DNA from: Acidimicrobiales bacterium | GTDB lineage: Bacteria; Actinomycetota; Acidimicrobiia; Acidimicrobiales; SZUA-35 | Reading direction: 5' to 3' | Length of the DNA: 64,000 bases | NCBI GenBank assembly: GCA_965216355.1 | Contig: CBDCFR010000013.1 | Location: 588,883-652,882, forward strand | Shown here: positions 1 through 64,000 of the stretch, in pieces | Position numbering within the stretch: position 1 is the stretch's first letter | How the letters are laid out: each line of letters begins with the position of its first letter | The notes under the pieces: model-generated | Seen by the model: only the letters and a program-made list of their open reading frames with translations | What the model was told of the DNA's origin: nothing | The model's database searches: none | Program-made: the position numbers and the translations under genes

Positions 1-674
1 TCGCATTGAAGAATTTCTTTCGGTCGCCAGTTGAGCGTTAGGAGACGATGATTCGATGAACCCGTTGTTCCATGGCTCGCCGGGAGGGATGAAGTAGATC
101 CCGATCCGGTCCTCACAGAACTCTGACACCGCTGCCGAAACAAGTCCGGGTCCGTTGTCACAGCGAAGCACCTTCGGCCCAACGCCTCGTTGTTCGATCA
201 CCCGGCTGATCTCGACGATCAGGCGGTCATCTGTGATCGACTAGTTGTAGTCCACGATGTTGAGTAGCGACTCGCGGGTGTACTCATCGATTATCGATGC
301 GATCTTGAACCGCCAGCCATCAACGGTTGCGTCATCTGGTGCCGTGGCCGTCGTGACTGGCGGGGAGGTCGAGGAACCGATGCGTTTGCGACGCCGCCGG
401 GTTGAAACCTGCAGTTTCTCTCGCACCGCCACAGCCGCTGACCCCGCTTCCGGTTGATCTCATGTCCTTCGTGACGAAGATCAGCCCACGCCCGACGGTG
501 GCCCTTACGATGATTCTCCGGGCGGGCCGCCCACATGCACGACCAGTCCCGCAACCACCGATCCGGGTCGAGGCGTTGGTGGCGTGGTGTTCGACGCTGA
601 GTTGAACGTGATTGACCGATCGCCCGGCAAGCGAAACGTTCAGAGCAGCCATGACGTTCCATCGCCATGATCAC
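1..674 (-). pseudogene. IS3-family transposase orfB (integrase core) with a frameshift and an in-frame stop
   Basis: Three consecutive minus-strand segments together read as one rve-type transposase. Segment 674..~430 contains ERHGCSERFACRAIGQSRSTQRR...HEINRKRGQRLWR. Segment 432..244 is in a different frame and ends ...DGWRFKIASIIDEYTRESLLNIVDYN at a TAG (243..241). The same frame then continues SITDDRLIVEISRVIEQRGVGPKVLRCDNGPGLVSAAVSEFCEDRIGIYFIPPGEPWNNGFIES to the window edge. Confidence 0.75.
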
Positions 675-697
675 CGCCCTTCGTATCGATGCCGGGC

Positions 698-988
698 CTA
701 GAATCTTCCCTCGGCCACATCCCGCAAGACGAGGTTCTCGAGCTCTTTGTCGGCCACCAAGCGTTTCGGCTTGGCGTTCTCCTCCCGAAGCCGGCGCAAC
801 TCCTTAGCGTCATCGACACTCATCACGCCGTACTGTTTGCGCCACGAGTAGTACGTCGGCGTGGAGACGTTCAACGCTCGTGCAATCTCATCAGCATTCT
901 TGCCCTGCGCTGCCAGCTCCTCAGCCTTACGGAGCTTACGGACAATCTGTTCAGGTGTGTGACGTGCACGTCGGGTATTGGCTATCAG
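698..988 (-). pseudogene. IS3-family transposase orfA (HTH_Tnp_1-like), no canonical start codon visible
   Basis: The minus frame is open from just after a TGA (1003..1001) to a TAG at 700..698. Its sequence is typical of IS3 orfA. The only candidate starts are CTG/ATA at 988/985, and the gene is missing from the ORF track because it has no ATG/GTG/TTG start. Confidence 0.65.
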
Positions 989-1236
989 CTTTCCACCCCA
1001 TCAACGGGGCATCAAGCCTCTACTCCACCGCGGCACCAACCACAGGGGTCACTCCACCATTACTACTCGTATCAAGACTGACGAAATGCTCGACGACAAG
1101 ACGCATGGAACACCTTCTTTGTCTGGGGGTTTGTATCAACATTGAGCAGCACCAAGCGGCACGGGGTAACCAACTAGTGTCGCAACTGCAACACTGATAT
1201 CGGATTTTGTGCGACGGTCGATCTTAAAGTGATTTC

Positions 1237-2787
1237 ATGACGGGGATCGATCCAGCGGCACTCGCACTGCCGGCAAAGTACGACGCGACTAGAGGGTTAT
1301 CGCCTGAGGCAATCCTGGAGCTTGATCAAGGTCGGGCCTACTGGATCAGCAAGCGATATGATCGCTTTAGGCTCCTTGAAGACTCAACGATCGAACGGCG
1401 GGTTGAGCTACATGTCGATCTTAGAACCTCCAATTTGAAAATATCACCGTTGGTTTCCTCCGACGCGATTGACCAGCAAACAGTGGCGACCGGGCGCGAA
1501 TCGAACGAGTCGCGTAACAGCCGAGGAACGTTGCTACTGCCATTAATGCGGCTTGACAGGAGATCGTTCGCCGACGTTGAGGTGCATTGTCCCGCAGGTG
1601 AGGTCATCGCTCGACCGAGCAGTGGACTCGAGCGTCTGGTGGTAGCGGAAGCAATTGCAGCTCTGGCCTCCCGTATTCAATCGACACCCGGATTGCACAA
1701 GGAGCTAGTCAAATGCCTCATTCCGATTCTTGAACAATCGCCGAGTGGGGCAAGGATCATTACCAATGCTGGCTCAACCGATGTTCGGATCGCTCGAAAG
1801 GTGGTCAACGTTCTCGCTAGCTACCTTGGCCTCCAGGAACCAGTCGCGCCTGAGAAAATGACAGCCCTGCACAGATGGCTTCGCTCGTCTGGAATCGATC
1901 TTCGCTCGTGTGTCGAAATCGCCAACTTAACTGAAGTGTACGAAGATAAGAAGCTGCTTCTAGCATGTTTCCCTTCGAGCGTTCTATACGAGCCGACTGT
2001 CGTGCACGTCGTCCATAGGGAGCAGCTGCCACGCCGACCTATTCCGTCGAGGATTCGACGGCTGGCGCTTGGAACTACTTCTCTGGGTGCCATAGTCGGC
2101 GTCAAGGGTATCGATGAAGCTGGAACGTACCATGCTATCGCGCAGGCGCCGCCTGGCTTTCGCGTCGTTGATGTTGCTATGGAGGTGCGCGAGGAGTTTG
2201 CGGATAACGAGGTTGTCGTCTCCAGGAGTCACTGGCACTACGACGACGACCCACTCAGCACGCAATCCCATGTCGAGTGCAGCAGAAGTAATGACGCCGA
2301 CTTCAGTGAGGGAACGCTCTTTCTTGCGTTCTTCTCAGACAACACTGGAACCTTCATAGGTGGGTTTGTCGCTGCGATACTTGGACTAATGGTGTTCACG
2401 TTCTTTGGGTTTGTGGTTGGACTTGATCGAGAAGGACTGCAGCAGTTCGGTGATGCATCCAAAGCGGACATTGTTGCAGCAGTTCTTTTCTTGGTGCCGA
2501 GCATCGCAGTTGGTTTTGTGGTGTCATCAGAGGGCGATAAGGCGGTTCGGCAAGCATTTGCGCACACCAATTACTTTCTCTTCCTTCTAGCGATTAGTTG
2601 CGCAGTTGCGAGCCTGCCACTCGTCGTAGATTTTGACTTCGTCGATCCTGCAAAACTCTGGAGTGTCGCGCTGCTTGCAGGTGCAGCTTCATCTACTAGG
2701 ATAATTCTGGCGTCGTTTGTACATATTTGGAGAATCTCAAACAGTAGGATGCAGCTCAGACAGTTGCGCAGATCGCTTAGTCCCTAG
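1237..2787 (+). CDS. hypothetical protein with a C-terminal 4-helix membrane domain (orphan)
   Basis: A 516-aa ORF in a visibly more AT-rich stretch beside the IS remnant. The N-terminal ~370 aa is soluble with no motif I recognise. The C-terminus has four hydrophobic helices (FIGGFVAAILGLMVFTFFGFVVGL; IVAAVLFLVPSIAVGFVV; YFLFLLAISCAVASLPLVV; LWSVALLAGAASSTRIILASF). Confidence 0.6.
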   Translation: MTGIDPAALALPAKYDATRGLSPEAILELDQGRAYWISKRYDRFRLLEDSTIERRVELHVDLRTSNLKISPLVSSDAIDQQTVATGRESNESRNSRGTLLLPLMRLDRRSFADVEVHCPAGEVIARPSSGLERLVVAEAIAALASRIQSTPGLHKELVKCLIPILEQSPSGARIITNAGSTDVRIARKVVNVLASYLGLQEPVAPEKMTALHRWLRSSGIDLRSCVEIANLTEVYEDKKLLLACFPSSVLYEPTVVHVVHREQLPRRPIPSRIRRLALGTTSLGAIVGVKGIDEAGTYHAIAQAPPGFRVVDVAMEVREEFADNEVVVSRSHWHYDDDPLSTQSHVECSRSNDADFSEGTLFLAFFSDNTGTFIGGFVAAILGLMVFTFFGFVVGLDREGLQQFGDASKADIVAAVLFLVPSIAVGFVVSSEGDKAVRQAFAHTNYFLFLLAISCAVASLPLVVDFDFVDPAKLWSVALLAGAASSTRIILASFVHIWRISNSRMQLRQLRRSLSP

Positions 2788-3612
2788 GCACGATTCCTTG
2801 CGGCAACCGGCTACTGATACTATGGTTTAATCACCAGAGAGAAGGCCCAAGTATCCGGTGTTAAAATCGTTCCTAAGAGATCAGCTGGTTCTCGATGAGC
2901 CTTATGACGGTCACTGCTTGCCGTCCCTTCGACAAATCGAGCGGGGTCGAGATGACGTGCGTACTAGTAGGGAGCGATACGCTCGCCTAGAGCGCATCTT
3001 TGGTCTAGATTCGTCGTGTCAATAATTCTGAGTTGACGGTAGTACGGTCGGAGACGATGCGGCTTACAGGACTTGATAGCTACCGCGTATTGATTGATCC
3101 CAATATGTGGACGTCGATGCTGACAGCATCGGCAGCGGATCGCCCTAGCTGTAGTGATCACCGAGGTTGTTGGCGTTGGGCAATCCGACCAAAAAGGCGC
3201 CGATTTGCTCGGGGCACGGCTGTTTAGCAGAACTGGGAGCCATTCTGCGAGCAATTTGTGGCGTAGCCGCCCGAACAGCTCTGGATGAGATCGCAGGTAC
3301 AAAGCCCGCTCGACGCCAGCCCGAACCGCTCCAGCATGCAGGCCGAGCAGGCTTCTTGCTTGATCTGACTTGTTTCCCGTATCGGACAGGTGTCGAGCAC
3401 GGTCTAGGTCAGTCGTGGCGGGCCGCAATGCACTGCGCTGCCCAACCGACGATTGAGTCGCGCTCCTTGTTGCAAACTTCGCTGTTCGAGCGGAATCCCG
3501 CACCAATTGTCACGACCCCTCATGGCTTCTGCTTGCCATAGTCGGGGTGGCGCTTAACCATCTTCCGGTGAGCTGAGCTACCTGCTCCAAGGGGGAGCTT
3601 CAGCATCACGCA

Positions 3613-6369
3613 ATGCATCCATCCGAGAAGAGGAAGACCGTGAGGGAACACCCACCGAACCGCAATTTGGCCAACCATCAGAATCCATCAGAGCATAGGA
3701 GGACGGGTCACCCTAGTACGTCACCCGCTAGCACAGGCCGCAGGGTGAGGCGCCGTTTCGGAGTGCTCGCTTTGGCCGCGGTCGCGCTCATTGCGGCGAC
3801 CATCCAGACGTCGGCGCCAGTCTCCGCAGCGGGCAACCAAACGAACACCGTGTGGTTCACCAACGCTGTGCCCGAGGTCAGTGCTACGGATGCTGCTATT
3901 GCCTACTGCGGTGGCCCCGGGCAGCCGAACTGCGCTGGCTCCTACGCTGCCGAGGTCTCGTGGGGCACCCAAGATCGAAGCGGCTTGCTCTATAACCCGA
4001 GCGCGTCATCGACGAGCGGTAGTCAGTTTCAAGTCGGCACGCTCACACATCGCAATCGGGTCGTCGGCCTGACCGAAGCGATTACCAAGGTGACCTTCAA
4101 CATCAATCTGAACTACACCGACACAACCCGCAACGTGTCGATAAGCACCTCGGGTAGCGCAGGCCTCAAGGTCAACGAGACCTCGAATCTGCTCACGCAA
4201 TGCCCGTTTGCTCACGGATTTGGGCCCAACTGTCCCGATCGGATCGAACTCACGGCGCCCTATCTGAATGCAACCAAGAGCGCCGGCAACGTGCTGTATC
4301 GCCTCGACAACCTGATGTTCCGCGATCCAAGGTCCAACGAGATCAAGCAATACATGACAACGAAGGAAGGCGAGCAAACTGCCACCGCCCTCTACGCCGA
4401 CCTGACGAGGGAGTATCTGGTTGTTGCCGATGCCGGGCCCGATCAGACGGTTGACGAACGAACTGCGGTTCAACTCGACGGCAGCGGCAGCAGAGTCACG
4501 GGGCTCCTCTACAAGTGGACGCAGACGGGAGGGCCTGCGGTCGTTCTCTCTGATGACACAGCGGTCCGCCCAACGTTTGACGCACCCGAGTTGACCGAGT
4601 CAGCCAGCGTCACTTTCCAACTCGAGGTTCGGGACAAGATTGAGCCGAACCATCCCGAGATGCGAAAAACGGACGACGTCACCATCAACATCATTGACAT
4701 CAACGATCCTCCTGTAGTCGACGCCGGTGGGCCGTATACGGTGCCTGAAGGCTCCACGGTCGATCTCGATGAGGCGACCGCCTTCGATCCAGACGGCGAC
4801 GATCTCATCATCCAGTGGACCCCGGAAACGCAGCTCACCAACGCCGATCAAATCCACCCCACGTTCAAGGGCATCGATGACGCCGTCGACACGCTCACCG
4901 TCACGGTGACGGACCCGTTCGGCGAACAAGACTCGGCGCAGACCCAGGTAACCACTACCAACGTCGCGCCCGCCACCGATCTCGGCGCCGACGAGATCAT
5001 CAACGAAAACGACGTGTTCCAACGTTCCGGGCTCACCTATTTCGATCCGGGGCTGTTGGACACCCACAGCGCCACGGTCGACTATGGCGATGGGTCGGGT
5101 GAGCAAGAGCTCACGCTGCAACCGATCGATTCGGAAACGGGTATCGGCAGCTTCGAACTGTCTCACCGCTACATCGACGATGACCCGTCGGGCACACCGT
5201 CGGACACCTACACCATCACCGTGACGATCGAGGATGACGACCTCGGATCTACTACCGAGACGCTCAACGTCACCGTCAACAACCTCGACCCTACCACCGA
5301 GGCCGGCGACGCCGAGACCATCGACGAAGGTCAAACCTTCAGCCGCAACCTAAGCTTCGACGACATCGGAACCGCCGACACCCACACCGTCACCGTCGAC
5401 TATGGAGAAGGCGCCGGGTTTGAAGCAGCGACCGTCGACCAAGCTGGCAAGGCATACGTGCTGAGTCACCTGTACGCCGACGATGACCCCACCGCCACAC
5501 CTCAAGACGACTACACCATCATGGTGCGAGTCGAGGACGACGACGGGGGAGTAGCCGAGGACGAGATCCTTTTGACGGTCCGAGACGTAGCGCCAGATAT
5601 CGAGATCACCGGTCCGGCCCTCGATGGCGACCTGTTCGCCGCCCCGGCAACCATCAACCTCACGGCGCCGTTCACCGATCCCGGTGTTAGGGACACATTC
5701 ACCTGCTCAATCGAGTGGGATGAGGCGCCCGCCACCAATGAACCGACACCGCCGCCCACCGAATTCACGGCGCCCTTCTCGGGGACCGAAGGCAACTGCG
5801 ATGCCACCAACGTCTTCGAGAACGCCGGCGTGTACAGCATCAAGGTCACGGTCACCGACGATGACACGCTGTTCGACGTGGCTGAACGCACCATCGTTGT
5901 CTACGATCCCAGCGCCGGCTTTGTAACCGGTGGTGGCTACTACCAATCACCGCCCGGTGCCTACAGGCCCGACCCCGCTGCGACGGGCAAAGCACACTTC
6001 GCCTTCGTCAGCCAATACCGAAAGGGTAGCCCTGAGGGGCAGACCGAGTTCCAGTTCCAGGCTGGCGACCTCAACTTCCATTCCGAGTCCTATGAATGGC
6101 TGGTGGTAACCGGCAACGCAACCAGAGCCCAATACAAGGGTGAAGGGACGATCAACGGTGAATCGGGCTTCGGGTTCATGCTCACCGCCTATGACGTGGC
6201 AAAGACTGGCGCCGGCAATGACAAGATCCGGATGAAGATCTGGGATACGACAACCGACGAGGTCATCTACGACAACCGCCTGGACCAGCCCGACGACGTC
6301 GATCAGGCCGACCCGCAGATCATCGAGAGCGGGAGCATCTTCATTCACACCAAGGGCGGCAAACAGTGA
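3613..6369 (+). CDS. large secreted protein with tandem PKD/cadherin-like repeats
   Basis: It has a signal-like segment RRRFGVLALAAVALIAATIQTSAPVSAAG. PKD-type modules are present (VADAGPDQTVDERTAVQLDGSGS; NDPPVVDAGGPYTVPEGSTVDLDEATAFDPDGDDL). Repeated units include HSATVDYGDGSG...LSHRYIDDDPSGTPSDTYTITVTIEDDD and HTVTVDYGEGAG...LSHLYADDDPTATPQDDYTIMVRVEDDD. The real start may be the in-frame GTG at 3745. Confidence 0.85.
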   Translation: MHPSEKRKTVREHPPNRNLANHQNPSEHRRTGHPSTSPASTGRRVRRRFGVLALAAVALIAATIQTSAPVSAAGNQTNTVWFTNAVPEVSATDAAIAYCGGPGQPNCAGSYAAEVSWGTQDRSGLLYNPSASSTSGSQFQVGTLTHRNRVVGLTEAITKVTFNINLNYTDTTRNVSISTSGSAGLKVNETSNLLTQCPFAHGFGPNCPDRIELTAPYLNATKSAGNVLYRLDNLMFRDPRSNEIKQYMTTKEGEQTATALYADLTREYLVVADAGPDQTVDERTAVQLDGSGSRVTGLLYKWTQTGGPAVVLSDDTAVRPTFDAPELTESASVTFQLEVRDKIEPNHPEMRKTDDVTINIIDINDPPVVDAGGPYTVPEGSTVDLDEATAFDPDGDDLIIQWTPETQLTNADQIHPTFKGIDDAVDTLTVTVTDPFGEQDSAQTQVTTTNVAPATDLGADEIINENDVFQRSGLTYFDPGLLDTHSATVDYGDGSGEQELTLQPIDSETGIGSFELSHRYIDDDPSGTPSDTYTITVTIEDDDLGSTTETLNVTVNNLDPTTEAGDAETIDEGQTFSRNLSFDDIGTADTHTVTVDYGEGAGFEAATVDQAGKAYVLSHLYADDDPTATPQDDYTIMVRVEDDDGGVAEDEILLTVRDVAPDIEITGPALDGDLFAAPATINLTAPFTDPGVRDTFTCSIEWDEAPATNEPTPPPTEFTAPFSGTEGNCDATNVFENAGVYSIKVTVTDDDTLFDVAERTIVVYDPSAGFVTGGGYYQSPPGAYRPDPAATGKAHFAFVSQYRKGSPEGQTEFQFQAGDLNFHSESYEWLVVTGNATRAQYKGEGTINGESGFGFMLTAYDVAKTGAGNDKIRMKIWDTTTDEVIYDNRLDQPDDVDQADPQIIESGSIFIHTKGGKQ

Positions 6370-7295
6370 AAGACCGCCGCATCACTCGGCTGATGCGGCT
6401 GGTGCTGGCCGTGGTGCTGCTGGCGATCGTCTCGACGACGGTCACCGGCGGCGCTGCGGCTGACGCCGCCAAGTCGCAGAGTATGAAGGTGGTGTCGATC
6501 GGTGACTCGTTCATCGCCGGCAACGGCAACACCAACTACTACGACGGTCAAGGACCCGGCCAGCTTGACATCGGCGGGCCCCGAGTTCCCTCAGAGGGGC
6601 GCAATTGCTACCAGAGCTACTCTTCCTATCCGTGGCAGTACGTTCAGATGCTCAACGACAACGGCATATCGGCTGATATCTGGCACGCCGGCTGCGGGGG
6701 AGCGTGGACGTACGATCTGCTACCTCAGTGGGAGACGGTGCCGGGTGACTGGCGGCGTGGTGCCGACATCGTGTTGATCTCGGCCGGGGGCAATGATGCA
6801 GGTTTCGCCGACATTGTGCAGGCCTGCCTCATGTCGGTTCCGCTGACCCACACCACCTGCGACGGGGCGCTGGATCGGGCCGAGGCCGAGATCCCGGCGA
6901 TCTTGGGTCGAGTAGGTGCGGCGATTCGCCAGATCCGCCGCGACAACCGGTCGGCTCACATCGCCATCGTCGGCTACCCGTGGTTGGCGTCACCGTCCAA
7001 GCAGCGCTGCATCTCACGAGGTGAGGAGACGCTGTCTCAAGTCCAGTGGCAACACGACGCCGGCCTCATCGATTTGGCACTCGTGCTCACCGAGGAGTTT
7101 GGCGACGCTGCCTTTACTCCGGTGATTGTCAGCAGCCGCTTCGCCGGTCAGGGTCCCTGTGCATGGACCGATCCGTTACTGCACGACTACTTGGCGGCCG
7201 AGGGTGAGGCGTTTCATCCGAACTGGTCGGGAGCGCATCGCTACGCGGAGATCATTTTCGACCACGATATTCACCAACGGGCTATGGAGGGCTGA
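6366..7295 (+). CDS. secreted SGNH/GDSL-family hydrolase (lipase/esterase)
   Basis: It has an N-terminal signal (LVLAVVLLAIVSTTVTGGAAADA). The SGNH blocks are block I VVSIGDSFIAGNG, block III LISAGGNDAGF and block V FHPNWSGAH. Its GTG start overlaps the stop of the PKD gene (GTGA at 6366-6369). Confidence 0.85.
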   Translation: MKDRRITRLMRLVLAVVLLAIVSTTVTGGAAADAAKSQSMKVVSIGDSFIAGNGNTNYYDGQGPGQLDIGGPRVPSEGRNCYQSYSSYPWQYVQMLNDNGISADIWHAGCGGAWTYDLLPQWETVPGDWRRGADIVLISAGGNDAGFADIVQACLMSVPLTHTTCDGALDRAEAEIPAILGRVGAAIRQIRRDNRSAHIAIVGYPWLASPSKQRCISRGEETLSQVQWQHDAGLIDLALVLTEEFGDAAFTPVIVSSRFAGQGPCAWTDPLLHDYLAAEGEAFHPNWSGAHRYAEIIFDHDIHQRAMEG

Positions 7296-7308
7296 GCCGG
7301 GAGGGAGG

Positions 7309-8688
7309 CTAGGCACACGCGGCGTCCGGGCCGGGCGCGAAATCACCGATCGCCCAGCCCGGCGCCTCGTAGTCGAGCACTACCGAATCTCCCCCGAGAC
7401 AGTTCCAAACCCCGCCGTCAGGAATCCAATGTCTGACGCCCTCCTCAATCCACCATGCCGTACCGTCACTTGAGCGAATTATGCCGTTATCAAAGTCTCC
7501 GAGTTCACGGATATAGGCATCGATCCGAGCTTGTTCAATGGCCGTCAGCTTTCCCTGCAGGGGTTCCCCCTCCGAGATTGTGCCCCGCTCGTACTCTTGA
7601 TATGGCCCGCCCTCGCTGTAGCGAACCTTCGTCATAGGTATTCCTAGCTCGCCGGTAGGTCCACCAGACTCCTCCCAAACCGAGGCGGCGGCTGCTGGAA
7701 TCCAAAAGGCCGGCCCAGTCGCGCTATGAGCGACTATCAAGTCTCCCTTCGATAGGCGAAGGACCTGATGATCCGCCATCGTTTCGACGCCGACTGGTAG
7801 CCCAGCCTGTGCCTGTAGACGACCATCGATCTCGTTGCGGTAAGCTTCCCCGACTGCAAACTGAACTAGATACGCCTTGTCGAGATCGGATCCGCCGACG
7901 AGGTAGCTACGAGGATGAACCTCGCCCCCAATAAACAACTGGAGCCAAAGTTCTTCCCAGCGTTGCGTGTTCTGGGCAGGACAGCCGAGCGCTGATCGGC
8001 CACCCTGCGCCAGGTATTCGTCAAACATCATTTCGGCGAGGTCGGCTGTCATTTCCAGAGGTACTGAAGCCCCGGCAATCGGTCGGTCGCAGTTCTCAAT
8101 CGGGAATCCGATGTGGGCCTGTTGGGGCGTTGCTCGCGTGCTCAGCAAACCGGCTAAGAGCAGCGCTAGAAGGGCGGTACCGACCAGAGCTCCTAATCCG
8201 AGCCATCCTGTGCGAGATGGGGTTGGTGTCGACGCAGGGCTATCGTTCGTGAGGGCTTCGGCTACACGCAGAAGCAGACGATCGTGGTGGCTGAGACCGT
8301 CCTTCGTCTTCCTGTCTCGAAACGTGTTGTAGCTGCCGATACCCAGCGCCGTGGCGGCATCTGTCGAGCGTGCTTTGTAGGTTCGATTCCAACGCTCATC
8401 CGAAGACCCAAGGAGAAAGGCCGCTGCCTCGGAGTACGGCGAGTCGAGAGACTCGTATGCTCCCTTGGTGAGGGAATGGACTGCGTCTGGACTTGTTCCT
8501 TCGGCCAAGCTGGCGAGAAGCGGGAGTTGTTCGATGTCGAACATGCCGGGCGCCCGTAGCTTGGCAAGAGTCTCAAGCTCTTGGCGTAGTCGATCGGATC
8601 GGGTGAGATCCGGTTGTGTTGTTCTCGATTTCCTAGCGCGTCTACTCCAAAGACGGGATGCTAGGGAATCGACCATATAGGCATCCAT
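7309..8688 (-). CDS. single-pass membrane protein with LGFP-like extracytoplasmic repeats (hypothetical)
   Basis: A 459-aa ORF with a central TM helix (WLGLGALVGTALLALLLAGLL). The C-terminal part has LGFP-repeat-like segments (GRSALGCPAQNTQRWEELWLQLFIGGEV; GGPTGELGIPMTKVRYSEGGPYQEYERGTI). Confidence 0.7.
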   Translation of the reverse strand: MDAYMVDSLASRLWSRRARKSRTTQPDLTRSDRLRQELETLAKLRAPGMFDIEQLPLLASLAEGTSPDAVHSLTKGAYESLDSPYSEAAAFLLGSSDERWNRTYKARSTDAATALGIGSYNTFRDRKTKDGLSHHDRLLLRVAEALTNDSPASTPTPSRTGWLGLGALVGTALLALLLAGLLSTRATPQQAHIGFPIENCDRPIAGASVPLEMTADLAEMMFDEYLAQGGRSALGCPAQNTQRWEELWLQLFIGGEVHPRSYLVGGSDLDKAYLVQFAVGEAYRNEIDGRLQAQAGLPVGVETMADHQVLRLSKGDLIVAHSATGPAFWIPAAAASVWEESGGPTGELGIPMTKVRYSEGGPYQEYERGTISEGEPLQGKLTAIEQARIDAYIRELGDFDNGIIRSSDGTAWWIEEGVRHWIPDGGVWNCLGGDSVVLDYEAPGWAIGDFAPGPDAACA

Positions 8689-8875
8689 GCATCGGCGGAA
8701 GTTGATCTATTTGATGTATCAACATGCATCTCGATAGAGCATATTGTTACTCACTGGATGTGGCCAACTCATATAGTGAATCTTCCTTGGAACTCACTTC
8801 AAGCAACATGGCATCTGCGTAGAGGGCGTGATGGCTCACGAGTCCGTCGTCTGACCCAATCTGGGTGGTGGGGCG

Positions 8876-9583
8876 TCATGCCGCCTCCTCGGACCAACCC
8901 TCGACTGGCGGGAGTACCTGGCGAAGGCGTTGCGCCCCTGGGCGCCGCTGCATGTCGGGCTCGTTGAGCCGTTGCCACGCCTCCTCCAGGGTGAACAGGT
9001 CGCGCTCGAAACAGTCGTTGAGAATGCGCTGCAGCTCACCGCCCCGGATGTCGGCGGCGATGTCGATCACCGTGCGAAGAGCGGTGGTACACGGAATACC
9101 GCGGATCTCGGTCTTGTCGCTCTCGGGAATATCGTCGAAGTGCACGATGACTTCCTGCCCATCGTCGAGCACCAGCCGAGCAGTGGGGCAACCGTTGCTA
9201 TCGACCCCGAGCGGCTCCAAATCGGGAATCGGTTCAGTGGCGTTACGCCCAATCACCACCTCAATAGGTGTGGTTGGCGCCGGGGACGATTGGACACGCC
9301 ACTCCAGATCCGGATCGAACTCGTCGAACCGGCAACCACACTCGCTGACAGGATTGAGGCACAGCGGACAGGCCTGAACATCACACTCAAGATGGTGAAG
9401 GCCACCGACCGCAACGCCACAGTCGGGGCATCGCCCCCACTGGCCCGACAACCCCGGACTCAACGGCCACCACGGTTCGTCGCCGGCCCGAACCATCTCG
9501 ATCACGTGGTCTCCGACATGAAGCGCCGCGACCGTGCACGAACGGCTCTCCAACATACTTTCACCGCACCAGAGGCACTTCAT
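8876..9583 (-). CDS. Cys-rich (three CxxC) protein with a C-terminal region resembling the N-terminal part of AbiEi/DUF559-type proteins
   Basis: The ORF runs up to 9790, but ATG 9583 is preceded by GGAGG at good spacing. The N-terminus is MKCLWCG...CPDCG...CPLC...CGC. The C-terminus is IRGIPCTTALRTVIDIAADIRGGELQRILNDCFERDLFTLEEAWQRLNEPDMQRRPGAQRLRQVL. Confidence 0.6.
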   Translation of the reverse strand: MKCLWCGESMLESRSCTVAALHVGDHVIEMVRAGDEPWWPLSPGLSGQWGRCPDCGVAVGGLHHLECDVQACPLCLNPVSECGCRFDEFDPDLEWRVQSSPAPTTPIEVVIGRNATEPIPDLEPLGVDSNGCPTARLVLDDGQEVIVHFDDIPESDKTEIRGIPCTTALRTVIDIAADIRGGELQRILNDCFERDLFTLEEAWQRLNEPDMQRRPGAQRLRQVLPPVEGWSEEAA

Positions 9584-9824
9584 GTGCGCACCTCCGCCCG
9601 AACCACAAAGTCGGCCGAGCTGACCGCTCGCAACTTGAAATGAAGCACATTGCCTCCTGAGAATCTTGAGGCCCAACCTTCGGGGCCGAGATATGGAGGA
9701 AGCCTTGGCTTCGAAACCCAGGAGCACGGTGCGCTTCTGTTCTTTCATCATGGCGATGGCCTGTGACAGGCAGCCGAGCGCGCCCACCACCCGTCGAGCT
9801 CAACCAAGCGAGCCCTTCAGCCTC

Positions 9825-10700
9825 CTATGCCGAAGCCGGGCGAGCGGTTGCCCACTCCACGCTCTCCCGTTCGCCCTGCAGGTAGGCGAGAAGGTCGCCG
9901 ATGGTCGGATCGCACTCGTCACGGCACATCACCCAGGCCATGAGACTGCTCGCCACCCGGCCGAGCAGGTCGGCCAGACTTTCATCGTCGGGCACGACCC
10001 CCAGCATCCGGTCGACCTGCAGCCCCTGCGACATCAGCGAGATGGCGGTCACGAAATCCGTTGGCGGCATATGAGGATCGGTCATCCGAATTCGCATCCG
10101 ACCGTACTGCCCCGACTCCATCGTCTTCAGCGCCTCCAGCGACGCCTCCAGCTCAACGCGGCGGAACTCACGCAGCGCAGCGACCGCCGCATCCCCGCCC
10201 CAATCGGTGTGACACAGCCACGTCACCAGATGGCAACCCCGAGCCGTGCGGGCATAGATATCCATGATGTTCACCGCCATGAGCTGCAGCCGAGTGGTGA
10301 GATCCTGCTCGTACTGGAGCAACGTCTGCCGCGCCCCCTCGTTGAATCGCTGGAGAAAGTCGGCCCGGTCGAGTTCCAGCACCTCAATGAAGATGGCGTA
10401 CCTCGCCTCCTCCAGCCGCTGCTTGAAGAACAGGGAAAGATCTTTCTCTGAAAACGCCCCCGGCACCCAACGATTGCGGCCACTCGGGTCACCCGACTCC
10501 CCGACCGCAGCCAACCGCATCTTGACCGACTGTTCGCCGGGCGGGAATTCCTGGCCCCGTCGCCCTTGTCTCTGCAAGCCCAGTACCGGGTAATCATCGG
10601 CGAGCAAAAGAGCGGCGAAAGCTCGAATAATGTCCTGATCCTTGAGGCGAAATCTATCAATGGTCTTGTATGTGGTTCTGGCGAGCATCCTTAACTCCAT
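9825..10700 (-). CDS. hypothetical protein (no recognisable family)
   Basis: A 291-aa ORF directly upstream of, and co-oriented with, 8876..9583. The composition is protein-like and there is an SD-like GGAG before the alternative ATG at 10688. It contains one Rx5H string (RTARGCH), which is too weak to call HEPN. Confidence 0.6.
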   Translation of the reverse strand: MELRMLARTTYKTIDRFRLKDQDIIRAFAALLLADDYPVLGLQRQGRRGQEFPPGEQSVKMRLAAVGESGDPSGRNRWVPGAFSEKDLSLFFKQRLEEARYAIFIEVLELDRADFLQRFNEGARQTLLQYEQDLTTRLQLMAVNIMDIYARTARGCHLVTWLCHTDWGGDAAVAALREFRRVELEASLEALKTMESGQYGRMRIRMTDPHMPPTDFVTAISLMSQGLQVDRMLGVVPDDESLADLLGRVASSLMAWVMCRDECDPTIGDLLAYLQGERESVEWATARPASA

Positions 10701-11006
10701 CCTTCCTGCTGGTTGAGGGTGCGTATGTGGTTGGTGATTCGCCGTTGAAAGACCAGATCGTACGTTGAGTGTCCCTTTTGGTTTGTGACTAGACGCCGCA
10801 GCGTTCCAACAACAGTACTAGCCACTGATCAGCGAATAAGGAGCAGTCTTCGCCAAAAAGTGTCGGCAAGACTCACGCCGCCTCCATAAGACTGTGACGC
10901 AAGTTGATTCGAGGGCATGCATCGCCAAGAGGCGGACATTCCATCGGTAAATATCAAAATTCGAACGACACCACTATCTATCGATCGTTCTCGAAGGGGT
11001 GACACA

Positions 11007-12314
11007 ATGTTGATTCATTCATTTCTTGATTTCCTTTCTCAACCATTTGGCGCATTCGGGTCCCTCTGCATCATGACGGCCATTACGGTGATCAACAGCC
11101 AACGGCTTACAAGTCGTTTGGCCTCAACCGGCGCACCCGTTGGTCTGATCTTCAACGTGGTATCGCTGCTTGGCGCTATCTCGCTGCTTATCAACGCCGT
11201 GGTCCGAGACGAGATCGTCTGGGTCATCCTTGAGGTATACGTTGGTGCCGTCGCCATCAAAGGAATCCGGCAGGCCATAGAGGGCGAGGAACCAACGCCA
11301 ACCGATGGGCTCGACAATCCGCCGCCACCGGTCCCTCCACCCGGCCTGACCTCACCCACTGTTCCCACCGCCCCTGTCGGTCCCTTGCCACTCCATCCGC
11401 CGACGACGACTGCGCTACGGCTAGGACGCGGTCGGCAGAGGGCGTTAGTTGTGGTCCCGGGACTGTCGTTGGACGCAAACGGAGCCTGGGCTTCCGCTGC
11501 GTACAGCTCGCTCCGTCGGGGATTTGAGCATCTTGTCGAGACCGACCCCAACCTACGTGTCCACCTGATCGAACACGGCGACGCCGCCACCCAAGTAGTG
11601 CCGTCGGTCAAAACGTTGTGCGAGAGGATCGATGCCGAACTCGCCGCCCTCCGACGAACCGGTATTGATGAGGTGGTGCTGGTCGGGTTCTCACTTGGAG
11701 CGCACGGCGTCTTCACCTATCTCAACAACATCGATCGCCGCCCGTCGCTGTCGTGGCTGGCGATCAACCCGGTATCAGCCGCCGACATGCTCTGCGGAAT
11801 GTTGGGTCTGGCCACGCCGGGTGAAGACGGTCGCCAGCCTGATCCACTCCATGCTGTGGCCTCATGGTGGGCTTCCAAAGACCGTGGGCACGGTCTTGAC
11901 GCTGTGGTCGATCTCAGCCTGGGCGCCGACATCGTCCTCCCTGTATCGGCCTCCACCATCGCCTCCTACCTGCCTGGCCCGCTTGGCGTGCAAGGGTGCA
12001 CCATCGACCCCATCGGCGACCTGCTTGACGCCATGGTCAGACTCGAAGCCGGCAGCCTCGGCCTGACGGCTTGCCCAGGATGGACCTACGGATTTCCGCG
12101 CTCACCGGGCCGAGTGATCCTCGCCCGACGAGATCGACTCGTCGATCCCATCTACCGCCGGCTCGGTGTCGACGCCGACACTATTGGCTCCGCCCTCGAT
12201 GCCATCGGCATTCCAAACGTTGTCATCAACAGTGACCACAACCTCTCCGACCTGGCCCCTGATGCGGTCGCCGGTCTCGTCCGCCGCTCCACCTCGGTGC
12301 CCCAACTGGTCTGA
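11007..12314 (+). CDS. membrane-anchored alpha/beta-hydrolase-fold protein
   Basis: Start ATG 11007 is preceded by AAGGGG; the ORF extends upstream to 10917. It has N-terminal TM helices, a Pro-rich linker (PPPPVPPPGLTSPTVPTAPVGPLPLHPP), then a nucleophile elbow VVLVGFSLGAHG (GxSxG). Confidence 0.7.
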   Translation: MLIHSFLDFLSQPFGAFGSLCIMTAITVINSQRLTSRLASTGAPVGLIFNVVSLLGAISLLINAVVRDEIVWVILEVYVGAVAIKGIRQAIEGEEPTPTDGLDNPPPPVPPPGLTSPTVPTAPVGPLPLHPPTTTALRLGRGRQRALVVVPGLSLDANGAWASAAYSSLRRGFEHLVETDPNLRVHLIEHGDAATQVVPSVKTLCERIDAELAALRRTGIDEVVLVGFSLGAHGVFTYLNNIDRRPSLSWLAINPVSAADMLCGMLGLATPGEDGRQPDPLHAVASWWASKDRGHGLDAVVDLSLGADIVLPVSASTIASYLPGPLGVQGCTIDPIGDLLDAMVRLEAGSLGLTACPGWTYGFPRSPGRVILARRDRLVDPIYRRLGVDADTIGSALDAIGIPNVVINSDHNLSDLAPDAVAGLVRRSTSVPQLV

Positions 12315-12430
12315 CCGACGCGCCGCTGCTTGGAGGGAGCGGCGCAATCAGTCGGTCGGTCAGTGGGTACCGGGGTCGGAGCGGACCAAGGCGCACGTCG
12401 ACTACCTGCACACCTTCGTAGAATGAGCGT

Positions 12431-13444
12431 GTGACCTCGGCGCCCACCCCAACCCCACACGAGTTGTCGGTTCCCGTCATCGACCTGGCCGCGACCGCCG
12501 GCGCGTCGAGCGTCGATGAGGTGGCCGATGCCGCCACAAACTTCGGCTTCTTCCAGGTGGTCAATCACGGCTTGCCCGACGAGTTGGTCGAGCGGGTCTG
12601 GAGCCAAACCGAAGCATTCTTCGCCATGCCGATGGACGCGAAACGGGCGCTCAACCGCTCCAAGGACAACACCCGCGGCTACTACGACCGGGAGCTCACC
12701 AAAAACCGTCGAGACCTAAAAGAGGTGCTCGACCTCGCCCACGTGCCCTATCCCGATGCCGCCGATGACGACCCTCGCAACTTCCACGCCGTCGACGGCG
12801 TAAACCAGTGGCCCGACCTCGATGCGTTCCGCAGCACGATGATCGAATACCTCGCCGCCTGCGAGAACCTCGCGCTTCGCCTGCTGGCCATGTTCAGCGA
12901 AGCGCTGGGTGAGGCGCCCGATCGACTCCACCGCCACTTCGGGCCCGACCACACCAGTTTCGTTCGACTCAACTACTACCCCACATCCGATCCGCTGACC
13001 GCCGAAGAGGCGTCCGCCCCCGACGTCACACCTCTAGGCGACATGGCCCTCCACCATCACTCCGACGCCGGCGCGATGACGCTGCTGTTGCAGGATCAGG
13101 TCGGTGGACTGCAGGTTTTGGTCGGCGACACGTGGATTGACGTCGAGCCGATTCCCGGCGCCATCGTGGTCAACTTCGGCGACATGATGCAGGTGTGGTC
13201 CAACGACCGGTTCAAGGCCGCTCTGCACCGAGTAGCGCCCCGGACCACGCAAGCCCGCTACTCGTTGCCGTACTTCTTCAACCCGTCGTACAACACCGAC
13301 TACGCGCCACTACCCGGTGCCGTCGCCGCCGGTGAGCAGCCGCACTACCGCACTATCAACTGGGGCGACTTCCGCCAAGCGCGGGCCGACGGCGACTTCG
13401 CCGACTACGGCCACGAGATTCAGATCGCCGACTTCAGACTGTAA
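12431..13444 (+). CDS. 2-oxoglutarate/Fe(II)-dependent oxygenase (isopenicillin-N-synthase-like family)
   Basis: It has the N-terminal DIOX_N signature NFGFFQVVNHGLPDELV...FFAMPMDAK. The catalytic core reads HHHSDAGAMTLLLQDQVGGLQV...WIDVEPIPGAIVVNFGDMMQVWSNDRFKAALHRV (HxD...H plus RxS-type region). Confidence 0.9.
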   Translation: MTSAPTPTPHELSVPVIDLAATAGASSVDEVADAATNFGFFQVVNHGLPDELVERVWSQTEAFFAMPMDAKRALNRSKDNTRGYYDRELTKNRRDLKEVLDLAHVPYPDAADDDPRNFHAVDGVNQWPDLDAFRSTMIEYLAACENLALRLLAMFSEALGEAPDRLHRHFGPDHTSFVRLNYYPTSDPLTAEEASAPDVTPLGDMALHHHSDAGAMTLLLQDQVGGLQVLVGDTWIDVEPIPGAIVVNFGDMMQVWSNDRFKAALHRVAPRTTQARYSLPYFFNPSYNTDYAPLPGAVAAGEQPHYRTINWGDFRQARADGDFADYGHEIQIADFRL

Positions 13445-13489
13445 GCCTCGCCGTAAACCCTCACCGCAAACCTCGCCGCAACCCCGCAG

Positions 13490-14686
13490 GTGGGCATCGA
13501 CCCGAAGCCGAACCTGTACCTTGAGTCGGTGCAGTCGCCGTTACGGGTTGTCTCCCTTCTTCGACCGAACGTCCGCATCGCCATCGTGGTGGCGGTGGTG
13601 GTCACCACGTTCGTGTTTACGGCGACCCCGTTTCTCATCGATTTGGTGGCCGACGAGTACGGCTACGGGCTGACGATCACCTCGCTGGTCAGCACGGGTC
13701 AGTTGCTCGGGTTTGCCGTCGGATCCTTCGGCGCCGGGCGTCGACTCCACCCGACCAAGTCGCTGTTCGTGGCCGCGTCCACCCTCCTGGTAGTGGCCAA
13801 CACCTTCTCCGCCCTCGTGCCCCCGTTTGCCGTTCTCGTGGCCCTGCGAGTTGCCGCCGGACTAGGTATGGGAATCGTCAGTTGGTTGGGTTGGTCGCTC
13901 GTGATGGGGCACACCCGACGCACCGCCGAGATGTCGATGCTCGGACCGCTGGCCGGGATCATCGCCAGCCCCCTCATAGCACCACTCGCGGAGATCGGCA
14001 TCGGCCAGGTCTACGGTTTCCTCGCCGCCCTCGCGCTCGCCCAGGCGGCGGCGCCGATCATCCTCCCGCAGACGCTTGACAAGCTGCCCGACTTCAACCC
14101 CAACGCCAACGGCGCTGCCAACGGCTCGGCCCCAGCCACCAAGTCCTCCGCCCCCGCAGCCCGCCAAGCCGTCATCATCCTCGCCGCCCTCGGCGTGTTC
14201 ACCGCGGGGGGTTCGTCGGTGTTTGTGTTCACCGCCTTGATCGGCGCTGACCTCGGCGTCTCCCTGGGCGCAATCTCGATCGCCTACAGCGTCAACTCCA
14301 TCGCCGGCGTAATCGGTGCTCGCTGGCCATTCAACCGAGGTCCCGCCGGCGCCGGAATCATCGCCACCGGAATCGTCGCCGTCCTCACGATCAGCCTCGG
14401 TTCCAAGCTGCTGCTACTCGCCGGCATCATCACCTGGGGCCTCTTCTTCTGGATCGGTATGCCCGCCGCGCTCAACCTCCTGGCCGAGCGATCACGCTTC
14501 CCCGAAGAGCGAGCCGGGGATGCTCAGGCGATCATGGCGTTCGGACGAGTGGTCGGCCCGTTCGTGGGCGGAGCGCTACTCGATCTCGGCGGCCCCGGAC
14601 CGCTCGGCATCATCGGCGGGGCGGCCATCATCGGGGCTGGGCTGACGATCCTCGGCGTCAGCCGCGCTCCGAACCCGATCGGCTAA
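13490..14686 (+). CDS. MFS-type transporter
   Basis: A 398-aa protein with about 12 hydrophobic segments arranged as two halves separated by a polar loop (PDFNPNANGAANGSAPATKSSAPAARQ). It has an MFS loop-like GAGRRLHPTKS after TM2. Confidence 0.8.
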   Translation: MGIDPKPNLYLESVQSPLRVVSLLRPNVRIAIVVAVVVTTFVFTATPFLIDLVADEYGYGLTITSLVSTGQLLGFAVGSFGAGRRLHPTKSLFVAASTLLVVANTFSALVPPFAVLVALRVAAGLGMGIVSWLGWSLVMGHTRRTAEMSMLGPLAGIIASPLIAPLAEIGIGQVYGFLAALALAQAAAPIILPQTLDKLPDFNPNANGAANGSAPATKSSAPAARQAVIILAALGVFTAGGSSVFVFTALIGADLGVSLGAISIAYSVNSIAGVIGARWPFNRGPAGAGIIATGIVAVLTISLGSKLLLLAGIITWGLFFWIGMPAALNLLAERSRFPEERAGDAQAIMAFGRVVGPFVGGALLDLGGPGPLGIIGGAAIIGAGLTILGVSRAPNPIG

Positions 14687-14826
14687 AGACCCGCAAAAAT
14701 TTCTGCACTGAGCGTACCGTTCCCGGCTTCGGCGGCGTCTCTTCCTGGAGCGGACGACACAGCGTGGTGGTTGAAACGTCCGCCATCAAACATATTCAGT
14801 GGCAATCAGAAATTCGGAGGGAACCT

Positions 14827-15564
14827 ATGAGCCACAATACCGACCTAGTCGGGCTGCTTTACGCGCCCCTCGTGACCGAGGCACGAGAACAATACACCTC
14901 GACACCGGCATGGAAACGCTTGACCGATCCTCAAGCAACTCCAGCGTTCATCGACCGATTCCTCATCGAGTTCTGCTCGATGGGCGTGCAGATGACCGAA
15001 CCGGTGGACCGCTGGATCAGATCCGCCGGCTGGCGGTGCCGCGAACTCGGCCTCGATGATCTCGGCCAGGCACTCATCCGTCACGCCGACCACGAAGCCG
15101 GTCACCATCACATGATGATCAACGACACGAAGGCATTGGTCGACGTGTGGAACAGCACCCATCGCCGTGATACAGGAGTGGAACTGCACGTCGACGAGCT
15201 GCTCGACCGCGCTCCCACGCCGGGGTGCGAGGCCTACATCAAGCTCCACGAGGAGACGATCGCGTCCACCGCCCCGTGGGGGCAGCTGGGGATCGAGTAT
15301 GAGATCGAGCGTCTGTCGATCACGGCAGGCCCCACCATCATGGCCAACGTCGCCGCGATATGTGGTCCGGAACGAGTGCAGTCGCTCTCATTCCTCACCG
15401 ACCACATCGCGCTTGACGAAGGCCATACGGTGTTCAACCGTCGTCAACTCAATGAGCTGCTGGCCGAATATCCCGAGATGGTCGAGGATCTTGGTCGATG
15501 CGGATCCGAAGCGCTTGACACCCACGGGCGATTCATCTCCGACTGCGTGGAGGCCGCGTTATGA
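14827..15564 (+). CDS. heme-oxygenase-like di-iron oxidase/oxygenase family protein (iron-containing redox enzyme family)
   Basis: ATG 14827 is preceded by GGAGGG; the ORF extends upstream to 14764. The sequence looks all-helical with spaced carboxylate/His ligand motifs (HADHEAGHHH; EYEIERL; HIALDEGH), as in HDO/Haem_oxygenase_2-type enzymes. Confidence 0.6.
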   Translation: MSHNTDLVGLLYAPLVTEAREQYTSTPAWKRLTDPQATPAFIDRFLIEFCSMGVQMTEPVDRWIRSAGWRCRELGLDDLGQALIRHADHEAGHHHMMINDTKALVDVWNSTHRRDTGVELHVDELLDRAPTPGCEAYIKLHEETIASTAPWGQLGIEYEIERLSITAGPTIMANVAAICGPERVQSLSFLTDHIALDEGHTVFNRRQLNELLAEYPEMVEDLGRCGSEALDTHGRFISDCVEAAL

Positions 15565-16115
15565 CCATCGAAATCAGACTGGCCGCCAACGATCGCGAGC
15601 TGCGGGAAGCCTTCGCGCTTCGCCACCGCACGTTTGTAGGCGAGGGCATCCTGCATCGCGAAAACGGCACCGACTCACTCCTGTTCGACGTGTTCGACGC
15701 CCTGCCGACCTCGCACGTGTTTGTAGCGGTCCTCGACAAAACCGTCATCGGCACGGTCCGAGTTTCGGTGCACACCGATCAACCGTCGCCGGCCGACGAG
15801 TTCGACGTGCCCGCGCACGCCCTTCCCGCCGGGGTTACGGTCGGGTCCGGTTCGATGTTATGCGTCGACAGCGCTTACCGAACCGGGACGATCGGGCTTC
15901 GGTTGGTAAAGGCCGGCATGAAGTTCGTGCATCGCCAAGGCACCAGCTACGCCCTGGCTGCGATCCGCCCCGAAGCCGTTCCACTGTTTGAGCAGCTCGA
16001 CTGGTATCAGATCGCTGACGCCTACGTGCACGAGATCGAGAACGTGCCCGTGGTACCGATGGCGATCGACCTCGACGCCCATTTCACCAGCCAATACACG
16101 ACCCTGGGCCGATGA
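15561..16115 (+). CDS. GNAT-fold acyltransferase resembling N-acyl amino acid synthase / autoinducer-synthase-like (Acetyltransf_5) proteins
   Basis: It overlaps the previous gene by ATGA. The N-terminus is RELREAFALRHRTFVGEGILHRENGTDSLLFDVFD...HVFVAVLDKTVIGTVRV, followed by ML CVDSAYRTGTIGLRLV. This matches the pattern of the FeeM/OlsB-like GNAT subfamily. Confidence 0.6.
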   Translation: MTIEIRLAANDRELREAFALRHRTFVGEGILHRENGTDSLLFDVFDALPTSHVFVAVLDKTVIGTVRVSVHTDQPSPADEFDVPAHALPAGVTVGSGSMLCVDSAYRTGTIGLRLVKAGMKFVHRQGTSYALAAIRPEAVPLFEQLDWYQIADAYVHEIENVPVVPMAIDLDAHFTSQYTTLGR

Positions 16116-16150
16116 TGATCCAAGTGAATCCACGGTGAGTGGACGAAGGG

Positions 16151-18712
16151 TTATCCGCGCCCAAATAGAGAGAATCCTGATGCCAGCGTCCACCTCTGTT
16201 TATCCGACTCGCCGACAGCAGCTGCCCAAGCCGTGCTCGGCGGGTCACCCCGGCGGTGGCGGACGTGGAAGTCGGCCATCAGATCTGTGAGGGTCGCAGT
16301 GTCCGGCACAGGCACCGCGGCCGCCAGCACGGTGCCAACCCCGGCGTTGAGCAGAGCGGTTACGAGTCCGAGTGTCTGGTTGCCGTCAGCACCACCGGTT
16401 TCGCCAACATCACAGGCCGACAGAACCAACAGCTTCGGCGGCGTCGTGAGACTCTGCAACTCGTATACGTCGAGGCTTCGGTCGTAAAACTGCAAGCTCG
16501 AAAACATGGGGCTTTCGGGCTGGGCGATGCCATGAGTGGCGAGGTGGGCAACATCAACTTCGTTGAGCGCGGCCAAGACCTTTTCGGCAGTGGCGTCTCG
16601 ACCGGCCAAAACTATGTCGTCGGGGATCGCCAATGACTCCACCTCGAGAGATGCTGTTTCGGTCGCGGGGCCACTGGCCATCAAGCGGCGGTGACGTTGC
16701 GGCCCGACCTGTGCGGTGTCGCCGCCGTCGACCCATGCGGTTAGGCTCGTGGCCGTTGTAGTGGAGTGGTTGGGCTTCGACGGGCAGCGACTTGGCAAGG
16801 ACGCGAACGGAAGCGCGAACAGATCGGGAGGTGGCACGATAACCACGTCGACTCCGTCGACTCCCAGCGGTTCGAAAATGATCTGATCAAGTCGCTCCAG
16901 CTCCGCCAGCACGCGGTCGGGGCGGACCCCGGAGGCGTCCTGAGCCCATCGTCGCTGGGCTTGTCGCAATGCTCGTACCCGCCGCTCCACGTAGTCGATC
17001 GGCCCAAGATCCACCCGCGCTACCGATCCAGCCTCGAACCGGCAGACCGTTAACTGGTCGTCGACTCGCCCCATCACGAGTCCAACTCGGTCGCCTAACG
17101 CCTCGCTGAGTCGGTCGACGCTGGCTTGCGTCGGAGCCCGGTGCCCTCTTTGGCTTGCCAACGTCTTGCTCTGGATGAGATCCTCCAGCTGTTGGCGGTC
17201 AGCGCGGCTAAGCCCCCGCGAGCGCAGACGGGTTCGCGCCGAAGTTAGATCAGCCTGAGCAGGGACTTGGGCCGGCCGGGGGAACGTTGTGACCAGGGCG
17301 ATTCGCTCAAACCACTCAAACAGGTTCAACGGCGACTGCGTGTTGGCACTGGCGGCAACCGTCAAGTCGGCCAGCCGCCGGGCGTGGCGATGGATACCGG
17401 TTCTGATCTCAGGAGAGCCGACCGCGGCCTGGGATTCCAACACCGCTTCGAAACCCGAATCCGCAGTGCGCAACAGCCCTTCCGCATCGCCCTTGGCGGA
17501 CATCACCTCTGCTGATGCGGTTGCGATGGCGAGGCGCTGGCTGACCGCATCGACGGCAAACGTATCGTTCGTACGTTGCAGCTCGGTCTCAGCTTCCTTG
17601 ATATCTCCTTGTCGGGCCAACACCCGGACCTTCAACAATCGGGCCTCCAGCTGGTGTTGATCCATTCCTGCGGCATCCAATCGTGGAAGCAGCGAATCCA
17701 ATTCGGAAAGTTCCGGCACAACACCCATGTCGAATTGCGCACGGAGCTGGATTAGCCGGGCCACGTCATCCCAGCCCCTTCGGCCCTGCTGCCGGAACGC
17801 ATCAGCCGATTGACGACCTCGGGACACGGCGAGTTCGTACTGCGCCACCTCAAGCCACGCGGCCGCGGCGATGACAAGCGTTTCGGCAGCGTCGGCCTTC
17901 ATCCCGGCCTCGATGCACTGAACTGCCGCCTCGTCGGCAATCCTGGCCGCTTCGCTGAACATGCCGGCTCTCATCAGAGCATCGCAGTAGCTTCGTTTGA
18001 ATTCGAAGTCGCTGTCGGTTCGGTTTACGAGTTCGACGCTGCTTTCGTTGAACAGCTGAAAGGCCTCAGGCAGCTGGTCGGACTTGGCCGCCGCGATAGC
18101 CAGGTTGAGTTTCACCCACGCGGAGTCGATGGCGTTTCCCATCGCGACGTACAGCTCAAGGGCGCGACTGAAGTGAACCGTTGCCGAGATGTGATCGTCG
18201 CGTTGGGCCGCCATCATCCCGGCGGAACGTTCAACCATTGCCAACAGCACGTCGTCGCCTTCGGCGAGCGCGGTGTGTCGGGCTTGATCGAATTTGTTCT
18301 GAGCCTCCTCGGTCGCCCCTGACCGGGCCAAGATCAAGCCATGCTGGTAGCCGACTCGCCCGGCCAAGGACTTGTCGTCGCCGGCGTCGATCGATGTGAT
18401 GACCTCCAGTGCGGCCGAGGTGTCGCCGCCCAAGAAGAGATTGTATGCGTGGGTCATTTGAGCCTCGGCCAACCTCGCTGCGGAGCCTGATTGTGAGGCT
18501 GCATCGACGGCCTGGCGGGAGAGCTCGGTCGCCCTCTCGGGTTTGGCTGCAACTCGGGCGGCCAAGCTTGCATGGCGTAGAACGCCGGCCCGGACCTCTG
18601 GATCCGCCTGGGCGTCCGGATGGCCTAGGTAGTCATCCAGCGACGACAGAGCGGCCGTCGGCGATGCTTCGTAGGCAGCCTGAAACCTCGCAACCAGACC
18701 GATCCCATCCAT
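16151..18712 (-). CDS. TPR-repeat CHAT-domain (caspase-like) protease
   Basis: An 853-aa protein. The N-terminal ~500 aa is helical-repeat (TPR-like). The C-terminal CHAT domain has a His/Cys dyad context (VAHLATHGIAQPESP ... KLLVLSACDVGE) and the tail LGLVTALLNAGVGTVLAAAVPVPD. Confidence 0.85.
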   Translation of the reverse strand: MDGIGLVARFQAAYEASPTAALSSLDDYLGHPDAQADPEVRAGVLRHASLAARVAAKPERATELSRQAVDAASQSGSAARLAEAQMTHAYNLFLGGDTSAALEVITSIDAGDDKSLAGRVGYQHGLILARSGATEEAQNKFDQARHTALAEGDDVLLAMVERSAGMMAAQRDDHISATVHFSRALELYVAMGNAIDSAWVKLNLAIAAAKSDQLPEAFQLFNESSVELVNRTDSDFEFKRSYCDALMRAGMFSEAARIADEAAVQCIEAGMKADAAETLVIAAAAWLEVAQYELAVSRGRQSADAFRQQGRRGWDDVARLIQLRAQFDMGVVPELSELDSLLPRLDAAGMDQHQLEARLLKVRVLARQGDIKEAETELQRTNDTFAVDAVSQRLAIATASAEVMSAKGDAEGLLRTADSGFEAVLESQAAVGSPEIRTGIHRHARRLADLTVAASANTQSPLNLFEWFERIALVTTFPRPAQVPAQADLTSARTRLRSRGLSRADRQQLEDLIQSKTLASQRGHRAPTQASVDRLSEALGDRVGLVMGRVDDQLTVCRFEAGSVARVDLGPIDYVERRVRALRQAQRRWAQDASGVRPDRVLAELERLDQIIFEPLGVDGVDVVIVPPPDLFALPFASLPSRCPSKPNHSTTTATSLTAWVDGGDTAQVGPQRHRRLMASGPATETASLEVESLAIPDDIVLAGRDATAEKVLAALNEVDVAHLATHGIAQPESPMFSSLQFYDRSLDVYELQSLTTPPKLLVLSACDVGETGGADGNQTLGLVTALLNAGVGTVLAAAVPVPDTATLTDLMADFHVRHRRGDPPSTAWAAAVGESDKQRWTLASGFSLFGRG

Positions 18713-28135: not shown

Positions 28136-28942
28136 TTGTGTGTTTCATTTGGCATGACAGCCGCCAAGTCCACTGCGACCGACACCACCGAAACCGAATC
28201 CGCCAAACCCCGAGTCAGAACCAAATCGAATCCGAAATGGATCCGGGGCATGATCGACGGAGCGCCGGTGGTCGACAGTCGCCGCAGTCGGTTCGTGTGG
28301 GAGATCCCGTATTACCCGGCCTGGTACTTCCCAGTTGACGATGTGACCGGTGAGCTCGTGGAGAACGGGTCGACGCTTCGATCGCCCAGCCGGGGGACCG
28401 CCACGTTGTACGACCTGGTTGTAGGCGATCGCACGATTTCCGCCGCCGCGTGGCGCCACCTTGACTCGCCGGTTGAGGAGCTGCGAGATCTCGTCCGCTT
28501 CGAGTGGGACGCCCTCGACGCGTGGTTTGAAGAAGACGTCGAAGTTTTTGTGCACCCTCGCAGCCCTGAGGTTCGGGTTGATGCGTTGCCGTCTTCACGC
28601 CACGTGCGGGTGTTGGTCGACGGCGATGTTGTTGCTGACAGTGTGCGGCCCACCATCCTCTACGAGACGGGCCTGCCCGAGCGATACTATCTGCCGAAGG
28701 TCGACGTGCGTATGGACCTTCTCACTCCAACCGACCTCACCACCGCCTGCCCCTATAAAGGGTGGGCTGAGTACTGGAACGTGACTGCCGGGGGTGACAC
28801 TCACGAGAACTTGGTGTGGGGATACCGCACACCTCTGCCCGAGTCGGAACCGATCGCCGGCCTCGTGTGTTTTTACAACGAGAAGGTCGACATCGAAGTC
28901 GACGGCGTGATGCTCGACCGTCCTAAGACGGTGTTCAGCTAG
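28136..28942 (+). CDS. DUF427 domain-containing protein (two DUF427 copies)
   Basis: The sequences WEIPYYPAWYFPVDDV, ...AAAWRHLDSP...VRFEW, RYYLPKVDVRMDLLTPTDLTTACPYKGWAEYWNV and ...LVWGYRTPLPESEPIAGLVCFYNEKV are classic DUF427 signatures. The likely start is ATG 28154. Confidence 0.85.
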   Translation: MCVSFGMTAAKSTATDTTETESAKPRVRTKSNPKWIRGMIDGAPVVDSRRSRFVWEIPYYPAWYFPVDDVTGELVENGSTLRSPSRGTATLYDLVVGDRTISAAAWRHLDSPVEELRDLVRFEWDALDAWFEEDVEVFVHPRSPEVRVDALPSSRHVRVLVDGDVVADSVRPTILYETGLPERYYLPKVDVRMDLLTPTDLTTACPYKGWAEYWNVTAGGDTHENLVWGYRTPLPESEPIAGLVCFYNEKVDIEVDGVMLDRPKTVFS

Positions 28943-28963
28943 AGCTCGATCAAATTCCGCATC

Positions 28964-29575
28964 CTACTCGCCATTGAGTCCTTCGAGTACCGACTTCATT
29001 TCCGGCAGTTGATCGAATGACGTGTCGGCGTTCATAAATTGGAATACTGCAAGAGCTAAGACCGCCAAGCCCGCGATTGCCAACATATTGGGACCCCTGG
29101 CTTGTGCAAGCGCGGAGAAGGCATCCTTGATGATCTCTTTGACGGAATCGAGTGCCGATTTGCCCAGTTTGGAAACATCACCGTCGACCTTGACCTCGGC
29201 CGGCAGCCCGGCGATTGACAGTGTGAACGCACCAGCCAACAGCGCCGCCCCCAGCAACATCAGTCCGTAGGTCACGGCCAAACTTTGTTTTGACGCGGGT
29301 TCTGCACTCAGCGTCCAGATCTCGGTGTCCGTGTACTGGATAGTTGTGTCGTTGGCGTCCTCGTTAGGTGATGTTCTTGTATTATTCCGCGCTCCGTAGG
29401 TGACGTCGTGCTTGATCGTGAAGCTTGACTCCGACTGCTCGCTCGGAAGCAATATTGTCAACAACAGAATCCCAAGGACAACGATCACTAGGGAGATGAA
29501 ACCGGCGAAAAGGATTTCTCCTCCACCAAAACGCGGTCGTACCGTGACGGGGTTGGTGGTCATATAGAAATGCAA
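28964..29575 (-). CDS. hypothetical membrane protein
   Basis: A 203-aa ORF that is more AT-rich than its surroundings. It has three hydrophobic helices (ILFAGFISLVIVVLGILLLTILL; LAVTYGLMLLGAALLAGAFTLSIAG; MLAIAGLAVLALAVF). Confidence 0.55.
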   Translation of the reverse strand: MHFYMTTNPVTVRPRFGGGEILFAGFISLVIVVLGILLLTILLPSEQSESSFTIKHDVTYGARNNTRTSPNEDANDTTIQYTDTEIWTLSAEPASKQSLAVTYGLMLLGAALLAGAFTLSIAGLPAEVKVDGDVSKLGKSALDSVKEIIKDAFSALAQARGPNMLAIAGLAVLALAVFQFMNADTSFDQLPEMKSVLEGLNGE

Positions 29576-29613
29576 GCATCGAGTGCTCCATTACGTCAAG
29601 CGAAGACCAACAG

Positions 29614-32493
29614 TTACAGGATCATCGTCACCGTGCCCGACGTGCCGTCGTAGTCGATCACCGTTCGTTGGCCGTTGACATAAACCGCATAAGTCCCGGC
29701 GTCGGGGGTGAACGTTACGACTCCGTTGGCATCGGTGGTGGCGGTCTCAAGAAGCTTTCCGTCGCGGGAGCCGCCTCGACGAGTGCTCCACAACTCCACG
29801 GTCTGCCCGGCTACTGCCGAGCCACCACCGTCAACAACTTCCACTACGAGGCCGGCGGACGGCGGTTCGCCACCGTCGGGAACGATGGTGGCCAGCGCGC
29901 TCAGGTTCGACTGACCGGCTTCCACACACAGCTGCTGGTCGTAGCTGGTGCCGCCATTCTCCTGGATCGTGGTGCCGGTGGGGGCGATCACTCGCACAAA
30001 CCAGCATCCGGCATCCACGGTGAAGGTGTAGGCCCCAGCGCCATCGCTGGTCGCGGTGGCCTGCAGCGACCCGGGTCGCTCGTTCTTGCCCTTGCGCACC
30101 ACGTCGTAGAGTTCGACGGTCACGTCCGCCACACCCGAACCGTCATCGGCCGACACCACCGTGCCACCGACCAACGTGTCGACCGGCGGGGGAATGTCGC
30201 CTGGAGTCAGGGTCAGCACTGGCGGATCATGGTCCGACAGTTTGTGCCCATCGGTGAACGACCCGGTCAACGTCGGCTCATCCCACTCCCGGTTGTAGTA
30301 GTGGGTGTCGAAGTGGGCGTACACCAGGTCCGGAACATAGGCGTTCAGCCCCGACGTGATCAGCAGATGATCGAGCGTCTGCAGCCGACCGCTGAACTGG
30401 AAGCTGTAGGCCTCTCCGGCGGGAACGGTCGACCACATATTCGACAGCGACGTGGAGCCGTCCTCCAGAATCTGTAACGGTGTCTCGTCTTCGAAGGCGT
30501 TGAGGTCGCCGGTGACGATCACGTGGTTGCCGGCCGCCTCCAGCGAAGCCACGGTGTCTCGCACCACGGTGGCCTGAGCGTCGCGGCAGGCATCGGGCGC
30601 GGCCTTGGAGGAGAAGTGGTTGTTGATCACCGACAGCGTCTCGTTGTTGAACCCGGCGCCGAGGTTCACGTCAATCTGCAGCGGCGGGCGGTCGAACAGG
30701 TAGGCGGTGTCGCCGCAGTTGTCGGCGGTGTCGGGGAACGTCTTGGCCACCTGGGTCACACCGGTCACGTTCATCCCGTCCTTCACCAGGAAGCCCACGT
30801 CGATGCCCCGATTGTCGTTGCCCTCTTCAAGGTAGGCGGTGTAACCGCCGAGTGTGGAGGCGACGTCCTGGAGGATGGTGAGGTCGTTGACCTCTTCAAC
30901 GCCGACGATGTCGGGGCGCTTCAGCAACCGGTCGACGGCGTCGACGATGCGAGCAAGCTTGTTGTCGTACTCGTGCTGACTCACCGGTGAACCGTCGTGG
31001 GACACGCCGACGGGGAAGAAGTTCTCCACGTTGAGCGCCGTCACCCGCACTTGATCCGGAGCGGCGTCGGCCAGGCCGTCGTAGGGGTAGACGACCGATG
31101 GGTCGGCCGTGATGGTCGGCATCTGGCCGGGCTGCACGAGGATCTTGTACAGATCGAACGTGTAGGCCAGCGGCCCGACCGTGTTCTCGATCGTGGCGAA
31201 CAGGTCGGCCTTCACCACGGTCGACGATGCCACCTCGGGTTTGCGGGGCAGCGCCGGGTTACCGGCCCCGGCGTCACTATCGAGTGAGAGGAGGCTGGGG
31301 TTGGTGGCCGGGCGAACCAGGATGCTCTTGGTAGCGCCGGGGGTCACCATCAACTCACCGAACCGGTTTGTGCCACCGCTGTTGGCCACGGCCACGGGCA
31401 GGCTCACCCGCATCCCTTCCAACGCTTCGTAACCGTCGCGGGTGATGCCGTCGCTAATCACGGCCGGGGTTGGCAACGGGTTGCCGGAGCTCATGGTCTG
31501 GATGGCGGCTCCGGCAGCGATGGCGGTGAACTCGAAGTGCTCAACCACGGTGCCGGTCACCCTCACGAGGTCGCCGGGTTGGTAGTCGGCCACGTTGTCG
31601 GCCGAGCTGGAGAACTGCACGAAGATGCCTTCCGACGTGCTGGCGTCGGCGTCCGCATCAGCATCTTCCTCCTGCACGAAGAAGCCTCGGTCGGTGTGGA
31701 AGATGGCTCCGGAGTTGGACTGTCCGGCCTCGTCGTCCCAACCGGTCACCACCGCTTCGACGGTCACGGTTTGGCCGAGCATGGGGGAGTCGTCGACGGT
31801 GTCGCCGGCAGCGGGGTAGGGGGTCGGGAAGTCTGGGTCGGGTGCGGTCACGCTGCCCTGAATCTCATGAATCAGAGTGAGGCCATCGCCGGGATCGACC
31901 GGGCCGCCGGTGAGGGTCTGGCCGTTGTTGAGTGTTCCGGCGGTCGCGGTCACCGGGCCGATCCATGCGAACTCCCCGGCGGTTTCGCCGGAGCCCGTGA
32001 GCTGCAACGACAGGCCGGGTGTGGTGCTCGGCCCTTCGGCCACGCCGATGTCGGTGCTGGTGAGCCCGTTGGCCGGACCGTCGGTGGCGGTCATCGTTCC
32101 TTCGTAGCTGAGGAACTGCACCACGGTGCCCTGCGGGTTGACCAGTGCCACGCCGTCCGGACTGCCGTTCTGCAGTCCGCTGATCGACGACCACACGGCG
32201 CCCGAACCGGCGCCTTCATCGTCGATCAGGCCGCTCAAGTTCGTGGTCTTATAGGAGGTACCGCCGTTGCCGTTGTAGGCCACGATCGACCAACCCTGAA
32301 GGCTGGCTCCGGCCGGTCCGGCCACCTCGACCCCTTCGGCGGTGTCGGTCGAGTCGTTGTCGTAGTGGATCTCGTTGATGAAGATCGTGGTGTCGGTACC
32401 CGGTACGGCAGCGGCCGGGGTGGCCATCGCCAGGAGAGGGAACAGGACTATGGCCGCGACAAGACCAAGTCGCCCTCGGTGCGTGGTTCGCAT
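29614..32493 (-). CDS. ExeM/NucH-family extracellular endonuclease (lamin-tail domain + endonuclease/exonuclease/phosphatase fold + C-terminal Ig-like regulatory domains)
   Basis: Signal: GLVAAIVLFPLLAMATPAAA. LTD signature: IFINEIHYDNDSTDTAEGVEVAGPAGASLQGWSIVAYNGNGG. EEP signatures: VRVTALNVENFFP, PDIVGVEEV, VIVTGDLNAF, LSDHDPPVLTL. C-terminal CarboxypepD_reg/SdrD-B-like repeats: GGTVVSADDGSGVADVTVELYD and GQTVELWS. Confidence 0.85.
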   Translation of the reverse strand: MRTTHRGRLGLVAAIVLFPLLAMATPAAAVPGTDTTIFINEIHYDNDSTDTAEGVEVAGPAGASLQGWSIVAYNGNGGTSYKTTNLSGLIDDEGAGSGAVWSSISGLQNGSPDGVALVNPQGTVVQFLSYEGTMTATDGPANGLTSTDIGVAEGPSTTPGLSLQLTGSGETAGEFAWIGPVTATAGTLNNGQTLTGGPVDPGDGLTLIHEIQGSVTAPDPDFPTPYPAAGDTVDDSPMLGQTVTVEAVVTGWDDEAGQSNSGAIFHTDRGFFVQEEDADADADASTSEGIFVQFSSSADNVADYQPGDLVRVTGTVVEHFEFTAIAAGAAIQTMSSGNPLPTPAVISDGITRDGYEALEGMRVSLPVAVANSGGTNRFGELMVTPGATKSILVRPATNPSLLSLDSDAGAGNPALPRKPEVASSTVVKADLFATIENTVGPLAYTFDLYKILVQPGQMPTITADPSVVYPYDGLADAAPDQVRVTALNVENFFPVGVSHDGSPVSQHEYDNKLARIVDAVDRLLKRPDIVGVEEVNDLTILQDVASTLGGYTAYLEEGNDNRGIDVGFLVKDGMNVTGVTQVAKTFPDTADNCGDTAYLFDRPPLQIDVNLGAGFNNETLSVINNHFSSKAAPDACRDAQATVVRDTVASLEAAGNHVIVTGDLNAFEDETPLQILEDGSTSLSNMWSTVPAGEAYSFQFSGRLQTLDHLLITSGLNAYVPDLVYAHFDTHYYNREWDEPTLTGSFTDGHKLSDHDPPVLTLTPGDIPPPVDTLVGGTVVSADDGSGVADVTVELYDVVRKGKNERPGSLQATATSDGAGAYTFTVDAGCWFVRVIAPTGTTIQENGGTSYDQQLCVEAGQSNLSALATIVPDGGEPPSAGLVVEVVDGGGSAVAGQTVELWSTRRGGSRDGKLLETATTDANGVVTFTPDAGTYAVYVNGQRTVIDYDGTSGTVTMIL

Positions 32494-32622
32494 GGTGGTG
32501 GTGACTCCTCAGAGTGGTGGTTGGGGGAACACCGCCGCGCCTAAGTAAGACACCTAACTATGTTAGGAAGTCGCGGATCCGTCAAGGCGCGCAGACTCAC
32601 CGCCTCCCGCCCCAAGGCCGGA

Positions 32623-32925
32623 TCAGTGAGGAAACGCCACTTCCATGAAACCAAAGATCGTGACCGCGAGGCCAACGATCGTGGCGGCGATTGCGGCGAC
32701 GCTACGCTCTCGCTGGCCGACAACGGCGACCACCCCGGCCACCGTCGCAACAACGGCTGAAGCGAAGGCGACCAGCACCGGAACGGTCAACCAGAGGTTG
32801 TCGAAGAACTCGTCGCCGCCTCGTTGCCCCGAGGCCACCAGGATGGCGAACAGGCCCATGAGCACGGCAAATACGGTCATGCCGACGGCTGCGATACGTC
32901 CAAATCTGGTAGTCGGGAGGAGCAC
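32623..32925 (-). CDS. small three-helix membrane protein (hypothetical)
   Basis: A 100-aa ORF made almost entirely of three hydrophobic helices. The alternative plus-strand ORF 32645..33040 is Ala/Thr/Arg-rich and looks like a shadow frame. Confidence 0.45.
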   Translation of the reverse strand: MLLPTTRFGRIAAVGMTVFAVLMGLFAILVASGQRGGDEFFDNLWLTVPVLVAFASAVVATVAGVVAVVGQRERSVAAIAATIVGLAVTIFGFMEVAFPH

Positions 32926-33091
32926 ATCTATATTTTCTCGCCCGCCGTTTGCGAAGGACAGAGGCGAACGTCCCGTCGGAACTCGACTCGGCGAAGCGTC
33001 TCATGACCGCCAATTGGCTTGGACCGACGTCGCCGACTAACACTGGTTATCGACCTCCAGGCGACAGGGCGGATGCAGTCAGGAGTTTGAG

Positions 33092-34225
33092 GTGGACCAG
33101 CTCTACATAGCCGATCGACCGTTTCGACGAGACCCAGCCCGGTCGTTCACGTTGCCGGCCCGGTTCTACACCTCGACCGAGATTCTGAACGACGAGAAGC
33201 CGGCCATCTTTGACCGAAGTTGGTTTTACGTCGGTCATCGAAGTCAGGTGGCCGAGTCGGGCGACTACCTCACCGCCACCGTGTTCGACCAGGAGATCCT
33301 CATCACCAACGACGGCGGATCGCTCAACGGGTTCTACAACGTGTGCAAACACCGCGGCCACGAACTCGTGCAAGGCACCGGACGAGCACGAGCCCTCACC
33401 TGTCCCTACCACGCCTGGGTCTACCGGCTGGACGGCACGCTGGCCCAGGCCCGCAACACCGCCGAACTCGACGACTTCGACCGCTGCGACTTCTCGCTTT
33501 CACCGGTGCGGGTCGAGGAACTCTGCGGCTTCGTGTTTGTCAACCTCGACCCCAACGCCACGCCGCTGGCCGAACAGACCGCCGGGTTGGAAGCCGAGCT
33601 CCGCCACTACTGCCCCGAGATCGACACCATCGCCTTCGCCCAACGAGACACGTTCGACGTGGCCTGCAACTGGAAGACCCTCATCGACAACTTCTTGGAG
33701 TGTTACCACTGCGCCCCGGCCCACCGTGATTTCGTCGACCTGGTCGACATGGCCAGCTACCGGTCCCGGATCAACGGCATCTACTCCAACCACATCTCCA
33801 ACGCCGCCCGCACCACCGACTCGTCGGCCTACAGCTTCGACCCGGGCTCCGTCAACTTCGGATTCGCCGGCTGGTACCTCTGGCCCAACCTGTCCATCTG
33901 GATCTACCCCGGCGACGCCAACGTCTCGATGCTCCAGATGCTGCCGGTGCCCGGACAGCCCGAACGCTGCATCGAATACCAAGACTGGTACTGCGTCGGC
34001 GGACAGCCAACCGCTCAGCTGGCTGAAGCCATGGCCTATCAGAAAGATGTGCTGCAACCGGAAGACATCGGCCTCTGCGAGAGTGTGCAGAAGGGCCTCC
34101 GCTCCCACGGCTACAACCAAGGTCGGTTTGTGATCGACGAAGACCGCACCGAGCTGAGTGAACACACCGTCCACCACTTCCAGCTCATGGTGGCCGAAGC
34201 GCTCGGTCACCCGATCGAGGAGTAG
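33092..34225 (+). CDS. Rieske [2Fe-2S] aromatic-ring-hydroxylating oxygenase alpha-subunit-like protein
   Basis: SD AGGAG precedes the GTG start. The Rieske motif is CKHRGHELV...LTCPYHAWVY. The catalytic domain contains NWKTLIDNFLECYHCAPAHRDF. Confidence 0.9.
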   Translation: MDQLYIADRPFRRDPARSFTLPARFYTSTEILNDEKPAIFDRSWFYVGHRSQVAESGDYLTATVFDQEILITNDGGSLNGFYNVCKHRGHELVQGTGRARALTCPYHAWVYRLDGTLAQARNTAELDDFDRCDFSLSPVRVEELCGFVFVNLDPNATPLAEQTAGLEAELRHYCPEIDTIAFAQRDTFDVACNWKTLIDNFLECYHCAPAHRDFVDLVDMASYRSRINGIYSNHISNAARTTDSSAYSFDPGSVNFGFAGWYLWPNLSIWIYPGDANVSMLQMLPVPGQPERCIEYQDWYCVGGQPTAQLAEAMAYQKDVLQPEDIGLCESVQKGLRSHGYNQGRFVIDEDRTELSEHTVHHFQLMVAEALGHPIEE

Positions 34226-34235
34226 GGTCAGCAGG

Positions 34236-34901
34236 TCACGACGTGAAGCTGGTGATCGCCTCCAACGGCTCCCGGGGCATACGCACTGTATTTATATGTG
34301 CGTCGTCGTCGGGGTAGCCGAACGACATGCCGAACACGATGCCGTTTTCCTCAGGAATGTCTGCCACCTCTCGAGCGGTATCGGGATACTGGGCCAAGGC
34401 GCCCTGAGCGATTGACCCCAGGCCTCGCTCCACCATCAGTAGTGTGACCGTCTGCAGCAGAATGCCCATGTCGACGCCACTCGACAAACCCAACGTGCGA
34501 GGCATCGAGAAGAAGGCCGCGTGCGGGGCGTCGAACAACTCGAAGTTCTTCCTGGCGATGGCCGCTCTCCCGGCCCGGTCGGATCGCTCCACACCCATCG
34601 TGGCGTAGTACGAGTAGCCGCACGCTCGGCGTCGTTCCATCAGATCGTCGGGCAGTGGATCCGGCGGGCGAGGGAAGTCGCGCTCGCCCGGATCGCCGCT
34701 GTCGAATCGGGCGCAAAGGCGTTTGCGGAGATCGTCGCATGCCGCGCCACTCACCACTGCGATGTGCCACGGCTGACTGTTGGTGCCCGACTGCGCCAGG
34801 CGGGCCAAGTCGAACACCTCACGGATCACCTCGTCGGGCACCGGGTCGGGACGGTAACCCCGCACTGAATAGCGGCTCTTGAGCGCTGTAGTCACGTCCA
34901 T
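34236..34901 (-). CDS. nitroreductase family protein
   Basis: The N-terminus reads ALKSRYSVRGYRPDPVPDEVIREVFDLARLAQSGTNSQPWHIAVV. The length is typical of the family (221 aa). Confidence 0.9.
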   Translation of the reverse strand: MDVTTALKSRYSVRGYRPDPVPDEVIREVFDLARLAQSGTNSQPWHIAVVSGAACDDLRKRLCARFDSGDPGERDFPRPPDPLPDDLMERRRACGYSYYATMGVERSDRAGRAAIARKNFELFDAPHAAFFSMPRTLGLSSGVDMGILLQTVTLLMVERGLGSIAQGALAQYPDTAREVADIPEENGIVFGMSFGYPDDDAHINTVRMPREPLEAITSFTS

Positions 34902-34946
34902 GGTGTCAAGTCCATGGTGTCAAGTCCATAGTGTCACGTCCATCAC
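34888..34946. repeat. about four tandem copies of a 14-bp unit (GTCCATGGTGTCAA) spanning the nitroreductase start codon
   Basis: The units are 34896-34909 GTCCATGGTGTCAA, 34910-34923 GTCCATGGTGTCAA, 34924-34937 GTCCATAGTGTCAC and 34938-34946 GTCCATCAC. They are preceded by GTAGTCAC. The annotated ATG (34901..34899) lies inside the first unit. Confidence 0.9.
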
Positions 34947-35001
34947 CTAGGGATAGCGCCCACACCGCTTCCGCACAACTTCACGCCGGCTGACCGCTCG
35001 G

Positions 35002-36117
35002 CTAGCCGCCGGCCACGGCCGGTTCGTCGGGGCAAGTGGTCGTCGCCGGATCATCCAGCACGGGATGACCGGAGCTGACGATGGTGACGGGGAGCAGGCA
35101 GCCGATCACGTCGCCCTCGGCGGTGATGACTACCCGGGCCACGGCGGTGTCGGAACCGGCCCGTGAGAACCGGGGCCACACGAAGTTGCCAAGTCCCCAG
35201 GCCACGGCTGACCCGTCGACGATCTCCATTGGCTGTATCCGGTGATGGTGGTGGCCGAAGATCACGGTTGCTCCCGCCTCGATCAGCGCCGCGGCGTGAT
35301 CACGGTTGCGGGCGTTTGGTGTCAGCTCCAACTCGCAGCACCAGTGGATCGTCACGATCACCACATCAGCGGCGGTCGCCGCTGATTCGACAGCCTCGAC
35401 CATGGCCGACAGATCGAGCCCGTCGCTTATTCCCGGTCGATCCTCGGTGGCCACCCAATCGTGGCCAAGGTACACCGCGCCAAATCCGAGCACGGCAATC
35501 GAACGTCCACCTCGTTCGAGGATGGCGGGGGCGAACGCTTCGGCGCGGTTGGCCCCGGCACCGACGACCGCAATCCCGGCGGCCCGGACGTTGGCCATCG
35601 AATCGATCAGAGCGTCAGGACCGTAGTCCATCGAGTGGTTGTTGCCGAGACTGGCCACGTCGACTCCGTCGGCGGCCAGCACCGGTAGAGCGTCAGGGTC
35701 GCAGCGAAAGTTGAACGGCCGCGGTTGGCGAACACCCAGATTGCTGGGCGCACATTCCAGATTGACTACCGTCAGATCGTCGATGGTGAACAGCCCGTTG
35801 AGCCCGGACAACGCATGATCGTAACCCTCGGCTGCCAGCGCCGGAAGGTAGCTTGGATCGACATTGAGGTCGCCGGTGCCATGAATCACCAGCGGTTGTG
35901 GGGGAGCAGTTGCCGTTGTGGTGGTTGTGGTGCTGGCTGTCGTGGTCGTCGTCGTGGAGAGTGTCGTCGGAACGGTCGTCGACGCCGTCGCCACTGTCGA
36001 CGTTGGCGTGGCGGCAGACTGCTGATCCGCCGCGGCGGCGCAGGCGCCAACGAGTAGCGACGTCATCAGCAAGGCCGTAGCCCCCCGACCTGGGCGCCGG
36101 AAAACAGTCATCTCCAT
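35002..36117 (-). CDS. CapA-family (poly-gamma-glutamate synthesis-type) metallophosphatase lipoprotein
   Basis: The likely start is M38/M40 of the ORF (36117 or 36111), giving MEMTVFRRPGRGATALLMTSLLVGAC (lipobox-like). A Thr-rich linker follows. The CapA signatures are IHGTGDLN, VVNLECAPS, VASLGNNHSMDYG, VIVTIHWCCE and IFGHHHHRIQPME. Confidence 0.85.
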   Translation of the reverse strand: MEMTVFRRPGRGATALLMTSLLVGACAAAADQQSAATPTSTVATASTTVPTTLSTTTTTTASTTTTTTATAPPQPLVIHGTGDLNVDPSYLPALAAEGYDHALSGLNGLFTIDDLTVVNLECAPSNLGVRQPRPFNFRCDPDALPVLAADGVDVASLGNNHSMDYGPDALIDSMANVRAAGIAVVGAGANRAEAFAPAILERGGRSIAVLGFGAVYLGHDWVATEDRPGISDGLDLSAMVEAVESAATAADVVIVTIHWCCELELTPNARNRDHAAALIEAGATVIFGHHHHRIQPMEIVDGSAVAWGLGNFVWPRFSRAGSDTAVARVVITAEGDVIGCLLPVTIVSSGHPVLDDPATTTCPDEPAVAGG

Positions 36118-36229
36118 CAACGTAATCTGCGCCAGATCCGCTCGACTAGAGGACTTTGACTCTGAGGTGACTTCGGGCTCTACTCCCCTTCGAATTCCGG
36201 CAGGACGATATGGGTAGGAGGTGTCCACG

Positions 36230-37150
36230 ATGACCGACTTCTACCCATCCACTGAGCCAGAACCGCCCCGTCGGCCTCGCAGCTATTGGAGTACCACCCC
36301 ACCGTGGTACGTGGCGATGGTCGCCGGCATCTTGGGCGTGATGTTGGTGATCCTGCTTGTGCTGCTTTTTCGAGGCGATGGTGATACCACGACGGCCGGC
36401 GACACCACGTCGACCGAAACCACCGCCGAGACAACAACAACGTCGGAAGCCACGACCACCGAGTCGTCCATAACCACGACGACCGAGTCCACCACGACCA
36501 CAACCGAGTCGACCACAACAAGTGAGTCGTCCACAGCTACAACCACGGAGTCCACGACAACCACAACCGAGGCCACCACAACCACGCTTGATCCGGAAAC
36601 GTATCGAACCGCAGTGTGGCCCTGGTTCGAGTCGACCGTTCGCTACACCGACCCGGTTGAAGCAGCCAAGGGTTTCGCCGAGGACTTCGTTGGCTACGCC
36701 GATCCGGTGCTCGGCCCGTTCATGCAGGGCGACAGCCGGTCGGGCGAAGTCGAGGTGTGGAACGGCCCCGGTAAATCCGGGCCTTCGACCATCGTGCTCG
36801 TACGTCAACTCGGACCGGACGACACCTGGTGGGTGCTCGGTTCGGTGGCCCGCGACATCCGCATCGAGCAACCGGATGTGCTTGACGTGATCGCCAGCCC
36901 ACTCACAGTGTCCGGCGAATCGGTGGCCTTCGAAGCTCACGTCGATGTGGCGTTTCGGGTCGACGGCACCGTCACTCCGGTCGAGACCGGGTTCGTGATG
37001 GGGGGCGGCACGGAAATGGCGCCGTTCAGCAAGGAGTTCACCTTCACCAGCCCTGGCGACAAAGGAGGAGCGCTGATGTTGTTCACCATCAGCGCCGCCG
37101 ACGGTGACATCGAGGAGGCTTCGGTTCTGCGCATCTTCTACGCCGACTGA
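36230..37150 (+). CDS. membrane-anchored protein with a Thr/Glu/Ser-rich linker and a Gmad2-type Ig-like domain
   Basis: AGGAGG lies 8 nt before ATG 36230. The TM helix is WYVAMVAGILGVMLVILLVLLF, followed by the low-complexity tract TTSTETTAETTTTSEATTTESSITTTTESTTTTTESTTTSESSTATTTESTTTTTEATTTT. The C-terminus has IASPLTVSGESVAFEAHVDVAFRVDG...APFSKEFTF, typical of Gmad2/GerMN-associated Ig-like domains. Confidence 0.7.
   Translation: MTDFYPSTEPEPPRRPRSYWSTTPPWYVAMVAGILGVMLVILLVLLFRGDGDTTTAGDTTSTETTAETTTTSEATTTESSITTTTESTTTTTESTTTSESSTATTTESTTTTTEATTTTLDPETYRTAVWPWFESTVRYTDPVEAAKGFAEDFVGYADPVLGPFMQGDSRSGEVEVWNGPGKSGPSTIVLVRQLGPDDTWWVLGSVARDIRIEQPDVLDVIASPLTVSGESVAFEAHVDVAFRVDGTVTPVETGFVMGGGTEMAPFSKEFTFTSPGDKGGALMLFTISAADGDIEEASVLRIFYAD
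36400..36590. repeat. imperfect tandem ACC/ACG/GAG-rich coding repeats (Thr/Glu/Ser linker)
   Basis: Reiterated ACCACGACGACCGAGTCC-like units are visible inside gene 36230..37150. This tract also generates long spurious ORFs on the opposite strand. Confidence 0.7.
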
Positions 37151-37272
37151 CACCCGTCCAAGACGCCATGATCTTCCCACCACTCGCCTGCCTGCCGCCG
37201 GCCATCCGACTATGGTCTAGGCAAGCAGGCGGGTGAGATCGATATCGATAGGGAAGGCAAGGCAGTTACGCG

Positions 37273-38745
37273 ATGGATTCGGTATCTCGGAGGAAAGTTC
37301 TCGTTTCCGGCGCGGCGGCAGTGGCGGTGGTGGCGTTTGATTCCACCACGGGGAGTTGGTTGACGGCGGCCGATGCGGCTGCAGCGGTCGACGGCAGCCC
37401 GGGCGTCGTCCCGGTACCGCCACAGATCAGCGATCGGCTGTTCACAGACGCTGCGACCACCGCGGCGGCGGCCGACGACTTCGGCCACATCATCTCCCGT
37501 ACCCCGTGGGCGGTGCTCAAGGCCGAATCCACATCCGACGTTGCGACCCTCATCAAGTGGGCCAATCAGGTCGGCATCCACGTGGCCGCCCGGGGTCAGG
37601 CTCACTCCGTGTTCGGGGAGAATCAGGTCGACGGTGGCGTTGTGATCGACATGAACGCCATGAACACCATCCACGAGATCGGCACCGACTACGCCGTGGT
37701 CGATGCGGGGGTCAAGTGGTCGGAGCTGCTCGCTGCCGCCGGCGCTCAGGGCCTTGCCCCGTTGGTGCTCACCGACTACCTCGAACTCTCGATCGGCGGC
37801 GTGCTCGCCGTTGGCGGAATCGGCGGCAACATGAACCAGCACGGGATGGTGATCGACACCGTCGACGCCATCACCGTGGTCACCGGCAAAGGCCAAACCG
37901 CTCGTCACATCTCGCCAACCCGTAAACCCGATTTGTTCGACGCAGCCCTCGGCGGCCTTGGTCAAGCGGCGATCATCACCCAAGCCCAAATCAAGCTGGG
38001 CCCGGCCCCGGCTCTGGTCCGCATCTACGAGTTGACCTACAGCAATATCGCCGACTTCGCCGCCGACCAACGCACCCTGGTGACCGACGCTCGCTTCGGT
38101 TACCACGAGGGTCAGGTGGTCGCCGACGGGGTGGGCGGCTGGAACTTCAAGATCGAGGTCGGGGCCTACTACACCCCACCGTCGACCCCCGATGACGCGA
38201 CGCTGTTGGCGGGGCTCACGCCCGACGTGTCGTCGATCCAGTTCGACCTGCCTTACACGGTGTGGCTCGGGCGGGTCGGTTTCGCCGAGGCACAGCTGCG
38301 AGCCATCGGGCTCTGGGACACCCCACACGCCTGGTCGGATCTGTTCCTCGCCGATGCCGACCTCGAGGATTACGTCACCAACGTGATGTTGCCCAACCTG
38401 TCGCCGGCCGGCGTTGGTGCCGGGCTCATTCTCCTCTATCCGTTCCGCACGTCGCTGCTCAACCGGCCGTACGCCAAGGTGCCCGACGGCGAGATCGCCT
38501 GGGCCTTCGACATCCTCCGCTTCCCGTTCGACCCCACGCTCACCGAAGCGTTGCTGGCCGAGAACCGGGTGTTATACGAGGGAGCGGCCGCCTCGGGCGG
38601 CACGTTCTACGCCATCGGCGCCCTCGACGCCACCCCGGCCGAATGGGAGACACACTACGGCGACCTGTACGCCGACGTGGTAGCGGCCAAGGATCGCTAC
38701 GACCCCAACCGAGTTTTGACGCCGGGGCAAGGTTTGGGTTTGTAG
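37273..38745 (+). CDS. Tat-exported FAD-linked oxidase, cytokinin dehydrogenase (CKX)-like
   Basis: Twin-arginine signal: SRRKVLVSGAAAVAVVAF. FAD_binding_4 core: VAARGQAHSVFGENQVDGGVVIDM...LSIGGVLAVGGIGGNMNQHGMVIDTV. CKX-like strings: GGLGQAAIITQAQIKLGPAP, PHAWSDLFL, LILLYPF, KDRYDPNRVLTPGQGL. Confidence 0.85.
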   Translation: MDSVSRRKVLVSGAAAVAVVAFDSTTGSWLTAADAAAAVDGSPGVVPVPPQISDRLFTDAATTAAAADDFGHIISRTPWAVLKAESTSDVATLIKWANQVGIHVAARGQAHSVFGENQVDGGVVIDMNAMNTIHEIGTDYAVVDAGVKWSELLAAAGAQGLAPLVLTDYLELSIGGVLAVGGIGGNMNQHGMVIDTVDAITVVTGKGQTARHISPTRKPDLFDAALGGLGQAAIITQAQIKLGPAPALVRIYELTYSNIADFAADQRTLVTDARFGYHEGQVVADGVGGWNFKIEVGAYYTPPSTPDDATLLAGLTPDVSSIQFDLPYTVWLGRVGFAEAQLRAIGLWDTPHAWSDLFLADADLEDYVTNVMLPNLSPAGVGAGLILLYPFRTSLLNRPYAKVPDGEIAWAFDILRFPFDPTLTEALLAENRVLYEGAAASGGTFYAIGALDATPAEWETHYGDLYADVVAAKDRYDPNRVLTPGQGLGL

Positions 38746-38754
38746 CGGGAACCA

Positions 38755-39651
38755 GTGAGCGATTCGCTTCGTCCCATAATTATGAAGACCTCTCAGATCC
38801 ACCCCAAACGTTGGCTGATTTTGGCCGTGTCCCTCTTCGCGCTCCTCGTCTTGGCTGCGGCCTGCGGTTCGGGCGACGACGATCAGATCGCGGCCGGCGA
38901 TGACACCGGCGAAGGTTCAAGCGACACGAGCCTGTCGATTGCCGGATCGTGGGAGCTTGTTGCCCTTGAGGTCGACGGGGAACCGATCGCTGTGCCCGAT
39001 CCCGGATTGGTGATGGACATCGAGGCTGGCAACATCAGCGGTGACGCCGGCTGCAACAGCTTCTCCGGCCAGATCGACCGCAGCGACGACGGCTCGCTGA
39101 CACTGGGCCCGCTGGCTCAGACCGAAATGGCCTGCGACATCCTCGACTTTGAAACGCAGTACATGCGAGCGCTGTCGGGAGCCACCCGTTGGGAGGGCAC
39201 CCCGGCCGGTATCGCCTTCGTGTCCGACACCGCCCGGATGGAATACAGCCAGCGCCTTGTGGCCGAACCCGCCGTCGTGCCGCTGGCCGGAACCCAATGG
39301 GAGCTCAACAGCATCTATGGCCCTGGCGATGGTCCCGCGCGGTCGGTGTCGAGCATCGACATGAGCTCGCCCGGCGTCACCATGGTCATCGAAGGTGGCA
39401 CCGTCACCTTGAGCAGCGAGAACTGCACCGACACGATGTTCGAGGTCGAGTACTCCGAGGAAAAGGGAGGTGGCTCTTTTGCCGTCAACGGTGGCGGTGG
39501 CACCGAATGCACCGGCTCCGAAGGCGAGAACGTCAACCTCGATACCGCCGTTAGTGCCGTGACCTCGGCCTCGGGTTACATGCTCGACGGTGAGCGGCTC
39601 ACGCTGCTCGGCGAAGAGGGTGAACTGGTCGACTTCGTGGCCGCCGGCTGA
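38755..39651 (+). CDS. META-domain (HslJ-like) lipoprotein, two META copies
   Basis: Lipobox: LLVLAAACGSG. META signature: GSWELVALEVDGEPI...ISGDAGCNSFSGQI...SLTLGPLAQTEMAC...YMRALSGATRWE. A second, weaker copy follows. The likely start is ATG 38782. Confidence 0.8.
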   Translation: MSDSLRPIIMKTSQIHPKRWLILAVSLFALLVLAAACGSGDDDQIAAGDDTGEGSSDTSLSIAGSWELVALEVDGEPIAVPDPGLVMDIEAGNISGDAGCNSFSGQIDRSDDGSLTLGPLAQTEMACDILDFETQYMRALSGATRWEGTPAGIAFVSDTARMEYSQRLVAEPAVVPLAGTQWELNSIYGPGDGPARSVSSIDMSSPGVTMVIEGGTVTLSSENCTDTMFEVEYSEEKGGGSFAVNGGGGTECTGSEGENVNLDTAVSAVTSASGYMLDGERLTLLGEEGELVDFVAAG

Positions 39652-39710
39652 GCCCGGCGGGGTCGCCATCGAAATCAGGAACCACCAGGCGGTGGCACAA
39701 CTACTGTTGC

Positions 39711-40613
39711 GTGATGCCCAGCGAGAAGATGCGCCCCGGCGAAGTCGACATCGACGATGCGATGGTGAGGGCGCTGATCGACCAGCAGTTTCCTGAGTAT
39801 CGAGATCTGGAACTCGAGCGAGTCGACTCCGCAGGAACCGACAACGCCATGTACCGGCTCGGCCCTGAGCTCGCAGTGCGTCTGCCTCGCCTCCCGAGCG
39901 CCGAAGGTCAGGTGGAAAAGGAGCAGCGCTGGTTGCCGGTCCTTGCTCGGCACGTAACGCTGCCGATCCCCGTTCCGGTTGCGCTCGGAGTGCCGGGCCG
40001 TGGCTTCGACATGCACTGGTCGATCTACCGGTGGCTCGACGGCGACAATGCGTTTGAGTCGCCTATCAACGATCTTCAGCACGCCGCCGTAGCCCTGGCT
40101 CAATTCGGGACTGAGCTACGACGGCTTGATCCGACTGGAGCGCCGCCAGCGTGGCGGGGCAAGCCACTTGCGCTGCAGGAAGCCGATGTGCTGGCGGCCA
40201 TCAACGACCTCGGAGGCGCCGGCGTTGTCGACAGGGATGCGGCGCTTGACGCCTGGCAGCAGATCATCCGTATTCCGCAGTGGACCAAGGCACCGGTCTG
40301 GTCGCACAGCGATCTGCTGCCGGGCAACTTGTTGGTGCGAGACGGGCGAGTTTATGCCGTGATCGACTTCGGCTGTGTTGGTGTCGGTGACCCCGCCGCC
40401 GACCTGATGATGGCCTGGACCGTGCTGGGTGAGAGCGAGCGTGATGTCTTCCGAGAACACTCTGACGTCGACGACAACACCTGGGCTCGCGGCCGAGGAT
40501 GGGCCTTCGGGTTCGGCCTCATGGCCTATCACTACTACCACGTGAAGAACCCTGTGCTGGCCGCCATCGGCCTGCGTTCGGTCAACGAGGCCCTGCCGGA
40601 GTTCGTCGAGTAG
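39711..40613 (+). CDS. aminoglycoside phosphotransferase (APH)/choline-kinase-like family kinase
   Basis: The sequence SAGTDNAMYRLG is present. The catalytic and Mg loops read WSHSDLLPGNLLVRDGRVYAVIDFGCVGVGDPAADL. Confidence 0.85.
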   Translation: MMPSEKMRPGEVDIDDAMVRALIDQQFPEYRDLELERVDSAGTDNAMYRLGPELAVRLPRLPSAEGQVEKEQRWLPVLARHVTLPIPVPVALGVPGRGFDMHWSIYRWLDGDNAFESPINDLQHAAVALAQFGTELRRLDPTGAPPAWRGKPLALQEADVLAAINDLGGAGVVDRDAALDAWQQIIRIPQWTKAPVWSHSDLLPGNLLVRDGRVYAVIDFGCVGVGDPAADLMMAWTVLGESERDVFREHSDVDDNTWARGRGWAFGFGLMAYHYYHVKNPVLAAIGLRSVNEALPEFVE

Positions 40614-40652
40614 GGCTCCGACGATTGTGGCCGAGCGGGCAAACCGAGGTTC

Positions 40653-42455
40653 CTAGCAGCCGGTCTGTTCCCAACTGCTCACGTGGAAACCCGTCGCATC
40701 TGCACTGGGTGCCACGGTGATGAGCAACAGGATTTCGTCGAGCGAGCGGTTGCTCAACGGAAGGACGTTGTCGAAGGGCAGAACGTAGTGGGTGAGGCCG
40801 TCGCCTACATCAACCTGCACAAACTCCAACGTCTGGCCCGATTGCAGGTCGCCGATCCCGCCTGATTCGAGGAAATGCAGCAGGGCCTCCTCCGGACTGC
40901 TGGACGGCTCGGAATCGGGTGTCAGATCAGATCCGCCCTCGTTGGGAGGAAGCCCAGGGCCTCCCCCCTCACACTCGACAACGATTGGCAGTCGGTCAGC
41001 CGACGCTACGGGAATCTCGGATGGTATGAGTGGCACAACGGATGTGTCGTTAACCGAAGATTGTCCGGAGTCGCCGCCTCGTGCTCCGGTGGCGTCGTCT
41101 TGCGGTGGGGTGCCGATCAAGGGTGTGTGCCGCCACACTTGCACCGTGGTGTCGGCCGAGCCGGTGGCGACCAGGTTGTTATCGAGCACGGCGATGACCG
41201 AGATCGAGTCGGCGTGGCCCGGAACCGTTTCGGCCAGCGCCACTGCCTGATCGGGGTGCCAGACCATGACGCTGCCATCGGCCGCACCGGAAACCAGCCG
41301 ACCGTCAGGCAGTGCGGCCAAGGCGGTGACCGCCTCGGCGTGCCGGTCGAACTCCACGACCTCACGCGGTGCCTCGTCGGGGTGCCAGACCAATATGATG
41401 CCGTCGGCCGAGCCGCTGGCGATCCTTCCATCAGGCAACACTGCGATGGCATTGACGGCTGCAGAATGCTCGTCGAACGGTCGGGTCGACGGGTCGTCAA
41501 GGCCGGTTTCGGGGTTCCAGAGTCGTACGTCACCCTCGGCATCACCGGTCACGATGCGACCATCGGCCAGCTGCCCTATGGCCAGCACCGTCGAAGCGTG
41601 CTGGGTTTCCACCAACAAGCTTTCGTTGCCAACCCAATCAAGAATCACATTGCCGTCGCCGGCCGCCGACGCGATTCTCTCGTCGTCGAGGAGAAGAGCT
41701 GGAACGACAGGGGCCGTTGCGTCGCGGTTAATACCTCCCCGGAGCCCCCCTCCCGTCTCGAGCTCATACTCATCAACGGCCAGCACACCGTCGAATACGC
41801 TGGTCACGACCACGGCGCCCGGTGAGAGTTGAGCCAGACCGGTGACCACCCGATCGGCAGGGCCAAACTCCTGGCTCGGATCGAAGGGTAGCTCCAGCTC
41901 CACGGAAGCCGCCCCGTCATCCAAGCGAGCCAGGTCCCAGATCTGCAGCGAATTGCCGTGGCTTCCCACAACGAGCCGACCGTCGTCGAGCTGGACCAGC
42001 GCCGTGACGTTCATATCGGTCAGCAGGCTGAGGCCGACTCCGGGTTGGAACACATCGTCCAGGCTCGAACCGGACTCCTCGTCTTCCACTGGTTGCCGGC
42101 TGGTTGTAGTCGTTGTTGTGCTATCGGGGGCGGTGTTTGTCGTGTCGCCCGGCTTGGTCGAGGAAATTCGTTGGGCTTGGTCGCCACCCGACAGGATCAG
42201 GCCGATCGTAAGCAGCGCCCCGACGAACACGGCGGCCGCCAGGGCCAACCAACGAGGTCGCCATGACCTGGTCTCGACCGCCGGTTCGGCAGCGGTGGGC
42301 GCGAGGTCCGACGAGTCGATCAGCACAAGGTCGGCCCGGTACGCCGAGTGGTCAGCGAGCGCCGGCCGATTTTCGAGCTCGGCAAGGGTGATCGGTTCCA
42401 CCTCGGCCGAGGAGGCGCGGATCGTTTCCGCCAGCAATGCCACCTGGTCAGCCAT
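40653..42455 (-). CDS. membrane-anchored anti-sigma-like protein with an extracytoplasmic WD40-type beta-propeller
   Basis: It overlaps the upstream ECF sigma gene by 8 nt. The TM helix is WLALAAAVFVGALLTIGLIL, followed by a Thr-rich linker. Repeated WD-like units are present (DGRIVTGDAEGDVRLWNPE; DGRIASGSADGIILVWHPD; DGRLVSGAADGSVMVWHPD; LVATGSADTTVQVWRH). Confidence 0.75.
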   Translation of the reverse strand: MADQVALLAETIRASSAEVEPITLAELENRPALADHSAYRADLVLIDSSDLAPTAAEPAVETRSWRPRWLALAAAVFVGALLTIGLILSGGDQAQRISSTKPGDTTNTAPDSTTTTTTSRQPVEDEESGSSLDDVFQPGVGLSLLTDMNVTALVQLDDGRLVVGSHGNSLQIWDLARLDDGAASVELELPFDPSQEFGPADRVVTGLAQLSPGAVVVTSVFDGVLAVDEYELETGGGLRGGINRDATAPVVPALLLDDERIASAAGDGNVILDWVGNESLLVETQHASTVLAIGQLADGRIVTGDAEGDVRLWNPETGLDDPSTRPFDEHSAAVNAIAVLPDGRIASGSADGIILVWHPDEAPREVVEFDRHAEAVTALAALPDGRLVSGAADGSVMVWHPDQAVALAETVPGHADSISVIAVLDNNLVATGSADTTVQVWRHTPLIGTPPQDDATGARGGDSGQSSVNDTSVVPLIPSEIPVASADRLPIVVECEGGGPGLPPNEGGSDLTPDSEPSSSPEEALLHFLESGGIGDLQSGQTLEFVQVDVGDGLTHYVLPFDNVLPLSNRSLDEILLLITVAPSADATGFHVSSWEQTGC

Positions 42456-42942
42456 CGACGTTCACCTCCAGGTTCGTCCTCAGACGGGTCAACGCCCGGC
42501 GTACGTGGGTGGCCACCGTCGACTCCGAACATTCGAGAAGTTCGGCCACCTCCCGTTGCCGATAGCCCATGCCGTGGACAAGCCACACCGCCACCCGCTG
42601 TTGTTGGGGAAGGCCGGCGAGATAGCGAAAGAGGTGAGGTTCGACGTGTGGTGGTTCCCAGTCGATGGGGATTCCCGCCATGTCCCCATCGACTCGGTCC
42701 TCCCGGGCGGTCGCCTTCAGCGCAGTGGACTGGCCGACTCGGTACAAATAGCCGACCGGATTGTCCATGACTCGAAGGCGATCCCAGTTCTGCCAACCCC
42801 AGGCCAACGCATCGGCGGCCGCTTCCCTTCCGCGGTGGTGCCCAAAGGCCGCCACCAGCGACAGCCGGACGCGTTCCTCAACCTCGGCAAAGAAGTCCGA
42901 GAAGTCGGTCTCTGCGTAGGCGGGCGCGGACTTGGCAGGCAC
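42448..42942 (-). CDS. ECF-type RNA polymerase sigma factor
   Basis: A 164-aa protein. Region 2-like sequence: AADALAWGWQNWDRL. Region 4 HTH: LPQQQRVAVWLVHGMGYRQREVAELLECSESTVATHVRRALTRLR. Confidence 0.85.
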   Translation of the reverse strand: MPAKSAPAYAETDFSDFFAEVEERVRLSLVAAFGHHRGREAAADALAWGWQNWDRLRVMDNPVGYLYRVGQSTALKATAREDRVDGDMAGIPIDWEPPHVEPHLFRYLAGLPQQQRVAVWLVHGMGYRQREVAELLECSESTVATHVRRALTRLRTNLEVNVDG

Positions 42943-43162
42943 TGTGTACTAAATCTCCCAGCCTCGGAAAACCGTGACAAGAAATTGAGGATAATTCGGC
43001 CTGCCACACCGTCGATGGAAGCGGCCAGGGTGCGTTTACCCGAGCTTTTGTCGCCACACCCTGATTCATCTATGTTGGTGGGTGGTAGCGCGGACGTACG
43101 AAGGTGCGGACAAAGGGCTCGGGCGGTAGAGATCCTCAAATCCACCGAAAGGACCTTCCGCC

Positions 43163-44524
43163 ATGACCGCCGATGACTCCACTTGCTGTGGCCCGGGTTA
43201 CGCCTCCCCTGAGGAAGCCATGCAGGCCGACCGGGAAAAGCTCCTCTATACGGTTGCGCTCTACACCGGAACCGGGGTCGAATCCCCCGACTACCTGGCC
43301 ACTATCGACGCCGACCCCGAGTCGCCAACCTACTCCCAGGTGATCAGCCGCTTGGAGATGCCCAACATCGGCGACGAGTTGCATCACACCGGCTGGAACG
43401 CCTGCTCGTCGTGCCACAGCGACTCGTCGAAAGAACGCAAATACATGATCGTGCCCGGGGTACGGTCATCGCGCATTCACATCGTCGACACCGCCACCGA
43501 TCCTCGCAAACCCACCCTGCACAAGGTGATCGAAGGCGACGAGATCAAAGCGAAGACGAACCTGTCGGCCCCGCACACCGTGCACTGCCTCGGCTCCGAC
43601 ATCATCATCTCGATGCTCGGTGACGCCAACGGCGAGGCCCCCGGCGGCTTCCTCCATCTCAACGAGGACTTCGAGATTGTGGGCCGCTGGGAGAACGACA
43701 TCACGGGCATGAACTTCAACTACGACTTCTGGTATCAGCCCCGCCACAACATGATGGTGTCGTCGGAGTGGGGTGCCCCCAACACGTTTATGCCCGGCTT
43801 CGACCTCGGCGACGTGGAAGCGGGCAAGTACGGGCACTCGATTCACTTCTGGGACTTCGAGGGCAAGCGGATCGCCAAGACCGTCGATTTGGGCGAGGAG
43901 GGCATGATCCCCCTTGAGGTTCGTTTCCATCACAACCCCGACTCCACTCAGGGTTTTGTGGGCGCCACCCTTTCGTCGAACATCTTCCACTGGCACCAAA
44001 ACGGCAGCGGCCCGGAAGTGCAGAAGGTCATCGACGTTCCCCCGGTTGAGCTCGAGGGCTGGGACTTCCCGGTGCCAAGTCTGATCACCGACATCCTCGT
44101 GTCGATGGATGACCGCTACCTCTACTTCTCCAATTGGCTGCACGGCGACCTCCGCCAGTACGACATCAGCGATCCGGCCAACCCCAAGCTCACCGGCCAG
44201 GTGTGGATCGGCGGTCTGCTCGGCAACGGACCCGAGGTCAACGGCCACAAGATCGAGGGGGCACCGCAGATGATCCAGCTGTCGCTCGACGGCAAACGGC
44301 TCTACGCCACCACCTCGTTGTTCTCCACGTGGGACAATCAGTTCTACCCGGGCATGAACGAGACCGGTTCAGCGATGATTCTCGTCGACTGCGATCCCGA
44401 GAATGGCGGCATGTCGATCAACCCCGACTTCTTCGTCGACTTCGGCGCTGAGCCCAACGGGCCGTCTCGCTGCCACGAAACCCGCTATCCCGGCGGCGAC
44501 TGCACCTCCGACATTTGGCTCTAG
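43163..44524 (+). CDS. selenium-binding protein SBP56 / methanethiol oxidase family protein
   Basis: It is collinear along its whole length with what I recall of human SELENBP1. Shared strings are CCGPGYASPEEAM, DYLATIDADPESPTYSQVISRLEMPNIGDELHHTGWNACSSCH, YDFWYQPRHNMMVSSEW, LITDILVSMDDRYLYFSNWLHGDLRQYDISDP, PQMIQLSLDGKRLYATTSL and RYPGGDCTSDIW. No signal peptide is present. Confidence 0.95.
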   Translation: MTADDSTCCGPGYASPEEAMQADREKLLYTVALYTGTGVESPDYLATIDADPESPTYSQVISRLEMPNIGDELHHTGWNACSSCHSDSSKERKYMIVPGVRSSRIHIVDTATDPRKPTLHKVIEGDEIKAKTNLSAPHTVHCLGSDIIISMLGDANGEAPGGFLHLNEDFEIVGRWENDITGMNFNYDFWYQPRHNMMVSSEWGAPNTFMPGFDLGDVEAGKYGHSIHFWDFEGKRIAKTVDLGEEGMIPLEVRFHHNPDSTQGFVGATLSSNIFHWHQNGSGPEVQKVIDVPPVELEGWDFPVPSLITDILVSMDDRYLYFSNWLHGDLRQYDISDPANPKLTGQVWIGGLLGNGPEVNGHKIEGAPQMIQLSLDGKRLYATTSLFSTWDNQFYPGMNETGSAMILVDCDPENGGMSINPDFFVDFGAEPNGPSRCHETRYPGGDCTSDIWL

Positions 44525-44886
44525 AACAGTCAGGTCCAGAATCGGCCGGACCTGGTCGGCCGCACCAGGTCGCCCTCAGCAGCGAACAGTTTGCCGAGGG
44601 TGACCGGGTGCTGTCGGTGGAGCCTGATCAGACGATCCTCGACGCGGCCGAAGCGGCCGGGATTGTGCTGCCCTTCGGCTGTCGATATGGAGGGTGTGTG
44701 ACCTGCGCCGCCCGGTTGGTGGCGGGCGACGTGGCCCAACCCGAGGCGGTTGGACTCAAGAAATATATGGTCGACGCCAACTACGTCCTAACATGCGTGG
44801 CCTATGCGACAACCGACTGTGAACTCGAGGTTGGTGTGCGCAGCCACTTCAAGGGGCTGTACCGAAATCCGTTTCGAGGGAGTTAG
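44515..44886 (+). CDS. plant-type [2Fe-2S] ferredoxin
   Basis: The core reads DQTILDAAEAAGIVLPFGCRYGGCVTCAARLVAGDV...YVLTCVAYATTDCELEV (CxxxxCxxC...C). The start is uncertain (TTG 44515 overlapping the SBP56 stop, or an internal GTG near 44608). Confidence 0.75.
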   Translation: MALEQSGPESAGPGRPHQVALSSEQFAEGDRVLSVEPDQTILDAAEAAGIVLPFGCRYGGCVTCAARLVAGDVAQPEAVGLKKYMVDANYVLTCVAYATTDCELEVGVRSHFKGLYRNPFRGS

Positions 44887-46706
44887 TGGCGGTGGCTGAT
44901 CAACCGGGCGCCACGATGCTCAGCAATGTGTTGGCCCGCTGCCGAATCTCGCTCGACGGGCCATGGAACATCATCGTCGACCCGTACGAGATGGGCTACA
45001 TCGGCATCCTCGGCGACCGTAATCCCCGAGGGTTCTACCGCGACTTCAAGCCCCGCCACTCTGCCGATCGGGTGGAGTACGACTTCGATCGCTCACCCAC
45101 TCTCACCGTGCCGGGCGACTGGAACACCCAGGACGAGCGCCTCCTCTATTACGAGGGCACTGTCTGGTATCGCCGCATTATCACCGTCGAACCCGACACG
45201 TTTGTGTTTCCCCGGCAATTCCTCCACGTCGGTGCGGCCAACCACACGTCCCGGGTCTTTCTCGACGGTGAGGAGCTGGCCACCCACGTCGGCGGCTTCG
45301 GGCCCTTCGCCGTTGAACTCACCGGCCGTCTGACGTCGGGTCGCCACTCCATCGTGATTCAGGTCGACAATCGGCGAGAGCCCGACCGGATCCCAGCGAT
45401 GCGTTCCGATTGGTGGAACTTCGGCGGCCTCACCCGCTCGATCGATATTGTCGACGTACCCGAGACATTCCTCCGCCACGCCTGGTTGACGATGACGCCC
45501 GACGGTCGGGTGGTTGGCGGCGCAGAGGTTGACGGCGACCCTGCGGCGCAGATTTCGCTGAACCTACCCGATCTCGGGGTGGCCACAACGGTGACCGCCG
45601 GGGAACGATTTGAGCTCGAAGGTCTCCGTCCGGAACGATGGGCGCCGGGAGCCCCCTTGCTTCACCAGGTTGAATGGACGTTCGACGCCGGCTCCGGAGC
45701 TGATCACACAACTGATTACAACGCTGATCACATCACCGACGAGGTCGGCTTTCGCACGGTGGCGGTCGAAGGCCCGCAGATTGTGGTCAACGGCCAGCCC
45801 ACCTTCCTCCGAGGCATCTCCATCCACGGCGAAGGGCCCACCGGTGGCCGTCGAGCTCACGGGCCGGACGACGCCGCAACCCTTCTCGGCTGGGCCTCGG
45901 ACCTCGGCGCCAACTTCGTGCGGCTCGCCCACTACCAACACGACGAACACATGGTGCGAGCATGCGATCGAGCCGGGCTGCTGGCCTGGGCCGAGCTGCC
46001 GGTCTACTGGGGCATAGCGTTCAATGACGCCGACGTGCTGGCCAATGCACGATCCCAACTCGACGAACTCATCGTGCGGGATCGGGCCCGGGCATCGATC
46101 ATCATCTGGTCGGTGGCCAACGAAACCGCTCCCACACCGGAGCGCACCGAGTTCCTCACCACCCTCGTCGACCATGCCCGACAACTCGACGCCACCCGGT
46201 TGGTCAGCGCCGCACTTCTGACCATGCCCACCGGCGACGAAACCCATCATCACATCGACGATCCCCTGGGCGACGCGGTGGATCTGGTGGCGGTCAATCA
46301 GTACCTGGGCTGGTACTACGGCGATCGAACCGCGGTTGGCCAACACACCTGGTCAAACGCCTGGGACAAACCCATGGTGTTCACCGAACTTGGCGCCGGG
46401 GCCAAAGCCGGCCATCACGGTGACGAGAACGAGATCTGGACCGAGGAGTTTCAGGCCGCCCTGTACCGGCAGCAGATCGAGATGGTGCGAAAAGGCCGAG
46501 CCGGGGGAGATGCCACGGGGAGTGGCAACGGCCGCATTGCCGGCCTGTCACCGTGGATCCTCAAAGACTTCCGAGCCCCGGTTCGAGTGCTGCCGGGGAT
46601 TCAAGACGGCTACAACCGAAAGGGCCTCGTCAGCGAGGAAGGTGAGCGCAAACTCGCCTTTGACGTGCTCCGCTCGTACTACGAGGAGATCGCCGCTGAA
46701 CGGTGA
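44886..46706 (+). CDS. glycoside hydrolase family 2 protein (beta-glucuronidase/beta-galactosidase-like)
   Basis: Sugar-binding domain: GTVWYRR. TIM barrel: GANFVRLAHYQHDEHMVRACDRAGLLAWAELP, acid/base context IIWSVANE, nucleophile context MVFTELGAG. Confidence 0.85.
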   Translation: MAVADQPGATMLSNVLARCRISLDGPWNIIVDPYEMGYIGILGDRNPRGFYRDFKPRHSADRVEYDFDRSPTLTVPGDWNTQDERLLYYEGTVWYRRIITVEPDTFVFPRQFLHVGAANHTSRVFLDGEELATHVGGFGPFAVELTGRLTSGRHSIVIQVDNRREPDRIPAMRSDWWNFGGLTRSIDIVDVPETFLRHAWLTMTPDGRVVGGAEVDGDPAAQISLNLPDLGVATTVTAGERFELEGLRPERWAPGAPLLHQVEWTFDAGSGADHTTDYNADHITDEVGFRTVAVEGPQIVVNGQPTFLRGISIHGEGPTGGRRAHGPDDAATLLGWASDLGANFVRLAHYQHDEHMVRACDRAGLLAWAELPVYWGIAFNDADVLANARSQLDELIVRDRARASIIIWSVANETAPTPERTEFLTTLVDHARQLDATRLVSAALLTMPTGDETHHHIDDPLGDAVDLVAVNQYLGWYYGDRTAVGQHTWSNAWDKPMVFTELGAGAKAGHHGDENEIWTEEFQAALYRQQIEMVRKGRAGGDATGSGNGRIAGLSPWILKDFRAPVRVLPGIQDGYNRKGLVSEEGERKLAFDVLRSYYEEIAAER

Positions 46707-46713
46707 TCGCTCA

Positions 46714-47658
46714 CTACGACTCGTCGGACGCTGATTCGTCGAGCGCGGATTCGTCAAGTTCCGTTTCGTCAAGCTCCACCACGTCGGCGAAGATTACCCG
46801 AGCCTCGATCAGTACGCAGGCGGCGGGGAAGAAGTCGTCGGCCTCGTCGACATTGTCCATCAGATCGAACATGTATTGGTGTTGATCGGCGTACTCCAGC
46901 TCATCGACCGTTTCGACAACGGCCGGCCGGCGTAGCTCGGCGATTGGTACCGAAGTTAGGGGAAGGTCGGTCAGGTCGGTCCACCGGGCATGCACCCACA
47001 CGACGCTGCGTTTGCCGAACCGCAAGGCCCGGGGAGTGATCTGCAGGCCCTTCGTTTTGGCGTAGAGCAGAGCTAGATCGAGGGCGTCATCGGTGGGCCG
47101 TAGCCGAAGCTCCCACCAGTGTGTGCCGGTGCGGGGTGGTCGCCCGGCGGATCGCCACAGATCGCCAAGTGTGCATGGCCGAATGTGTTCGATGTTGGCC
47201 ACGAGCGAGTTGTGGCGGGGCGCGCCGGTTGCCGTCTCGTTCTCCAGGTACTGCTCAAATCGTCGGAGGAACGCCGCTCGATACTCGTCGGCCACCCACA
47301 CCTGGGCGTGTTGCAGCGACCAACCGGTTTCAGGGTGATCGCTGAGTAGCAGCCACATCGGCCGTGGGTTCGGTCGGTGTCGGCTGTACTGCTCCAAGGA
47401 GTCGGTCTTCAGCCGATGTTCGTGAGCCCCCTCAACCACGATGATGCTGCCGTTGGCGCGGAGGCCGTCGAGATCCAACCGATCTCGGGCCTGATCGAGC
47501 TGAGCCCAAGCGGCGTTGAGTTCGGAGATGAGGCGACGCCCATGTTTGCGGCGCGCCACCTTTCGAATCGAGGGCACGTTGCGCCTCGGCTTCGATGCCG
47601 CTTGAGACGTCTTGCCAAGAATGAGAAGAGGTGAAAACCGGTCAGGATGATCCGCCAC
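46714..47658 (-). CDS. hypothetical protein resembling the N-terminal (non-catalytic) region of a class of S8 peptidases, with an acidic C-terminal tail
   Basis: The track ORF runs to 48033 but that extension overlaps the carboxylase gene, so I place the start at GTG 47658. Notable strings are PLLILGKTSQAASKPRR...RRKHGRRLISELNAAW, HWWELRLRP, ALRFGKRSVVWVHA, PIAELRRP, and the tail VELDETELDESALDESASDES. No peptidase domain follows. Confidence 0.5.
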   Translation of the reverse strand: MADHPDRFSPLLILGKTSQAASKPRRNVPSIRKVARRKHGRRLISELNAAWAQLDQARDRLDLDGLRANGSIIVVEGAHEHRLKTDSLEQYSRHRPNPRPMWLLLSDHPETGWSLQHAQVWVADEYRAAFLRRFEQYLENETATGAPRHNSLVANIEHIRPCTLGDLWRSAGRPPRTGTHWWELRLRPTDDALDLALLYAKTKGLQITPRALRFGKRSVVWVHARWTDLTDLPLTSVPIAELRRPAVVETVDELEYADQHQYMFDLMDNVDEADDFFPAACVLIEARVIFADVVELDETELDESALDESASDES

Positions 47659-47788
47659 AACCTTGATCCGTTCTGCTGGAGGGTGTGATTCCGAGACTAC
47701 ATTCGTGTGGGCACGCTGGCCACTGGCGCCCGGGTGTAACTGGGAGGCGATTCGGAGCTGACCCTGACCCGGTGCCACACTCGTTGCC

Positions 47789-50700
47789 ATGAACGAAACG
47801 CCACCGGAACGCCCGCCCAAGTTGCTGGTTGCAAATCGGGCTGAGATTGCGTGCCGAATGCTTTCGGCTGCGGCTGAAATCGGGTGGCGGACGGTGGCAG
47901 TTGCGCCGTCTGACGACATGGCCTGCGCCCACACCGGTTTGGCTGATGAAGTCGCGTTGTTGGACGGCCACGGTCCAGCGGCGTACCTCGATATCGAACA
48001 ACTGGTGACCGTGGCCCGCGATCGCGGTTGCACGGTGGTTCATCCGGGCTACGGGTTCCTGGCCGAAAACGCCGAGTTTGCCGCGGCCATTGAAGCAGCC
48101 GGACTTGTATTCGCCGGACCCGCTCCCGTAACGATCGTCCGCTTCGGCGATAAGTCGAAGGCCCGTGATCTTGCCGCCGAGCTCGGCGTTCCAACCGTGC
48201 CCGGCAGCGGCGTGTTACCCGACGCTCAGGTGGCCGTCGCCTTCGTGGAAGAACACGGTCCTTCGATGCTGAAGGCCGTCGGTGGTGGCGGCGGACGAGG
48301 CATGCGGATGGTTGAGAGCAACGCCGACGCCGCGGCCGCATACGAACGCTGTTCATCGGAGGCGTTGTCGGCCTTCGGCGACGGACGGGTGTACGCCGAG
48401 AAACTGATCACCGGTGCCCGCCACATCGAAGTTCAAGTGGTGGGTGACAATCACGGAAGCCGCACCCACCTCTGGGAACGCGAATGCACGCTCCAGCGGC
48501 AGAACCAAAAGATCGTCGAGTTGGCGCCCGCTCCGAACCTCGAACCGACACTGCGAGCTGGGCTCCTCGATGCCGCCTTGGCCCTAGCCGACGCAACCGA
48601 CCTCCGTAGCCTCACCACCTTCGAGTTCCTGGTGGCCCCCAACTCTGACGCCGGCGCCGACTTCTACTTCATTGAGGCCAACACCCGGATACAGGTGGAG
48701 CACACGGTCACCGAGGAGGTCACCGGGATCGACTTGGCTCAGACGCAGCTACGGCTGGCGCTGGGGGCCACGCTGAATGAGGTGGGACTGTCGACGGGCG
48801 TCGCCGGGCCACCGCCCCCGGTTGGCCAAGCCGTGCAGCTGCGAGTCAACACCGAGACCATGACCGCCGACGGCAGCGCCAAACCCGCCGGGGGGACGCT
48901 CACCCGCTTCGCCGTTCCGGCCGGGGGACCGCGTCGAAGCGGGGTGCGGGTCGACACTCACGGCTACGCCGGCTACACAACGTCTCCCGCCTTCGACTCT
49001 CTGCTGGCGAAGGTCGTGGTGCACTCCAGCGAGTCAGGGCTGGCCGGACTCGCCAACGCCTACCGGCGGGCCGAGCGTGCGCTATCGGCATTTCGCATCG
49101 AGGGCGTGGCCACCAACAAAGAGTTCCTCCGGGCGTTGATCGCCCACCCCGAAGTGATCGCCAATCAGGTGACCACAACGTTTGTGGCTGAACACGCTGA
49201 GAAGCTACTCGCGTCGTCGGAGTCGGCAGTACCGTCGCACAGCGCCGAGGGTCTTGTCGGCGCGCAGATCGATTCATCCGACCCCCTCGCCGTGCTCGCT
49301 CTCGGAAAGCAGGCCGGCAAGGCCGGTCCGGCTAGCGCCCCGGAGGTGGGCGCCAACTCGATCACCGCCCCTCTGCAGGGCACGATCATCAGCATCGACG
49401 TGAGCTCCGGCGACGAGGTGGTCGCCGGTGCCCAGCTGCTGGTGATGGAGGCGATGAAGATGGAACATGTGATCACCGCGCCGACGGGTGGCGTGGTGGG
49501 CGGCATCAACGTCGAGGTGGGGAACTCGGTTTTCGAAGGCCATCCGTTGCTTACGCTTGAACCCACTGGAGATGCTCAAGCGCTCACTGCTATCGCCGCC
49601 GACCTGGACCTCGATCACATCCGGCCCGACCTGGCCGAGTCGATCGAACGTCACGGCTACGGGCTGGACAAAAACCGGAGCGAGGCGGTGGCCAAACGCC
49701 ACGCCACCGGGCGTCGCACGGCGAGGGAGAACTTGGCGGATCTGGTTGATGAGGGAACGTTCACCGAGTGGGGTCCCTTGGTGGTGGCGGCGCAACGTAA
49801 ACGTCGGAGCCGCCAGGAACTGATCGAGAAGACCCCGGGCGATGGTCTGATCGGTGGGATCGGCAAGGTCAACGGCTCACCGACGATGGTGGTCTCCTAC
49901 GACTACATGGTGTTGGCCGGCACCCAGGGCCATAACAATCACCGCAAGAAGGACCGCCTCTTCGACTTGGCCGCCGACCTTCGAACCCCGGTGGTGCTGT
50001 TCGCCGAAGGTGGAGGCGGCCGTCCGGGTGACACGGATGGCACCGTGGTGGCCGGGCTCGATGGACCGGCATTCACCAAGTGGGCTCAGCTCTCCGGGCA
50101 TGTGCCGCTTGTCGGTATCAACGGCGGCTACTGCTTCGCCGGCAACGCCGCGCTACTTGGCTGCTGCGACGTGATCATCTCCACCCGCGATTCGTACCTC
50201 GGTATGGGCGGCCCGGCCATGATCGAGGGCGGCGGCCTCGGCGTGTATCACCCCACCGAGGTCGGCCCGGTGTCGGTCCAGGAGCCCAACGGCGTGATCG
50301 ACATCCTGGTCGACGACGAAGCGGCCGCCGTGGCTGCGGCGAAGCAGTATCTGTCCTACTTCCAAGGGGCTCGTAGTCAATGGGAGGCCGCCGACCAACG
50401 CATCCTCCGTCATCTCATCCCCGAGAACCGTCTGCGAATCTACGACGTTCGACGGGTGATCGAGACCACGTTCGACAGCGGCTCGGTACTCGAACTCCGG
50501 CGAGGTTTCGGAGCCGGCATGATCACGGCGCTCGCTCGCATCGAGGGTCACCCGGTCGGGGTGATCGCCAACAACCCCGTGCATCTCGCAGGAGCAATCG
50601 ACTCCGACGGCGCCGACAAAGCGGCCCGCTTCATGCAGCTGTGCGACACGTTCGGCCTACCGATCGTCAACTTCTGCGATACGCCCGGGATCATGGTCGG

Positions 50701-51145
50701 CCCCGAAGCCGAGAAGACGGCGCTGGTGCGTCACGCCTCCCGCATGTTCGTGACCGGGGCCAATCTCAGCGTGCCCAGCTGCACGATCGTGCTGCGCAAG
50801 GGTTATGGGCTCGGCGCTCAGGCGATGGCCGGCGGTGACTTCAAAGCCGGGGTGTTCACGGTTGGTTGGCCCACCAGTGAGTTCGGTGGGATGGGCCTCG
50901 AAGGTTTCGTAAAGCTCGGGTACCGCCATGAACTCGCTGCGATCGAAGACCCGCAAGAGCGCATGGCCGAGTTTGAGAAACGGGTGGCCAAGATGTATGA
51001 AGTGGGCAAGGGCGTGAGCCTCGCCGATCACTACGAGATCGACGACGTGATCGACCCGGCCGACACCCGCCGCTGGATCATGGTCATGATCGACACGGCC
51101 CCCGCCGTTGAGACCGGCGATCGCCCCAACATCGACACCTGGTAG
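47789..51145 (+). CDS. single-chain biotin-dependent acyl-CoA carboxylase (biotin carboxylase + BCCP + carboxyltransferase fused)
   Basis: BC domain: KLLVANRAEIACRMLSAAAEIG, MLKAVGGGGGRGMR, EANTRIQVEHTVTE. Biotinyl site: LLVMEAMKMEHVITAP. C-terminal ~520 aa crotonase-fold carboxyltransferase: GGIGKVNG...MVLAGTQG...FAEGGGGRPGD...VIANNPVHLAGAIDSDGADKAARFMQLCDTFGLPIVNFCDTPG. Confidence 0.9.
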   Translation: MNETPPERPPKLLVANRAEIACRMLSAAAEIGWRTVAVAPSDDMACAHTGLADEVALLDGHGPAAYLDIEQLVTVARDRGCTVVHPGYGFLAENAEFAAAIEAAGLVFAGPAPVTIVRFGDKSKARDLAAELGVPTVPGSGVLPDAQVAVAFVEEHGPSMLKAVGGGGGRGMRMVESNADAAAAYERCSSEALSAFGDGRVYAEKLITGARHIEVQVVGDNHGSRTHLWERECTLQRQNQKIVELAPAPNLEPTLRAGLLDAALALADATDLRSLTTFEFLVAPNSDAGADFYFIEANTRIQVEHTVTEEVTGIDLAQTQLRLALGATLNEVGLSTGVAGPPPPVGQAVQLRVNTETMTADGSAKPAGGTLTRFAVPAGGPRRSGVRVDTHGYAGYTTSPAFDSLLAKVVVHSSESGLAGLANAYRRAERALSAFRIEGVATNKEFLRALIAHPEVIANQVTTTFVAEHAEKLLASSESAVPSHSAEGLVGAQIDSSDPLAVLALGKQAGKAGPASAPEVGANSITAPLQGTIISIDVSSGDEVVAGAQLLVMEAMKMEHVITAPTGGVVGGINVEVGNSVFEGHPLLTLEPTGDAQALTAIAADLDLDHIRPDLAESIERHGYGLDKNRSEAVAKRHATGRRTARENLADLVDEGTFTEWGPLVVAAQRKRRSRQELIEKTPGDGLIGGIGKVNGSPTMVVSYDYMVLAGTQGHNNHRKKDRLFDLAADLRTPVVLFAEGGGGRPGDTDGTVVAGLDGPAFTKWAQLSGHVPLVGINGGYCFAGNAALLGCCDVIISTRDSYLGMGGPAMIEGGGLGVYHPTEVGPVSVQEPNGVIDILVDDEAAAVAAAKQYLSYFQGARSQWEAADQRILRHLIPENRLRIYDVRRVIETTFDSGSVLELRRGFGAGMITALARIEGHPVGVIANNPVHLAGAIDSDGADKAARFMQLCDTFGLPIVNFCDTPGIMVGPEAEKTALVRHASRMFVTGANLSVPSCTIVLRKGYGLGAQAMAGGDFKAGVFTVGWPTSEFGGMGLEGFVKLGYRHELAAIEDPQERMAEFEKRVAKMYEVGKGVSLADHYEIDDVIDPADTRRWIMVMIDTAPAVETGDRPNIDTW

Positions 51146-51179
51146 GTTAGGGAACGCAGTTCTGAGCGGAAGGGTGACC

Positions 51180-52745
51180 ATGGGGCCGGCAGACTCGACT
51201 ACGTTTTGGTGCCGTCTACTTCTGGCAGCGTCGCTGCTCGTGGCCGGTGGATGTGGCGCCGCCGATTTTGCCGGCGGCGGCGATGGGCAGGACACCGAGG
51301 CCTCGACGGGCCGTATCAGCTCGGAAACCGGCGAGGATGTTGTGCTTCGCGATCGAGCCAACAGCTACTTCGCCCAGCCGTGGGGAACCGTGATCACCGG
51401 CTCGCTGAGCACCGGCGAGTCGTACTCGATTTCGATGAAAGCGAAGCCTCTTATCGAGAAGGAGAAGAGCGAGCTTTGGCCGATCGTCACGACGATCTAC
51501 ACGTGGTCCGACGGAAAGGAGACGATGATCCTTGTGGTCTCCGATGAGACGGCGCACACCGGTTGGGGTGACTCAGCTGACGCCCAGAGGGTTCTGGCCG
51601 AGCTGATTGTGCTCACCTATCTGCCGCTCGGCGCGACTACGACGTCGTCGACTCCGATTGAGTACATACCCGGCCCACCGGAGACAGGGCTTATCGGCCA
51701 CGAACTCGTAGTCGAGTCGTCGTTGGGACGTAGCGTGGTTCGAGCCATCTCCAAGGAACAGGTCAGCTACGCCATGATCAGCGTGAACCAATCCGGCGAG
51801 GACACCGGCAAGTTCTTCAACTCACTCGCGATTGCGCCTTATGAGCTGCGTGATCTGGCGGCCGAGGCCGCGGCCGACAGCGAATCGTCCGCACTGCTGG
51901 CAGCGGCCGAGCCGTTCACCGACCCACCGTACGGTGAGCGAGAGATGCTGCCGTCCAGCGGTGGTTGGGAGTATCGGAACGCCCCGCCTGAAGGGGCCGA
52001 GGTGCCGGGCATGTTCCCCGACCTTGACGCTCTATTTGTTACGTGCCGGGACGGCGACGGCGAGTCTTGTGACGAGCTGTATTTCGCTGCCGATGACACC
52101 GACGGCGCCATCGCGTATCGGAATTTCGCCGACACATGCGGAGGCCGAACCATAACAGAGCGCTGTACCGACTTGCTTGGAGGCACCGCCTCACGGGCCG
52201 ACCCAATCGAGGAAGGTGTGAGTGCCAAGTTTCGCCGTAGAAACGACGTGTACATCTTGGAGTTGATTCCTCCTCCGACTATGGCACCCCCGGGCACAAA
52301 GCCTGACCTTGATCCCCTCTGGCTCCAGTGCGGCGCCCAACGAGATGGTGCCGCATGCGATGAACTCAGAGCGCGAGGTCCCGATCCTGGCGACGAGATC
52401 TACGCGGCCTTTGGTATCACCTGCGGAGGGCGCAGGCGCGTTTCCGGCGCGGGTTGCGAATACGCGATGGGCAACAAGCCTGTGCCTCCTCCTGGTTCGC
52501 CGGCCCCTGGGCTCGACGCTGGATTGGACGAGCTCTGGGTCCGATGTTCTCGTGAAATGTCGGACTCATGCACCTCGCTGTTCTTCGAGACGGGAGGTGT
52601 CCTCGATGGAGTTCCCAAGGAGGAGCACGACAGGTTCGACAGCTATTTCGTTTGGGCACGAACCTGCGGTGGTGTGCTCGATCATCCCGTCACGCTTTTC
52701 GACTGCACCGACTATCTCTCCTGGCCGATCGCCGGAGAAGGGTAA
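51180..52745 (+). CDS. lipoprotein-like secreted protein with three C-terminal four-Cys repeat modules
   Basis: ATG 51180 is preceded by GGAAGGG. The signal/lipobox-like segment is FWCRLLLAASLLVAGGCGA. The C-terminal repeats are LFVTCRDGDGESCDELYF...FADTCGGRTITERC, LWLQCGAQRDGAACDELRA...FGITCGGRRRVSGAGC and LWVRCSREMSDSCTSLFF...WARTCGGVLDHPVTLFDC. Confidence 0.7.
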   Translation: MGPADSTTFWCRLLLAASLLVAGGCGAADFAGGGDGQDTEASTGRISSETGEDVVLRDRANSYFAQPWGTVITGSLSTGESYSISMKAKPLIEKEKSELWPIVTTIYTWSDGKETMILVVSDETAHTGWGDSADAQRVLAELIVLTYLPLGATTTSSTPIEYIPGPPETGLIGHELVVESSLGRSVVRAISKEQVSYAMISVNQSGEDTGKFFNSLAIAPYELRDLAAEAAADSESSALLAAAEPFTDPPYGEREMLPSSGGWEYRNAPPEGAEVPGMFPDLDALFVTCRDGDGESCDELYFAADDTDGAIAYRNFADTCGGRTITERCTDLLGGTASRADPIEEGVSAKFRRRNDVYILELIPPPTMAPPGTKPDLDPLWLQCGAQRDGAACDELRARGPDPGDEIYAAFGITCGGRRRVSGAGCEYAMGNKPVPPPGSPAPGLDAGLDELWVRCSREMSDSCTSLFFETGGVLDGVPKEEHDRFDSYFVWARTCGGVLDHPVTLFDCTDYLSWPIAGEG

Positions 52746-52813
52746 GGCTGCGCATGTAGCTGCAACGAAATAGGGTCGCCCGTCGACATATATGGTGTGA
52801 AGGGATATGTGGT

Positions 52814-53299
52814 GTGAAGGGCGTGACGAGTAGGCCGACCCAATCGATCGAAGAACTGTTCAAGACCGAACGGCTTGGTCTGATCCGGTTGGGCTATCTG
52901 CTGTCGGGGTCGCGAGAGCAGGCCGAGGACGCCACCCAGATCGCCTTCGCCGAGGCGTCAGCCCGCTGGGATCAGATAGACAACCACACGGCCTATCTCA
53001 AGCGAGTTGTGGTCAACCGCATCAAGGACGAACAGCGGCGATCGGCCCGCCGCCCGACCACCCGTCTACTCCACCGAGATGCCGAACCCGTCACCTCGAT
53101 CCCGGAGATCGACGAGACCTGGGAGCTGATCCAGACCCTTCCGTGGACGCAGCAGGCCGTGGTCGTACTGCGGTTCTATGAGGACCTGCCGCTGGTCGAG
53201 ATCGCAGAGGTACTCGGCCGGCGCCCCTCGACTATCCGATCCGATCTACGCCGAGCACTCACCCGACTTCGAAACACTCTGGGAAAGGCCCAGGCATGA
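52814..53299 (+). CDS. ECF-type RNA polymerase sigma factor
   Basis: Region 2: ERLGLIRLGYLLSGSREQAEDATQIAFAE. Region 4: LPWTQQAVVVLRFYEDLPLVEIAEVLGRRPSTIRSDLRRALTRLR. Confidence 0.85.
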   Translation: MKGVTSRPTQSIEELFKTERLGLIRLGYLLSGSREQAEDATQIAFAEASARWDQIDNHTAYLKRVVVNRIKDEQRRSARRPTTRLLHRDAEPVTSIPEIDETWELIQTLPWTQQAVVVLRFYEDLPLVEIAEVLGRRPSTIRSDLRRALTRLRNTLGKAQA

Positions 53300-54753
53300 G
53301 CGAACCCACCGACCTGATGGAAACAATCGAACCGGAACTCGAAGCGCATTTGCGTCGGACCCTCCAAGCCGTCGCCGCCACGGTCAATGAGGCTCGTGCC
53401 GACGTGAACGACGCTGTGATCTTTGACTCCGCGAAGGGCGCGCGACCGGGTCGCTGGGGTTGGCTGGGTGCAGTTGCCGCGGTGATTCTGGCCGTGGTGG
53501 TAGGTGCGGCCACGTTACGGGATGCCACCGTCCACCCGGCGGCGGAGCTGGCGGCGGGAACCTGGTCGGCGATGGATTCGGGGCCGCTGAGCCCCCGGTT
53601 TGCTCCGTCGGTGGTATGGACCGGCACTGAAATGGTGGTCATCGGTGGCTTCGACCAGTCGGGCGCCGTGTTGAGTGACGGTGCCGCCTACAACCCGTCG
53701 ACCGACACGTGGCGCCCGATCAGCTCAAAGCCCAGCGGCCGGGTTAGCTATCCCGGCCCGTGGCACCAGCAAGCTACGCCCGCGGTGGTTGTCGGAGATC
53801 AGATCCTGACGCTCGCCGAGCCGGTCGACAACAATGAGAGCGGCTGGGGTTGGGATCTCGTGGCCTATGATCTCGCCACCGACACCTGGGCGATCCTCGA
53901 CGAGAACCGGTTTGACCAGCTCCCGACCGACGAACTTGTGTCAACGGCCGGCAGCGCAACCGTCCGGAGCGTACACAGCATGGTGGCGTGGCGGGATCAG
54001 CTCATCGTGTTTGGCCAGGATAGAGACGTGGGCATCCACGGTTGGGCGAGCTTCAATCCGAACACTCGGACCTGGGGCGAGTTCACTCCGGTCGACAACG
54101 TCGAGAACCTCGATGCGTACCCAGCAAGTGTGGGCTCACCGACCCTAATCGATGATCGCTACCTCGTGCTTCTGTTTGAGCTCGGGGCGGCCCGGCCCAA
54201 CCTCGGAGTGGTGATCGATCTCGAACTCGACACCTCGCAACTCATCCCGTCACCGACCGCTCCTGAAGGCGAGGTCGCTGATGATCGGACGATCTACAAC
54301 TTTGGAATCTGGTCGAACGGCACCGCCGGGACGGTGATGGCCGGCGAAGCCATCAGCAATGAAGGGCAGGCCTGGAGGGTCGCAGCGATCCTTGATCCAG
54401 GAACCGCCGAGTTGAGCCTGGCGACGCCACCGTCCAAGGGTCCGTTGGGAGAAGGACCAGGAGCTATGGTGGCGATCCCCGGTGGCTACCTGACCGTCGG
54501 TGGTCTCACGATACCCGGCCGGTCGGGCGGTCTCGAGGTCGAATCGGTTGTGCTGGTGACCGACAAACAACTGACCCGATGGGTGGATGCCCCCAAGCCT
54601 CCGATCGATATCAACCGAACCGAGCACGCCGCCATCTGGACCGGGAAGCAGGTACTCATCTGGGGCGGCGCGACCGTCTCTCCCGATGGCCCGATCAATC
54701 GAGCCGATCAACCTCTCGGCGACGGTGCCCTCTTCACCCCCGGTTCAGGCTAA
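53296..54753 (+). CDS. membrane-anchored anti-sigma-like protein with a Kelch-type beta-propeller
   Basis: It overlaps the sigma gene by ATGA. The TM helix is WGWLGAVAAVILAVVVGAA. Kelch-like blades include LSPRFAPSVVWTGTEMVVIGGFDQSGAVLSDGAAYNPSTDTWRPI, ...VAWRDQLIVFG...FNPNTRTWGEF and ...HAAIWTGKQVLIWGG. Confidence 0.75.
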   Translation: MSEPTDLMETIEPELEAHLRRTLQAVAATVNEARADVNDAVIFDSAKGARPGRWGWLGAVAAVILAVVVGAATLRDATVHPAAELAAGTWSAMDSGPLSPRFAPSVVWTGTEMVVIGGFDQSGAVLSDGAAYNPSTDTWRPISSKPSGRVSYPGPWHQQATPAVVVGDQILTLAEPVDNNESGWGWDLVAYDLATDTWAILDENRFDQLPTDELVSTAGSATVRSVHSMVAWRDQLIVFGQDRDVGIHGWASFNPNTRTWGEFTPVDNVENLDAYPASVGSPTLIDDRYLVLLFELGAARPNLGVVIDLELDTSQLIPSPTAPEGEVADDRTIYNFGIWSNGTAGTVMAGEAISNEGQAWRVAAILDPGTAELSLATPPSKGPLGEGPGAMVAIPGGYLTVGGLTIPGRSGGLEVESVVLVTDKQLTRWVDAPKPPIDINRTEHAAIWTGKQVLIWGGATVSPDGPINRADQPLGDGALFTPGSG

Positions 54754-54781
54754 GCAGTTCTGAGCAGTACACTGGAATCTC

Positions 54782-55852
54782 GTGGGCTTACAAGATATTC
54801 CGCTAGGTCTGACGTTCGACGATGTGCTTCTCGTACCTCGAAGGTCGGATATCCGCTCTCGTCAAGACGTCTCCGTCGCCACGAAACTTTCCAAGCGCAT
54901 CGAGCTTGAGATTCCCATCGTGGCCGCCAACATGGACACCGTCTGCGAAACCGACATGGCCATCGAGATGGGCCGTCTCGGCGGCATTGGGATCATTCAT
55001 CGATTCCTCACCGTCGAAGATCAGGCCACGATGGTGGGCAAGGTCAAGGCCGAGGGTCTTAAGGTGGGCGCCGCCATCGGCACTGACCGCGACGCCATCG
55101 ATCGCACCCATGCCTTGGTCGACGCCGGTGTCGACGTTGTGGTGCTCGACATCGCCCACGGTCACGCCGGACACGCGCTGGAGATGACAGCTAAACTCAA
55201 GGGCGAGTTCCCCAATGTCGACCTGATCGCCGGTAATGTCGCCACCCGAGCCGGAGCCGAAGACTTGGCCGCGGCCGGAGCCGACGCGGTGAAGGTCGGG
55301 GTCGGTCCGGGCGGTGTGTGCACAACCCGGCTGGTTGCCGGGGTTGGTGTGCCTCAGCTCACCGCGATCGACAACTGCGCGTCCAAACCGCTGCTCGACT
55401 CCGACGGCGACCTTGTGCCTGTGATCGCCGACGGTGGCATCAAAACCTCAGCCGACATCGCCAAGGCCCTCGCCTGCGGGGCCAGCACCGTGATGATCGG
55501 CAGCATCCTGGCCGGCACCAAGGAAAGCCCCGGCCAGGTGGAGCAGTCGCCCAACGGACTCGTCAAACGAGTGCGGGGTATGGCCTCGTTTGAAGCGCTG
55601 AGCGCCCGGGCCCTACGAGAAGGCGGTGTGGTCGACCAGGAGTACTTCGAGCAACGCTCACCCGAAGGCGTGGAAGGCACGGTGCCGTATCGAGGTGAAG
55701 CTGGCCGGATCATCGCCAAGCTGGTGGCCGGGCTGCGCTCGGGTATGAGCTACAGCGATGCCCGCACCATCGAAGAGTTCTGGACCAAAGCCAAGTTTGT
55801 TCGGGTCACGGCCAACGGCGTGAGAGAGAACAAGCCGCACGCCACGCTGTAG
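54782..55852 (+). CDS. IMP dehydrogenase/GMP reductase family protein lacking the CBS subdomain (GuaB3-like)
   Basis: The N-terminus reads [46 protein letters not shown]. The catalytic loop is [25 protein letters not shown], and [27 protein letters not shown] is present. At 356 aa there is no CBS insert. Confidence 0.85.
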
Positions 55853-55877
55853 CCGCATAGCTGGTAGGGTCGGCGCC

Positions 55878-56342
55878 ATGTCAACCTTCCACGATTTCGA
55901 GATGGAATCGATCACCGGTGAGTCGGTGTCGTTCAAGCAGTTTCAGGGCCAGAGATGTCTGGTTGTCAACGTCGCCAGTCGTTGAGGCCTCACCCCTCAG
56001 TACGCAGGTCTGCGTGCGCTTCATAACGATCCGAACAACGACGTGATCGTCCTCGGTTTCCCCTGTAACCAGTTCGCCAACCAGGAGCCTGGCTCGAACG
56101 CCGAGATCCTCGAGTTCGCCACCTCAAACTACGACGTGAACTTCCCGATGTTCGCCAAGATCGACGTCAATGGCGACAACGAGGCTGAGCTTTATCGCTT
56201 CCTTAAAGCCGCCCAACCAGGCGACGGCGAAACGTCCGACATCGCCTGGAACTTCGAGAAGTTCCTGATCGACGGCGACGGCAACGTCACCCATCGCTTC
56301 AGCCCCACGGTCACTCCTGAGGAAATCGCCGAGCTGCTCTAG
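55878..56342 (+). CDS. gpx: glutathione peroxidase with an in-frame TGA at the catalytic position (probable selenocysteine)
   Basis: The frame is open from ATG 55878 to TAG 56342 apart from a TGA at 55983-55985. The translation is MSTFHDFEMESITGESVSFKQFQGQRCLVVNVASR-TGA-GLTPQYAGLRALHNDPNNDVIVLGFPCNQFANQEPGSNAEI...WNFEKFLIDGDGNV. The GPx signatures NVAS-x-[C/U]-G-x-T, LGFPCNQF and WNFEKFL are all present. Confidence 0.8.
55983..56020 (+). promoter_or_regulatory. candidate bacterial SECIS element downstream of the GPx UGA
   Basis: A hairpin GUACGC(56000-56005)-AGGUCU(56006-56011)-GCGUGC(56012-56017) starts 14 nt after the UGA. Its GCAGGUCUGC core and AGGUCU loop match the apical part of the E. 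coli fdhF SECIS as I remember it. Confidence 0.6.
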
Positions 56343-59008
56343 TTGCTGGCCTGAATGAGCGTGGCCACCAGACCGGTCCAACCGGTCTGATGCGAGGCGC
56401 CCAGGCCACGGCCGTTGTCGCCGTGAAAGTACTCGTGGAACAGGATCTGGTCGTGCCAACCGGAGTTGGTCTGAAAGAGGCGAGACTCGGGCTCCTGCTG
56501 GTCGCCGAACGCCGGTCGGTGCCCATGCTCGTCGTTGAGAAACAGCGACACGAGCCGACGAGCGAGATCGCCGCTGATGGTGCGCAGATTGTGACGCTCC
56601 CCGGATCCGCTGGGGTACTCCAGCACAAACGATTCGCCAAGACCGGCGTGGAACTGCTTAAGCGACTCGATCAACAGGTAGTTGACGGGGAACCACACCG
56701 GACCCCGCCAGTTGGAGTTGCCGCCGAACAATCCCGACTCCGACTCGGCCGGCTCATAACTGACAGTGGCCGAAATCCCGCCGACGTGGATGGTGAACGG
56801 ATTCTCGTCGTGGCTCTTGGCCAGCGACCGGATACCGAACGGCGACAGGAATTCGTCGGCGTCGAACATCGGAGTCAGGATGCGAGGTAGCCGCTCCGGC
56901 GACACGATCGACAGCAGCCACCCGGGTTGCGAGTCCGCTCCCGGCTCGGGCCCATCCGGGGAGACAGGGTGCACCACGTTGCTGGCCAGATGGGCCTTGT
57001 TGGTGAGGAACCAGTTGAAGCGGGAGGCGAAGTCGGGCAAGCGGTTGAGGGTCTCCTTCGAAACCGTGGTGGTGGCGGCCAGGGGCAGCAGCCCCACCAG
57101 GGAACGCACCCGCAGCGGCACCGGGGCCGCTCCCGGCGGGTGAAGCACGTCGTAGTAGAAGCCGTCGTCCTCATTCCACAGGCCGCTGTTGTTCATCGCG
57201 TTGGCGATGTAGGTGAAGTGCTCGAAGAACTTGGTGGCGATGTCTTCGTAGGTGACGTCGTGTTCGGCCAGGATCAACGCCATCTGCAGAAGGTTGAGGC
57301 TGTACATGGCCATCCACGCCGTGCCGTCGGACTGCTCGAGCCGTCCGCCGTTGGGAAGCCCCTCCGACCGGTCGATCGGGCCGATGTTGTCGAGGCCGAG
57401 GAAGCCGCCCTCAAACACGTTGTCGCCCTGCTGATCCTTGCGGTTGACCCACCAGGTGAAGTTGAGGAGCAGCTTGTGCATGATGCGCTCCAGAAACTCG
57501 TAGTCCTCCCCGCCGTCGATCTTGAACACCTGCAGGGCGGCCCACGCGTGGACCGGAGGATTCACGTCGCCAAAGGCCCACTCGTAAGCCGGTAGCTGAC
57601 CGTCGGGGTGCATGTACCACTCCCGGCACAACGTCACCAGCTGCTCCTTGGCGAAGTCGGCGTCGAGCTGGGCCAGCGGCACACAGTGAAAGGCCAGGTC
57701 CCACGCTGCGTACCAGGGGTACTCCCACTTGTCAGGCATCGAGATGATGTCGCGATTGTTGAGGTGGCGCCAGGCCGAGTTACGGCCTCGCTTGCGACTG
57801 CTCGGAGGTGGGCTACCGGCAGGGTCGCCGTCGAGCCAGCGTTCAACATCGAAGTGATAGAACTGCTTGGTCCACAACATCCCGGCGTAGGCCTGGCGGG
57901 CGACCAACGTTTCCTCGGCGGAGGCCGATGGTGGGATCAGCGTGCGGTAGAAGTCGTCGGCCTCCTGATGCCGAGCGGTCAGGACCTGCTCGATCTCAGC
58001 CGTCGATGAGGTTGCCAACGCCGATGTCGCCGTTGGTGCGAGTCGAAGCTCGATCACAGAGCTGGCCCCGGCCTCCACCGTCAGCTGGTAGTGAAGGGCC
58101 GCTTTGGTGCCGTGCTGGTCGGGATTCACGGTTGCCGCGCCGCCGATTACGTGGTCGTTGATGCCGTCCTTGGGATAGGGATCGCCGTCGGTCCCCCAGA
58201 GGAGCCGGCTGTTTGACTCGTTGTTGCAGAACAGGCGGGCCGGATCGAGACCGTTTGCAGCGGTCAACGTCATCGATCCGAGGCGCGGATGGTCGGCCAC
58301 CAACCCACCGCCCGAGCCCGACGGTCGGATGATCGGTTGCTGCTTTTCAGCGCGCTCATCGTCCCACGACCAGGTGTTGCGGAACCACAGGGTGGGCAGC
58401 ACGTGCAGGGTCGCCGCCTGCGGTCCGGCGTTGCGAACGGTGAGGCGGATGGCGATGTCGTCGGGAGAGTCCTTCGCGTAGTCGGCGGTGATCTCCCAAT
58501 AGCGGTTGTCGTCGAACACGCCGGTGTCGGCCAGCTCGTACTCAGGGTCGAGTCGACCTCGACGAGCGTTCTCGTCAACCAGCTGCTGATACGGGAACTC
58601 GGCGTGAGGATAGGCGTAACGCCACCGCATCCACGAATGGGTGGGGGTGGAGTCGAGGTACCACCAGTACTCCTTCACGTCCTCGCCATGGTTGCCCTCG
58701 TGGCCGGTCAGGCCAAAGAGGCGTTCCTTCAAAACCGGATCGTTGCCGTTCCAGAAGGCGAAGGCCAGGCACAGCCGTTGTTTGCTGTCGCAAATGCCGC
58801 CGAGGCCGTCTTCGTTCCAGCGGTAGGTCCGCGATCGAGCGTGATCATGGGGAAAGTAGCGCCAGGGATCGGCGGCCGCTCCGTAGTCTTCCCGCACCGT
58901 TCCCCAGGCCCGCTCGCTCACGTAGGGGCCCCAACGTTTCCATTGTTTTGCGGTGTGGTTTCCGTCGCCCAGGAGTCGCTGGTGCTCGGCAGTGGTCATG
59001 CCCATCAT
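56339..59008 (-). CDS. GH63/MGH1-like (alpha/alpha)6-barrel glycoside hydrolase (glucosidase-like)
   Basis: An 889-aa protein. The conserved N-terminus is WKRWGPYVSERAWGTVREDYG...WRYFPHDHARSRTYRWNEDGLGGICD...LCLAFAFWNGNDPVLKERLFGLTGHEGNHGEDVKEYWWYLDSTPTHSWMRWRYAYP. The C-terminal barrel contains NWRGPVWFPVNYLLIESL and FHEYFHGDNGRGLGASHQTGWTGLVA. Confidence 0.8.
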   Translation of the reverse strand: MMGMTTAEHQRLLGDGNHTAKQWKRWGPYVSERAWGTVREDYGAAADPWRYFPHDHARSRTYRWNEDGLGGICDSKQRLCLAFAFWNGNDPVLKERLFGLTGHEGNHGEDVKEYWWYLDSTPTHSWMRWRYAYPHAEFPYQQLVDENARRGRLDPEYELADTGVFDDNRYWEITADYAKDSPDDIAIRLTVRNAGPQAATLHVLPTLWFRNTWSWDDERAEKQQPIIRPSGSGGGLVADHPRLGSMTLTAANGLDPARLFCNNESNSRLLWGTDGDPYPKDGINDHVIGGAATVNPDQHGTKAALHYQLTVEAGASSVIELRLAPTATSALATSSTAEIEQVLTARHQEADDFYRTLIPPSASAEETLVARQAYAGMLWTKQFYHFDVERWLDGDPAGSPPPSSRKRGRNSAWRHLNNRDIISMPDKWEYPWYAAWDLAFHCVPLAQLDADFAKEQLVTLCREWYMHPDGQLPAYEWAFGDVNPPVHAWAALQVFKIDGGEDYEFLERIMHKLLLNFTWWVNRKDQQGDNVFEGGFLGLDNIGPIDRSEGLPNGGRLEQSDGTAWMAMYSLNLLQMALILAEHDVTYEDIATKFFEHFTYIANAMNNSGLWNEDDGFYYDVLHPPGAAPVPLRVRSLVGLLPLAATTTVSKETLNRLPDFASRFNWFLTNKAHLASNVVHPVSPDGPEPGADSQPGWLLSIVSPERLPRILTPMFDADEFLSPFGIRSLAKSHDENPFTIHVGGISATVSYEPAESESGLFGGNSNWRGPVWFPVNYLLIESLKQFHAGLGESFVLEYPSGSGERHNLRTISGDLARRLVSLFLNDEHGHRPAFGDQQEPESRLFQTNSGWHDQILFHEYFHGDNGRGLGASHQTGWTGLVATLIQASN

Positions 59009-59076
59009 TATCGGGGTCGCTCATGTAGGGACCAAAGGTCCTACCGAATCTTTCGCCGATCGGCGAGGCTGGAGGG

Positions 59077-60948
59077 ATGAGTATCGCACCGTCTCCAATC
59101 GACTCCGCCCCCGCCTCCGTTCAGCACGCCGGACTCAAAAACTGGGTGGCCGACATGGCCGCGCTCTGCAAGCCCGACGACGTGTACTGGTGCGACGGAT
59201 CCGATGAGGAGTACGACCGACTCTGCCAGGAACTGGTGGACGCCGGAACCTTCATCAGGCTCAACGACGAACTCCGACCCAACAGCTTCCTCGCCCGATC
59301 CGACCCGTCCGATGTGGCTCGGGTGGAGGGCCGCACCTTCATCTGTTCCCGCTCCGAGCAGGACGCCGGACCAACGAACAACTGGATGGACCCTTCGGAA
59401 ATGCGGTCGATTCTCAACGGACTGTTCGACGGCTCGATGCGGGGCCGCACCATGTACGTGATCCCGTTCTCGATGGGTCCCCTCGGCTCCGACATCGCCC
59501 AGATCGGTGTGGAGATCAGCGATTCGCCCTACGTGGCCGTCAACATGAAGATCATGACCCGCATGGGGGAGGCGGTGTACGACGTGCTCGGCACCGACGG
59601 CGATTTCGTGCCCTGCGCCCACACCGTCGGCGCTCCGCTGGAGCCCGGTCAGGAAGACGTGTCGTGGCCCTGCAACCCCGACGAGAAGTACATCGTGCAT
59701 TACCCCGAGGATCGGGAGATCTGGTCGTACGGTTCGGGTTACGGCGGCAACGCCCTCCTCGGTAAGAAGTGCCTGGCCCTGCGTATCGCGTCCAACATGG
59801 CCCGGGATGAAGGCTGGCTCGCCGAGCACATGTTGATCATGGGCGTGACCGAGCCAAGCGGCGACAAAACCTACGTGGCCGCCGCCTTCCCGTCGGCCTG
59901 CGGCAAAACCAACTTCGCCATGCTCGAACCGCCCGCCGAGTTCACCGAACAAGGCTGGAAGATCAGCACCGTCGGCGACGACATCGCCTGGATCAAACCG
60001 TCACCCGACGGCAAGCTCCGAGCAATCAACCCCGAGGCCGGCTACTTCGGCGTAGCCCCCGGCACGTCGATGGCAACCAACCCGTCGGCCATGGAATCGA
60101 TCAAAGCCAACACCATCTTCACCAACGTGGCCTACACCGATGAGGGTGACGTGTGGTGGGAGGGTATGGACGGCGATCCGCCTGCCCACTGCATCGACTG
60201 GAAAGGCAACGACTGGACCCCCGACTCCGAGACCCCGGCGTCGCACCCCAACGCTCGCTTCACCGCGCCGTCGGGTCAGAACCCGGTGATCGACGAAGCC
60301 TGGGACGATCCGGCCGGTGTGCCGATCAACGCCTTCATCTTCGGCGGACGTCGCTCCGGCACGATGCCGCTGGTGGTGCAGTCGTTCAACTGGGCCTACG
60401 GCGTGTACATGGCCGCCACGATGGGATCGGAGACTACGGCCGCCGCGTTCGGTCAACAGGGTGTTGTGCGACGTGACCCGTTCGCCATGCTGCCGTTCGC
60501 CGGGTACCACATGGGTGCCTACATCAACCATTGGTTGAGCTTCGGTCGCAACATCCAGAACCCACCCCGCATCTTCTCGGTCAACTGGTTCCGTCGAGAT
60601 GAAGACGGCAACTTCACCTGGCCTGGGTTCGGCGAGAACATGAGGGTTCTGGAGTGGATCGTGAAGCGCTCACAGGGCAAGGCCGTCGGTGTCGAAAGCC
60701 CGCTCGGTTGGATGCCTCGTCATGCCGACATCACCTGGGATGGTCTCGATGGTTTCACCGAGGAGGACTTCCTGCAGTGCATGTCGGTGGACCGTTCCGA
60801 CTGGGACGCCGAACTGCTCGAGGTGGAGGAGCTGTTCATGCGCCTTCACGATCGGTTGCCGTCGGAGATGCGCTCGATTCGTGACCTCACCGCCGGGGCG
60901 CTCTGGCGTTCGCCTGAGCACTGGGAGATGAATCCCGACCCGACTTAG
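59077..60948 (+). CDS. pckG: phosphoenolpyruvate carboxykinase (GTP)
   Basis: The full-length protein is 623 aa. The kinase-1a loop is [15 protein letters not shown]. Also present are [24 protein letters not shown] and [26 protein letters not shown]. Confidence 0.95.
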
Positions 60949-61931
60949 TCGGCTCCGTATGCGACTGGGCGCTCGGTGCGGAGAAACTTGAAGAAGCTCC
61001 ACGTCGACACCGCCGTCAGCATGTGCCAGATGGCGTGAGCCTGGATGATCGAATCGGGACGGCACCATTCGTGGTCTGCCGTCCCGGTTGTCCAGATGGC
61101 GAACGCCACCAGGAATGAACCCATACCGATCCAGAACCACGGGGTATACGTGCGTTCCGTCGGTCGGCCGCGGTTGGCGAGCAGTCCTGGTACCCAAAAC
61201 AGCACCACCCACCAGTAGTCGCCGATGTTGGCCACCATTTCAATCGGGGTGATGCCGAACACCAGCGCCACCACAAAGCCGATAAGCCCCGACCACCACC
61301 GGGCGGCCGGTGACCAGAAGCGATAGAGCGTCTCGGAAATCATCCAGAGTGCAATCGATAGGCCAAACAGGTCGAGTCCGATTCCGAGGTCGTGTCCGAA
61401 GAACCAGTAGGTCACCGTATACGCCGCCAACACGGAGCCGTAGACGGTCAGGAGAGATCGGTCGCTGGTGCGGCGCAGCGTGGCCACGGTGAACATCCAC
61501 GGGATGAGGATGTAGGCGACCATCGAGACGTTGTCGATCCACGCACCGAAAAACGTGTGGCTGCCGTGCATCATCATCGATCCCGGTCCCAGAAACACTG
61601 TCGCTGCGGCGTACGTGAGGGCGACCGGTTGGTTCCCGATGAACTTGTTGTTCGATTGATCTGCTCCGGAGGCCGTTTCTCGGGCGAGCAGGAGAAACAT
61701 CGTGAGGCCCGACACCACGAACCCAAGGTTTCCGAGTGTGTTGACCGGCTCTCGCATCAGGCCGCCGCTCACCCGTTCGCACCAGCGGGAGATCTCGCCG
61801 ATGGCTGGTTCGTTGTCGGCTGGAGTCCACCATCCTGTGGCCCCACCAATCACAAAGAGCACGGCAAAAACGGCCAGCGCAAACAGCGTGATCTTCAGAG
61901 GTTGGTAGGCGCTTTGAACTGTCCGGGCCAC
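60945..61931 (-). CDS. polytopic membrane protein, ceramidase-fold-like (hypothetical)
   Basis: The track ORF extends to 62174 but overlaps the divergent gene, so I place the start at GTG 61931 ([30 protein letters not shown]). The motif [29 protein letters not shown] resembles the DWCE...EP-NT-SN signature of alkaline-ceramidase-type 7-TM hydrolases. A conserved His-rich TM region is present (MMMHGSHTF; [10 protein letters not shown]). Confidence 0.5.
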
Positions 61932-62019
61932 CGCTCCATCAAAGCATCCCACTGGTACTTCCACCCAAATGCCGGCCACACCCCAGCGGGAGGCGCCTTC
62001 AAGAATCAGATGACGGGAT

Positions 62020-64000
62020 TTGGCGGTGGAACGAGCGGTTACTAGAGATCTGGGTGTTTCGACGACGAGGCGGCCCCGAGGGCGGTGGTTCGACGCGCTC
62101 CTGATCCTGCCGCTGGTGGGCGTGATCGTCGGTGCGTTCGCTGTCTTCAAGGCGCTTGGGCCATCGGAAGCCATTGCCTATGACAGTCAGGTCGACACCC
62201 CGATCCTGATGGCCCGCCGGCTGCCCCAGGCGGTCTCCGGCGGTGTCGGGCAGATGCTGCTTGATGAACAGGCCGCCGACGTTGTCGCCACCAGCCCACC
62301 CAACTCCTGTATCGCCCTGCCGTCTTCGATGGCCGATGCCGGAATGGCACAGGCCCCCAGGGTTTTTGGTTCCGCCGGTGGTCTGGTCCCGGCGTCGTTG
62401 GTGAAACTACTTGTCACCGACGCCACTCTGGCCACCTTCGAACCCGACCATCGCTTCAGCACCACCGTGGCGTCGGTTGAGCCGCCGAACGACGACGGCA
62501 CGGTGGCCGACCTCTACCTCGTCGGTGGAGGCGACCCATATCTTTCGACCGGGGAATGGATCGAGTTCGTCGATCTTCCTGAGGCTCGAGCGTCGTATAC
62601 TCGCCTCGAAGAGCTCGCCGATCTGGTTGTTGCGGCTGGAGTCACTCGGGTCTCCGGCTCCGTGATCGGCGACAGCTCCTACTTCAACGCCCCTCTCGAA
62701 GAAGACGCGGAGTACACGGCTCCCGGCCCGGGGTCGGCGCTGATCGTCGACGAAGGGGTCGTGCAGTTGCCGGCTGAGGAGGACAGGAGCCGGTTCGCCC
62801 CCACCCGAACCGCAGCCGTAACCGGGCAAGCCGCAGCGGTATTCGCCGGGCTGCTGGAGGAGCGAGGTGTGCGGATAGACGGTCGCTCCAAGGTTGGCGC
62901 GCATCCCGACGGCGCGCACACGGTGGCCGAGCTGTAGTCGGCGACGGTGGAGGAGCTGGTCACCACCATCAACACGTTCAGTTCGAGCCATGGGGCCCAG
63001 ATGCTCGTTCGCCACCTTGGCCTGGCCACCGCAGGCACCGGCACGGTCGAGGCCGGTATAGCGGCTGTTGTTGAGCATCTGACCCGGTCGGGCCTGCCGA
63101 TGGACAATGTGGTGGTGGCCGATGCCACTGGCCTGTCGGAGAACAACCGGGTCACCTGCCGCCTGATCTTCGAGCTACTCCGCAATGCCGGACCCGACTC
63201 GGTGCTCGCCCGATCGCTGTGGGTCAGCGGAACCATCGGCACGGCGGGTCAGCGGTTTACCAACCCCGAGATACGGGGACTGGTGCGGGCCAAGACCGGC
63301 ACTCTCAGCCAGAGCCGTGCCCTGGCCGGATTCGCCACGTCGTGGGTCGACGGCCGTCACATCCCCTTTGTGTTCATCATCAACCAGGATGGCCTCGACT
63401 ACGACACCTTCGATCCACTCGCCCGCCTCATCCAAGAGGATCTCTTGGTGGCTCTGGTTCAGCTGCCGTGTCTGCCTGATCGGGATGCGTTCGAGAAGCT
63501 CGTCGGCGCTGGGGATCAGCCGTCAACCGTGTTGGCGTTGGGCGATGTGGCCGGGCCTGCCGATGGCGATCCAACAACCGATTCGATAACGACCGATTTG
63601 ATGACAACCGATTCGACGGCGGTCGACCCGCTGGCTCCTACCATCGAGCCTGCTGATCCCGGCGACCTCGCCCTGGGCGACCCGCGCCGTGCCGGCTGCG
63701 ACGATGGCCAGCCCGTGCATGGGCTACGGCTCGACTCGACGTTCGTTGAGCTTCGGTACTCGCCATCGTGCGAGACGATGTGGGCCAAGGCCACGTTCGC
63801 CTCACTCATCTCGGGTGTGGCCGAGCTCCACCTCGTCGGCTATCAGTGTGCCGAAGCCGAAAGCGCCTGTCGGGCGGCGGTGCAAACCGTCCGTCTCGAC
63901 TCGGGCCAGGTGTGCACCAATCCGGTCGACGAGTCGGGCACATGCGTGTTGGCCTCGGCCGACCAAGTGTTGACCGAGATGATGCCGGCTTCAATGGCCA
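62020..64000 (+). pseudogene. PBP4/DacB-like (peptidase S13) D-Ala-D-Ala carboxypeptidase gene interrupted by an in-frame TAG (62935-62937), with a C-terminal DUF2690-like extension; continues past the window end
   Basis: Before the stop: the SxxK context LVPASLVKLLV and DLYLVGGGDPYLS. After the TAG the same frame stays open to position 64000. It reads SATVEELVTTINTFSSSHGAQMLVRHLG...DATGLSENNRVT...VRAKTGTLSQSRALAGF (KTG motif), then a repeat linker, then GCDDGQPVHGLRLDSTFVELRYSPSCETMWAKA. This second half is not in the ORF track because it has no start codon and is open-ended. Confidence 0.65.
63574..63618 (+). repeat. three tandem 15-bp coding repeats (ACAACCGATTCGATA / ACGACCGATTTGATG / ACAACCGATTCGACG)
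   Basis: Read directly from the sequence. The units encode TTDSI-TTDLM-TTDST in the linker between the PBP4-like domain and the C-terminal Cys-containing domain. Confidence 0.85.

Follow-up and report, generated by a model that had tools for sequence, protein, structure and literature searches.

The closest functional analogue of the locus described here is the tyz cluster of M. tuberculosis, which comprises the N-acyl amino acid synthase (NAS) TyzA, the O2-dependent desaturase TyzC and the ThiF-like cyclase TyzB (PMC12479983). The stieleriacine, kyonggic-acid and thalassotalic-acid clusters are likewise tight or overlapping operons in which a NAS is followed by an O2-dependent oxidase, and TyzA/TyzC and the stieleriacine-type clusters set a precedent for such a couple acting on an N-acyl amino acid (PMC12479983). 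In those clusters the oxidase is a member of the nitroreductase (flavin) superfamily, whereas the one predicted here is a heme-oxygenase-like di-metal oxidase/oxygenase (HDO); the resemblance is one of analogy and not of homology. The window (the whole 64,000-nucleotide stretch of Acidimicrobiales DNA that we analysed) does not show the tyz/NasY-type organisation: a NAS-like gene is present but nitroreductase and ThiF-like genes are absent, a scan of ORFs from 7309 to 20250 having found no such domain. On the side of the HDOs, UndA, BesC, AetD and MboA share a heme-oxygenase-like helical fold with the window protein (TM 0.66-0.68 to UndA), but they have ATP-grasp ligases or no enzyme as partner, where the window HDO is accompanied by a FeeM-type GNAT. 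The searchable literature yielded no characterised HDO-FeeM system, and pairing or fusion with an HDO is not reported there for characterised NAS enzymes, among them FeeM, NasY and TyzA.

The locus consists of four ORFs on the + strand (12431-16115), which a first-pass annotation had described as co-oriented and closely spaced, and we recovered all of them at these positions. They encode a 337-aa 2OG/Fe(II) oxygenase of the DOXC/IPNS type (12431..13444), a 398-aa MFS transporter (13490..14686), a 245-aa HDO (14827..15564) and a 184-aa FeeM/LuxI-like GNAT N-acyltransferase (15561..16115), the last two being what we define below as the core genes. The oxygenase and transporter genes are 45 nt apart and 140 nt separate the latter from the HDO gene. 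The 4-nt overlap noted previously between the HDO and GNAT genes was confirmed, the GNAT ATG overlapping the HDO stop (ATGA), and the two genes are translationally coupled in this way. The HDO ORF as listed begins at GTG 14764, but the true start is almost certainly ATG 14827, since a GGAGG Shine-Dalgarno lies 7 nt upstream and this ATG is where the alignment of homologs starts, as does the 245-aa database protein P0001. This Shine-Dalgarno is carried by the AT-richer 140-nt spacer (14687..14826, + strand), in which an Rfam search gave no match and no consensus promoter or terminator was found. The spacer could possibly hold a separate promoter for the HDO and GNAT genes, and because of this gap the co-transcription of the HDO gene with the two upstream genes is a presumption only.

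The HDO contains the motifs HADHEAGHHH, IEYEIERL and HIALDEGH. As its match to Pfam Haem_oxygenas_2 (PF14518) is below threshold (17.0 bits, E=0.005, cut-off 28.9), it is assigned from its fold, its motifs and the analysis of its family and not from Pfam; within the family, of 516 representatives, some members carry precomputed PF14518 matches, and a divergent partner in locus L130 exceeds the cut-off. The AF2 model (pLDDT 96.4) adopts the seven-helix heme-oxygenase-like fold of the HDO superfamily, and Foldseek retrieved 3dde, CADD, UndA and AetD with a probability of 1.00 and TM 0.5-0.75 (0.66-0.75 for 3dde, CADD and UndA). The best structural match is 3dde (Sden_3740 from Shewanella denitrificans, a heme-oxygenase-like DUF from structural genomics; TM 0.74-0.79), which shares the HEAGH and H-x3-D-x2-H motifs with the HDO in a profile alignment, but is just 18% identical to it and allows no functional transfer. 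At the sequence level, no match to UndA, BesC, AetD or MboA was obtained, the HDO profile finding only 3dde in the PDB (E=0.086).

Taking the canonical HDO ligand set as defined in the literature (PMC13185094, PMC7848743), we found the three His and three Glu/Asp ligands at E90-x2-H93, E157 and H193-x3-D197-x2-H200, a six-ligand layout as described for MboA, UndA and SznF (PMC13185094, PMC7848743). In the AF2 model these residues fall on predicted helices 77-90/93-111, 152-166 and 188-214. E90, H93, E157, H193 and H200 are kept in 117/117 homologs and D197 in 116 of the 117. The same E-x2-H / E / H-x3-D-x2-H arrangement is seen in the mangotoxin acetylenase MboA (Glu86, His89, Glu143, His172, Asp176, His181). 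Unlike UndA, BesC, AetD and MboA, the window HDO has additional invariant residues (H86, D100, H141/E142, E159, E161). Judging from sequence and model, the protein is probably an O2-activating HDO with a His3/carboxylate3 di-metal site, in line with the HDO-type enzyme that the first-pass annotation had proposed from the ligand motifs.

The acyltransferase had been described as FeeM/autoinducer-synthase-like, and the Pfam, profile and fold comparisons all group it with FeeM and LuxI-type synthases and not with ordinary acetyltransferases. It matches Pfam FeeM (PF21926) over the full domain and well above threshold (2.3e-20; 73.4 bits, cut-off 27; all 158 profile positions aligned). Its AF2 model (pLDDT 86) is best matched over its full length by FeeM (2g0b; query-normalised TM 0.77), followed by TofI (0.74) and BjaI/LasI (0.71), while ordinary GNATs match only its core (0.58-0.68). 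FeeM is also a small stand-alone GNAT, but it is only about 16% identical to the window protein, whose clade has its own invariant C-terminal motif (H157/E160/P166-M167). With the LuxI-type acyl-CoA-dependent AHL synthases (BjaI, MesI, RpaI; TM 0.71), the GNAT shares the fold and an N-terminal R-x3-F...D-x2-D motif (R21-x3-F25 and D43-x2-D46). Its family profile matches BjaI with E=4.5e-8 and also MesI, and RpaI and LasI more weakly, but Pfam Autoind_synth (PF00765) gives only 16.1 bits on the window protein (cut-off 24), over residues 12-68.

What is conserved is the HDO-GNAT pair and not the set of four genes. In 13/13 Acidimicrobiales/Actinomycetota genome loci the two genes lie side by side, mostly with 6-100 nt between them, and they are likewise adjacent in loci L081 to L086. 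Within the order, the HDO is present in 2/201 genomes and GNAT matches with E<=1e-59 occur in exactly the same two. HDO partners of the FeeM/Acetyltransf_5 type were also found in Cyanobacteria, Bryobacteraceae, Egibacteraceae and a Deltaproteobacteria MAG, and hhalign shows their homology with the window GNAT (probability 98.4%, E=5e-15). The pair reaches the Acidobacteriota. Both proteins are fused into a single polypeptide, in the HDO-GNAT order, in L059, L071, L073, P0245, P0246 and P0269, and in the reverse FeeM-HDO order in P0321, P0253 and P0250. On the HDO tree, partnership with a GNAT is observed on both sides of the midpoint root.

This pair probably makes an oxidised N-acyl small molecule. 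We consider it fairly likely that it forms a two-gene module in which the GNAT would N-acylate a substrate and the HDO would then oxidise the same molecule, with the 2OG oxygenase and the MFS transporter added locally. In this scheme, the GNAT would transfer an activated acyl group (from acyl-ACP or acyl-CoA) to an amino acid or related amine to form an amide, which the HDO would oxidise with O2 at its His3/carboxylate3 di-metal site. UndA, AetD, HrmI, PolF and MboA bind carboxylate substrates at their metal site, and BesC likewise counts among the HDOs that bind a substrate carboxylate; UndA is a 1-undecene synthase, and MboA binds the carboxylate of a C-terminal amino acid that is N-acylated (peptidyl). 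The window HDO may in the same way hold the free carboxylate of an N-acyl amino acid, leading to desaturation, decarboxylation or hydroxylation. A small oxidised N-acyl metabolite, resembling a lipo-amino acid, would result. It would probably be exported by the upstream MFS transporter in this genome, where the 2OG oxygenase may also contribute another oxidation step.

The opposite order of reactions is possible but rather unlikely. The HDO would then act first, like SznF, RohS and HrmI, by N-oxygenating or otherwise transforming an amino acid or amine in its free form, and the GNAT would acylate the new and possibly labile product, for instance a hydroxylamine, giving a hydroxamate-type or N-acyloxy compound for export by the MFS transporter. 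In N-oxygenating HDOs of the SznF/RohS type, a seventh carboxylate is located on a turn-interrupted auxiliary helix alpha2 (PMC7848743). About 30 residues ahead of the first ligand, the HDO family has a highly conserved helix-breaking segment, T57-E58-P59-V60-D/E61, with the break at E58-P59 in the AF2 model of the window protein, that resembles this element in position and character; E58 is kept in 88% and D/E61 in 97% of the 117 homologs. This interrupted helix with its conserved acidic residues argues against the GNAT acting first and favours the HDO-first order. However, 13/117 members have Arg, Gln or Ala in place of E58, with Arg occurring among GNAT-paired ones, which indicates that it is not an obligatory ligand. 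Moreover, the acylation known for the FeeM/LuxI fold is that of alpha-amino groups, in amino acids or in SAM, and not that of hydroxylamines. In favour of the HDO-first order, in most Myxococcota the HDO orthologs (44-47% identity) have no GNAT and are paired, or sometimes fused, with a 560-760-aa PilZ-containing protein, so that the HDO substrate need not come from a dedicated NAS. Hydroxamate pathways combine an N-hydroxylase with an acyltransferase, and this logic is echoed in L131, where a related FeeM::cNMP-binding fusion adjoins a flavin N-monooxygenase of the FMO/Lys_Orn_oxgnase type instead of an HDO. Finally, the HDO/GNAT fusions would fit the channelling of an unstable intermediate.

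We also compared the distribution of the two upstream genes. The 2OG/Fe enzyme, described earlier as IPNS-like, indeed has complete DOXC/IPNS-type domains (DIOX_N 5.9e-26, 2OG-FeII_Oxy 4e-28), with an H210-x-D212...H266 facial triad and an R276-x-S278 2OG-binding motif, and in the PDB it is most closely related to F6'H1, 6jyv and an EFE-like protein (E ~1e-38). The transporter belongs to the MFS superfamily (MFS_1 6e-13, 48.8 bits against a cut-off of 33.4; about 12 hydrophobic segments in a crude Kyte-Doolittle scan) and is a probable exporter. Both genes accompany the HDO-GNAT pair only in L081, and at about 85% nucleotide identity this locus is too close to count as independent conservation. 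Locus L082 (75% HDO identity) has the HDO and GNAT genes without the other two, and at least 20-21 further paired loci lack both. Conversely, five other genomes without the HDO carry solitary 2OG orthologs (63-68% identity) in unrelated surroundings, and MFS homologs (32-45% identity) were found in 15/200 genomes of the order, all without the HDO. The transporter that the first-pass annotation called dedicated is an MFS protein as proposed, but at best a facultative member of the set.

That all four genes form an obligate minimal pathway, expressed as a single operon and needing both oxygenases for the exported product, as the first-pass annotation proposed, is therefore improbable: the four genes are not co-conserved in independent genomes, an outcome that the annotation itself had named as refuting its proposal, the arrangement outside this genome being confined to L081, and the MFS and HDO genes are parted by a spacer with its own Shine-Dalgarno. 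The co-orientation and close spacing of the genes would nonetheless agree with it, as would the whole block having moved as a unit between this genome and L081, where the downstream flanks differ, and the presence in L086 of an unrelated DIOX_N oxygenase (23% identity) directly upstream of the pair. As this genome has only 7 DIOX_N genes, two independent adjacencies of this kind are unlikely to arise by chance. Exporters have likewise been recruited independently: one MFS transporter is common to the window and L081, L083 has an unrelated MFS, and L089 has a MacB-type ABC system. As other lineages have thus acquired unrelated 2OG oxygenases and exporters beside the pair on their own, an accessory role in tailoring and export is plausible, and the two upstream genes are at best facultative, recently recruited and lineage-specific accessories.

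The cassette is located, with an integrase nearby, in a variable region that has its anchor at a tRNA-Ile gene, and these additions would have travelled on it together with the pair. The DNA block common to this genome and L081 has as its left part 8876..10032 (- strand), which is 83.5% identical to L081 4020-5213 by blastn; this part contains a Zn-ribbon/AbiEi-like ORF (8876-9790; PADLOC AbiEi 1.8e-7) and the 3' end of ORF 9825-10700, and is context outside the pathway. The locus has no NRPS, PKS or RiPP core, as had been stated.

That the GNAT is a true LuxI-type synthase, using SAM to make an AHL-like autoinducer whose acyl chain or lactone would be tailored by the HDO of a quorum-sensing locus, is very unlikely: its profile matches and N-terminal motif, an L023 partner that passes Pfam Autoind_synth (28.7 bits against 24) and the LuxR/LAL, GGDEF-EAL, PilZ and cNMP-binding/Crp regulators found near or fused to the module in various loci would fit, but it falls below that Pfam threshold itself and is far better matched by FeeM in Pfam and fold, no LuxR-type receptor lies near the cluster within the window, and no regulatory neighbour is kept from one lineage to another.

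The recurrence of GGDEF-EAL, PilZ, cNMP-binding/Crp and LAL-LuxR neighbours and fusions nevertheless leads us to a broader proposal, which is tentative and on balance unlikely. The pair of an HDO and a FeeM/LuxI-fold protein, separate or fused and in either order, may represent an undescribed class of O2-dependent acyl-amide signal synthase, whose product would feed second-messenger or LuxR-type regulation and which, in this genome, would have become mobile on a tRNA-Ile island along with an exporter of its own and an additional 2OG oxygenase for tailoring.

The four open reading frames were found in the window in the arrangement given by the first-pass annotation, which had read this cluster (12431-16115) as what looks like one minimal pathway. 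They encode a DOXC/IPNS-type 2-oxoglutarate/Fe(II) oxygenase (2OG; 12431-13444), an MFS transporter (13490-14686; MFS_1 match), a heme-oxygenase-like di-metal oxidase/oxygenase (HDO) and a FeeM/LuxI-like N-acyltransferase (GNAT; 15561-16115), with intergenic distances of 45 nt (2OG/MFS), 140 nt (MFS/HDO) and -4 nt (HDO/GNAT), the ATG of the GNAT overlapping the TGA of the HDO. The HDO frame is listed from a GTG at 14764; its real start is almost certainly the ATG at 14827, with a GGAGG 7 nt upstream. The 2OG protein carries DIOX_N and 2OG-FeII_Oxy domains with H210-x-D212...H266 and R276-x-S278, and its closest solved structures are plant F6'H1, the bacterial "iron/ascorbate oxidoreductase" 6jyv and an EFE-like enzyme (E ~1e-38), IPNS being a weaker match (E 1e-19). 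By sequence, it is an intact member of the DOXC/IPNS class that lacks a close characterised ortholog. A scan for sigma-70 promoters and terminators was uninformative, an Rfam search gave no match, and none of the four proteins (0/4) matched any PADLOC defence system.

The third protein scores 17 bits against Pfam Haem_oxygenas_2, below the cut-off of 28.9, so that its assignment as an HDO needs evidence beyond Pfam. An alignment-based AF2 model was very confident (pLDDT 96.4), and Foldseek placed it in the heme-oxygenase-like fold, the top match being 3dde, a structure of unknown function (TM 0.74-0.79), followed by CADD (~0.70), UndA (0.66-0.68), then AetD, TenA and heme oxygenases. In published structures, the canonical HDO site comprises three His and three Glu/Asp (PMC13185094; PMC7848743), as in MboA with Glu86, His89, Glu143, His172, Asp176 and His181 (PMC13185094), and the substrate carboxylate often serves as an additional Fe1 ligand (PMC13185094; PMC7848743). 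The window HDO carries E90-x2-H93, E157 and H193-x3-D197-x2-H200, with the ligand spacing of known HDOs; among 117 homologs, D197 is kept in 116 and each of the five other ligands (E90, H93, E157, H193, H200) in all 117, and H86, D100, H141/E142, E159 and E161 are also near-invariant. This comparison was made against published ligand lists rather than by residue-level alignment to UndA, CADD or SznF, because searching the PDB with the single sequence and the profile gave just a His-tag artefact and a weak match to 3dde. Altogether, the model, the fold and, at the level of sequence, the six-ligand set support the third protein as the HDO that had been proposed, with a predicted di-metal site.

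The affiliation of the fourth protein with FeeM and the autoinducer synthases was likewise borne out. Pfam FeeM matches it with 73 bits across the full profile, and the profile of its family (alignment A2) matches the CoA-dependent AHL synthases BjaI (4.5e-8) and MesI, with weaker matches to RpaI and LasI. With the AF2 model (pLDDT 86), FeeM 2g0b was the top full-length structural match (TM 0.77), followed by TofI, BjaI and LasI. The protein does not reach the threshold of Pfam Autoind_synth; we class it as a relative of the FeeM-family N-acyl amino acid synthases (NAS) rather than a LuxI member. Membership of a Nit1C-type cluster was rejected, the NCBIfam MSMEG_0567_GNAT match being just partial (50 bits vs a threshold of 68).

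The claim that did not hold is that the four genes are co-conserved. Outside the window, the full order was found only in a near-identical relative (L081), whose block has ~85% DNA identity to window 8876-10032 and 12276-16088, and a relative with an HDO 75% identical (L082) has the HDO-GNAT pair alone. More than 2000 proteins are homologous to the 2OG, including hundreds with 62-72% identity; its orthologs in five sampled genomes (63-68%) all occur without an HDO, in none of the five (0/5) is there an MFS, an HDO or a GNAT within 5 kb, and no shared neighbours were found among them. Similarly, 15 genomes without the HDO encode MFS homologs of 32-45% identity. Nonetheless, both genes are probably not irrelevant to the pair. 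In L086, the gene immediately upstream of a distantly related HDO-GNAT pair (42% identity) encodes a DIOX_N oxygenase unrelated to the window 2OG (23% identity). Since the genome from which the window comes has just seven DIOX_N genes and a rough estimate gives at most 0.1 chance adjacencies over ~23 loci, coincidence is an unlikely explanation for two independent adjacencies. Exporters, too, were recruited independently: L083 has an MFS unrelated to that of the window, and L089 an ABC system of the MacB type. We therefore read the 2OG and MFS as facultative accessories. In L081, the 2OG (5382-6405) and the HDO (7847-8588) each match the window protein as two pieces overlapping by a few bases or residues, which probably reflects frameshifts of a low-coverage ("2x") long-read contig, or else genuine pseudogenisation.

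The HDO-GNAT pair, on the other hand, is a conserved unit. About 130 HDO homologs were word-indexed, and an exhaustive search covering 1.84 billion representatives found 516 matches at E<=1e-3, 232 of them reaching E<=1e-30. Among 80 genome loci, a FeeM-type GNAT directly adjoins the HDO in all 13 from Acidimicrobiales/Actinomycetota, and partners of the FeeM/Acetyltransf_5 type also flank it in Cyanobacteria, Bryobacteraceae, Egibacteraceae and one Deltaproteobacteria MAG; hhalign identifies these as homologs of the window GNAT (98.4% probability). HDO::GNAT fusions occur in three Acidobacteriaceae MAGs, and the exhaustive search added others in both orders (HDO-GNAT in proteins P0245, P0246 and P0269; FeeM-HDO in P0321, P0253 and P0250). 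In a sample of 201 genomes of the order, the HDO is present in two, and GNAT matches at E<=1e-59 in exactly the same two. On the HDO tree, the GNAT partnership lies on either side of the midpoint root and also on branches at the base of the half that includes the Myxococcota. When 115 ORFs flanking 21 paired loci were tallied by Pfam family, no third conserved gene emerged, no family occurring in more than 4/115. An Acidobacteriota locus (L089, 858-10811) is an enlarged version of the module, in which two HDO genes are accompanied by a FeeM-like GNAT, a T_hemolysin-family protein, an SDR and the MacB-type exporter.

In the core Myxococcota, the partner of the HDO is a PilZ-containing protein of 560-760 aa, in some cases fused to it. 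A hidden GNAT domain in the 720-760-aa partner was rejected (hhalign probability 0.1-0.2% vs both GNAT subtypes). PilZ is the one recognisable fold in the protein that is paired or fused with the HDO at loci L012-L066 and in proteins P0300 and P0244 (811-824 aa), and a FAD_binding_3 monooxygenase lies downstream and convergent at the Myxococcota loci (L012-L066). One record labelled Comamonas sp. KCTC 72670 (L057; BNCN01000016.1) has an HDO and a 754-aa partner that nest inside Myxococcus, nearest Myxococcus sp. Y35 on a short branch, and is probably mislabelled or contaminated.

Synteny with L081 begins at a tRNA-Ile upstream of the window (G000:C13:583608-583682; 4726-4800 of L122, the stretch preceding it). 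In the corresponding stretch of L081 (608-3764), an intact tyrosine integrase (Phage_integrase) and an HTH_17 gene lie between this tRNA and the cassette; all that is left in our genome is an integrase-like remnant of 181 nt (79% identity), with extra DNA, relative to L081, between remnant and cassette. The cassette thus sits in a variable island anchored at the tRNA, and this context, together with a prevalence of 1% in the order, indicates horizontally mobile accessory DNA. The downstream flanks of the two genomes differ, that of L081 being absent from our genome; no attR repeat matching the 3' end of the tRNA-Ile was found in the window, just chance matches of at most 13 nt. The co-transferred ORF 8876-9790 (reverse strand) encodes a Cys-rich protein of zinc-ribbon-like character whose C-terminal region resembles AbiEi (PADLOC 1.8e-7), typical mobile-element cargo; its L081 counterpart (80% identity) adjoins the integrase. 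A 2.2-kb insert absent from L081 (10032-12276) breaks the shared block and contains the 5' part of ORF 9825-10700 (reverse strand) and a 465-aa ORF (10917-12314, forward strand) with a proline-rich linker and no Pfam domain. On the other side, a TPR-CHAT protease (within 16151-21387) is convergent to the GNAT across a 35-nt gap, and beyond it lie a 452-aa ORF without Pfam domain, an ECF-type sigma factor and a small acidic ORF. Another locus (L002) has a weak CHAT homolog ~5 kb from the pair; nothing was found to link these genes to the module.

The HDO and GNAT genes are coupled in translation, are inherited together and have been fused repeatedly; the HDO has a full ligand set predicted to activate O2 and the GNAT model an N-acyl-amino-acid-synthase/LuxI fold. 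We infer that both enzymes work on one small molecule. In the order that we favour by analogy, the GNAT would first form the amide and the HDO would then oxidise the carboxylate-bearing N-acyl amino acid. Indeed, many HDOs ligate the substrate carboxylate (UndA, AetD, HrmI, PolF, MboA; PMC13185094), the MboA substrate has an N-acylated C-terminal residue, and the NAS acts before the oxidase in TyzA/TyzC and the stieleriacine-type clusters, the sole NAS-plus-oxidase systems to have been characterised (PMC12479983). The main rival is the reverse order, in which N-oxygenation by the HDO would precede acylation; it is supported by a conserved auxiliary helix of the HDO that is interrupted and bears acidic residues, the Myxococcota HDO orthologs without GNAT, and a FeeM fusion that adjoins a flavin N-monooxygenase (L131).

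A signalling role of the product is suggested by the sequence neighbourhood, in which regulatory neighbours and fusions are recurrent though not conserved: GAF-GGDEF-EAL, LAL-LuxR, FeeM::cNMP-binding::Crp-HTH and PilZ partners. FeeM is fused to cNMP_binding at L130 (2652-5176), which adds HTH_Crp_2, and at L131 (3428-6282), joining an acyltransferase to a Crp-type regulator. A genuine Haem_oxygenas_2 protein lies ahead of the L130 fusion; the L131 fusion is divergent to an FMO/Lys_Orn_oxgnase-type monooxygenase.

HDOs are a fast-growing superfamily with odd chemistry, including olefin, alkyne, nitrile, N-nitroso and nitro formation, and any new clade whose partner is defined makes a prime target for enzyme discovery. 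Published sequence-similarity networks of HDOs comprise about 9,600 and 19,778 sequences (PMC7848743; PMC13185094). Neither the components nor the NAS-plus-oxidase logic is new. Our literature search returned nothing mentioning HDO and FeeM together and no characterised member of either clade; as far as we found, HDO-NAS coupling or fusion is undescribed. The HDO clade is small (~500 sequence clusters) and spans several phyla, and its tie to a lipo-amino-acid/autoinducer-type acyltransferase allows the search for substrates to be narrowed to N-acyl amino acids or precursors of these. Genome mining should look for the two-gene or fused module and not for the four-gene cluster. Should the product prove to be an oxidised N-acyl amino acid, the module would be a second, non-homologous route to tyz/stieleriacine-like modified lipo-amino acids; the product might also represent a new family of bacterial signals.

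What the first reader, a model, noticed from the sequence alone, without database searches (positions are those of the whole stretch)
55878..56342. Probable selenocysteine glutathione peroxidase with an fdhF-like SECIS hairpin, missed by ORF calling
- The ORF track reports only the 99-aa tail (56043..56342). The frame is in fact open from ATG 55878, with a single TGA at 55983-55985.
- That TGA falls exactly where GPx enzymes carry the redox Cys or Sec (VVNVASR-[TGA]-GLTPQY).
- Fourteen nt downstream lies the hairpin GUACGC-AGGUCU-GCGUGC (56000-56017). Its GCAGGUCUGC core and hexaloop match the SelB-binding apical loop of the E. coli fdhF SECIS as I remember it, at nearly the same distance from the UGA.
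- Sec-containing GPx is the rule in animals but uncommon in bacteria, where most homologues use Cys. Sec use in Actinomycetota is patchy.
Basis: partly seen in the sequence, partly recalled or inferred. Interest (0 to 1): 0.7.

Follow-up and report, generated by a model that had tools for sequence, protein, structure and literature searches.

The report
Selenocysteine glutathione peroxidase gene, mis-annotated
This is one intact 154-codon gene for a glutathione-peroxidase-family enzyme whose catalytic residue is almost certainly selenocysteine, encoded by an in-frame TGA followed by a conserved RNA hairpin. It belongs to a type of bacterial selenoprotein that is already known, and gene callers routinely cut it down to a 99-120 residue tail.

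Summary
The frame is open from ATG 55878 to TAG 56342 with a single TGA at 55983-55985. Read through, it matches the whole Pfam GSHPx profile (E 2.7e-39). The TGA sits in the peroxidatic Cys/Sec column.

- 23 relatives from independent assemblies carry TGA in the same column. They come mostly from Acidimicrobiales/Ilumatobacter MAGs and metagenome contigs, and at least one from a Pseudomonadales MAG.
- All 23 also carry the same codon string, CAG TAC GCA GGT CTG CG(T/C), which folds into a 7-bp stem with a GGUC loop. The loop starts 21 nt after the UGA.
- Only one of 99 Cys-type homologues with the same QYAGL peptide has this string. That one is a TGT form that looks like a recent Sec-to-Cys convert.
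- Synonymous diversity collapses over exactly these codons (0.015 versus 0.38 elsewhere).
- The codons upstream of the TGA are under purifying selection.
- The 10-nt hairpin tip is identical to the E. coli fdhF SECIS, checked against E. coli genomes, but the bulged U of fdhF is absent.

Sec forms also lack the resolving Cys that 139 of 142 Cys forms have.

One thing could not be tested: selA, selB, selC and selD are not in the window, and the rest of the genome was out of reach.

Bacterial Sec-GPx (UxxT) has been described since 2004-2005, so this is a new member of a known kind. Interest is modest.

The parts
55878..56342 (+). Complete coding sequence of the Sec-containing GPx-family peroxidase: 154 codons (ATG, U36, TAG stop).
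   Evidence: One open frame with a single TGA. Covers Pfam PF00255 positions 1-108 of 108, E 2.7e-39. The N-terminus MSTFHDFEM aligns from residue 1 with relatives.
55983..55985 (+). In-frame TGA, predicted to be the selenocysteine codon (U36, the peroxidatic residue, in a UxxT motif).
   Evidence: TGA in 24 of 24 Sec forms and TGC/TGT in 142 Cys forms in the same column. Aligns with Cys36 of yeast Gpx3/Hyr1, PDB 3cmi.
56000..56017 (+). Predicted bacterial SECIS hairpin inside the ORF: stem GUACGCA/UGCGUGC and GGUC loop (56007-56010).
   Evidence: It is both the MFE and the RNAalifold consensus structure. 99.3% of cells are paired in 20 distinct sequences. Codons 41-45 have zero synonymous diversity. 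The 10-mer GCAGGTCTGC is identical to the E. coli fdhF SECIS tip.
55878..55982 (+). N-terminal 35 codons that ORF callers drop. They are translated together with the tail.
   Evidence: dN/dS against eight relatives (seven Sec forms and the Cys form L161) is 0.12-0.53 in the six pairs that were not saturated. That is the same range as the downstream part, 0.09-0.30.
56043..56342 (+). The 99-aa tail that mechanical and public annotation reports as the gene. It starts at an internal GTG that really encodes V56.
   Evidence: The identical 99-aa protein P0016 is on record from a 4,933,771-bp NCBI/ENA contig.
56118..56120 (+). Codon for A81, the column of the resolving Cys in 2-Cys GPx enzymes. The Cys is absent here.
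   Evidence: Ala or Val in 24 of 24 Sec forms and Cys in 139 of 142 Cys forms. Aligns with Cys82 of yeast Gpx3/Hyr1.

Best explanation
Positions 55878-56342 are one gene for a 154-residue peroxidase of the glutathione-peroxidase family, and its peroxidatic residue is selenocysteine.

**Proposed mechanism (inferred)**
- During translation the UGA at 55983 is not read as stop.
- The mRNA hairpin 14 nt downstream (7-bp stem, GGUC loop, loop 21 nt after the UGA) binds the Sec-specific elongation factor SelB, which is loaded with Sec-tRNA(Sec).
- SelB delivers the tRNA to the UGA in the ribosomal A site, so Sec36 is inserted and translation continues to TAG 56342.

**The enzyme**
- It keeps the GPx catalytic tetrad: U36, Q69, W124, N125.
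- It lacks the resolving cysteine of the usual bacterial, yeast and plant thioredoxin-dependent 2-Cys GPx enzymes.
- The selenenic acid formed on peroxide reduction is therefore probably reduced directly by a thiol, in the manner of animal Sec-GPx enzymes. Which thiol is unknown.

**Shown versus inferred**
- Shown: the gene architecture, family membership, catalytic column, and the joint conservation of TGA and hairpin.
- Inferred: SelB binding, actual Sec insertion, the reductant, and the presence of selA/B/C/D elsewhere in the genome.
For: 1. The read-through product matches the full GSHPx profile. Its best solved relative is yeast Gpx3/Hyr1 at E 3.8e-40, with U36 aligned to the peroxidatic Cys36.
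2. 23 relatives carry TGA in the same column. They comprise 7 GTDB genomes, 15 metagenome contigs and L163, and have 52-77% amino-acid identity among themselves.
3. All 24 Sec forms share CAG TAC GCA GGT CTG CG(T/C). Among 99 Cys forms with the same QYAGL peptide, only L161 has it.
4. Of 61 amino-acid-conserved degenerate codon columns in 22 distinct Sec-form genes, only 6 have zero synonymous diversity. Five of those are codons 41-45. Mean diversity is 0.015 against 0.383 elsewhere; in 100,000 permutations, no random set of six columns had a mean as low.
5. These are rare codons in the window, so the string has P of about 5e-4 given the peptide.
6. Once Sec is replaced, the hairpin decays. 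L162 (TGT) has CAGTACGAGGGACTCGTG, whereas L161 (TGT) still has it intact, as expected just after a TGA-to-TGT change.
7. dN/dS upstream of the TGA is 0.12-0.53, so the 35 upstream codons are translated in this frame.
8. The hairpin meets the published bacterial SECIS criteria. There are 16-37 nt from UGA to the apical loop (PMC10778597) and a small loop containing G (PMC1088965). Its 10-nt tip equals the E. coli fdhF SECIS.
9. TGA is an ordinary stop in this genome: 9 of 28 Pfam-supported genes end in it. A dedicated signal is therefore needed.
10. Sec machinery is documented in another order of Acidimicrobiia (bioRxiv 10.64898/2026.04.03.716425). The window's PEPCK places the source in Acidimicrobiia/Ilumatobacteraceae.
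Against: - No selA, selB or selD and no tRNA-Sec lie in the 64-kb window or in any fetched locus. The Sec-decoding trait of this particular genome is therefore unverified.
- The stem shows no compensatory (two-sided) covariation, only one G-U/A-U wobble change. The support comes from invariance at synonymous sites, not from covariation.
- Folding energy alone is not significant.
- Rfam has no match, although bacterial SECIS elements are poorly covered there.
- The bulged U of the fdhF minihelix is absent.
- No second selenoprotein gene was found in the window.
- Read support for the TGA in this assembly cannot be inspected.
Confidence: 0.88

Rival explanations
1. The gene is a dead remnant. 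The lineage once made a Sec-GPx but this genome has lost the Sec machinery, so the TGA now terminates translation after 35 residues and the gene is a recent pseudogene.
For: No Sec machinery lies in the window. The literature reports that loss of the Sec trait and of selenoproteins is frequent in bacteria (PMC1794560).
Against: - The frame is intact over all 154 codons, with start, stop, catalytic tetrad and an unaltered consensus hairpin.
- dN/dS against relatives is low on both sides of the TGA.
- The hairpin decays once it is unnecessary (L162), yet here it is perfect.
- A very recent loss cannot be excluded from one window.
Confidence: 0.07
2. The TGA is a base-calling or assembly error, or a minor allele, and the real codon is TGT/TGC. 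On this reading the gene is an ordinary Cys-GPx.
For: A natural TGT variant with the identical hairpin exists (L161). One base therefore separates the two states, and reads cannot be inspected here.
Against: - 23 independent assemblies from different studies carry TGA in this column.
- Public gene calls for the source contig also stop here: P0016 is the 99-aa tail.
- The correlated features of Sec forms are all present: R46, A81, and the GCA-GGT-CTG-CGT codons.
Confidence: 0.03
3. The UGA is read through by a standard tRNA, giving Trp or Cys by near-cognate decoding or under an alternative genetic code. The hairpin would then only stimulate read-through, and the residue is not Sec.
For: One public gene caller translated a relative's TGA as W (P0001 and L163). 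RNA structures downstream of a stop can promote read-through (general knowledge).
Against: - TGA ends 9 of 28 Pfam-supported genes in the window, so there is no TGA reassignment.
- Trp at the peroxidatic position would kill catalysis.
- The hairpin tip is the specific SelB-binding sequence of fdhF, not a generic structure.
- The family is an established selenoprotein family with a UxxT motif (PMC1088965, PMC9312934).
Confidence: 0.02

Closest known systems
Bacterial Sec-containing GPx-like proteins (UxxT motif). First predicted in Treponema denticola, then in Sargasso Sea and GOS metagenomes (PMC1088965, PMC2398784, PMC9312934, PMC13188914).
   Same: - Same Pfam family (PF00255).
- Sec at the peroxidatic position in a U-x-x-T motif.
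- The SECIS stem-loop lies inside the ORF, just after the UGA.
- Rare relative to Cys homologues: 40 Sec versus 3,287 Cys in GOS.
- Mostly marine.
   Different: - The host here is an Acidimicrobiia (Ilumatobacteraceae-like) bacterium, which none of the papers I searched name as a host for this family.
- Whether the Sargasso and GOS sequences belong to the same clade could not be checked, because their sequences are not held.
- In none of the passages I read did I find the link seen here between Sec and loss of the resolving Cys.
E. coli fdhF SECIS (the SelB-binding minihelix of formate dehydrogenase H mRNA).
   Same: - Identical 10-nt tip GCAGGUCUGC, that is, three closing pairs plus a GGUC loop.
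- Located inside the ORF.
- Similar distance from the UGA: 18 nt there versus 21 nt here.
   Different: - There is no bulged U below the tip. fdhF folds as (((.(((....)))))), whereas the window has seven continuous pairs.
- The lower stem differs and is not supported here.
- The host protein is unrelated.
- Which SelB residues recognise the hairpin in Acidimicrobiia is unknown.
Thioredoxin-dependent 2-Cys GPx enzymes: yeast Gpx3/Hyr1 (PDB 3cmi) and the Cys-type bacterial homologues.
   Same: - Same fold and length, monomer-type, without the oligomerisation loop.
- Best solved match, E 3.8e-40.
- Gln, Trp and Asn of the tetrad are invariant.
   Different: - The peroxidatic residue is Sec, not Cys.
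- The resolving Cys (Cys82 in Gpx3) is Ala here and Ala or Val in all 24 Sec forms. The intramolecular disulfide and thioredoxin cycle of these enzymes is therefore unlikely.
Animal Sec-GPx enzymes such as GPx4.
   Same: Sec at the active site. By my recollection of the GPx4 sequence there is no resolving Cys and the enzyme is monomeric. GPx4 structures match at E about 1e-32 to 1e-33.
   Different: Animal genes use a eukaryotic SECIS in the 3' UTR, with SBP2 and EFSec. Here the signal is a bacterial-type hairpin in the coding region. [quoted passage not shown]

Membership tests
Glutathione peroxidase family (Pfam PF00255, GSHPx) | Full-length match to the family profile above the curated cut-off. 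| tested here: met
   133.5 bits against a cut-off of 27, profile positions 1-108 of 108, E 2.7e-39, with U replaced by C.
Glutathione peroxidase family (Pfam PF00255, GSHPx) | Catalytic tetrad of Sec/Cys, Gln, Trp and Asn in the conserved columns. The residue assignment follows GPx4 Sec46/Gln81/Trp136/Asn137, from established knowledge. | tested here: met
   U36 lies in the Cys column of 142 homologues. Q69, W124 and N125 are invariant in all 166 sequences. U36 aligns with Cys36 of Gpx3.
Glutathione peroxidase family (Pfam PF00255, GSHPx) | Peroxidase activity with a thiol reductant. | not testable with these tools
   This needs enzymology. The reductant (glutathione, mycothiol, thioredoxin or another thiol) is unknown.
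2-Cys, thioredoxin-dependent GPx subgroup (Gpx3/BtuE type) | A resolving Cys in the helix after the FPCNQF block (Cys82 of yeast Gpx3). | tested here: not met
   The window has Ala81. Sec forms have Ala or Val in 24 of 24, and Cys forms have Cys in 139 of 142.
Bacterial selenoprotein gene (SelB/SECIS-dependent UGA recoding) | An in-frame UGA aligned with a redox Cys of homologues, with conserved coding sequence on both sides. | tested here: met
   dN/dS is 0.12-0.53 upstream and 0.09-0.30 downstream.
Bacterial selenoprotein gene (SelB/SECIS-dependent UGA recoding) | A stem-loop downstream of the UGA with 16-37 nt between the UGA and a small apical loop that contains G (PMC10778597, PMC1088965). 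| tested here: met
   7-bp stem, GGUC loop, 21 nt between UGA and loop.
Bacterial selenoprotein gene (SelB/SECIS-dependent UGA recoding) | The hairpin is conserved with the UGA among orthologues and lost in Cys forms. | tested here: met
   Present in 24 of 24 Sec forms and in 1 of 99 Cys forms with the same peptide. Synonymous diversity is 0.015 against 0.383.
Bacterial selenoprotein gene (SelB/SECIS-dependent UGA recoding) | Compensatory base-pair covariation in the stem. | tested here: inconclusive
   Five of 7 pairs never vary, one shows a G-U/A-U change, and none changes on both sides.
Bacterial selenoprotein gene (SelB/SECIS-dependent UGA recoding) | The genome encodes selA, selB, selD and tRNA-Sec (selC). 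| not testable with these tools
   None lies in the window or in the fetched loci.
E. coli fdhF-type SECIS minihelix | Apical sequence GCAGGUCUGC with a GGUC loop. The loop G and U are the SelB contacts, from established knowledge. | tested here: met
   Exact 10-mer at 56004-56013. The fdhF sequence was verified in E. coli genomes.
E. coli fdhF-type SECIS minihelix | A bulged U on the 5' side below the tip (U17 in the fdhF numbering, from established knowledge). | tested here: not met
   The window stem is continuous, (((((((....))))))). fdhF folds as (((.(((....)))))).
Rfam SECIS families | A match to a curated covariance model. | tested here: not met
   No hit at gathering threshold in the window. 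No SECIS hit at E up to 10 in 55850-56150. Bacterial SECIS elements are poorly represented in Rfam, a point also made in bioRxiv 10.64898/2026.04.03.716425.

The most novel reading that the evidence does not exclude
The gene may belong to a single, mobile Sec-GPx lineage.
- The lineage would have swapped the 2-Cys (thioredoxin-type) catalytic cycle for a one-residue Sec mechanism.
- It carries its own 'universal' SelB-binding tip, identical to that of E. coli fdhF, inside a conserved peptide (QYAGLR).
- This would let the cassette move between phyla, from marine Acidimicrobiia to Gammaproteobacteria.
- It would also let it flip repeatedly between Sec and Cys, leaving fossil hairpins behind.
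Probability: 0.35. Interest if true: 0.45.

Novelty: new member of a known kind. Interest (0 to 1): 0.3.

Why it matters
- **Annotation.** Public records, including RefSeq entries such as WP_394928682.1, list these genes as 99-120 residue 'glutathione peroxidases' that lack their catalytic residue. One gene caller wrote Trp at the TGA. The active form of an antioxidant enzyme that recurs in marine Ilumatobacter-like Actinomycetota is therefore invisible to proteome-based analyses.
- **Selenium use.** An intact Sec-GPx implies that this 4.9-Mb Acidimicrobiia genome uses selenocysteine. This adds to recent evidence for Sec use in that class.
- **Natural experiments.** The 24 Sec forms and their nested Cys revertants show how a SECIS is written into a coding sequence and how it decays. 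They also show that Sec goes together with loss of the resolving Cys.
- **Limits.** None of this overturns current understanding.

Tried and rejected
- **Rfam.** A gathering scan of the window and a permissive scan of 55850-56150 found no SECIS family.
- **Sec machinery.**
  - ARAGORN found no tRNA in the window, and only a tRNA-Met in L008.
  - Pfam scans of 48 window ORFs found no SelA, SelB or SelD domains.
  - tblastn with E. coli SelA, SelB and SelD against the window and 163 loci gave only a weak GTPase hit in L048.
- **Retrieving the source contig.** Exact-protein look-up failed for P0016 and P0144. Cluster look-up confirmed one 4,933,771-bp NCBI/ENA contig but gave no name.
- **A second selenoprotein gene in the window.** Two ORF/TGA screens and a GGTC-loop screen gave only off-frame junk besides the GPx.
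- **A lower SECIS helix involving the UGA.** Two alternatives (UGAGG:CCUCA and UGAGGC:GCUUCA) are 93% and 88% paired but show no covariation and are broken in 5-7 of 20 sequences. Inconclusive.
- **Synteny.** The window's neighbours (an IMPDH-family gene upstream, a GH63-like gene convergent downstream) are not found next to any other Sec-GPx locus.
- **Promoter and terminator scan of 54600-56700.** Nothing relevant.
- **Not attempted.** I considered using the last protein-database search to look for SelD or SelA on the source contig. I rejected it because an E. coli query would list only its 120 closest relatives, so it could not reach an Acidimicrobiia homologue.

Full report
**1. The observation**

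The + strand frame starting at ATG 55878 runs to TAG 56340-56342. It contains one stop, TGA at 55983-55985. The mechanical ORF list holds only the 99-aa tail, 56043..56342, which begins at an internal GTG. The peptide around the TGA is VVNVASR-*-GLTPQY. The sequence GUACGCAGGUCUGCGUGC occupies 56000-56017, 14 nt after the UGA.

The only descriptive correction concerns the loop. Both the single-sequence fold and the alignment fold close the A-U pair, giving a 7-bp stem and a GGUC tetraloop rather than a hexaloop.

**2. What the protein is**

With the TGA read as a residue, the 154-aa product covers the whole Pfam GSHPx profile (positions 1-108 of 108, 133.5 bits, E 2.7e-39).
- The best solved relative is yeast Gpx3/Hyr1 (3cmi, E 3.8e-40). 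Animal GPx4 structures follow at about 1e-32 to 1e-33.
- In that alignment the TGA codon pairs with the peroxidatic Cys36 of Gpx3.
- In an alignment of 166 homologous genes, the column is TGA in 24 and TGC/TGT in 142.
- The other tetrad residues (Q69, W124, N125) are invariant.

**3. Comparative evidence for recoding**

One scan of species-representative genomes and one of metagenome contigs were made with the protein as query. Three exact-protein look-ups were added.

*The Sec forms.*
- Together these gave 23 further genes with TGA in the catalytic column: L001-L005, L008, L009, L081-L094, L096 and L163.
- Those with organism names are Acidimicrobiales, Acidimicrobiaceae or Ilumatobacter MAGs. 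L008 is from a Pseudomonadales MAG.
- All 24 Sec forms have the identical DNA string CAG TAC GCA GGT CTG CG(T/C) for residues Q41-R46.

*The Cys forms.*
- Among 142 Cys forms, 99 encode the same QYAGL peptide, but only one has that DNA string.
- Cys forms mostly use GCC/GCG, GGC/GGG and CTG/CTC, and have Glu or Gln instead of Arg at position 46.

*Synonymous diversity.*
- Within 22 distinct Sec-form genes, 61 codon columns have a conserved, degenerate amino acid.
- Only six of these have zero synonymous diversity, and five of the six are the consecutive codons 41-45.
- Mean diversity is 0.015 for codons 41-46 against 0.383 elsewhere. In 100,000 permutations, no random set of six columns had a mean as low.
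- GCA, GGT and CGT are minority codons in the window (0.10, 0.22, 0.13). The string has a probability of about 5e-4 given the peptide.

This is the signature of an RNA element superimposed on a coding sequence. It is tied to the presence of TGA.

**4. Two informative exceptions**

- L161 (protein P0020) has TGT at the catalytic codon but retains the hairpin exactly. It sits next to the Sec form L004 in a neighbour-joining tree. This is what a very recent TGA-to-TGT change would look like.
- L162 (P0003) is also TGT and also nested among Sec forms. Its hairpin has lost the structure (CAGTACGAGGGACTCGTG) and the peptide has changed to QYEGLV.

The hairpin is therefore maintained only while the TGA is there.

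**5. The N-terminal part is translated**

Nei-Gojobori estimates were made between the window and eight relatives.
- For the 34 codons upstream of the TGA, dN/dS is 0.12-0.53 in the six pairs that were not saturated.
- For the codons downstream of the hairpin it is 0.09-0.30.
- The start ATG aligns with residue 1 of relatives.
- A pseudogene, or a tail expressed on its own, would not preserve the upstream frame in this way.

**6. Comparison with the fdhF SECIS**

- The E. coli sequence I recalled (TGACACGGCCCATCGGTTGCAGGTCTGCACCAATCGGTCGGTAATG) was checked. It matches at 99% identity or more inside fdhF in 5413 of the 5420 E. coli records that hit.
- Window and fdhF share the 10-mer GCAGGTCTGC, that is, three closing pairs and the GGUC loop.
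- The loop begins 18 nt after the UGA in fdhF and 21 nt after it here. Both lie inside the 16-37 nt range quoted for bacterial SECIS elements (PMC10778597), and both have the small G-containing loop (PMC1088965).
- fdhF has a bulged U below the tip, which the window lacks.
- A lower helix could not be established here.
- The stem shows no two-sided covariation, only one G-U/A-U alternation, and its folding energy is not exceptional.
- Rfam gives no match.

**7. The Sec forms are mechanistically distinct**

- The column of the resolving Cys of 2-Cys GPx enzymes (Cys82 of yeast Gpx3) is Cys in 139 of 142 Cys forms. It is Ala or Val in all 24 Sec forms.
- The three Cys forms without it are L097, L161 and L162. 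These are three of the six Cys forms that fall inside the Sec clade.
- I infer that the Sec enzymes do not use the intramolecular disulfide and thioredoxin cycle. They are probably reduced directly by a thiol, as animal Sec-GPx enzymes are. The reductant is unknown.

**8. Source and surroundings**

- Window proteins are on record from one 4,933,771-bp NCBI/ENA contig.
- Named relatives of the window's PEPCK, at about 80-82% identity, are Acidimicrobiia, Ilumatobacteraceae or Ilumatobacter.
- G+C content is about 0.62.
- The gene lies 25 nt downstream of an IMPDH-family gene. It converges on a GH63-like gene, and the stop codons of the two overlap in a CTAG.
- No promoter-like or terminator-like site is nearby, so co-transcription with the upstream gene is plausible but unproven.
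- The neighbourhood is not conserved among Sec-GPx loci.
- TGA is a normal stop here: 9 of 28 Pfam-supported genes end in it.

**9. What could not be shown**

The window holds no tRNA and no SelA, SelB or SelD. No second selenoprotein gene was found. The rest of the genome was not retrievable. The Sec-decoding trait of this genome is therefore inferred from the intactness and conservation of the TGA-hairpin pair. It is also consistent with a report of universal selA, selB, selC and selD in another order of Acidimicrobiia (bioRxiv 10.64898/2026.04.03.716425).

**10. Novelty**

- Bacterial Sec-GPx with a UxxT motif was predicted in Treponema denticola (reference 12 of the review tables in PMC9312934 and PMC13188914; PMC1794560 lists Gpx in that organism's selenoproteome).
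- It was then found in the Sargasso Sea (5 sequences, PMC1088965) and in GOS data (40 Sec versus 3,287 Cys, PMC2398784).
- It is listed in recent reviews (PMC9312934, PMC13188914).

The finding is thus a new, well-supported member of a known selenoprotein family in an Acidimicrobiia host. Its practical point is that public annotation truncates it: P0016 is 99 aa, RefSeq WP_394928682.1 is 120 aa, and P0001 has W at the TGA.

**11. Verdict**

| Reading | Confidence |
|---|---|
| Sec-GPx with a bacterial SECIS | 0.88 |
| Recent pseudogene | 0.07 |
| Base error | 0.03 |
| Non-Sec read-through | 0.02 |

Interest is 0.3.

Noticed in passing
L161:3082-3129 (ENA ERZ27313181 k141_150515; protein P0020): A Cys-type (TGT) GPx keeps the complete SECIS hairpin string CAGTACGCAGGTCTGCGTGC. 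It looks like a 'fossil' SECIS left by a very recent Sec-to-Cys change. Its relative L162 (TGT) has already lost the hairpin.
   Followed up: partly
window 56118-56120 (A81) and the same column in 166 homologues: The resolving-Cys column is Cys in 139 of 142 Cys-GPx genes but Ala or Val in all 24 Sec-GPx genes. Arg46 is found in 24 of 24 Sec forms and only 4 of 142 Cys forms; its CGU codon forms the 3' arm of the hairpin.
   Followed up: partly
L008, L094, L096 (L008 = Pseudomonadales MAG JASMJM010000122.1); protein P0125: - Sec-GPx genes with the identical hairpin also occur on lower-G+C contigs (0.55-0.59) assigned to Gammaproteobacteria.
- In a neighbour-joining tree they group with gammaproteobacterial Cys forms.
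- One 90%-identity protein cluster mixes 'Ilumatobacter sp.' with 'Candidatus Azotimanducaceae'.
- The cause could be cross-phylum transfer or mis-binning.
   Followed up: partly
Public records: P0016 (99 aa, the window's own gene), WP_394928682.1 and WP_394936426.1 (120 aa), the P0103 cluster (61 members, 101-120 aa), P0001 (157 aa with W): Sec-GPx genes of this clade are systematically annotated as truncated 'glutathione peroxidase'. The truncated proteins start just after the TGA or at an internal GTG. One JGI call translated the TGA as Trp.
   Followed up: yes
window 43163-44524 (+) and 44515-44886 (+): A full-length homologue of the 56-kDa selenium-binding protein family (SBP56, PF05694, E 5.9e-216) is followed, with a 10-nt overlap, by a 2Fe-2S ferredoxin-domain gene. 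SBP56 binds selenium but is not part of the Sec-insertion machinery.
   Followed up: no
window 56339-56342: The GPx gene and the convergent 889-aa GH63-like gene (56339..59008, - strand) end in the same CTAG. Each strand reads TAG, so their stop codons overlap and there is no intergenic space for a terminator.
   Followed up: no
window 52814-54753 (+) and 40653-42942 (-): There are two pairs of a small ECF-type sigma-70 gene immediately followed, with overlap, by a beta-propeller protein (Kelch repeats at 53296-54753, WD40 repeats at 40653-42455). They may be sigma/anti-sigma-like modules.
   Followed up: no
window 16151-18712 (-): An 853-aa protein with a C-terminal CHAT (caspase-like) domain (PF12770, E 7e-25). 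Many neighbouring ORFs between 7300 and 12300 and between 22750 and 28100 have no Pfam match.
   Followed up: no
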